Shown: piece after piece, positions 1 through 64,000 of the stretch
Numbering within the stretch: position 1 is the first letter of the stretch
Layout of the letters: each line of letters opens with the position of its first letter
From: the human T2T-CHM13v2.0 reference genome, Homo sapiens
Assembly: GCF_009914755.1 (NCBI RefSeq)
Contig: NC_060940.1
Direction: 5' to 3' (one strand)
Length of the DNA: 64,000 bases
Translations under genes and position numbers: made by a program
The notes under the pieces: model-generated
Seen by the model: only the letters and a program-made list of their open reading frames with translations
Told to the model about the DNA's origin: nothing
Databases searched by the model: none

Positions 1-119
1 GATTAATTCTATGATATTGTCCATAGGGACCCTCTTGGGTGTGTAAGACTCTTTGAGGATCTGACTAAAAAGGTGGGCACATTTTTGTGTCTGTTCTCTT
101 CCTCCCCATTGTTCCTATT

Positions 120-1080
120 TTATTTTTTGTGATTGAGGTGGCACTCACATACAGTGGGGTACACCGGTCACAGTGCAGTGCTCCGTGAAATTCTGTGCAT
201 GAATCCAACCCAACCACCGCCTGGATCCAGATAGTGAACATGGGCGGCCCCCAGCCAGCTCCCTCATGCCCCACGCGGTGTCCCCTTCCCTTGAGGTAAA
301 CTCTGTTCTGACTCCTTTCACCATAGAGTAGTTTTGCTTCTTCTCTGCCTAACTGGAAAACACAGAATGAACTCCTTTGTGTCTGGCGTCTGTGTCTTCT
401 GCTGAACATTATGTCTGGGAGATGCAGCTAACTTGTTGAGGGGTAGCACTCAGTTGATCTTGTATTGTCGTGTTGCTGTTGTAGCATTCCTTTGTATGAT
501 TATCGTCACAAGCTGTGAATCCAGTCACTTTTTAATGGATTATTGGGTTATATCCACCTTTGGCTATTATGAAAAATGCTGCTACTTTGTTGATTTTATT
601 ATTATTTTTAGAGATAGGGTCTCTCACTCTGTTTTCCAAGCTGGAGTGCAGTGGTGCAATCATAGCTCACTGCAGCCTTGAACTCCTGGGCTTGAGCCAT
701 CCTCCAGCCTTGGCCTCCCAAAGTGCTGGGATTATAGGCATGCGCCACCACACCTGGCCCAATGCTGCTGCTTTGAACACTCCTGGATCTGTTTTTTGAC
801 CGATGTAAATACTCACTTCAGCTGTGGATTTGGAGTTGCTGGGTTATATGTTTAATTCTAAGATATTTCCAACTCGTTTTCCAAAGTGGCTGTACCATTT
901 TACATCCCCATCAGTGATGCACGAGCAGTCTGCATCTTTACCAACAATGAGTGTGATGAGTCTTCTTTTTCATTTTAACCATTCTGGTGGGTGTGTGGTG
1001 GCTGTCTCATCGTGGCTTTAATTTCCTTAATGACTAATGACGTTGCACACCTTTTTATGTGCTTATCAGCCATTGGGACC
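120..1080 (-). mobile_element. Old L1M 3' fragment, interrupted by an Alu monomer
   Basis: Antisense L1 motifs ttccaaagtggctgtaccattttacatcccc and tttccttaatgactaatgacgttg. Confidence 0.75.
600..759 (-). mobile_element. Alu monomer (FLAM/FRAM-like)
   Basis: Single-arm Alu flanked by TSD aatgctgct(a/g)ctttg. Confidence 0.85.
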
Positions 1081-1374
1081 GTATTTCATTCCTAAATTCC
1101 TTTCTGCCATTGGGATATCTGATAGGTCAACTTGCCAGAATGATGTTTAAAGAATGAGCACCCATGCTCTGAGTTTGGGGAATACATTCCGGAACATCCA
1201 CATTGGCTTCTTCTGTTTACTTTCAAGTTCTTGGCTGTGTTTGATACCTGAGTTTGCAAAGATAAGTAACGTTCAGATGAGTGACATCTTATGAATTTTA
1301 AAAGATGCTAAATGAACTACTTAGCAGCAATTCAGCTTATATTCCTGCAGTCCACCTGGGGGGAAAGGAAACCA

Positions 1375-1615
1375 CATTTCTTGAGTACCTTCTTCATGTG
1401 CCACATACTGGTGCCACCAGTACCACTGGTACAGTGTACCAGGCACTTTGAATGGATCATCTTTAATCTTCATAAGGACTCTGTGAAGTGGAGATTATTA
1501 TACCTATAGCTCAAATGAGGAAATTGAGGCTGGGGGCAGAGGTGGGGTATCATCCAGCTTTTAAGTGGCAGAGCCAGGATTTGAATACTGCGTCTGCTTG
1601 ATGCCAAAGTGTACC
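1375..1615 (-). mobile_element. MIR
   Basis: aatgaggaaattgaggct...agtggcagagccaggatttgaa core. Confidence 0.7.
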
Positions 1616-2261
1616 CTTTTATTAGCAAGCACATTGAGGAGGAAACGTTATTTTCCTAGAAATTTGCTAATCAGAAACTTTTCCTAGCAAACATTTCATA
1701 ATTATTTCTGTGAATGGTCACCCCTACTAAGGCCACTCCACTTGTGGGTGGATCTCTTGTCACTGTCACCCCACCCTGGATCTGATGATCGGGGAGTTTC
1801 CCCTGCAGCTTCTGATTGGCCACTTGACACCATTTCTCATCCTTCCTGCCTTTCTCCCATCTTTGGGCTCTAATTGCAGCAATACTGTTTAGGTGTTGAT
1901 TACCCTGAGGGTCTTTTTCTTTTGTCTGGTATATTTTCTGGTGATTCTTTTAGAAAGTTTCCCCCAGTTGTATAGCAATACAGGTATACTGTAGAACATT
2001 CAGGAAAACAAAAATTCAGCAGTTTCCTTTCAATCATTACATCTATGTTCAGGTTTTTTTTTTTTTTATGTATTTGAGATGCTGGGTTATAACTTAGTTG
2101 AGCAATAGATGTAATTTTGGACGTAATGAATGTAATTTTCTACAGGGCAGTTACACTTAAGTGATGTATTATGAAAATCTCACCCAAGAATGAATGTGGA
2201 ATAGGAGTCACTTGTTCTAAAAAAATAAAAATTTTAAAAAGTAAACTTTTTTTTTTCTTTA

Positions 2262-2618
<357 letters not shown>

Positions 2619-3524
2619 TTAAATGAAGGAGCCCAGTTTATATCTGTTAGGCTTCCAGCTCTAACAGACAGAAGCCTCCATGCCCTCGTGCCATCCTTGT
2701 ACTCCTTGGAGACATGATTAACTTGGTATTGAACAATTTCAAATTTGCATAATGGAAATTTATAGGAAATGTGCTGCACCGTATTTTCCCACTGACATTT
2801 CTCCCTGTTTTTACACTTTGCCAAAACATCATGTTTTTATGGCTTCATTATATTACATCACATCAAGGTTATAGGTTGTCAGATACTTAATCATTCCCTG
2901 ACTTTTGGGCATTTAGGTTGTTCTCAAACTGTTTATGTGGTAGAGGATGCGGAAGTGAACACCTTTGTCTGCGTAACATCATTGTTGCTTCTTTAATCAC
3001 AGACATTTTTGCTGTCCTGGTGGGAGGCAGTTGTGAGATCTTGACCCTGTAGAGTTTTAAGAGCAGCAGCAGCCAGACAGCTCACAGCGTAACCTTGAGC
3101 AAGTTGCATGACCTGTCTCTGCTTCAGTCTCCCTACCTGTAAAACTGGGGAAAATAATAGCACTTAGCTCACTATGACTTCGTATGTGTCAAGGGCTTCA
3201 TAAGTACCATAGAAGTGTTTGCTTTTATTATTTACCTGGAATCCTAGAAATCGGGAGCTAATTGAGTAAAAGATGAACATTTTAAGGTTTCTCATAGATA
3301 TTGCTGATTTGGGAGCGTGAGCCAGTCTCCTCCTTGTAACCCCAGGCCCCAGCACGGTTGTGGTCCATAGCTGCGTGGCAGATGGTCATCTATTGAAGCA
3401 AGTTCTCCCCGCAGTATGTGAGCATCTCGTGGTTCGTACAATTTCCTGTTGATTTTTTCTGCCTCACCTTCTATACTGTGACCTCTTTGAGGGCAAAGAA
3501 TATGCCCTAAGCAAAATAATAGCT

Positions 3525-3822
3525 GGCTGGGTGCTGTGGCTCACACCTGTGACCCTATCATCTTGGGAGGCTGAGGCAGGAGGACTGCTTGAGCCCAGGA
3601 GTTAGAGACTAGGCTGGGCAACATAGCAAGACCCTATCTCAACCCAAAATAAAAATATATTAGCCAGGCATGGTGGTGCGTGTGTGTGGTCCCAGCTATT
3701 AATACTTAGGAGGCTGAAGTGGAAGGACCATTTGAGCCCAGGAGGTTGAGACTGCAGTGAGCCCTGATTTGCACCACTGCTTTCCAGCCTGGGTAACAGA
3801 GCGAGACCTGGTCTCAATAAAA
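3525..3822 (+). mobile_element. AluJ
   Basis: Dimeric Alu, TSD aataatagctg. Confidence 0.9.
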
Positions 3823-5361
3823 ACGCGAATAATAATAGCTGATATTTATCAAGTGCCTAACTCTGGGTCAGAACCAGTGCTGAGCACTTTGCATTTTGCA
3901 CAGCTTGCCTCTTTTGCTTCTCTCAGCGCCCTTAGGAGGCAGGTGCCATTCTCAACCCTGGCTCACAGTTGACTGAGGCCCTCAGGAAACAGGCACTGTT
4001 TCCCAAACTTGCCCAAATCTGCTCTCTTTCCCAAACTTGCCAGATCAAAACACCCACCCACAGCACTGAGGGGGAGGGGATACTGATTCCCAGGCCTCAC
4101 TCCTGGAGATTCTGTTTCTAAAGGTCTGGGGTGGGGCCCAGGAATCTATATTTTCACCCCAGGTCATCCTTTCATGCTGAGGCCCTGTCTGGACAACATT
4201 GTATGAGTGGCCGGATGACCCTGTGGTCCCCAAATTTCCTGTCTTGAGCTTTAGGCATTTTCTTTATCTGTCCTGTGCTGCTGGCTGGGAGGTTTTTCTC
4301 TGGGCTGTGAATTGAATTCTCAGTCCTGTCACTCACAGGAACAGGAGAGGATAAGGGCGACCACGAGGAGAAGATGTACTGAGTCTTATTAGTATGCAAG
4401 GCCCTTCTTGTCACATTGCCTTTAATTGAAGCTGAAGGGCTGGCGTATCTCTCTCTGGGATTTTCCACTCTCCCAGCCCTTCCGGAACTGGCTGGGCACC
4501 AGCCTGCTGAGAGGGACAAGGACAGCATAGGGGTGCCGAGGCATCTGTCTGTTGGTGTTGGAAGCCAACCACGATGATGTCTCCGAGCTAAGGTGGAAGC
4601 TGCATTCTACAGCATCCTGGCTTACTTCTTCTCTCCTGCCTCTCACCCCTGCTTCCCTCCCCTTTTCCTCCCTCCGCTGATCAAGTACCTACCTGTGCAA
4701 GGCTGTGTTCTGCTAAGACCAGGAGGAGGAAGACCACCAAGTCGAGATTTTATCTCTTGCTTAATTTTTAGCAAAGTAGTGCATCCCCAGAGGCAATGAC
4801 TTTGAACTTCAGCTGCTCCTCGGGGTGTTACTTCTGTATCTGGAACAGGTCTCTATGGTAATAAGATTTTCAATAGGATCTACTGATTTCCTGCCATGAT
4901 AGGTGAGGGTTAGCTTAGATTCCATCCCTCCCCTCCTCAAAACAGCTAAATCATTCTTTTCCATGCCTTTATTGGTTGGCTTTGTAATTTCAAGCAATAC
5001 ACGAACATACCTATTTCTTTTTACCTTTTGGGGGGTGAAATATGCGTACAACAGTGGCTATAAAACACATATAACAATAAATAAAAACATTTGTGGAGGA
5101 TCGCTTGAGCCTCCACAAGCCTCCAGAGGCTGCAGGGAGCTATGATCGCACCACTGCACTCCAGCCTGGGCAACAAAGCGAGACCTCTCTACAACATTTA
5201 ACAAACAAACAAACAAACAAACAAACAGAACACTGTCAACAGTTTTAAAGCTCTTCCCCCATGAAGCCACTTCTCTGACTATCATGATAGCTGTTCTCTT
5301 GCTTTTCTTTGGAGCTCTTTTCACGTTTGTATGCATCTCTCAGCATTTAGATTTGCTATAA

Positions 5362-5713
<352 letters not shown>

Positions 5714-6429
5714 TCCTTCAACATTTTTGAGCTAATCCAAGTTGATGCGTGTGGCTTCGGCTCACTCATGTTCAGTGTTGTATAATCACTGGTCAAGTAG
5801 ACCACAATTGGTTTATCCAGTCAACTGCTGATGGACATTTGGGTTGTGTCCAGGTTTTGCTATCACGAGCATCCTCCCAGTACACGTATGGAAGGGTTTC
5901 TGCAGTGGGATACGGGAGTGGAATCATTTGTATTCACTGTCAGACTCAGTTCCATTTGGTAACGCCAAGCAGTTTTCCAGTGTAGTTGTGCCTCCAGAGA
6001 TGGTGACCTAATTGTGTAGGGTGTTCAGAAATCCCCAGGTAATTCCACTGGGAGGCTCCACGTCACACCTTGATTTCCAGCCCGTCAACTCGAGATAACA
6101 CCTCTCGGTCCTCCCCCATGAACAAGGTCCCTAGCTCATTCCTTTCTGCTCTCCTCTGTCAAGATTTCTGAGTGATGATCTAAAGAGATACTAAGGGGCT
6201 TTTTCCCAAGCAAGGTCAACACGTAGGGAGTAGGCAACAAGGTTGTCAAGGTATGGACAGGAATTGGGTAAAATACCAGGACAACAGCTTGCAGGTGAAT
6301 TCTTCCTTCAGGCAGTTGAAGAAAACTAAAGAAAACCCAAGGGCTGGGGAATTCTCCCAGAAGCCAGTCCTTCCCTCCAGCTATTAATTGCCTCCAGCAT
6401 CTGTCTGTCTGCCAGCTATCTCTCTCTCT

Positions 6430-6719
<290 letters not shown>

Positions 6720-6849
6720 TGTCTGCCAACTCTCTCTCTAGCAGCTTAAACTGTGAGACTCACAGGCAGCCAGCATGATGTTAATAAGTTGAGGGGAATT
6801 CTAGACTCTTCAGGGTCCTACAGTCACGTTTCTTTAAAGGGATTCTAAG

Positions 6850-7330
6850 CCCCATCTGTGTCTCAACCCTGGCTGAACCTTAGCAACACACAGGAGCTTT
6901 ACCTAGCTACTGATGCCCAGGCCCCAGGGTAGTTACATCAGAATTGCTGGAGTGAAACCCAGGCACCAATAAATTTCAGAAGCTGACCATGTGATTCTTA
7001 CAAGCAGCCAGGGTAGAAAACCAGTAATCAGTGGTTCTCAAACTTTAACTAGCATCCATCAGAATCACCTGGAGGCCTTGTTAAACTGTAGATGGGTGGG
7101 CTCCACCCCCAGTGTCTGGTTCTCTCTGCCTGGAAAAGGGCCCTGAATTTGCATTTCTAACAATTTCCCCCTATTGCAAATGTCCCCAACTTGTCCCTAG
7201 AGACCCAGCCTGATCCATCAGAATCACCTGGAGGCCTTGTTAAAATGCAGATGGATGGGCTCCACCCCCAGTGTCTGGTTCTGTCTGCCTGGAAAAGGGC
7301 CCTGAATTTGCATTTCTAACAATTTCCCCC
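6850..7330. mobile_element. MER5-family hAT elements (the second is partly duplicated)
   Basis: TIR cagtggttctcaaactt, catcagaatcacctggag, gaatttgcatttctaac. Confidence 0.75.
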
Positions 7331-7371
7331 TATTGCAGATGTCCCCAATTTGTCCCTAGAGAGCCAGCCTG
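7054..7371 (+). repeat. ~159-bp direct tandem duplication, two copies
   Basis: atccatcagaatcacc...ccagcctg at 7054-7212 and 7213-7371 with few mismatches. Confidence 0.95.
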
Positions 7372-8101
7372 CAGGTCTGAAGTTATGCCTGATGCTGGCT
7401 GCACTAGTTGACCTGTGTACCTCCCTGGGGGGATCCAGGGCAGCCCCGCTCCATCTGACTGTGCGCACCTCTTCCCAACTCTGTTACGTTGTCAGGCTGC
7501 TGGCTTCCAATAGGCTATGGAAATGGCAAATGATACAACTCGGGACTCTCCCCCAATCCCTGGGGAGCTGTTAATCACAGCTAGTGGGACAGTCTTTAGG
7601 GAGGTGTGGCGCATCCTTGACTATGAAGAGTCAATGTCATCGTTAGTAGGGTCTAGAAGCACATAGGGTTTTCACTGTGGTTGCCCATAGAGCTTCCATA
7701 TAAATGGAATAAAAAAGGTATATACCTTGAAAAAATGTTTTAAAATGTCCTGTGACCACAGGCTCCAAGTATTAAAAATATTTTTTTCTGATTTGTGTTG
7801 CTAATACAATGATTAGTAGTACGCAAAACCAAATAAATACATGATACAATTTGATAGTTGTCAAACATAGAAAATAAGGAGACTCTGAGGGCCCTCATTT
7901 TGAACTGCCTTCTTGTTTGGCACCTGGGGAGTCTTTACACACTGGGCCAGGAATGACAGGAGGGTGGGAAGCTGATGATCTGGAAATTGATTTCCTTTGA
8001 ATGAACCATGACCAAGAACCCTTGCCCTCAGTTTGAAGACTGCAGGGCTGGTCTGTGTTGCTGAAGGCCCTCATCCCACCTCCATCAGAAAATAACCACA
8101 G

Positions 8102-8480
<379 letters not shown>

Positions 8481-9278
8481 TCACTTGAAACCTCAGCCCT
8501 ACATAGTAACAAGCTCAAACACCCTTTTTACCAGAACAATGCTCTCCACAAATCATCAGAACCTGTGGCCTGGCTCAAACCACCTTTCAAGACATTCACA
8601 TATGGGCAAGCAGCACTTGGACACTCCAGACAAAGATATATTAAAAGAGAGGGTCTTTCCAAAAGGATCCCTACTGCACCCACCAAGGGACTGGGTTTCC
8701 ATATTTAATTGGGGAGAGGCTTTTATCTGTTGGGATTAATTCCCCTTACACACAGAGCCATACCCTGTATGGAGCTAACTTTCCTGTTTGGCAGACACAG
8801 GAAATCACCGAGATCAGGTTCTTGGTCCAGACCATGACATAAGAGAAAAGATTTTCTTCAGACCTTTGCATTGCCCCCAGTGATACCCTGAGTTTTCCAT
8901 TTTGGGTGGCTGGAGAACAGGGTGTGTGGTGACAGATGGGGTTGAGCGGAGAGCCTGGAATCTGTCATCGTCTTTAGTAAAATTGCCTTCCTTCAGTACC
9001 CTGACCGGCAAAGCACACTTCTGACCTCTTTCTGAACTGAATTAAGAATGGCCATGAACAGTCCGGGAAGTGGTTTTGAACTTTCAGGTGCTGTCCTTAG
9101 AGCACAATGGGCCTGTGTTCTTCCCCGTGGATCCATGGGGCCGGAACCATGAATAGCAGGCGCACAGTGGGTTTTGGTGCAACTGACCTTGTCCACACAT
9201 CAGAGTTTCCGGTTTCCCAATGACAAGCCTGTCTACGTATGTAAATTGATCCTGACTTTCCCTTTCTTTTCTTTGCAG

Positions 9279-9340
9279 TGAAATGCAAAATGGAGGACGA
9301 TGCAGTACCTGCAGCCAAGATGAAAATTCCATCATCTTAA
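9279..9340 (+). CDS. IQCK: IQCK last coding exon ((V)KCKMEDDAVPAAKMKIPSS*)
   Basis: Branch-like cctgac, long pyrimidine tract and ctttgcAG|TG. The peptide matches the recalled IQCK C-terminus; TAA at 9338-9340. Upstream exons lie outside the window. Confidence 0.9.
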
Positions 9341-11260
9341 CCATAGCTAAGACGTATCTTTGCCCATTCGAGCACAAGTTACCTTGTGCAAGGAAAATGT
9401 CCAAATGATGCTCTCTCTCTTGTGATTTCTTTAACAAGACTTGGAACATGTGCAAATGGAATCTTTTCTGTACAAGATAGGATTCATTGCAAACAAGCTT
9501 TAATGCAAATAGTTTAGAAAAGAAAGGACCAGTCTTCACTTTCTGCATTATCCCCACATTTTATTCATTCATCCAGATTACTTCTTCAGTGCCTCAGGAG
9601 TATTCTTCTACACCAGCTGCTGTTAAAATGTACAATGAACTCTAGTCCCAAGGAATACAGAAGTGCTCTTATTACCAGTTTTCCCACTTGTGGCCGCCTT
9701 TGCAAAGATCCATATTCTAATTTAAGTCCCCAACCTCTGAATTTGGTTTTAAGTTTACCTAGTGACTGACTACTCTCTTTATAAAAAAGACCTTATACTT
9801 AATGATCATTTCCAAAGGAGACCACTCCTTAACTTTTACTGCAAACCCAACAAGATGAGACACTTAAACCCAGACAGATGTAACAAAGGATTTTTGTTGT
9901 CTAAGTCCCAAAGTATTATATAGAAAGTTCCTGCTTTTATGGGTAAACTTATTACCTTAATATGTTCTGTGGTTTGCTGTTAACCAAGATTCTCCCATTT
10001 AAAATGCCACAGACCGACCCTCAAGGCAGATCCGAAAGCCTAGTAGTTAGTTGCACTGGGTTGTTTTGACAAGCTACCACACGTCTTAAGTAAATAGTAA
10101 AGCCTTTATTTTTGTGTTAAGAACAGCATTTTGAAAATAAAACCTATCTGCCCATGCTTTACAGCCTTTTAAATTTGTAATATTTATATAGTCGTTTATG
10201 GTACATATTGATTGTCTTGAAATTTCTTTAACTTCTTTTTTATAAGTATGCAACAGTCAGCCGGGGGAAGATAAAGGTACATTATAAAACACACATTAAT
10301 GCATTTAATAAATATATATTATCTATCAAAAGTGAGCCTTAGCTCTTCATCAGTTAATAAAAAGCACCTGCTGAGAACTCCTGTAAGCTGGTATCATCAT
10401 TGCATCATTGGATTATAAAAGCCACAATGCTCCCTTTCAACTTGGGGTTTGGCCTGAGGCGTTCAACTCAGCCTTGGCCAACCGAGACCACCACCCGAGT
10501 TCACCCTTGTTCAGTGGGTCCTGACGGCATCTGGGCTAAAAAAAAAAAAAAAAAAAAGCACTGGGCGCCCAGCTTCCAACAACCAGATCTTCAACTCTGG
10601 AATCCCTGGAGATGCACAGAACTTCCCAGTTTGTAAGCTGTCAGAGCTGACTCCCTTCTCTTCCCACCCTCCACCTCCAGTGGGGAGAAATCCAGGCTAG
10701 AATGACAATTTTCTATTAAAAGGGGGGACAAGAGTGGCTGTTATAGACCCAAAGCGATTTTAATAACCAGACACGGAACAATTTGTGCTTACAATGAGAG
10801 ATTTTGATCACAGATGCTCTCCTCCCGGGTCGTTTTCCCCAAACGAGTCTTGTTTACACACGCAGATCTTAAACAGAGGTGCCATTTAATTTTGTCTTTA
10901 AACCTTGCTCCACGGGGGGCAGCTGGCTGCTACAGTCTCTTGGCAAAGATGTCTCTTGATACTTTTCAGGTGTAGTCATTAGAAAAAGAACAGCTCTCTC
11001 CCTTCTCCTCTCACTCCCGCCTCCGCCCCCATTATGAAGGCGTTCAGCCCACTCTCAACCTTAAAAGCCAAAATAAAACAAAACCCTAAGTGCGATAACA
11101 TATCAGATTTAAAAGGGGGGAAAAAGGTCTCATTAAATGAGGCTTCCCATGGCTCAAAGATGGCTCTGTTCTTATGCTGGGGAAGCACGACTTTCCATGG
11201 CAGCCATTTGTGCTGTGCTCACCTTATATGCTTGGACAATAAAGAACTTAGAAAACGAAC
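9341..11260 (+). other. IQCK: IQCK 3' UTR with several candidate poly(A) signals
   Basis: AATAAA at 10136, 10307, 10356, 11072 and 11238. Which are used cannot be read from the sequence. Confidence 0.6.
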
Positions 11261-11289
11261 GTGTGAATTGCTCCATCGTGTGAATGGTA

Positions 11290-11337
11290 TCAGAAAGCTC
11301 CAAAGGACTCCAGAGAGCGGGGGTGAGTAACCATTTC
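11290..11337 (-). CDS. GPRC5B: GPRC5B alternative distal last exon, coding part (EMVTHPRSLESFGAF*), 404-aa isoform
   Basis: Acceptor cattctcgtgccAG|GAA ATG GTT, phase 0 compatible with exon 3, TGA at 11292-11290. A brain-enriched C-terminal splice variant of Gprc5b is known in mouse; its identity with this exon is recalled, not verified. Confidence 0.7.
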   Translation of the reverse strand, partial: EMVTHPRSLESFGAF

Positions 11338-11764
11338 CTGGCACGAGAATGTGTAATGCTGTCGTTTTTTCACCGGACAGGACCGAGGTGTTTGAAGATT
11401 TCTTTCTTTTCAGAATACCGGGTCCGCATGCAACCGCCCCCACCCCCACCCCAGGTCCTAGCTTCATTCCCTCCCACCCCTCCCCAGGACTCTTACGTTT
11501 TCTGTCCACGCAATGACTGGAACGGGATTCTCTAGAAGCAAGCACATGCTCTGGGCAGAGGCGGGGTGCTTCCGGGGAGGTCAGGTGGGGGTGGCATTCT
11601 GGGGCCATGCGTTTTCTTCCCCATGCGTGGTAACACAAGGAAATGTACTAACTGTTAAGGAAAACTCGAAGGCGGGTCACACAGGGAGGGCCAGATTGGC
11701 CTTACTTTCCCCAGTGCTTTGCAAGGATGGGGTGGGGAGGGGAGACAGCAGAGACTAGGGCCTT

Positions 11765-13291
11765 GAGAAATATCAAAAGGTTTATTGAAACATACTCAGC
11801 TCAGACGTACTGGCTTATGAAGCGGTCAGTCCTCCCCCGGCCCCCAAACACTAACCTTTTTCATTTTTCTTTAAAGGTTAAAGGCTTATGGGTAGTTTTA
11901 TAGAAAAAGCAATGTAGTGATTAGAGTATCTGCAGAAGGACCCACCCTCATTTATACATTCCATGCCGTCAGGTTAAAACTCTGCTTTGAATCGATGCTA
12001 GAGGTTATGCTGGCCAAACAGTGCAGAGAACATGGGGGCTTTGAATGGCCGAGATGTTCGAAATGCTAAATAACAAAGGAATGACTTGCTCAGGACAGAT
12101 GGAAACCATGACAGAAACAATGGGCTTGGAAAAGGGCTGTTTTCATGGAACCTGCAGAAAAACCAAAACAAAATATCCCCCACACCCTCCAAAAGCAACA
12201 AGAAACCCTCATGTGATCCATTCCATCCAGGAATTTTCACCATAGCAACGGAAAGGACCCGAGGTGTCACTGCTTGTGAGGCAGCGAGAGGTCATCTCTG
12301 CATCCTAGTGGGAACCCCTGAAGCCCTGCTAGGTGACATCATCGCGGAAAACCTGCCGTGGTGCCTGCCTTCCAACCTGCCTCCCGGAGGGGCTTTCAGC
12401 TGGAGACCCCATTGGAGCTCTTGAAATGAATAAGGGAATAAAATTGGGAGAGGATTTGGAGATACACCCGTAAGTGTAGGAACAGGGCGAGATGATCAAG
12501 GGAAGAAGGGACTGCTGCCCCAAGCCAGAATATTTCTATGGCTCTACAAGGGAAGGGGCGGGGCCTGTGTTCTCACCATAGACACTAGAGCAAGAGCCCC
12601 ATAGAAGGAACAGTGGTTGATCACTTTCCAAATGTGATGGTCACTTCATCACCCAGAGGGCCTCTTCTTTGGCACATGCCAGGGTCCCTCCACCTCTACT
12701 GGCTATAAAGCTCACCCCACGATTCAGTTGGGCCTCACCTTGGAATCCCACCCACAACCTCCTTAACTCTCCTGACCCCCCTGAAATGTGCAAACCACCA
12801 GGCAAGCCGGTGGCAAAGTCCCCATTTGTCCTCAACGCAACGGTCATCTCCAAGAGGCTACCTGGGGTCCAGCACTTGCTGGGGAGAGGTGATAAGAGTG
12901 GGAGCCCCCCACCTCCAACCAACACCAGTCTGGCCCACCAGCTGTGAATTTGGTTCTGTTCTACCCCCAGAGGATGAAACAGTCTTCCCAGCCACATTTT
13001 CCAGTGAGCCTAATACTATTTGCAATTAGCTTTGCTTTAGTTTGCGGGGATTGAGGTTGGTCTGGTATTACGTGTCTGTGTGTGTGGCAGGGGAGGGGCG
13101 GGCAGTCGGTGTTAGCTTTTCAGTTCGTCAGTGTTCACATTTACACGAAATCCCCTTGGCTAGGATTTCCAAATTTCCTGGCTGTGAGGCGGCCTGGTTC
13201 GGCAACTGTTACCGATTTCTCCCTCAAGAAAGACACAGCCAGGGAGGCAAATCGGTAAGAGAAATTCTGATTCTCTGGAACTTAAAGTCTT
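11765..13291 (-). other. GPRC5B: GPRC5B proximal 3' UTR
   Basis: Repeat-free sequence between the stop codon and AATAAA at 11786-11781. The cleavage site is estimated. Confidence 0.8.
11781..11786 (-). terminator. GPRC5B: GPRC5B proximal polyadenylation signal AATAAA
   Basis: tttatt on the plus strand, ~1.5 kb after the stop codon, preceded by A/U-rich sequence. Confidence 0.8.
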
Positions 13292-13336
13292 TCACCAAAG
13301 GTGTCTTCCTGTGTGACTTGGCGGAGCAGTTGGGAT
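13292..13336 (-). CDS. GPRC5B: GPRC5B canonical last exon, coding part (IPTAPPSHTGRHLW*)
   Basis: Acceptor gttattccAG|ATC, TGA at 13294-13292. Total CDS 1212 nt = 403 aa plus stop, the known GPRC5B length. Confidence 0.98.
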   Translation of the reverse strand: MPTAPPSHTGRHLW

Positions 13337-14628
13337 CTGGAATAACACATAAGGATAACACACTGAGAACTCTGTGCTTTGCAAAGTCAACACTAGAAAC
13401 CGATGCGTAAACAACGCGGCAAAAATAAGTTACCTTGCTTTTACCTAGATGGGTCGAATAATTCCCAGGAGAGGCAGCAATGACTGTGAGTCATGCTGCT
13501 GTGGTTCTTGGGAAGCCCAGCTCCCTTTTCTATAACCATCCACCCGTAAGGAATGTAAGTTCAACTCATTCACTTTCAGTCTTGACTATTTTTTCACACA
13601 CTGGCCTTGAAGGAACCAGGAGGGCTTAAGAGTGACGGATGGGGGCTTTTCTAAGCATATTTATTATAACACACAGGCCGAATGCTTGTGAATCAGGCTT
13701 TTCTTGGCTCGGGACAATAAAACAGCCCAGTCGTTGGCAGGGGGTTTTAAGAATGCAAATCTGTGATTCTGTCTTTGAGCCTGTTCCAAACCAATGCAAA
13801 CCAATGCCTAGCATACCATTCAAAAGGCCAGGAAAACCTAAATTCCCTCTAGAGATCAAAGACCATCCCTGATTTACATAAAAAAAAAAAAAAAAAGAAG
13901 AATGCTCAGGTTGAGTTATGGAGTTGGAACATGATATAAAGAATGGAAACCCAATTTACACATGTAAACTGGCTCAGACCTTGTTTCTGAAAGAAGCATG
14001 TAGCTATGTTTGGAAATTAAATGTGGAGATGAGAGTGCATCTTTGGATTGCTGGAGAAACAAAATGGTGTCATTCCAAGGAGGCAAACGTAAACAATGAC
14101 AATTCTGCTGAAGGTCTGTTTGGCATCAGATAGTAGTAAACCTGCTTCTGTGTTTGAGGGAGAGAAACAGTAACTGCTTCAATTTCTTAAGACATCTCTT
14201 AGGGAATGGGAGAACCTGGTACCCAGCTGGGGAGGAGTCAACAGAGGGGTGACCGGGGACCTTAAACTAGGCTGGATGTCAGCAAAATCTGCTAGGGGCG
14301 CTCCATCATTCTGGGCTTTTTCCAAAAGTCACCTCCCAGGGACAGAGTGAAAGCCAAATAATTCACTGGGTCCAACAGCCTCAAGGATTACAAACTCTTT
14401 CAAACGAATCTACAGATGGTTTTCTAAATAGAGGTGGGTATTCTGTGTGTGGAGAAAAGGGGTAGAAAGGGAAAGAAGAAAAATAAAAGCATTGCATGCG
14501 TTTGAGCTGTGGCGGTCCTTGCAGGCCACATGGGCAGCCTCCATGGAGGAGTATGTCCCTGTTGAAGCTGCTCCCCGACACCGTAGACTCCTAGGCTTCC
14601 TACCCCCACATCACATCTTGATACTTAC

Positions 14629-14765
14629 GGTCCCACCGTTGAGCACGACGGCCATCTCAGTTGGCTGATACACGTTGCTTCTAAACGGAGCGCTGGGTCT
14701 TTTCCCCAAGCTGCCACTGGGTCTTTTTCCCAAGCTGCCGTTGGGAAATCCTGCTGTTCGGAGAG
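14629..14765 (-). CDS. GPRC5B: GPRC5B coding exon 3 (ALRTAGFPNGSLGKRPSGSLGKRPSAPFRSNVYQPTEMAVVLNGGT)
   Basis: Acceptor ccctccctcccccAG|CT and donor ACC|GTAAGT. 137 nt, continues the phase of exon 2 (1030+137=1167 nt, 389 codons). Confidence 0.98.
14692..14739 (-). repeat. GPRC5B: 24-bp coding tandem duplication (GSLGKRPS x2)
   Basis: gctgggtcttttccccaagctgcc / actgggtctttttcccaagctgcc, 22/24 identical. Confidence 0.95.
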
Positions 14766-15422
14766 CTGGGGGAGGGAGGGATTGGCAAGACAACATTGCC
14801 AAAAAAAAGACACAATTTTGTTTTCTTCCCCTGCAACAACAGCGCGCTCCGGGCACCCCCATCCACCCAACCCAGTGGCTCCTCCCCTTTGTCACAAGCC
14901 TGATTCAAAACAAAAGTCACAAAGGGGCTTTGTTCTCAGGCTCTCTAGGAGCCTGACCCATCTCAGTGGGTTTGGGAAAAGCTGCTGTAGAGACCAGGGG
15001 AAGGAGGCCCATGGTTGGGCCTCTGGTTCCCCCTCCAAGCCACGCAGCCTCTGCAGGCCGCGGGTGACAGGCGCCTTCTCACTACAGAAAGCCATTCATG
15101 TAAAGTTCAGCATCACACTACTCAAAACTGCTTGCTGTTTCTGGACACACACTGAGGAGGAAGCTGCTAAGAGTCTTCACTGGAAAGTGACCAGGGATGA
15201 GAACAGGGGGACTCTAACCACATGTGTAGGGTTATTCCAAACAAGAATAAAAGGGAGACCTAAAGCCAAGATGGCATGTCGGCACTTTTTCCCTCTGAAA
15301 GATGGGTAAAACCGGTGTTTCTTATTTACTGAACTTTTAGAGATTTGAACTTCCTTTTTGTTAAAGAAAAGCTAACATGAAAAGACATGGAGGAATCTAA
15401 CAAACAAAAAAAAAGGGTAGAA

Positions 15423-15791
<369 letters not shown>

Positions 15792-15908
15792 TTACTTGGG
15801 GCAGGGACCAAAATCACCTTAGTTATACAGTTAAGCTTCACAGAGCGCCAACCAGGAGCCAGGCACTGTGCAAAGTACTTTATATATATTAACCATTAAC
15901 TCATTTAA

Positions 15909-16592
<684 letters not shown>

Positions 16593-16790
16593 GCATTCGA
16601 TTCTTATAGGACCTCAAACCCTACTGTGAATTGTGGATGTGAGGGATCTAGGTTGCACGCTTCTTATGAGAATCTAATGCTTGACAATCTAAGGTGGAAC
16701 AGTTTCATCCTGAAACCGCCCCCCAACCCCCCCGCAACCTTGATCCATGGAAAGATTGTCCGTGGTGCCAAAAAGTTTGGGGACAGCTGC
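16593..16790 (+). mobile_element. MER1-like hAT fragment
   Basis: gagggatctaggttgcacgct...gtggaacagtttcatcc...ggtgccaaaaagtttggggacagctg. Confidence 0.75.
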
Positions 16791-17702
16791 TTTAGCCTAC
16801 TCACATTGGATTTTTTATTACTTGCAACTTACTTCAAGAAGCCCAACTAACACCCTACCCACACCTGGGCCAGAGACAAAGGCAAGCCAGGCTCACCCAC
16901 CTTGCTTAGGACCTCTCCTAAGACAAGAGGTCCCCTTAGGAATCAAAGCTCAAATGGCTGGATGCCAGCCTTTTCTTGCATAGACCCTGCATGTGATGCC
17001 AGGCTGGCCTTGCCCCCAAAGCCAACTCGGGGCCTTCTAGCAAGAAGCAAAAAGTTGTTTTAAATAGGCCTTGGCCCTAATGAGATCTGACAGCCCAAAG
17101 CCCCTAATAGAGGAAAGAACACTTTTCTTTCTTGCTCTGTTGAAAGCCAACATTTCATGTGCCTTGTTAATGCTTTCCAAGATGTGATTCGAGGTGCTAC
17201 ATCTCTCAGTGTATTTTAATCTTTTATCACATACCTTATGCCTTGTTGATACTTACTAATAAGCAGCAGGTGGGTGAAGTTGTATCTATCTGAGGTCTCA
17301 CTCAGTGGAAGGATATAGGGTGTGGAGGCTTCTGGGGCTTGGCAAAGCCACAGGCCAGCCTGGAGAATGCCCTTCCCACCGCATGAGCATGTCAAGGATG
17401 GACTCTCAAAGGAAGAGAGCCCAAAAGGCTAAAATGCAAGAGAAACTGGGCCAACCATAGCTCCTGGGCACCGGCGATTCTGTGAGACCCAAGGGCTCAA
17501 GGATAAGGCCTCTGCCTCATGGGGCCTGGTTCCTAAAATACAAGCTGGCTGAGGTCAGCACCAAAGATGCCAACGGCTGCTCCTCCTGTGGCAAGGGAGC
17601 ATGCCAGATAGTCCCCAGCCAGCAAAGCAAGGGTTTCTAGAACAAAGGCCATCTAGCCAGGACTCCAACTTAGCCTTTCTGTGGGAGCTTTGCCCGGTCT
17701 CA

Positions 17703-17998
17703 TTTTTTTTTTTTTTTTTTTGTCAGGGTCTCTGTCTCAGGCTGGGGTACAGTGGTGTGAATACGGCTCATTGCAGCCTCGACCTCCGTAGCTCAAGTCA
17801 CTCTCTCACCTCAGCCTCCCAAGTAGCAGGGACTACAGGCACACGCCACCATGCCTGGCTTATTTTTAGTTTTTTTTTTTGTAGAGACAGGGTCTCCCTA
17901 TGCTACTCAGGCTGGTCTCAAAATTCCTGAGCTCAAGTAATCCTCCTGCCTCAGCCTCCCAAAGAGCTGGGATACAGTTGTGAGCCACTGCACCCAGC
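17703..17998 (-). mobile_element. AluJ
   Basis: Antisense dimeric Alu. Confidence 0.9.
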
Positions 17999-18175
17999 TT
18001 CATGTGAATTTTGGTGGACACACATTTGGGATGATTCAAAAGAAGTCTATTTTTAAAAAGGTCTGACAACACCCAAGGTTGCTGAAGAGGTGGAGAGATG
18101 GGGCTTCGATGCGTTTATCAAGGGGAAGGACAGTCCACTGGTCTACCTTTCTGGGGTGCCATCTGGCCATATGTA

Positions 18176-18375
18176 CAGTAATTCCTCACTTGATGCCATC
18201 AAAAGGTTCTTGAAAACTCTGACTTTAAGTGAAGGAACATACAAGAGATCCTCAAATAGTGTCATTGTTTTGCTACTGAAATTGATGAGGAAAAAACTGG
18301 CTTTATTATACATCATTTCACTTAAAGTCGCAGTTTACAAGAACCTGCTAATAATGTCAAGTGAGGACTTTACTG
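18176..18375. mobile_element. TcMar-Tigger MITE (MER6B-like) inserted in an old L1
   Basis: Long imperfect terminal inverted repeats CAGTAAttcctcacttga.../...tcaagtgaggactTTACTG with TA on both sides. Confidence 0.8.
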
Positions 18376-18693
18376 TATCAAGATTTGAAGTGCAGGCTCT
18401 TTAACCCACATTTAGAAAAATTTTTTTGCAAGGAGTGAATTGATCAAAAGCCTGAAGATGAATGCATAAGAATGTTCATTGCAGCACTGTTTATCGTTGA
18501 GAGTCAGAAGCAGGCAGAATATTCACCAGCTGAAGATTAAAAAAAGGAGACTGTAGCTCTGCAGTTACCTCTGTAACATTGATTTAAAGCAAGCACGCTG
18601 AAGAACGTCACTTAGACCAGCGGTTTCAACCTGGTTACATCCGAGAATCACTTGGAGAGCTTAAAAAATACCTAATACCAAACTCAGACTTAA

Positions 18694-19471
<778 letters not shown>

Positions 19472-20009
19472 TATTATTTTTACTTGTTGAACCTACATGA
19501 TTCCACTGATTCTATATGATTATTGTTGCTTATTTGCCACCAAGAAGGAGTAATAAATATTTTTGCTTTGGAAAAGAAAGAGGGGAATAGAAAGACAACT
19601 TCCTTGGCTTCGGAATGTGTCACTATGAAACAGATGTGAAACACATAAGGTGTGCCGCACCTTATTGATAAGTCTGGACTCTTCATCATCCCCGCGCCAG
19701 CCCCAGCTCTGCTGACACCAACCTGGGTCCCAGAGCCCTTGCATCTCTGGATCTTATCTGGCTATAAAGTCTTGGCTGCATTTTTACAAGAAAGGATGTC
19801 AGTAGTGGAATTCAGGAAACCAACTTTTTCCCTTCCTGCTCTGCCGTGTATTTATAGCCTATGCTTGAACAAGTTGCCTGACATCCCCGGGCTCAGTTTT
19901 CCACTCTGTAAAACGGGTCTTATAGTCCTCATCTTTCCAAATGCACAGAGTGGTCCTGACACCTCAGTGAGATGAGGGGCGCTTAAGCGCTTTATGGAGA
20001 GGAGGGTAA

Positions 20010-20280
20010 TTCCATGACACAGGGGTCAGGCATGCGGGCTCTGGAGCTATCCCGCCTGGGTTCAAACTCTTGGCTCTGCCTGGATTTAAACTCTTCCTCT
20101 GCCTGGGTTCAAATTCCGGCTCTGCCTCTTGGGCAAACTGCTTAGCCTCTCTGTGCCTCAGTTTCCTATCTGCAAATCAGAACTCATGCAGTTATTGTAG
20201 AGATTAAAAGAGATCAGCCACTAAAATGCTCAGAATGATACCGGGCCCCCAGGAAGCCCCCAACAGAGGTTAGTTATCTT
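20010..20280 (+). mobile_element. MIR with a triplicated B-box segment
   Basis: ctctctgtgcctcagtttcctatctg core; three ~23-bp repeats at 20054-20123. Confidence 0.75.
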
Positions 20281-20560
20281 ACACTGTAAAGGCCATGATA
20301 CTTGGGTAGCTCTGGCATCGTGGTTTTACTTCAAGAAACGGAATCATCATGTTCAACAACACACTGGTTCTTCACCTTTTGGGGGTCATGGGTGGCTTTG
20401 AGAATCTGACAAAGCCATAGAACAATTCCCTAGAGAAACATATGTTAAAACCTCGTCTCCAGTGTGATGATATTAGATGGTAGAGCCTTTGGGAGGTGAT
20501 TAGGCCATCAGGGTGGAGGCTTCGTGAGTGAGATTCGTGTCCTTATAAAAGAGGCTCCAA

Positions 20561-21193
<633 letters not shown>

Positions 21194-21829
21194 ATGAATG
21201 TATAAAAGTTTGTATCCGTTTCAGGAATTCTTGCTATTTTTGAGTTCCAGAGGGAGTTTGGGCCAGCAGAGAGATGGCCCAACCAGGAACCCAGGAACTG
21301 ACCAGCTCCCGATCTCTGCTCACGACATTCCCTGAAGGGCCCGTCCTCTGGGTTCCCAGTGCTGATCTCTGTCCTGATCCCTATCTTCTGGCATCCCAGG
21401 GAGCCAGCCTCCAAGCTGGGCTGACTCTGCCATCCCTGCCAAATCTCAACAAACACGGGCTTGCCAACCTGGAGCTTCCTGGTAAGAAGAGAGCAGCTGA
21501 TAAAGCCACACTGGGATTTCCAGCCCTATCTAGCGGAGAGGCCACTGGCGTTCCCTCCTAGAGATCTGGCCAGGGGGAGGGGGCCCATCCACGCGGGACA
21601 GAGGGATGTGGATGGCCTTGGATAGGATAAGCAGCTGCTGAGCATGGCCCATGCACCAGCCTCCTGGGTGAATGTCACTGAAGAGGGAATCATGACAATC
21701 TGAAGTCCTCGGACAAGTCATTTAATTCTCAGAGCCTCCATTTATTCACCCATAAGATGGGGATAATAACAAGATTTACCTCATTAGGTGGTAGTGAGGA
21801 CTAATGAGCTAATGCAGGTCAAATATTTA

Positions 21830-22150
<321 letters not shown>

Positions 22151-22579
22151 TCACAATAGTGTCTGACACATAGTTAGTGCTCAACAAATGATGACAATAC
22201 TAGTTATTATTATTATTAATGTTGTAGCCCCTGATGCATCTTCAAAGAACCGAGAAAGGGCAAGTTTATTTAATCTCAAGTGCTGGGACCCTGGCTGACT
22301 CCCTTCAAGTAATGATTCTACGAGATACTTTTCAAGTATCAATAGCAGGGGATTTGGGTTCCTGTATCACATCCCCTAGGTAGGTCCTATTGGGTTCCTA
22401 TGCCACATCCCCTAGATAGGACCTCACTTCTGAAGCCCCCTGCAGCAGTAGCAGATAGTCCTGGGTACCCAGATAACATCCATCTCAAGCGCTCAGCAAG
22501 TCTGTTTTTCTGCCTTGGAACTGATGATACTTATCCACCCCAGTCACCAGAATTATAGGGGATGTTAATAACACTGGGG

Positions 22580-22962
<383 letters not shown>

Positions 22963-23739
22963 TCAGCATATGTCCTCAGAGGATTCCCAGCACAAATGAG
23001 CCCCTGTTGCCCGTGGTAGTAACTAGCTCATTAATGTGCTTGTTTTATCTTCTCTGCCTTCTCAGTCTCATTCTCCCTGTCCTCTCCCTTGCAGGGACCA
23101 CTTCCCCACGAAACCACCTGCACTGGAGCCCTTGTGTCTCAGATTCTTCTTTCAGTGGAAGCCAAGTCAGATGCACAGAGAACATACCAGGTACCAAGAG
23201 GGCTTTGTACTCACTGTGTTCCTTCTCCTAACAGCTCTATGAGGTACAGTCTCTTACTATTTCTAGTTCACAGATGAGAAAAACTGAGGCTCACGAAAGT
23301 AATATAATTTCCTCAAAGCCACACATCTAGGAAGTGGCAGAGGCAAAATTTGAACGCAGACATCTGCCTCCAGGGCCCAAATTAGTACATTCCCGGTAAC
23401 TGAGCTAGGAGAGGGGATGGGAGCAATCCCCGCTGTGGCCCCCTACATCCATCCAGCACATGGGTTGAAGACTCAAATGCTTTGGGGGAGCCAGGGAATT
23501 AATGTTACTATCCTATATAGCAGCTGGGTCAGGTGCAATAGAGAGCGGTAGAGAGTGCGGTGAACAGAAAAGTGGATTCCCATCTAAAGGGCAGCCACAA
23601 GTCCAGGAGGGGCCAGAGGCAGGGCCCTTCCAGTGCACATGGGCTCAAGTCAGTTTCAGACCATTGCAGCCTGGTGGAAATGTTGGTCCAGTGTTGCCAG
23701 ATTTGACTTTGCAAAAGAAGCCAGAAACCTGTATTTTTA

Positions 23740-24437
<698 letters not shown>

Positions 24438-24607
24438 CCAAACCCATATCTGGGTCAGTTTCAGCCCAGGAGTCAACATTTGTGGGTTCTGATCTGCTAG
24501 GACTGCCCCAGGTACTGGGACCGCCCATCCCCACTGAAGAGGAAGAAGAGTATCTTTTGAGATGAATGGTCCCCCGGCCTGACCCAGCCGGGTGGTGCCC
24601 ACTTTAC

Positions 24608-25637
24608 CTGCATTGTGTTCATCCATGGAGAAGGCCTTGTTCTCCATATAGGCCCGCGGCAGCTGCACGTCCTCCTCGAAGGCCGTCTCCCGCATCCTGG
24701 GCTGCGACGTGTCGAAGTAGTTGGGCGTGTTCTCCTGCAGGGCTGGCAGAAGGGTGCAGTGGATCTCAGGGATGGCGTGGAAGATGACGAAGACCCAGCC
24801 GCTGGCCGCCAGCGTGATGGCCAAGGTGGGGTCGTTCCAGGCATCCCCCTGCTGCAGCTTGACATTGCCGAAGAGGTACATGGTCATCCAGGCCACCCAG
24901 ATGAGCACAGAGAGGAAGGCTGTGATGAGGAGGAAGGCCCCGTTCAGCTTCCACCTCTTGAACTTGCCGCACAGAGTGAAGAGGGCCAGCCCCAGGGTGA
25001 CCACAAGCAGTACCATGTCGTAGATGAGGGCCATCACAAAGTCCATGGGCTCGTAGGCGCAGGCTGGCCTTGTGTCACGCAGCACGGTGAGCACCAGCCA
25101 CTCCACAGCGATGATGACTTGCACCAGCATCAGGCACAGCGCCAGGCCCACCAGCTGCCAGCCCGCGGGGCCCGTGCCATGCCGCACCAGCCTCCGCACG
25201 CGCCATGCCTGGCTCAGCAGGCAGGAGAAGCAGAGCGCAAAGAGGACGCCCCAGAGGAAGCGGCGGACAGAGCAGATGGTCTCGTCCTCCTGGATGATGA
25301 AGGCAAACGTCAGCCCAAAGAGGCCCAGGGTCCCCAGGAGGAACAGAAAGTGGAGGCCCACAGGGCTCTTCTTCTCCTTCTCCTTGATGAAGGGCAGCCG
25401 CACCAGGAGGATGAGCATCAGGAGCAGTGTGATCAGGGCGCCCGCCCCGGCCACCGCCTCCACCACAATGCCCCAGATGGCGTCCAGGTCGCACAGGGAC
25501 ACGTACTGAGGGAGGAGGTCCAGCCCACAGCCTCGGGATGTGCTGGCGTTTTCAGAGGCCACCGAGGTGATCACGAAGAGCAGGAGGAAGGTGAGCACCT
25601 GGTGAGCTCTCATCTTTCTCTCTGATGCCACGAACAT
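24608..25637 (-). CDS. GPRC5B: GPRC5B coding exon 2 (codons 1-344: signal peptide, 7TM domain, start of the cytoplasmic tail)
   Basis: Translates MFVASERKMRAHQVLTFLLLFVITSVAS...MDEHNA with seven hydrophobic segments, matching GPRC5B. Acceptor tttctAG|A-ATG (exon starts at 25638) and donor GCAG|GTAAAG at 24608/24607. 1030 coding nt, phase 1. Confidence 0.99.
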
Positions 25638-25975
25638 TCTAGAAAAGCCAAGAGGGGAATGGTTGGGGGGAAGGAAAGATGAATTCATTGGAAGACTCCC
25701 CCTCTCCTGACTTCTTGAAGAAGACTCGCCTCATTTCAAACCTGCAAGCGCACATGGCACCTTTGCACACATAGGAAAACGTGCTCCTTTCCTCAGGCAC
25801 GGAGGTTTTGGGACCCATCTGTACCCTTGGCTGGGTGCAGTGAAGAACCGTGAATCATCATCACTGGTGGCTGAAGGACAGGGTAGGAGGGAGGCCAACT
25901 TCTCTGTATACCCTTTTGTATTCTTTGAATTGGATACTCTGTGCCACATCTGACCTCTTGAAAAATAAGAGGAAG

Positions 25976-26290
<315 letters not shown>

Positions 26291-26566
26291 AGGGGAAAAA
26301 AATGAAACTTTAAAGACACAGCCACAGGCCAAGTGCTGCACTGGGAGAATGAGTGGCACACATTACCTGGTCTCAGCCTCTCGAGGCTAACAGCTAACAG
26401 CCAGGAATTGGACACATCCAGTCCTCACAATGCCCTGTGAGACAGCTCCTATTAGGACCTCCATCTTACAGGTGACAATACAGAGTCTCCAGGAGGTGAC
26501 AACCTTTGCACAAGGTCACACAACTCAACTCCTGGGTGCGACCTCACTCCGCGGGCTCCCAGCATT

Positions 26567-26846
26567 TCTTTCCTTTTTTGTTTTTATTTGAGACGGAGTC
26601 TGTCTGTCGCCCAGGCTGGAGTGCAGTGGCGCAATCGGAGGCTCACTACAGCCTCTGATTCCCCAGGTTCAAACGATTCTCCTGCCTCAGCCTCCTGAGT
26701 AGCTGGGATTACAGGCGTGCGCCACCACGCCTGGCTAAATTTTTTTGTATTTCTAGTAGAGACTAGGTTTCACCATGTTGGCCAGGCTGGTCTCGAACTC
26801 CTGACCTCAGGTGATCCACCCGCCTCGGCCTCCCAAAGTGCTGGAA
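26567..26846 (-). mobile_element. AluS
   Basis: Antisense Alu, slightly 5'-truncated; flanks repeat tcccagcattt. Confidence 0.9.
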
Positions 26847-27337
26847 TCCCAGCATTTCAAATGTAGTAAACACAAAAGCAGCTGTCTTCCTTGGTTCCAG
26901 GCTGCGTCTCTCCCTCACCTCCCACGCTCGCTCTCTAGAACATCTCTGGAGGATTCCCCGGAGTGCCTCTCTCCCTGGGAAACCTGCAGAATTCTCCCTG
27001 CTGCCCTCTCTCTTGCCCATATACGAGCTGGAGTCCACACAGCAGCCTCAGCGATGGGCCTAACCCAAGTCTCCTCTTGCCCCTCTGCTCCCTCTGCCTG
27101 GCCACTCCTCCTCCCAGTGCTGAGCTCAGCTCTGATGCCATCAACTCAGACTTGGCCAAGGTCACACCCCAGTCCTCTCCACCACAGCCTCTGGTCTAAT
27201 CACGTCTGTCATTTTTTGGCTGTTTACTTTGTTTCTGCCTTCCCTTCCTCCTGTCCTCCCATCCTCACTTCCTCCATTGCAAGACGTGGCAGGGCAGGGA
27301 CATGGTCTCTCTTGTTCACCGGCAGACAAGGCTCCTT

Positions 27338-27542
27338 CAGTCTTGGCACGACTGACATTTGGGCTGGGTTGTTCTCTGTCATGGGGGACTGTGCATTGCA
27401 GGATGCTTAGCAGCATCGCTGGGTTCTACCCACTGGATACCGGTAGCACGTCCCCTCCTCCAACTGTGACAACCCAAAATGTCTCTAGACAGTGCTAGAT
27501 GTCCCCTGGGGGAGCAAAATCACCTGGATGAGAACCATGGCT
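27338..27542 (+). mobile_element. MER20
   Basis: ggcacgactgacatttgggctgg...gtgacaacccaaaatgtctctagaca...aaaatcacc...gagaacca. Confidence 0.8.
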
Positions 27543-28289
27543 GTAGACTCAAGCTCGACACACAGCACCTGGCACGATGTTTAGTAAATACTGAATGAAT
27601 GAGAAACATAGTGAGGACTGTCCCCTACCTCACGGCTACCAGCTCCTTCCCTTTTTTTTTTTTTTTTTCTCTAACGGCCCCTTGCTTTTGAAGGGAGCCT
27701 GGTCTTTAGGAAAGCCACAGCCCGCACAGCTGGCTGGATGCTTGTTTCCTGGCCTCTCAAGCCAGACTTACTGCCCCAGCTCAACCCACGTGTGGGGTTG
27801 TGACCAGCTGCTCTCCCCGGGCTCCAGTACGTCCCTGGGGCTTCCCTAAGTAAATGCGGTATCGACCACCTCACTGTTACAGAGATCCTGTGAGCATCTC
27901 AGATCCTGCCCTGGCTGTGAGGCTTTCCAGTGGCATAAATTATTGATGTTACTGAAGGAAAAGGTGCCTGGGGCTGTCGGGCTCATGTCCTTTGCCTACT
28001 GATGAGAGGAGGCAGCCTCAGAATAGAAGGCATCTGGCCAGCATTCCGCCCCAGCATCCTGCTCAGGTACCTTCCGGGGTGAGGATGCACCCCAGGCATC
28101 GGTCGGCCTGCAATCCAGCACTTATTCGTGGTCCTGCCACGTCGGTCACTGACGTGCCACCACAGCTACTTATGCTTTGTCCACACACCACCTGGGCGGT
28201 TATTTACTTAACTTTTGAATCAACCCACTTACAAGAAAACCAAACACATTCAAGTATTTATCTCCAGACATTTTTAAATTGCTCATTGA

Positions 28290-28677
<388 letters not shown>

Positions 28678-28982
28678 CTAGCACAATTGCTTGTCACGAG
28701 GTACTAAAGCACACGAGGGATCAAAATTTAAGAACTGGAGGTGTCAGAACAAAATGCCAACAGTCCCCGACCCAGTGGAGGGGCCCTGGAATGGATTCCC
28801 CTGAGACATCTCATCAATGGCCAGCTCAGTTAAGAGACTTCTCAGCAAGTTTCAGCAAGCAATGCTGCAAGCAGCCTCTCTAATCCCATCCAGCCCCAGG
28901 GTGGCTGGGAGGATGACAGGCAGGAATGTGCTTTGCAGTCCTCATTACCACCGATTCCCCAACCCCTCCTCACCCAGTAGGC

Positions 28983-29200
28983 CAGTGGTTCCGAACCAGT
29001 TGCAGTTTTGACCCCAAGGGGACATTTGGCAATGTCTAGAGACATTTTCGGTTGTCACAACTAGGGAGGGAGATGCAATTGGTATCAGGGGGATAGAGAC
29101 CAGCAATGCTGCCAAACATCCTACAATAGGACAGCTCCCATGAGAAAGGATTATCCAGCCCTACAGGTCAACTGTGCCAAGGTGGAGCAAGCCTGGTTTA
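28983..29200 (-). mobile_element. MER20 (opposite orientation)
   Basis: ggggacatttggcaatgtctagagacatttt...ggttgtcacaactaggg. Confidence 0.75.
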
Positions 29201-29559
29201 GGCACGTAAAGAGAGAATCGATGGGGAAGATGCCACAAAACCAGCCAGGCCCCTCAGCAGCAGGCCTGCACCCTGGGTCTCCTTGCAAGAACTTGGCCTT
29301 CTGAAGCTGTTTCCATTCACTCCCGGAGGGGGTTCTCTCTTTTCCAGACCTGGCTGCAAATTGGGACTTTTGTTTCTCCAGCTCCTCCCACTTCCTGCTC
29401 AGCCATGCAGTCGCAACAGAAAACCTATGTGGAGGATGCCAACACCAAGATGGCGACCAAGCTTCTGAAATGGTGCAGAGTTCTATGGCCCTGGTCCAGG
29501 TTTCCAGCTCCTGACTCCTCTCTGACATGGGAAATAGATACACTCTTGCTTTCTGTTTT

Positions 29560-30115
29560 CGTCCCTGAGGGTGGAACTCTCTGCTCTTCCGGGACAGCTG
29601 TTGTTTTCGCTGCTCAGCATCCGCTTCTCCCATTTCTGGAAAGAGCACCTGATTTTCCCTTGGAGAGCTACCTTGCGTCTGAGCTCCCAGCATGGGCATC
29701 TGTCCTAGGCCTGGCCAATCAGAGCATTTATGCTACCCTTAGCCACAGTGAGTGGTTCATGGAAAGGCACGTGGCCTGAGCCAGGCCCGTGAGAATCCGC
29801 TCTAGGATTGTTATAGCACTCACTGGAAAGAGGTCTTCTCTTTCTGCTGGGGTTGAAAAACTACAAGGATGGAGGCCTGAAGCTGGAGAACACACAGGGT
29901 GAGAACTTGTCTGAGAGTAAAGCTGTCCCAGAGGAAACAGCTATGGGATGGACCACAGTCCTAATACACTGAATGGCTGGATTCATCCATGCCTGAAGCC
30001 AGCCTAGTCTATGCAGTTCCGGCAGCCAGTTAACTCCCCCAGCCCCTGCTTTTTTTGGATTAAGCCAGTTTGAGCTGGGTTTCTGTCACTTACCAACAAA
30101 GAAGTTCTAATGTTC
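29560..30115 (+). mobile_element. Old MaLR LTR (MLT1J/K-like)
   Basis: ttaagccagtttgagctgggtttctgtcacttaccaac 3' end. Confidence 0.6.
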
Positions 30116-30710
30116 CTCCCACATCTTATGGCCCCCTTCTTCCAGGAAGTCCTCCGTACCCAATATCTAAGCACACAGATGCAACTGATGGCACCACTTG
30201 TCTCAAGTGGGTCATTATCATTGCCATGGCTGCCCATGAGGTGACAGCCACCCACTCCATAGGACAATGTCCAGGATGTTTGGGGGAGGGGTGTGGCACA
30301 TTGCCTCACAGACTGACACTGAGGCAGCTCATCTAGGATTTCTGGGGGATTCAGAAATGCCCCCCAGAGTTTCCTATTGCAGCCAAAGTGACAACAACAA
30401 TAACTGGTTAACCCTTACAGTGCTATGTTCTAGGCACTCTGTGTACTTCGCGTATATTAATACCTAATGATCCACATTATAATTCTATAAGGTACGTACT
30501 ATTACTATCTCCATTTTACAGGAGACAAAACCTGGCACAGGGAAGACAGCAGGCTTGTCCAAGGTCACGCAGCTACAAAGGGGAGAGGCGAGACACAAAC
30601 AATTGTCCTATTGCTTTTTACTACACACTAGCTTTTACTACACACTAGAGTCCCAGAAGTGCCACTTGCTGAGCCTTTGACTGGCAAGTCAATCAAAGTA
30701 GATTCTCCCT

Positions 30711-31055
<345 letters not shown>

Positions 31056-31071
31056 TCAATCTTTTGAGTGA

Positions 31072-31392
<321 letters not shown>

Positions 31393-32200
31393 GATTATTT
31401 TATTTGTATTACTCTTTTGGTCTGTTCCTCACCATTCCCCTCTTCCCCCAACCCCTACCTCATGCCCGGGACCTTGTCGTCTGCACCATTTCCCCAGTGC
31501 CTGGCACTTGGGCAGTGCTCACAATCCAGTTGCCGAGTGAATGGATAAATGTGGTCTCCAAACCTCACACCACCCCGAAAGGCTGTGTGTTCTCATTCCC
31601 ATTTATAGAGGAGGAAACTGAGGGTCTGAGAGGTTTACATCGAAGTTTGGTTCTCGGGCTGGCAAAAGCAGCAACATCGCCCTGGAGCTCTTTAGAAATG
31701 CAGATTCTCAGGGCGTGGGTCCAGCCACCAGTGCTTCCACCAGTGCTGCAGGCGATGTGGGGGTGTACTGAGGCTGGATACACAAGGACACGTATAGCAG
31801 CGAGAGCCGGAACTCAGAGCCCTAGCTCCTTCACCTCCCCACCCCAGCCCAAGACAAGGCAGGCAATGCCCACGATCCACTGTGCCCCATGGCAGGTAAG
31901 CCCCCATCCTGCTAAATTAGGCACCTGGTGCCTCCCACCCCCGAGAGCTGGGCAGCTCTCCAGGAGCCCCAGAAGGAACAATACCAGATTAGAGGTTTCG
32001 AGTCAGCCTCGAGGCAGGATTGATTGGGACAGGATGAATATATGGCAACAAACCCGTGGGATGCAGGCGTGCGCTTCTCAAAAGGAGTAATGAATAAATG
32101 TGAACGAATGCACAAGACTCAGCTCACATACTAATTACCTTTGCTGCCAGCCAGGCTCCTAGAAATGTGACTCACTCAGATGCTCTTAAATATACTGCAT

Positions 32201-32265
32201 CTCTCTCTCTCTCACACACACACACACACCACACACACAGACACACACACACGCGCATGCACGCA
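32201..32265. repeat. (CT)n(CA)n microsatellite
   Basis: Seen directly. Confidence 0.9.
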
Positions 32266-32651
32266 CTCTGCAGAGGGGCCAGAAGCAGCTAGCAGGTGGA
32301 GGAACAGCACACACTCTATCTCTCCACGTGCTGGGGCCTGCAGAGGGCGAACACAGGCAGGCAGGATTCCTTGTGTGAGAAGGAAAACAAGGCCTGCCCG
32401 GAGGCTACACCAAGGCCATACCTTGGTGTGAACTTAGGAATCAGATCTCCCAGTTTCCGATAATGTCCCCACACCACCTGCTAGCACCTTGTGACTCTGG
32501 GCAGCTGCCATAAGGTGCCTCATCTGCAAAACAAAGGTGCTAACAGTGTCCACCCCATGGGGTTGCGGTGACGGTTAAAATAATTAGGGTTTAGGACGGT
32601 AGTTAATGGGGTAAGCACTTTATATAAGGTGTCTATTAAATACATAAAAAA

Positions 32652-34560
32652 GGCCAAGCGCCGTAGCTCACACCTGTAATCCCAGCACTTTGGGAGGCCC
32701 AAGGCAGGCAAATCGCTTGAGCCCAGGAGTTGGAGACCAGCCTGGGCAACATAGTGAAACCCTGTCTCTATAAAAATACAAAAATTAGCCAGGTGTGGTG
32801 GTGTGTGCCTGTAATCCTAGCTACTCAGGAGGCTAAGGTGGGAGGATCGCTTGAGCCCAAGAGTTTGAGCTGCAGTGAGCCGTGACTGAGCCACTTCACT
32901 CCAGCCTAGGTGACAGCATAAAGACCCTGCTCAAAATATAATAATAATAAAATAAAATAAATAATAATAAAATAAAATAAAATAAAAAAGATTGGCAAAC
33001 GCTCCCTTGTCTGAGGTGGTGAGCTCTTCTGAAACTGATTTTTCTAGAAGGGGTGGTTGCCATGGAGATGGTGTTGTAACGAGGTGGCTCGCCTAGGTAT
33101 TTGTCCACCGCTGGTTTCCAAGCTCATGCCTGTAATCCCAGCACTCTGGAAGGCTGAGGTGGGAGACTGCTTGAGGCCAGGAGTTCAAGACCAGCCTGGG
33201 CAACATAGCAAGACTCTGTCTCTGTTATAAATAAAATAAAATAAAATAAAATAAGAAAAGAATGTGTTGTAATGAGATTACTGGTTTAGGTTTTTGTCCA
33301 CTGCTGGCTTCTAGCCTCCCCCATCAAACATCAACGAAAGAGGTCCCTGAGGTGGTGTGAAGGGGAGACCCTCTTGGGGTGGTTGGCCCTGGGGACTCCC
33401 ACACTCTTCTGCAACCTGCAGCAGGTGCTGTAAGTGAGAGCCTCGCTGTGGAGGTAGAACCTAGGCCAGAGGACCTTGGGGTGCCCTGAAACCAGGCATC
33501 TCTCTTGCGGAGTCAGACCCAGGACACCCAGAGAGCAGACACCAGCCATTCTCTTGGGAACCAGCATCCTCATCTTCCCTTTCACTCACGGGAAAGGAGA
33601 CATGAAATGTACAAAACCATTCTAGAACATTCTTACTGGCCTTGCCCCAGCTGCTACCAACACGGCTCCACCCTGTGTCCCCTCGACCCCAGCCATGTCC
33701 CCTCCGAGTGTCTAGCAGGGCAGTGGCATCTTAACCTACCTTCTCTAAAGATGGCGGTAGGCACTGGAACACAGAAGGGAAAGACAAAATGAGCAGGTGG
33801 GGTGGGAGTGGATTTCCGAGCCCTGTGCATATTTAATAGTTCAGTGCCCAGTACCCACATGAATACGGGTACACAGTTCACTCTCCCATCAGGCTGAAAG
33901 GCCTCAGTGGGAGGCAGGCCAGAAGAGGGGAGTCAGACAGAGCTATATGACACTGGGCATTACTTAACCTCTCTGAACCTAGGTCTCTTCATCTGTAAAA
34001 TGGGGATAATGATAGCGCTGCCTTACAAGGCTGGTGTGAGAAGTACGTGAAAAATAGTCTGGGCCAGGCGTGATGGCTCATGCCTGTAATCCCAGCACTA
34101 TGGGAGGCAGGAGATTGCTTGAGGAAGGGAGTTCAAGACCAGCCTGGGCAACGTAGCAAGACTGTCTCTATTATAAATAAATAAAACAAGAAAAGAAAAG
34201 TCAGGTTTGGTGCCCGACACAGAGGAAGCAACAGCTTTTTAGTGAATTGCTTGTTAAAAAGTCAATCATGGCCAGGCGCGGTGGCTCATGCCTGTAATCC
34301 CAGCACTTTAGGAGGCTGGGGTGGGCAGATCACTTGAGGACAGGAGTTTGAAACCAGCCTGGCCAACATGGTGAAACCCTGTCTCTATTACAAATACAAA
34401 AATAAGCCGGGCGTGGTGGTGCACACCTGTAATCCCAGATACTTGGGAGGCTGAGGCAGGAGGATCTCTTGAAACCGGGAGGCGGAGTTAGCAGTGAGCC
34501 GAGATTGCACCACTGCACTCCAGCCTGGGCGACAGAGTTAAACTGTCTCAAAAAAGAAAG
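32652..34560 (+). mobile_element. Alu cluster (32652-32988; monomers 33121-33260 and 34062-34200; 34270-34560)
   Basis: Four plus-strand Alu bodies separated by unique or MIR DNA. Confidence 0.85.
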
Positions 34561-35429
34561 ACAATCATGATTCCCATTTTCCTGTTGCGAAAATGAAGGC
34601 AGAGACGTCAGGAAAATTGGCCAGAGGTTCACTGGAATTTACAGGCTGGCCTGGGACTAGCCCCCATTTCTCCCAGCTCCTGACCTCAAGGCCTTTCTGC
34701 TGCATCCCTGTTCTGAATCCCTCACGTGTGGCAGAGGCTCAGGATGGGGCTGCAGAGCCAGATCCCCATGCACCCCAGCATCATAGTCTGTCCCAACTCA
34801 CTCCTGCTGGAGCCTCTGGTCCATTTCCTGCTCTGCAGGATTAAACTGTTACAAGGTTTCCTGACTTCAGACCCGCTCTTTCCCACACCCCCAATTCTCA
34901 CCCTCTGATATCTTTTCCGAGTTACAGGATCTCATCATCTTCATTTCCCAATGCTGACTAGACCACTGGCCCATTTGAGGGCTCTCAAATTAAAAAATCC
35001 TCATAGGTTAGTAAACAGGGTTGCAAGAACACAAGCTCTGTGATCCATGAATATGCAAAGCAGCTCCAATCCTGTAAATAAAAGCAATCATTGAAATGCA
35101 AATTGCATCCTTGGCTGCCCGATCCACAGTGGTTGGTTCCTCTCAGGCTGTAATTCCGAGAAGAAAATGTGACTAAGCGGAACCCCCAGGAAGCTCTGCG
35201 AGAAAGTGCTTACGGGGCCGTGGGCTCCGGGTGGCTCCGTTAGAGTGGATAAAAACTGTATGAAAGCAGGGAGTGGATTTTAAAACCTGAGCTGCTCCTC
35301 CAGTTGGCTTGCAGTGGCTGGCTAGGCTCAAAGCGGTCCCCCAAGGCTGGACAGAGCCCCTTGGAGGCTCCCAGCGTCTCTCTATCCCCATGGGCAGAAT
35401 GGAAAGGGGGGCTATTTTCCATTTCCTTG

Positions 35430-35985
35430 TCAACGTCAGGGGAGCTTCTACAAATCAGATCCCATGGCCTCCCACTCAAAACCCTCCAAGGGTTCACTGG
35501 TCCAAACAGAATAAACCCTAAACTCCTTTCCATGACCCAAAAGATCATGATCTGGCTGGTCCCTACCATTCCCCTATCCCCACCCCCAAATCTGCCTACA
35601 GCTCCAGCCACAATGGCCTTTGTTCAGTTCCTCTAAGCTCATTCCCACCTCCAAGCTTTTGCAGGCACAGTGCCTTCCTCCTGGTTCAGTCTTCCTCCAA
35701 GACCTCCCAGCGGAGGGCCCCTCTTCTAGCTGGGCTCCACTCAAATGTCACTCCCGGAACAGTCATCTCAGGTACATACACCCCTGTCACCTTCTTTTAC
35801 ATCACCCCATCTTATTTTCCTGGCCGTCCTCACCCCAATCGGATTTCATAGCCATTTGCTATGGGTTTGTTTAATGTTTGTCCACTCACTTCCCCAGCCC
35901 CGGGAGGGCAGGGGTTTTGTCCGTTTTATACAAGGCACCCAGTTCTGTTCCTGGCACGTTTCTTGAAATAACATATTAATCCAGT
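35430..35985 (+). mobile_element. L2 3' fragment
   Basis: ctcaaaaccctccaagggttc...ccagccacaatggcctt...ctcaaatgtcac...cctggcacg. Confidence 0.65.
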
Positions 35986-36191
35986 AAAGATTCTGAGTTT
36001 ATCTTTCTAACAAAACTGCCTGTCTTGCTGCCTGTGCCCCCAAATGGCGGCTCCTTCCTCCTGGAATCTCCTTCCCTTCCCAACTCAGCTGACCCCTTTC
36101 CAGGCTTAGAGCAGGGAGCAGATAGCAAACTGTTCACTCCACAGTCTTAGATACCAAACTGGCCGGGAGGGCTTCCAAACGACAGATGCCA

Positions 36192-36221
36192 ATTTGCATT
36201 CTATTTACATGTCATTTGCAT
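36192..36221. promoter_or_regulatory. Triple POU octamer array in intron 1
   Basis: ATTTGCAT (36192), ATTTACAT (36203), ATTTGCAT (36214). Confidence 0.6.
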
Positions 36222-37496
36222 GCAGTTTAACTCAAAGCCTGGATCCTCCGCAAGCCCGAGTCCCCACCGAAGAAACTTCTGAATTAAGAAGGTTCCTTGG
36301 CTGAAGTGCCGGGTTTTTTGTGCCAGATCCCTCCCCCACTTCTCTTGTCTTTGCGGGGTCCCCCAGGGCTTTCTGGGCTCTGTTCAGGTGCCCCCCGGCC
36401 TGGTGCAGTTGGGCGGCCAATGTGGCGCGTGGGCTGGGGCCCCAGGCGGGGACGCCGCTGCCCGCCACACTCCAGGGGCCTTTGTCCGCGCTCCAAGGAG
36501 CCGCCCCCTTAGCGAACGGGGGACGGAAAGGGAGGACTGGCTAGGCCTGGGTGTGACAGAGCAAGGACGGAGGAGTGAACCCGCTGCACGGGGGAGATTT
36601 CTGGGGCAAGGTCGTTGGCCCCTTCCCAGGCTGTTCAACCGGCTGCCCGGGGCCAAGGCGGGTGCGGGCTCCTCCCGCGCGCTCCCTTTTCGGCCTAAGC
36701 GCTAGGGACCCCGGGATGTGTGGGGTCCTTGTGGGGCTGGAAGCCTGTGTCCCCCAAGGAGAGGGGACCGAGAACAGGTCTAGTCCTTATCTCCAGCCTA
36801 GCCGCCTCTTCCAGAGGTCCAAGTGCCCCCTGTCTGGAAGGGAAACGCCACTCCCCCCCTCGCCATTGTATGCAGCCGCCCCCTCCTCCCCACCCCTCCC
36901 CGTCATTCGTCCCCAGCCCAGGTCTCAGCTCTGCCATCTCCCACCGCCGTGTCCCCCCCTCCCCTTGCTGAGTAATGCGCACTCAAGCCGGCTGCGGGCT
37001 TGACCCCCAGCCCCCGCGACAGGTGCGGCTGTTCACCCCCAAAGTCCAGCCCTTGTGCCCCCGGCTGCGTCTGCCCTGTCCACAGTCAGCCCCCAACGCG
37101 GCCCCAGGACCAGCCCGCAGCTCCTCACACATGACGAGTCACTAGGACACGGCTGGGCTCCTTTACCCTCCCAGCTGCCCTTCACCTGTGGTCGCCCCCA
37201 CACCCTCCTGGGAGACTTGGATCTCTACCTGGTCCGGGCACAGTCTCCCTCCCCCCGTAAAGGTCCCCAGATCCTCCCCTCCCCCGCCCACCCCTCTACG
37301 GCTCTGCTCTCGTCGCACCGTGGTTCCCCTCGCCCAGATCCCACATTTCCCCCAGCAATAAACTCCCTGGCTTGGGTTGGGGGGGCGCTTAGAAAAACAC
37401 AAGAAGCGGACCCCCCAATTCTCCCAAATCCACGGCGGGAAAAGTTTCTGGGGTCCCCACAGCGTCCTCCACTGCATCGGCGCAGCTCGCACTTAC

Positions 37497-37630
37497 CGAC
37501 CCCCGCGGCCCCGCAGCGCCGACGCTCCAGCTGGCCTTCGGCCCGAGTCACATCTCTGCGGCGCGGCCGCGGCCCCCGCTCCACGCACGCCCGCCTGCGG
37601 GTCCAGCTTCACTGCAGCGCCTGCCAGAGT
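37497..37630 (-). other. GPRC5B: GPRC5B non-coding first exon (5' end approximate)
   Basis: Consensus donor TCG|GTAAGT at 37497/37496 in the CpG island core, just downstream of tandem GC boxes. Confidence 0.85.
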
Positions 37631-37682
37631 CGCTGCCGCGCGAGGCGCCCCCTGGCCCGGCCCGCGCTGCTGCAGCGGCCGC

Positions 37683-37745
37683 GGCCCCGCCCCCGCCCCC
37701 GCCCCCGGCCGGCCCCGCCCCCGGGCCTCCGAGCCCCACCCCCGG
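37683..37745 (-). promoter_or_regulatory. Tandem GC boxes (SP/KLF) and G-quadruplex-capable tract
   Basis: ggccccgcccccgcccccgcccccggccggccccgcccccggg: five or more G4-5 runs on the minus strand just upstream of exon 1. Confidence 0.75.
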
Positions 37746-37972
37746 TCCCGCCGGCGGTTCCGCGCGGGGCTAGGCGCCGTCTGCATGCACCCCCGGAGCC
37801 CAAGCTCGTAGCTTCTAGCCCGGATCTCAGAGACGATTCCCCCGACCTCGTGCCCCCAATTCGGGGACATTCCCCCCACAACGTCAGTGCGCCCGTAAGC
37901 AGTCCAGACGAGCCGGGCAACTCCCCAGGGTAGATCCATTTGCGGGAACACTCCCCTAGCCAATACACTTAC

Positions 37973-38364
37973 CGAGGGAGGTATCGCGACCCAGGGGTCC
38001 CAGCGCGGAAGCCTTCCTGCCCCCAGGCCACGCTCCAAGGGGGGTTCATAAGCAGTAACTTCCCCGAAACACACCAGCACCAGGTCCAGGACGCAGAGAG
38101 GATCGATCCCGCCCGGTGCCTCTCGAAGTCACCAACGCCCCGGTATACACCTAGGCGCACACACACCGCTAGGCCTCCTCCAGGCAGGTTCCTCCTGGAC
38201 ACACTCTTCTCTCTCCTCACTGCCCAACTCCCAGATGTCGTTGTCCGTTTACGCACACTGGGACCAACACCCGCTTCCTTGGCCCCTCGAAACACACACG
38301 TCCAGTCGGTGCACCCCTCACGTGGGTCCCTACGCAGGATCGCCACCACCCCTACCGCACACAT
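37973..38364 (-). CDS. GPRC5B: GPRC5B alternative upstream coding first exon (MCAVGVV...SRYLPR, +131 aa giving 534 aa; internal ATG 38049 gives +26 aa, 429 aa)
   Basis: ATG at 38364, open frame to donor TCG|GTAAGT at 37973/37972. CG plus the first A of exon 2 forms CGA, in frame with the main ATG (393 nt = 131 codons). Confidence 0.65.
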
Positions 38365-39599
38365 CACCCACGTACGCACATGTCCACTGCCCTTCAGGGC
38401 TCACACACTCAGCGGCCCGGGCCACTGGCCGTGCGCTCCGCAGACGGTCAGGGCACAGCCCGGACGCGTGTCCGCTGGGCGGCCGTGGGACCTGCTTGAA
38501 GGAGGGGTCCGGGGCAGCCGTCTCTGAGTCCCCCTCACCCCGTCCTAGTCCTCAGGCCTCTCCGAGGTCGCATTGCTTCGACCAGGCCTGGGAGCTGCGC
38601 TCCGGCACCCCATATGGGGCTGGTTCCCTGGGTGACCTTCAGACCATCAAACCCTGGCAGTCTCAGGTGGCCCCCCGCCAAAGCCAGAAACAGACCTTTG
38701 AGCAGCATCCCTTCCCTGCACTCCAGATTCTCAGGGTGAGATTTCCTTTCTCCCTCCGCGGTGCGCCCCCCAATCTCTACCCCCGTCGCCGCAACCATCC
38801 CAGCCACATAAGACCAAAAGGGATAGGACGGACCCCTGCTCCCCTCTCCCGGGGGCTGCAGGAAGGGGAGATGCAGAACACCTCCTTCTGGGAATAGTGG
38901 CAGCCCCTGATCTTTGGGGACCGTGGCCCTTCCAGATACTCCCATCCCTCCCTGCCAGCCTCCCAGTTCCGGTCCGGTTAGGCCACATCCCCCTTGGGCA
39001 CGCATCTCTGGGATACCTTTTATTATATTCAAGGGAAAATGGAAAGGAAGAACCATAATGGCAGTTTTTCGCCCCACTCCTGGTTTATTTGCATGGATCC
39101 TCAGAGCCCAGAACAGTTCCAGGCACAGTAGGCGCTCATTAAATGTTTGCGGGACGACCCAAAGTGTGTTCCCGCCAGACTGCGCAATTGGAAAGTGGAT
39201 GGGCACTGTCACCTGGTGGCAGCTCTTGGAACTGACGCCGAGATCCTTTTGTCAACGTGGGCAAGTTCACTTTCGTGAGCCACATGTCCTCAACGTCTGC
39301 AAAATGGAGATCTTTTTCATCGCACATGCCTATTGGGGTTGTTGTGAAGGTCTAACACGTGCTAACATATAAAGTGCTTCACGCAGGGTCTGGCATGTGG
39401 AAAATCCTTAATATGAGCTGATTAACATTGCAGTTACGGTTATATTCCCTTTCCCACTTGTTTTACAGAGGACCCTGACTGTGATGGTCAGTTTCACTTT
39501 GGGTGATGATACCACAGGGAGCACAGAGTGAAAATGAAGGAGGACATTGAGTGGCAGGTGCATTCCTTCCCTCCAAAAAGTTCAAACACCCATGGATGA

Positions 39600-39840
39600 T
39601 AATAATAACAATAATAGCTGAGTACATAGTGCTTTCTGTGTGCCAGGAGCTATTCTAAGTGTTTTAAATTCTTTAATTCATTTAATCCTCCCAGTTACCC
39701 TTTAGGCCAGAGACTGTTATTCTCCCTGTTTTACAGATGGAGACACTGAGGCCAAGAGGGGTTAAGTACTGCCCCGGGGTTAGACGGTTGGCAAAGACAA
39801 AATCCAATCCAGGCCATCTGGCTCTGCAGGCCATATTATC
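39600..39840 (-). mobile_element. MIR
   Basis: ttttacagatggagacactgaggc core. Confidence 0.7.
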
Positions 39841-40094
39841 CACCAATGGTTAGACTGGTGTCATTTGCTGTCAGGTCAGACATTGTCACAGAGGAACCTC
39901 ACCTCCCAGGAGAGTTCACTGGGTCTCCAGCCTTGGAGAGAATGGCTCCAGGAGGTCCAGGGAGCCATGTCAGGCTCTCAAGTGCCCAGTTCACTTTGTC
40001 TAATGAAAACCAGTGGCTTCCCTGGCTCTATTCCTCACCTGAGAAATGGTCAGTGCACTGCCCATGGCTTCCCACTGACAAATGTCATGGTATG

Positions 40095-40464
40095 TGTATT
40101 AATTTCATACTGCTATGAAGAAATACCCAAGACTGGGTAATTTATAAAGAAAAAGAGATTTAATGGACTCAAAGCTCCACATGGCTGGGTAGGCCTCACA
40201 ATCATGGTAGAAGGCAAAAGAGGAGCAAAGTCACGTCTTATATGGTGGCTATATGGTGGCAGGCAAGAGTGCATGTGCAGGGGAACTGCCCTTTATTAAA
40301 CCATCAGATCTTGTGAGACTTATTCACTATCATGAGAACAGCATGGGAAAAACCCACCCCCATGATTCAATTACCTCCCTCCAGGTCCCTCCCATGACAT
40401 GTAGGGATTATGGGAGCTACAATTCAAGATGAGATTTGGGTGGGGACACAGCCAAACCATATCA
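40095..40464 (-). mobile_element. THE1 solo LTR (MaLR)
   Basis: aagaaatacccaagactgggtaatttataaag...ggggacacagccaaaccatatca. Confidence 0.88.
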
Positions 40465-40635
40465 GTGTGTAATTAGATATTTGCATGGCTCTCTGCTTGG
40501 TGTCTGTCTCCCCTACAAGACTGTATCTCAGTGCTGTGCCGTCCAATCTACACTGTCTGATAATGGCAGCCGCTAAACATGTGCCCACTAGGCACTTTAT
40601 ATGTGACTTGTATGACTACAGGATTGAACTTTCAG

Positions 40636-41575
<940 letters not shown>

Positions 41576-42081
41576 ATAATTGAATTCCAGCTTTGCTTTC
41601 CCCTTTCAAGTATGTCTATTCTGTGTCCAGACCTTTCATGATCATCCTCTTGTCTCTGCTAATAAGCAGAACATCTCCTAAAGGAATGTGGCACTCAGGG
41701 CTTTGGAGTTGTCAAAGTCGATTTCCATGAATCATCTTGCCTGAACAACAGAACCTTCTGAGGTTGGTGTCTGTGTCGCATGTGGTAAAATGAGGCTTGG
41801 GAAGGTTGAGGGACTTTCCCTTGGTCTCACAGCTGTATGTGTCAGAGGCAGGACTCAAACCCAGTTACCCATGGTCTTCTCACTTTCCACTGTGATCCCA
41901 GTGCCTGACCATGGGACCTCAGCAGGGTCTCTTCAGTGCCAGGCTCTGTGCCTGATCCCGTTGGTGGTCCCTAGATGGATATGGTGTGATCTTGCACTCA
42001 GGATGCTCCATGTCAATGGAGGAGGTTGACCTTCTCGGTAGAGTGTGAGGGGGGTTAGGACAGGGCACTGTGGAAGGACCT

Positions 42082-42801
<720 letters not shown>

Positions 42802-43091
42802 ACTTCCTACCTACATACTTTGCTTGGCTAGGCTGAGAAGGTTCCCAGGCTCCCCTGAGACTCCAGCACTTGATGTTCTCCTTAGAGCAGCAATGGGGGA
42901 CACTTCAGGCTGTTGGCATTTCTGGAAGCATCTTTGGGGTGAGCAGCCAGGAGCACTGAGTAAACAAATGTGGAACACACCATTGCCACCATTCCACTAT
43001 TTTGTGCCCATGACAGGCATCACCAATGGATTGCTGCTTTTAATGCCCTCAGTCTGTAACTGTAACTGCCCATTATGTGTTAGAAAATTCA

Positions 43092-43438
<347 letters not shown>

Positions 43439-44420
43439 TCATTCACAGTGGCAAAGTGCTCTTCAGTTGTTTCTGGGAGTCCCCAATGGGGTGTCCCCAT
43501 AGACATCCACAAACCAGTGTGTCAGTTGCAGTCAAAATGTGACTGCCACCCTCTCTTCCTACAGGTTCTTGTCTGTGAGTACGCAAGATTGCTTGGAGTA
43601 GCCTCATCATGGCCCCATTGGTCCCCTGCAAGGCTGCCATGGGGACACTCTCCCAAAGCCCCCAAAGCTGTCAGGAAACATTTAAGCAGCAGGACAATTG
43701 TTACGGCCTACACAATAGGGATGTTTGTTATCACACAACAATAAGTCGGGATGTGAGTGATCTCACAGTTGGTCCATTGCTCAACAATGTAAACAGGGGC
43801 CCAGTGTCTTTCTAGTAGTCTTCTGATCAGCTGTCCTCTGCTTGGGACCTCATGGTCACAAGATAGCTGCCATGGCACCAAACATCACATCTTCACTTGA
43901 CAATCTCCAGTATGGGAAAGAAGCTGTCCAGGGAAGAGAGCTCTTCTTGTGAGTCTCCCTGTTAATCAGAAAGAAAATCATTCCTAGAACTGCCCTACTT
44001 CTCACCCCAGGTGCAGAATTACCCTTATATTTCCTTGGTCAGAACTGAATCACCTCGCTTCCCCTAGTACAAAGGAGGCTGAGAAGTGAGCTCTTGGCAC
44101 CAAGAGACTCAGTAAAGAAGGAGGGTGAGGGAAAGGTGCTTGAGGCAGGAAACCTCAGTGTCTGCCCCAAGTGACCTTCCTGAGAGTTGAAGGAGCAGGG
44201 GCTTGAGCTGGTGGCACACATGTCCACTGCCCTACCCAGCCACCTGTAAGGGTAGCTTCTGAGCTTCTGAGTCACCACTATCTCAGGGGGATCAAACCCA
44301 ATCCCAGGGCCAGATAGAAAGTGTGTGGCCCCTTTCCCTTCTCCCCTCCCCTCCTTTTCTCCTGACGCAAATCTGTCACAGAAGCAGCTCTCTATCTTCA
44401 TAGAAGGTTTCTGCTTTACC

Positions 44421-44706
<286 letters not shown>

Positions 44707-45978
44707 TCACTACTAGAAGTTCCCTTGCTGTGTCCCCAAAACAAAGGAACTGTCTGTCCCCCCCAAAGACAAACTCAAGCCTCTACCCCTATGTAAAACA
44801 AAGAATGATTTGAATGGTTGCAATTCTAGGTTATTTATTTATAGGCGTCTATGAACTTCCTGGTGGAGGTTTAAGAAATGTTGGACCATTTATCTTTACT
44901 CGGTTATGAAGCTTAGAGTGATGTGGGATCCACTTTAAGAGAAAGGGTGGAGGCAGGGCCTGGATGTGCCAGCCCCAGAGCCCAGGCTGTAACCACTGCC
45001 CCATCCTGCTGTTTTACCCCCGGGCAGGAATCCTCTGATCAGCTTCACTTTCTCTTAGTTTTTCCTTATGACACTGTGATGTACTTCCAAATCACCAGGC
45101 TCTTGTCCACATGAACACTCTGGTTCAGAGGGTGGGAGAGGATTCGTACCCCCAAAAGCTCCCAGCTGGGCTGTCAGACCCAGGACCTCACTCTCAGTGG
45201 CAAGACCTTGGCCCAGTTCTTCTCAGTCCTGGCTGCTCATGAGAATCACCTGAGTCAAAAAAAAAAAAAAAAAAAAAAAATTAGGTGCCTGGGTCCTCTC
45301 CTGGACCAATTCAATTAAGTGAGAATCACTGGGTCTGGAGGCTGAAGCAGGCTCAGACCATTGCTAAACAGGGTGGGAGGAGATGTCAGAAACACTGAGG
45401 ATAGAATCTCCGGGTGGCCATGTCATCTTAGAGAAATCACTTAGTTTTTCTGCATCTTGGTTTCTGCATCTGTGAGATGAAGGGCTCTTAATAGTCTCCA
45501 CCTGTTAGAGCTGAGTGAGACGCAACCAACTGGACTCAGCCAGTGCCCGGGAGGGGTCAGGTGTTGTGGTTTTAATTTAAAAGGGCTTGAAGGAGATTTG
45601 GATCAAGAAAGCAAACCTGATCTCCAGTTACTCGTTATTCCTTTGGTGAGTACGAATGCGGTGAAAACATGAAAATATGCCTGTTTCTTTCTACTCTCTT
45701 TCCTCAATGTACCAAGTGGTTCTTGAAGTGTTGTCCAGAGAACCTCTCTGGAGGTCTGCAGGATCAAAACTGTTTGCATAATAGCACTAAGACCTTATTT
45801 TCCGCTTTTACCGTCATTCTCTCACGAGTGTACAGTGGAGTTTCCCAGTGGCTTTTGGAGATGTGATGTTGCAACAGGCCGATGGCGGGAGCAGGCGTGA
45901 CAGTCCCGCTGTCCTCTATTAAGTCAGATATTTCGGAGGTTCTCAAAAATGTAAACTATTGCTGTGCTTCTCACTAAT

Positions 45979-46387
45979 TTTCACGCACGTCCATGTGAAA
46001 GACCACCAAACAGGCTTTGTGTGAGCAGTAAAACTTTTTAATCACCTGGGTGTAGGCGGGCTGAGTCCGAAAAGAGTCAGTGAAGGGAGATAGGGGTGGG
46101 GCCATTTTATAGGGTTTGGGTAGGTAAAGGAAAATTAGTCAAAGGGGGTTGTTCTTTGGCAGGCAGGGGCGGGGGTCACAAGGTGGCCAGGAGAAGGAAT
46201 TTCACAAGGTTAATCGCTCAGTTAAGGTGGGGCAGGAACAAATCACAATGGTAGAATGTCATCAGTTAAGGCAGGAACCGGCCATTTTCACTTCTTTTGT
46301 GATTCTTTACTTGCTTCAGGCCATCTGGACATATAGGTGCAGGTCGCAGGGGATACAGTGGATTAGCTTGGGCTCAGAGGCCTGACA
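45979..46387 (-). mobile_element. Solo LTR7-family LTR (HERV-H), inserted in a Charlie-like hAT element
   Basis: Reverse strand reads TGTCAGGCCTCTGAGCCCAAG...GACGTGCGTGAAA; 5-bp TSD ctaat; TATAAAA at 46111-46105. Confidence 0.93.
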
Positions 46388-46569
46388 CTAATGGCTTTTT
46401 CCTTTAGAAAATACAGTTATTCTTCATAAAAAAGCTTTTATGTTAACATGTAATAGGTTTATTGTATGAATATTTTTAAATTTCCTTGGCTTTAATTTGA
46501 AATAGGGTGAATATTGGTAGGTATTTACTCGGTACTTACCTACTAATATTACCTCCTCCAAGTCCTTTA

Positions 46570-47449
<880 letters not shown>

Positions 47450-48131
47450 CAGGCACTGTTCTAAACACTTTGTATACACACACACGCATACAAATAAACT
47501 TTCTGATTCTCATGACAATCCTATAATGTGTACTATATCCCCATTTTACAGAAGTGCAAATCGAGGCACAGGGAGTTGCTCAAGTCCCCTGACAGAGGCC
47601 ATGGGCCTGGGCTTCGTGTGCAGAAGAGCCTCCTCTAGAGGTCCTCCTGCCAGTTGGACCTTGTCTCTGTTCTGTCCCACTGCTGGGAAGGGGAGAGTCC
47701 TCTTCCTCCTCCTCCTCCTCCTCCTCTCTCTCTCTGTTTTCACATTTCTTACTGAGGGCTTGGCCCAGCCAACTGTGAAAGATTGTACCAGACAGGGCAG
47801 GCTGAGGTGGGAGCCGCGAGGTGGGGAAGGGAGCCTGAGGTGACTCGAGTTACATAAGGGCCCCTGGGACAGGGGACAGTTATATAATGGTGGGGAGAGG
47901 AGGGCAGGGATGGCGCAGTGAGTCAGGGCTAGGGAAGACACTGGGAGCTGGAAGAGGAAAGAGGAGGACAGGGCAGAGGAAATTGTCCGTTGCTAGCCAG
48001 GGTGGCTGCCATGCAGGAGGAAACCGGGACAGGGGATCGGGGCAGTTCTTCCATCCTGTTGCTGCCCCCAATGCCAGGGCCCCTGCCCTCACAGGCTCCA
48101 TCCTCCACTCTCCTGGCCCCACTGAGTACAG

Positions 48132-49900
<1,769 letters not shown>

Positions 49901-50410
49901 TGAGGGTGGGAGGCCCTCTGTACTCAGCCCCTCTGGCTAGGGGAGCAGTGGCTGAGCAGGTGAGTTGACTGTGGTCAGCCCTGGGGCAGTAGGCACAGCA
50001 AGGCAGCCCCACCTGCATGGTAATGGTGGGGGTGGTGGTAGAGACGCAAGAGTACCTTTTCAGACCTTCCTGCGGATTTGATGAACTTTCTTTCCTGACT
50101 CAAAAAAAAAAAAAAAAAAAAATCCACATTGGCTTTTGTCTTCTTCATCGCCCATAAACTTTGTCCTTCTTAACCCATCCCACTTCCCTCAGTTGTTCGC
50201 TAGAGGACGGGGCCCAAACAGGGTAGAGAGAAGTGCCGGGTGAGGGAAGGGCTTGCTCTACCTGAGAGCAGCCTGTGTCTCCGGGGAAGGCAATTTATCT
50301 CCCTCTGCCCTCTGTATGGGGGTGAAGAGTGGCTGTAGGGGTAGATGTGGGAGATGGTGGTGACCTCCAGACTTCAGAGATCCTTATGAGGCAGGACAAT
50401 TGCATGACAA

Positions 50411-50623
50411 GGTGTCTCAGCCAGCTCTGGCTGCTATAACAAAATACCATAGAATGGGTGGCTTAAACAAGCACATTTATTTCTTGGAGGCTGGAAATTC
50501 AAAATCAAGGTGCCAGCATGGGTGGGTTCTGGGAAGGGCTCTCTTCTTGGCTGTAGACGGCTGCCTTCTTGCTGGATAGTGATATGGTGGGGAGATTATA
50601 TATATATATATATATATATATCT

Positions 50624-50669
<46 letters not shown>

Positions 50670-50872
50670 GAGAGAGAGAAAGAGAGTGCGAGCGCATGCC
50701 AGAGAGCTTTGTTTTGTTTCTTATAAGGGCACTAATCCCATCGTGGGGGCCCTGCTCTCATGAGCTCTTCTAAACCTAATCACCTCTCTAAGGCCCCACC
50801 TCCTAATACCATCCCATTGGGGATGAGGGCTTCAACATATGAATTTAGGGGGACACAAACATTCAGTTGATA
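50411..50872 (-). mobile_element. MLT1A-like LTR containing a (TA)n(CA)n(GA)n microsatellite (50597-50685)
   Basis: ctgctataacaaaataccataga...gggggacacaaacattcag. Confidence 0.85.
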
Positions 50873-51489
50873 ACAAGAAATATCTGGGGGATCCAGGTGA
50901 AGCAAGAGGGGATCGGTGTGTGCCCAGTAAGCGGAATTGGAGTCGGGCATGAGAAAGCCACCTGCCGGAGCTGCTCCCCAGGAATACAGCTGGTGGTGCA
51001 GGTGGGCACCTTGGGAAGCAGGCTCTGAGGTGGAGACTGGCACATGGGAAAGGTTTTGGGAGTGCTCTCGGGATCAGCATCCAGGGTGGGAGGAGGCAGC
51101 ACTGGGCAGAGGGACAGGTTGGGCTGCATTGCCTTCCCAGAAGCTCTGGAGCTGGCCTCGTAGAGTTGCCCCACACTGGGGAAGGGGGGCTGAGCCTTCA
51201 TGCCTCACATCAAAGCGGCTGCAGACCCTGGCTGAGTCTGCTCACCTGCTTCCTGAAAGGAAGAGGCTGGGAAGGGACTTGGCCACCAGCAGGTATTCAT
51301 TGTCTCCATTCTCTGTTACTCACTCTTGCTCCCCTTGCCCTTGGCCGTGCCCCCTGCTGACCTCAGTGGTTCACCCAGGGGCTGATCAAGACCTTCGTTG
51401 CTGAGGGTCCTGAGCCCCTGGTCATCATCCCCTCCCTTCTCAGGCTGTGGCTGTTGCGTGTGACCACTTCCCATCAAAAGTGAGCCAGA

Positions 51490-53550
<2,061 letters not shown>

Positions 53551-53929
53551 CTAGGGCTGGAATATCCAAGCTCATCTCTCATGCTCTAGGGCCCTCTTTT
53601 CAAGTGAACTTCTCTCCAGTAGGGTTGGTGGACTTCTTTAGGCCATGATGGCTGGGTTCCAAGAGAGAGTGGTCCAACAGGCCAATCCTCAGAGCAAATC
53701 TGCTGGCCTCCTACGTGCAAACGTCCTATTGGCTGAAGCAAATCCCATGGCCAAGCCACGTCAGTGTGGGAGGGGACCACACAAGGGGGCCCATTTGGGG
53801 GCCGCCAATGTCATTGTCCACAACCGTCACTTGAATCTCTCTTGCAGTCATGTCATAGTAGACAGAGCTGGGCTTGAATCCTACCTCTGCCACATACCAG
53901 CTTGTTAGGGGTTGAATGGTAACCCTTCT

Positions 53930-54862
53930 GCTGTGGTTTGGATATTTACCCCACCTCCGAAACTCATGTTGAAACTTAATCCCCAATGTGATGGTATTGA
54001 GAGGTGGGGCCTTTAAGAGGTGATGAGATCACGAAGGCTCTGCCTTCATGAATGGGTTAATCCACTTATGGATTAATGGGTTAATGGGTTAACGGATTAT
54101 CATGGGAGTGGAACTAGTGGCTTTATAAGAAGAGGAAGAGAGACCTGAATTAGCAAGTGAGCAGCTCAGCCCGCTCACCACGGGATGCCCTGTGCTGCCT
54201 GGGGACTCTGCAAAGGGTCCCCCACCAGCAGGAAGGCCCTCACCACGTGTGCTCCCTTGACCTATGGACTCCCAGACTCCGTAACTGTAAAAAAAAAAAA
54301 AATTCTTTTTCTTTATAAATTACCCAGTTTCAGGTCTTCTGTTATAAGCAACAGAAAATGGATGGAGACACATTCTTCCCAAATGTATATGTTGACATTC
54401 TAACCCCTGGTACCTCAGAATGTGACCTTATTTGGAGAGAGGGTCTTTACAGAGGTCATCAAGATGAAGAGAGGTCATGAGGGTGGCCCTAATCCAATAC
54501 AACTGGAAGTTCATATTCCGGGCGCTTGGCCTGGAAGTTTGGGTTTCATTCCGAGTGAGGGGAAGGCCTTGGAGGGTCACTGGCGTCCTTACGATAAGGG
54601 GAAATTTGGACACAGACAGACACAGAGGGAAGATGAGGTCGAGAGAGAGAGAGAGAGAGACAGAGAGAGAGAAGATGACAATCTACAGTCCAAGGAGAGA
54701 GGCCTTGAATGCGATTTTCCTTTACAGCCCGCAGAAGGAACCAACCCTGCCAATACCTTGATTTTGGACATCTGGCCTCCTGCACTGTAAGCCGATAAAT
54801 GTCTGTTGTTTAAGCCCCACAGTCTGTGGTACTTGGTTATAGCAGCTCTGAATGCTAATCCA
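53930..54862 (+). mobile_element. MSTB-like LTR (53930-54370) followed by an MLT1B-like LTR (54375-54862)
   Basis: ctcatgttgaaacttaatccccaatg...tataaattacccagtttcagg; gaatgtgaccttatttggaga...ttaagccccacagtctgtggtact. Confidence 0.8.
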
Positions 54863-55135
54863 TAGCTATAGGAGGTGAACAAGTCATAGAATTTCTTTGC
54901 ATCCCAGTTTTCTCCTCTGTAACACAGGGCTAATAATAACACCTATATGACTTGATACAGCAACTTACAAGCACTTGTTACTTAGCAGGCACTGTCCCAG
55001 GCCCTTGGTATACAGGAGACAGATGACATTTCTGGTCTCATGGAGCTTACCTTCATGACAGACAGAAAATAAGCAAGTAAATACAATAATTGAGATAATT
55101 TGAGATAGCGATAAATGCTAGGAAGAAAATAAAAT

Positions 55136-56132
<997 letters not shown>

Positions 56133-56289
56133 TGATCTTTGGATTAAGAAAACCACTCCAGCTGCTGGGTGGAGAATGGTCCGGGAGCACCAAAGCAGAA
56201 ACTGGAGATCAGGTGGGAGGCTATGCAGATATCAGAGGACTTCCACCCAACCTGAGCTGCTGGCTGACCTTGACTTTCTCTGTCCCTTC

Positions 56290-58440
<2,151 letters not shown>

Positions 58441-58772
58441 AGTATCTCCTTAAAAGAGCCTAGACCAGCTGGGAGACCTTGACTTCACCACCCGGCAGGC
58501 CTGGCCTCCTCACTGCCATGCCTCTGATCCTCCGTTATGGGTCAAAATTGTCCACCAAACCCAAGGGAATCAGGAGAAAGAGAGGTGGGCTCAGTGAACC
58601 ACACCCATTGGCTGAGAGTGGAGCGTGCCTGCTGATACCCACACAGTCCTTCGATGCCGGTGCAATAGTGTCCAGCACGGGGTGAAGCATTTATTTTTAC
58701 AAAACATTTCAGAGAAAAATAGCATTAGAAAGAATCTCTGCTGACCGGGACTGCGTTTAACAAGATATGTAA

Positions 58773-59058
<286 letters not shown>

Positions 59059-59359
59059 GTATGTGTATCATTCAACCACAAATACCTGCTTCATGCTTTC
59101 CAATGTGTTAAGTAGGCACCTGTATTAGTTTTGTGGGGCTGCCACAACCAACTACCACAAACCAGGTGGCTTAAAACAATGGAGATGTATTCTCTCACAG
59201 TTCTGGAGGCCGGAAGTCCACAATCAAGGTGTCTCCAGGGCTGTGCTCTCTTCGAAGGCTCTGGGTGAGAATCCCTCTTTGCCTCTTCCAGCTTCTGGGG
59301 GCCCCAGGTGTTCCTTGACTTGTGGCTGCGTGGGTCCTCTCTTCATCTTTTTTTTTTGA

Positions 59360-59578
<219 letters not shown>

Positions 59579-59611
59579 TGACCTACCCGCCTTGGCCTCC
59601 CAAAGTGCTAG

Positions 59612-60068
59612 TAAGGGAGGAGACCACCCCTCCTATTGTCTTATAACCAATTTCTGCCTCGAAGAAAAAGTAGGAGTTAAAAGACAGAAGTGAAATCAGT
59701 AGTCAGACAGCCCGGCGCTACATTCCAGGCCTGGTAGTTAAAGACTGACCCCGATCTAACTGGTTATGTTATCTATAGATTCCAGACATTGGATGGAAAA
59801 GCACTGTGAAAACCTCTGTCCTGTTCTGTTCCATTCTGATTACCAGTGCATGCAGCCCCCAGTCACATATCCACTGCTTGCTCAATGATCACGACCCTCT
59901 CACTCGGACCCCCTTAGAGTTGTAAGCCCTTAAAAGGGACAGGAATTGCTCATGTGGGAAGCTTGGTTTTTGGAGACATGAGTCTGCCGATGCTCCCAGC
60001 TGAATAAAGCCCTTTCCTTCCACAACTCCGTGTCTGAAGGGTTCTTGTCTGTGGCTCGTCCTGCTACA
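59612..60068 (+). mobile_element. Solo LTR2-family LTR (HERV-E/Harlequin) inserted in an antisense AluS (59348-60102)
   Basis: taagggaggagaccacccctc...gctcgtcctgctaca; 4-bp TSD ctag splitting the Alu motif caaagtgct|gggattacag; AATAAA at 60003. Confidence 0.9.
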
Positions 60069-60817
60069 CTAGGATTACAGGCGTGAGCTACCGTGCCCGG
60101 CCCTCTCTTCATCTTATATCAGTTACTAGACTTACAGCCTATCCTTACCCAATATGACTTCATCTTTTTTTTTTTTGGAGACAGGGTCTGGCTCGGTTTC
60201 CCAAGCTGGCATGCAGTGGCATGATTGCGACTCACTGTAGCCTCTACTTCGTGTGCTCAAGCAATCCTCCCAACTCAGTCTCCCCACCTCCCCCGTGCGC
60301 GCCACTTTTGAATCCTGCAACGGGTTTGCCTCTGAGCCCGTGGTGAGCTTCCCGCAGGGCCCTGGAAGTGGCCTGCAGTGAAGCACAGGGGCCACAGGGT
60401 GGCAGTGTTTCCTGCGGATGTGGCTCTCACCCAGTTCAGGGGCGCTCAAGGCGTAATTGGTTAATGCAGGTCTGTTTCTCTTTGTCCTTGAAAAGACAGC
60501 AACTTTGAGCTCCAAGGAGCAGTCTTCTTTGTGTTTTACGGCTTTTTGAGTCTCTACTTTCCGCCTCCCCGGGATGAGGAATGGTGTGGGAGGAGAGTAG
60601 GACTCTCCCGCGGGGGACTGCTGAGATGATCACAGTTTTAGGGTATGGGGTGTGATAAGGCACTTGAGACTCAGAGAGGGGAAGTAAGTAATCCAAAGTC
60701 ACACAGCTGAGTGGTACCTGAACTGCATCTTCTGATCCTTGCATCAGTTCCTGTCCGCTATGCCACTTGGTCAGCCTTCACAGGCCGGGATGCAAATGGA
60801 GACATTGGGGTTGGGAT

Positions 60818-61215
60818 TTTCACTCGCGTCCGTGTGAAGAGACGCGAGTGTGAGAACAAAGCTGTTTATTTCACCTGGGGGCAGGCGCGCTGAGTCCGAA
60901 AAGAGAGTCAGCAAAGGCAGACAGATGTGGGGCTGTTTTATAGGATTTGGGTAGGTAGTGGAAAATTACAGTCAAAGGGGGTTGTTCTCTGGCGGGCAGG
61001 GGTGGGGATCACAAGGTGCTCAGTGGGAGAGTTTTTGAGCCAGGATGAGCCTGGAGAAGAAATTTCACAAGGTAATGTCATCAGTTAAGGCAGGAACAGG
61101 CCATTTTCACTTCTTTTGTGATTCTTCAGTTACTTCGGGCCATCTGGGCCATCTGGATGTATGCGTGCTGGTCACAGGGGATATGATGGCTTAGCATGGG
61201 CTCAGAGGCCTGACA
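60818..61215 (-). mobile_element. Solo LTR7 (HERV-H)
   Basis: Reverse strand reads TGTCAGGCCTCTGAGCCC...GACGCGAGTGAAA; 5-bp TSD gggat; TATAAAA at 60942-60936; AATAAA retained. Confidence 0.93.
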
Positions 61216-61383
61216 GGGATGGAGGATGGGGAAGGGAAAGATGCTGAATGAGCACTGGGTCAAGAGTCCAGAAATATAAGCTTCACTCCCAGCGCATGAG
61301 AAGTGGAATTGGGAAGGTGGTCAGTCCTTGCTGCTGGGATAGACCCTGGACTCGGTTTTCTTATCTGTAAAATGGAAATAAAA

Positions 61384-63917
<2,534 letters not shown>

Positions 63918-64000
63918 TATCGCAGGGATCTTTTAAAGTTGTTCTATGCACTCATACTGTGTTGGGAATACTTATACCAATAAAAAATGTGTTCCATTGC

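What the first reader, a model, noticed from the sequence alone, without database searches (positions are those of the whole stretch)
11290..14697. Last-exon choice in GPRC5B would toggle a PTAP late-domain motif (candidate ESCRT/exosome sorting switch)
Seen: the canonical last exon encodes I-P-T-A-P-P (PTAP codons 13333-13322) and constitutive exon 3 encodes R-P-S-A-P-F (14697-14686). The distal exon (EMVTHPRSLESFGAF*) has no such motif. Established: P(T/S)AP binds the TSG101 UEV domain of ESCRT-I, and GPRC5B is released in exosomes. Inference: the short-UTR isoform has two TSG101 sites and the distal isoform one, so splicing could set vesicle export versus cell retention while keeping Tyr376 (NVYQP) in both.
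Basis: partly seen in the sequence, partly recalled or inferred. Interest (0 to 1): 0.8.

Follow-up and report, generated by a model that had tools for sequence, protein, structure and literature searches.

The report
GPRC5B tail splice removes PTAP motif
A known brain-enriched splice form of the human receptor GPRC5B swaps a very old tail motif that binds the vesicle-budding protein TSG101 for a tail without it, so the two forms may be sorted into vesicles differently, though nobody has tested this.

Summary
The sequence observation holds at the stated coordinates. PSAP is aa 367-370 and Tyr376 lies in constitutive exon 3. PTAP is aa 391-394 in the canonical tail. The peptide EMVTHPRSLESFGAF* sits at 11337-11290 behind an AG acceptor.

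Two parts are already published. The "distal exon" is an alternative 3' acceptor about 2 kb inside the last exon. It was described as brain-enriched Gprc5b_v2 by Cool 2010. A proteome-wide phage display screen selected three overlapping GPRC5B peptides, all containing PTAP, with the TSG101 UEV domain as bait. No peptide containing PSAP was listed.

New here:
- The distal motif is P[TS]APP in 51 of 51 canonical tails, from sharks to human.
- 39 of 51 carry an overlapping PPxY. The 10 named tails that lack it (PPSH) are all Euarchontoglires, human included.
- PSAP is less conserved, 65 of 77.
- v2 needs read-through of the proximal poly(A) signal.

My searches found no paper linking the splice choice to ESCRT binding. 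The switch in binding capacity is likely real. Its effect on vesicle export is untested. This is a new member of a known kind, of moderate interest.

The parts
24608..25637 (-). GPRC5B exon 2 coding part (aa 1-343 plus the first base of codon 344). It holds the 7-transmembrane core.
   Evidence: Translated (P0001). Orthologues carry the precomputed Pfam domain PF00003.
14629..14765 (-). Constitutive exon 3 (aa 344-389), shared by both tails. It ends on a codon boundary, with a GT donor at 14628-14627.
14693..14739 (.). 24-bp tandem duplication, 2 copies at 95% identity. It encodes the doubled GSLGKRPS unit whose second copy runs into PSAP.
   Evidence: The unit is single in marsupial and sauropsid orthologues and expanded in Glires.
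14686..14697 (-). PSAP codons (aa 367-370), the proximal candidate TSG101 motif, present in both isoforms.
   Evidence: P[TS]AP at this site in 65 of 77 orthologue models. No peptide with it in the TSG101 UEV phage display files.
14668..14670 (-). Tyr376 codon (tat) within NVYQP, present in both isoforms.
   Evidence: The surrounding columns are invariant in 27 of 27 distinct tails.
13292..13336 (-). Canonical (v1) last coding part: IPTAPPSHTGRHLW plus the stop codon.
   Evidence: The acceptor tract has 14 of 20 pyrimidines.
13322..13333 (-). PTAP codons (aa 391-394), the distal motif, present in v1 only.
   Evidence: P[TS]APP in 51 of 51 canonical tails. Three overlapping peptides selected by TSG101 UEV.
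13313..13315 (-). His397 codon (cac), at the position that is Tyr in most vertebrates. The ancestral PPxY is lost in human.
   Evidence: 39 of 51 tails have PPxY and 12 of 51 have PPxH. Lineages of four of the species were checked.
11781..11786 (-). AATAAA proximal poly(A) signal, just before the RefSeq alternative 3' end at 11763. It lies upstream of the v2 acceptor in the direction of transcription.
   Evidence: plus the gene table supplied with the finding.
11338..11339 (-). AG of the alternative (v2) 3' acceptor inside the terminal exon.
   Evidence: 12 of 20 pyrimidines upstream. Orthologue models place the junction at the same point.
11290..11337 (-). v2 coding part: EMVTHPRSLESFGAF plus the stop codon. 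It has no P[TS]AP.
   Evidence: The primer Gprc5b-e of Cool 2010 matches 11296-11315. Similar tails occur in 4 rodent and 5 marsupial models.
9499..9504 (-). ATTAAA distal poly(A) signal before the transcript end at 9483. It is needed for v2 mRNA.
   Evidence: plus the gene table supplied with the finding.

Best explanation
GPRC5B makes two C-terminal tails by choosing between two 3' acceptors of its last exon. The canonical tail (v1) ends in a P(T/S)AP late-domain-type motif that is very old. It is invariant from sharks to human and was ancestrally fused to a PPxY. This motif can bind the UEV domain of TSG101 (ESCRT-I). The other tail (v2) is brain-enriched, is found in therian mammals, and needs read-through to the distal poly(A) site. 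It replaces those 14 residues with 15 residues that lack the motif.

The most likely consequence is that v1 can recruit ESCRT-I directly and is favoured for entry into intraluminal or extracellular vesicles, for release or for breakdown. v2 depends on other routes and stays longer on the cell.

Shown: the sequence, the splice form, the conservation, and in vitro selection of the PTAP peptides by TSG101 UEV.

Inferred: that the motif is used in cells, and that the isoforms are sorted differently.
For: - Sequence and frame.
- The v2 splice form was sequenced in mouse and detected in human frontal cortex. It rises with neuronal maturation (Cool 2010; sections read, passages). The published primer maps into the v2 coding part.
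- TSG101 UEV(1-145) selected GPRC5B peptides 380-395 (confidence 4), 384-399 (3) and 388-403 (2). Two of the three were selected again from the endomembrane sublibrary, and the rows carry the annotation LIG_PTAP_UEV_1 (Benz 2022 supplements; scoring scheme).
- No other bait appears in the 3 GPRC5B rows of the main hit table.
- 51 of 51 canonical tails have P[TS]APP. The second motif position shows only T (15) or S (12) among 27 distinct tails.
- An antibody raised against the v1 tail peptide detects GPRC5B in astrocyte-derived vesicles from C57BL/6J brain.
- GPRC5B enters intraluminal vesicles and exosomes.
- Frogs show a second, unrelated alternative tail that also drops the motif.
Against: - No experiment links the motif or the isoform to sorting.
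- Known controls of GPRC5B release act elsewhere: syntaxin 3 ubiquitination, LMAN2 and SIRT2.
- Cool 2010 saw both isoforms at the plasma membrane with similar neurite effects.
- 129/Sv mice make little v2 in brain. The paper considers their low v2 unlikely to explain the knockout's learning deficit.
- v2 keeps PSAP367, which may still bind TSG101. The phage screen recovers only about 19% of known motifs, so its silence on PSAP is weak evidence.
- Phage display is done in vitro, and the paper itself calls its precision modest.
- The whole last 33 residues are highly conserved, so conservation is not specific to the motif.
- The 3' UTR is conserved enough to keep another peptide-like stretch across placentals. 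The amino-acid similarity of v2 tails alone therefore does not prove coding constraint.
Confidence: 0.5

Rival explanations
1. The conserved tail works mainly through partners other than TSG101. Candidates are NEDD4-family WW domains on the ancestral PPxY, or a reader of the invariant G-R-x-x-W C-terminus. On this view the splice switch matters because it removes those contacts, adds a v2-specific one, or changes the 3' UTR. TSG101 binding would then be an in vitro side effect.
For: - 39 of 51 tails carry PPxY overlapping the motif, and G, R and W of the last five residues are invariant in 27 of 27 distinct tails.
- Cool 2010 proposed a PDZ-type contact for v2.
- v2 splicing removes about 2 kb of 3' UTR.
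- P-x-x-P is also a generic proline-rich ligand (established knowledge).
Against: - Human and the other Euarchontoglires lost the PPxY tyrosine but kept P-T-A-P intact.
- Positions P, A and P upstream of PPxY are invariant, and position 2 is only T or S. That is what UEV binding needs and WW binding does not (motif definitions).
- NEDD4 WW4 and YAP1 WW1 were baits in the same screen and do not appear in the three GPRC5B rows of the hit table.
- The TEMAV motif proposed by Cool lies in exon 3, which both human isoforms share.
Confidence: 0.2
2. The motif is used by ESCRT-I, but for lysosomal down-regulation rather than export. v1 would be the short-lived form and v2 a stabilised neuronal surface receptor. 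Vesicle release of GPRC5B would be overflow from the same multivesicular bodies.
For: - ESCRT recognition can lead either to lysosomal breakdown or to exosome release (introduction passage).
- The ancestral PPxY points to ubiquitin-ligase recruitment (WW motif).
- v2 rises in mature neurons.
Against: - GPRC5B is abundant in urinary, kidney-cell and astrocyte vesicles.
- Protein bearing the v1 tail is detected in vesicles.
- No half-life data for either isoform were found.
Confidence: 0.2
3. v2 is a low-value by-product. When neurons use the distal poly(A) site, a weak cryptic acceptor in the long 3' UTR becomes available. The resulting protein difference has no selected function.
For: - The acceptor is weaker than the canonical one, 12 versus 14 of 20 pyrimidines.
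- 129/Sv brains make little v2.
- RefSeq lists no such human transcript (gene table supplied with the finding).
- The 3' UTR keeps other peptide-like stretches across placentals.
Against: - v2 is the predominant brain form in C57BL/6J and is strongly expressed in human frontal cortex.
- The same junction, an open frame and 9 of 15 identical residues are kept between human and marsupial models.
- v2 is developmentally regulated.
Confidence: 0.1

Closest known systems
Gprc5b_v1 / Gprc5b_v2 splice variants (Cool et al. 2010, PLoS One, PMC2859937)
   Same: This is the same event. It is an alternative 3' acceptor about 2 kb inside exon 4, giving 14 versus 15 unique residues. It is brain-enriched and is seen in human cortex. 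The published primer maps to 11296-11315.
   Different: A word search of that paper gave 0 hits for SH3, proline, vesic- or endosom-, and it is not among the papers that hold GPRC5B together with PTAP. It proposed a PDZ-type ligand TEMAV, which in human lies in the shared exon 3.
Viral late domains: HIV-1 p6 PTAP and the overlapping PTAP/PPxY of Ebola VP40
   Same: The core P(T/S)AP is followed by P, as in HIV PTAPP. In most vertebrates GPRC5B has an overlapping P[TS]APPxY arrangement like that of VP40. Both bind the TSG101 UEV domain.
   Different: This is a cellular seven-pass receptor tail, not a viral matrix or Gag protein. Human GPRC5B lost the PPxY tyrosine. No budding or release assay exists for it. 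The exact VP40 sequence is recalled; the review passages I read state only that the two motifs overlap.
Galectin-3 P(S/T)AP-Tsg101 route into exosomes
   Same: A cellular cargo uses its own P(S/T)AP to bind Tsg101 directly and be released in exosomes, with a requirement for Tsg101 and Vps4a (passage read).
   Different: Galectin-3 is a soluble cytosolic lectin, and its dependence on the motif was shown by experiment. GPRC5B is a membrane cargo with only in vitro peptide selection. The splice toggle has no counterpart there.
HRS (ESCRT-0) PSAP and ARRDC1 PSAP as cellular recruiters of TSG101
   Same: Cellular P(S/T)AP motifs hand ESCRT-I to endosomal or plasma-membrane budding sites (HRS: abstracts in the search listing).
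   Different: These are adaptors, not cargo receptors.
C-terminal splice variants of class C receptors (mGluRs) and splice-toggled short linear motifs in general
   Same: Alternative last exons change tail motifs and thereby trafficking or scaffolding (discussion of Cool 2010).
   Different: Here the toggled motif is an ESCRT-I ligand. I found no described case of this for a GPCR, but my searches covered GPRC5B only.

Membership tests
P(T/S)AP late-domain-type TSG101 UEV ligand (ELM class LIG_PTAP_UEV_1) | Core tetrapeptide P-[TS]-A-P | tested here: met
   PTAP at aa 391-394 and PSAP at aa 367-370.
P(T/S)AP late-domain-type TSG101 UEV ligand (ELM class LIG_PTAP_UEV_1) | Direct binding of the distal motif (PTAP391) to the TSG101 UEV domain | not testable with these tools
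   Published phage display data read here: three overlapping peptides at confidence 4, 3 and 2. I found no affinity measurement or pull-down.
P(T/S)AP late-domain-type TSG101 UEV ligand (ELM class LIG_PTAP_UEV_1) | Direct binding of the proximal motif (PSAP367) to the TSG101 UEV domain | not testable with these tools
   No peptide containing it appears in the 15 supplementary files (file 15 was cut when stored). I could not confirm that such peptides were in the library. The screen's recall is about 19%.
P(T/S)AP late-domain-type TSG101 UEV ligand (ELM class LIG_PTAP_UEV_1) | Motif-level conservation in orthologues | tested here: met
   Distal motif: 51 of 51 canonical tails, with only T or S at position 2. 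Proximal motif: 65 of 77, absent in 4 of 4 cartilaginous fishes and in the coelacanth.
P(T/S)AP late-domain-type TSG101 UEV ligand (ELM class LIG_PTAP_UEV_1) | Located in a cytosolic, accessible, disordered region | tested here: inconclusive
   The motif lies 10 residues from the C-terminus, after the 7tm_3 core (PF00003). The region was tiled in a library of disordered regions. Topology is inferred from standard GPCR orientation. No topology or disorder prediction was run.
P(T/S)AP late-domain-type TSG101 UEV ligand (ELM class LIG_PTAP_UEV_1) | Sorting or release depends on the motif and on TSG101/VPS4 | not testable with these tools
   No such experiment was found.
PPxY late domain / WW-domain ligand | P-P-x-Y core | tested here: not met
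   Human has P-P-S-H, with His397 at 13315-13313. The core is met in 39 of 51 orthologue tails. No WW bait appears in the GPRC5B rows.
Gprc5b_v2 splice isoform (Cool 2010) | Alternative 3' acceptor about 2 kb into exon 4, with a 15-residue unique tail against 14 in v1 | tested here: met
   The acceptors are 1,999 nt apart (13336 versus 11337). The tails are 14 and 15 residues long.
Gprc5b_v2 splice isoform (Cool 2010) | The published human v2 assay maps to this exon | tested here: met
   Primer Gprc5b-e matches 11296-11315 with 0 mismatches, the only match in the window. I did not see the GenBank record named in the paper.

The most novel reading that the evidence does not exclude
The GPRC5B tail is a cellular counterpart of the overlapping PTAP/PPxY viral late domain, and it is at least as old as jawed vertebrates. 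It lets the receptor recruit ESCRT-I, and ancestrally NEDD4-type ligases, to drive its own packaging into vesicles without relying on ESCRT-0. Therian mammals then evolved a neuron-biased splice bypass, coupled to distal poly(A) site use, that makes a non-exported form. Euarchontoglires, human included, lost the PPxY half, so human v1 is a pure ESCRT-I client. Frogs reached a similar bypass independently.
Probability: 0.2. Interest if true: 0.7.

Novelty: new member of a known kind. Interest (0 to 1): 0.45.

Why it matters
GPRC5B is one of the best-documented receptor cargoes of kidney, urinary and astrocyte vesicles. It is also a gene for a brain oedema leukodystrophy (MLC). Even so, the papers I read describe no signal in the receptor itself that takes it into vesicles.

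A single conserved four-residue motif that is present in one natural isoform and absent in the other gives a clean test with built-in controls. It would also affect how reagents are read. The antibody used in the interactome and brain-vesicle papers I read (Alonso-Gardon 2021; Glia 2026) was raised against the v1 tail peptide. It should therefore miss v2, which is the main brain form in C57BL/6J mice.

The loss of the PPxY tyrosine in the human lineage means that results from non-mammalian models or Laurasiatherian species may not transfer.

Tried and rejected
- **Kwon et al. 2014.** I tried to read the primary exosome paper, but it is not held. What I say about it comes from papers that cite it.
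- **Literature searches for a stated link.**
  - GPRC5B with TSG101: 22 papers, 15 listed, mostly vesicle proteomics.
  - GPRC5B with PTAP as part of any word: 7 papers, all listed. I opened one, where the hit is only an antibody peptide. The other six (four pharmacology guides and two reviews) I saw as listings only.
  - GPRC5B with ESCRT: 26 papers, 20 listed.
  - Names of the v2 isoform: 4 papers. In Passchier 2023, 'isoform 2' means an N-terminally extended form, not v2.
  - GPRC5B with NEDD4, PPxY, WWP2 or ITCH was uninformative. All 15 listed papers of 2,247 had zero GPRC5B mentions.
- **Phosphomimetic phage display supplements.** No GPRC5B entry in the 12 files.
- **Complex prediction of TSG101 UEV with the tails.** Not run. 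A textbook PTAP-UEV pair would probably pass by likeness to solved structures, so a pass would not have changed my odds.
- **Coding constraint on v2.** I considered using the amino-acid conservation of v2 tails as proof and rejected it as sufficient. Another 3' UTR stretch near 12024 keeps peptide-like similarity to predicted tails of hamster and desman.
- **The PDZ idea of Cool 2010 as an isoform-specific feature in human.** Rejected. TEMAV (aa 379-383) is in the shared exon 3.
Full report
**1. Observation**

On the - strand the three coding parts are 25637-24608, 14765-14629 and 13336-13292. They join in frame into a 403-residue protein.
- PSAP is aa 367-370, codons 14697-14686, in R-P-S-A-P-F.
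- PTAP is aa 391-394, codons 13333-13322, in I-P-T-A-P-P.
- NVYQP begins at aa 374, so the tyrosine is Tyr376.
- EMVTHPRSLESFGAF is encoded at 11337-11293 with a TGA at 11292-11290, directly behind ...tcgtgccag.
- Exon 3 ends on a codon boundary, so splicing its donor (GT at 14628-14627) to this acceptor gives a 404-residue protein.

**2. What the "distal exon" is**

It is not a separate exon. It is an alternative 3' acceptor 1,999 nt inside the annotated terminal exon (9483-13336 in the supplied gene table).

This is the published Gprc5b_v1/v2 pair (Cool et al. 2010, PMC2859937; outline, sections 5 and 9, passages).
- The unique tails are 14 and 15 residues long.
- v2 is predominant in C57BL/6J brain and nearly absent in 129/Sv brain.

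The reverse primer they used on human tissue matches the window once, at 11296-11315, with no mismatch. The supplied RefSeq table has no such human transcript. The paper names a GenBank record for human v2, which I did not see.

**3. Coupling to polyadenylation (inference from sequence)**

An AATAAA at 11786-11781 sits just before the alternative RefSeq 3' end at 11763. An ATTAAA at 9504-9499 sits before the end at 9483. In the direction of transcription the proximal signal comes before the v2 acceptor. Transcripts cleaved there can therefore only encode v1, and v2 needs read-through to the distal site. That neurons favour distal sites is recalled knowledge. It would fit the brain enrichment of v2 but was not tested here.

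The v2 acceptor tract is weaker than the canonical one, 12 against 14 pyrimidines of 20.

**4. Does the motif bind TSG101?**

Partly answered in print. In the proteome-wide phage display of Benz et al. 2022 (PMC8769072), the TSG101 UEV(1-145) bait selected three overlapping GPRC5B peptides: 380-395, 384-399 and 388-403.
- Their confidence levels are 4, 3 and 2.
- Two of the three were selected again from the endomembrane sublibrary.
- The rows are annotated LIG_PTAP_UEV_1 (supplement searches; supplement 9 part 52).
- Level 4 means the peptide was replicated, overlapped, matched the motif and had a high count.
- The three rows in the main hit table are all TSG101 rows. NEDD4 WW4 and YAP1 WW1 were also baits.

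No peptide containing the PSAP367 context occurs in any of the 15 files (file 15 was cut when stored). This is weak negative evidence. The screen recovers about 19% of known motifs, and I could not confirm that aa 356-379 were in the library.

**5. Conservation**

A search with the exon 2 translation listed the 120 best of 644 hits. Of these 120, 77 carry the exon 3 anchor around NVYQPTEM. The other 43 are paralogues, truncated models or frameshifted models, and I set them aside.

The 77 tails fall into four classes.

| Tail class | Number of 77 |
|---|---|
| Canonical ending G-R-[HQ]-x-W | 51 |
| v2-like | 9 |
| Read-through into the intron | 4 |
| Other | 13 |

*Distal motif.* All 51 of 51 canonical tails have P[TS]APP. 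For the column counts I used 50 tails (27 distinct) and left out one sole (Solea) sequence with an 8-residue insertion. In those 27, P, A, P and P are invariant and position 2 is T (15) or S (12) only. The motif is present in sharks, rays, ray-finned fishes, coelacanth, amphibians, sauropsids and mammals.

*Caveat.* The whole stretch from R-S-N-V-Y to G-G is just as invariant. Conservation is therefore not specific to the motif. The restriction to T or S is the only motif-specific signal.

*Proximal motif.* P[TS]AP is present in 65 of 77. The 12 exceptions are:
- 4 of 4 cartilaginous fishes;
- the coelacanth, a gar and a caecilian;
- two squamates and one bird;
- one hamster model and one unnamed record.

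**6. An overlooked feature: the ancestral tail is P[TS]APPxY**

Thirty-nine of 51 canonical tails have PPxY overlapping the P[TS]AP. Twelve of 51 have PPxH.
- The ten named PPxH carriers are apes, lemurs, a colugo, rabbit, pika and a ground squirrel. I checked two of these lineages in the taxonomy, both Euarchontoglires. The others I assign to that clade from recall. Two records are unnamed.
- The two named Laurasiatherians with a canonical tail, a shrew and a bat, keep Tyr. So do marsupials, platypus, sauropsids, amphibians and fishes.

The Tyr-to-His change (human codon 13315-13313) therefore most likely arose on the Euarchontoglires stem. No Afrotherian or Xenarthran tail was sampled.

An overlapping P(T/S)AP and PPxY arrangement is what the Ebola VP40 late domain has (review passages). 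Human GPRC5B keeps only the ESCRT-I half.

**7. The alternative tails in other species**

- v2-like tails appear in 4 rodent and 5 marsupial models. They also appear behind an in-frame upstream extension in a sheep record and in one unnamed record.
- Human and marsupial v2 tails share 9 of 15 residues (counted by eye).
- Two frog records share a different alternative tail that also lacks the motif.
- A caution applies. A further - strand stretch near 12024 in the human 3' UTR resembles predicted tails of hamster and desman. The UTR itself is therefore conserved, and peptide similarity alone does not prove coding constraint.

**8. Link to vesicles**

- GPRC5B enters the intraluminal vesicles of enlarged endosomes and apical exosomes. 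Its release drops about 50% with a non-ubiquitinatable syntaxin 3 (PMC5638587, passages).
- LMAN2 and SIRT2 restrain its release (PMC6934595, passages).
- It is the most enriched GPCR in astrocyte-derived vesicles of C57BL/6J brain (PMC13496119, passages).
- That study's immunoblot used an antibody raised against the v1 tail peptide (PMC8369841). Protein with the v1 tail is therefore in vesicles. This fits the hypothesis but is confounded by expression level and says nothing about v2.

No paper I found ties the motif or the isoform to sorting.

**9. Mechanism and odds**

- That v1 and v2 differ in their capacity to bind TSG101 UEV through the tail: about 0.8.
- That this changes sorting into intraluminal or extracellular vesicles in cells: about 0.35 to 0.5.
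- That the outcome is export rather than breakdown: open.

The rivals are set out in the Rival explanations section.

Points against the reading:
- both isoforms reached the plasma membrane and gave similar neurite effects;
- 129/Sv mice make little v2, and the paper considers this unlikely to explain the knockout's learning deficit;
- v2 keeps PSAP367.

**10. Novelty**

The splice form and the peptide-level TSG101 hit are each in print. New here are the connection between them, the deep conservation with T/S-only variation, the ancestral overlap with PPxY and its loss in the human lineage, and the dependence of v2 on the poly(A) site.

Splice-toggled short motifs and cellular P(T/S)AP cargoes such as galectin-3 are known kinds. 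I therefore file this as a new member of a known kind, directly testable, of moderate interest.

Noticed in passing
window 14693-14739: A 24-bp tandem duplication (2 copies, 95% identity) encodes the doubled GSLGKRPS unit just before PSAP. The unit is single in marsupial, monotreme and sauropsid orthologues. It is further expanded, with Gly/Ser-rich repeats, in rabbit, pika and several rodents. These belong to the same superorder that lost the PPxY tyrosine.
   Followed up: partly
window about 12077-11970, - strand: A stretch of the 3' UTR translates to ...PMFSALFGQHNL followed by a stop. It resembles the predicted alternative tails of a hamster model (P0020) and a desman model (P0008). It may be a third alternative acceptor, or simply a well-conserved part of the UTR picked up by gene predictors.
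   Followed up: partly
window 9483-11259: The last exon of IQCK (+ strand, ending at 11259) is antisense to about 1.8 kb of the GPRC5B 3' UTR. The v2 stop codon (11292-11290) lies 31 nt beyond the IQCK end. Nearly the whole v2 3' UTR is therefore complementary to IQCK mRNA.
   Followed up: no
proteins P0055 and P0067 (frog records): Two anuran records share another alternative tail after the same junction, about 17 residues long and containing QFILNQKEG. It has no P[TS]AP or PPxY. Xenopus tropicalis (P0084) has the canonical tail. This may be an independent tail-swapping exon in frogs.
   Followed up: no
proteins P0088, P0090, P0092, P0094, P0096, P0098, P0099 (ray-finned fishes): These fish orthologues carry an extra PSAP near residue 296-316, just after the last membrane helix. 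The human sequence has no such motif there.
   Followed up: no
window 14661-14647 (aa 379-383), - strand: The TEMAV sequence that Cool 2010 proposed as a PDZ-type ligand of the 'unique' v2 tail lies in constitutive exon 3 in human, so both isoforms have it. The human v2 junction creates only a similar T-E-M-V-T.
   Followed up: partly
window 14631-14629 (Thr389), - strand: The last codon of exon 3, two residues before PTAP, is listed as a phosphorylation site in the Benz 2022 supplement. A related study found that phosphorylating the Thr inside a PTAP abolished TSG101 binding, while phosphorylation of flanking positions had no effect.
   Followed up: no
papers PMC8369841 and PMC13496119: The GPRC5B antibody used in the GlialCAM interactome work and the brain-vesicle work was raised against the v1-specific tail peptide. 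It should not detect v2, the main brain isoform in C57BL/6J mice. That may explain the reported lack of a specific tissue signal.
   Followed up: no
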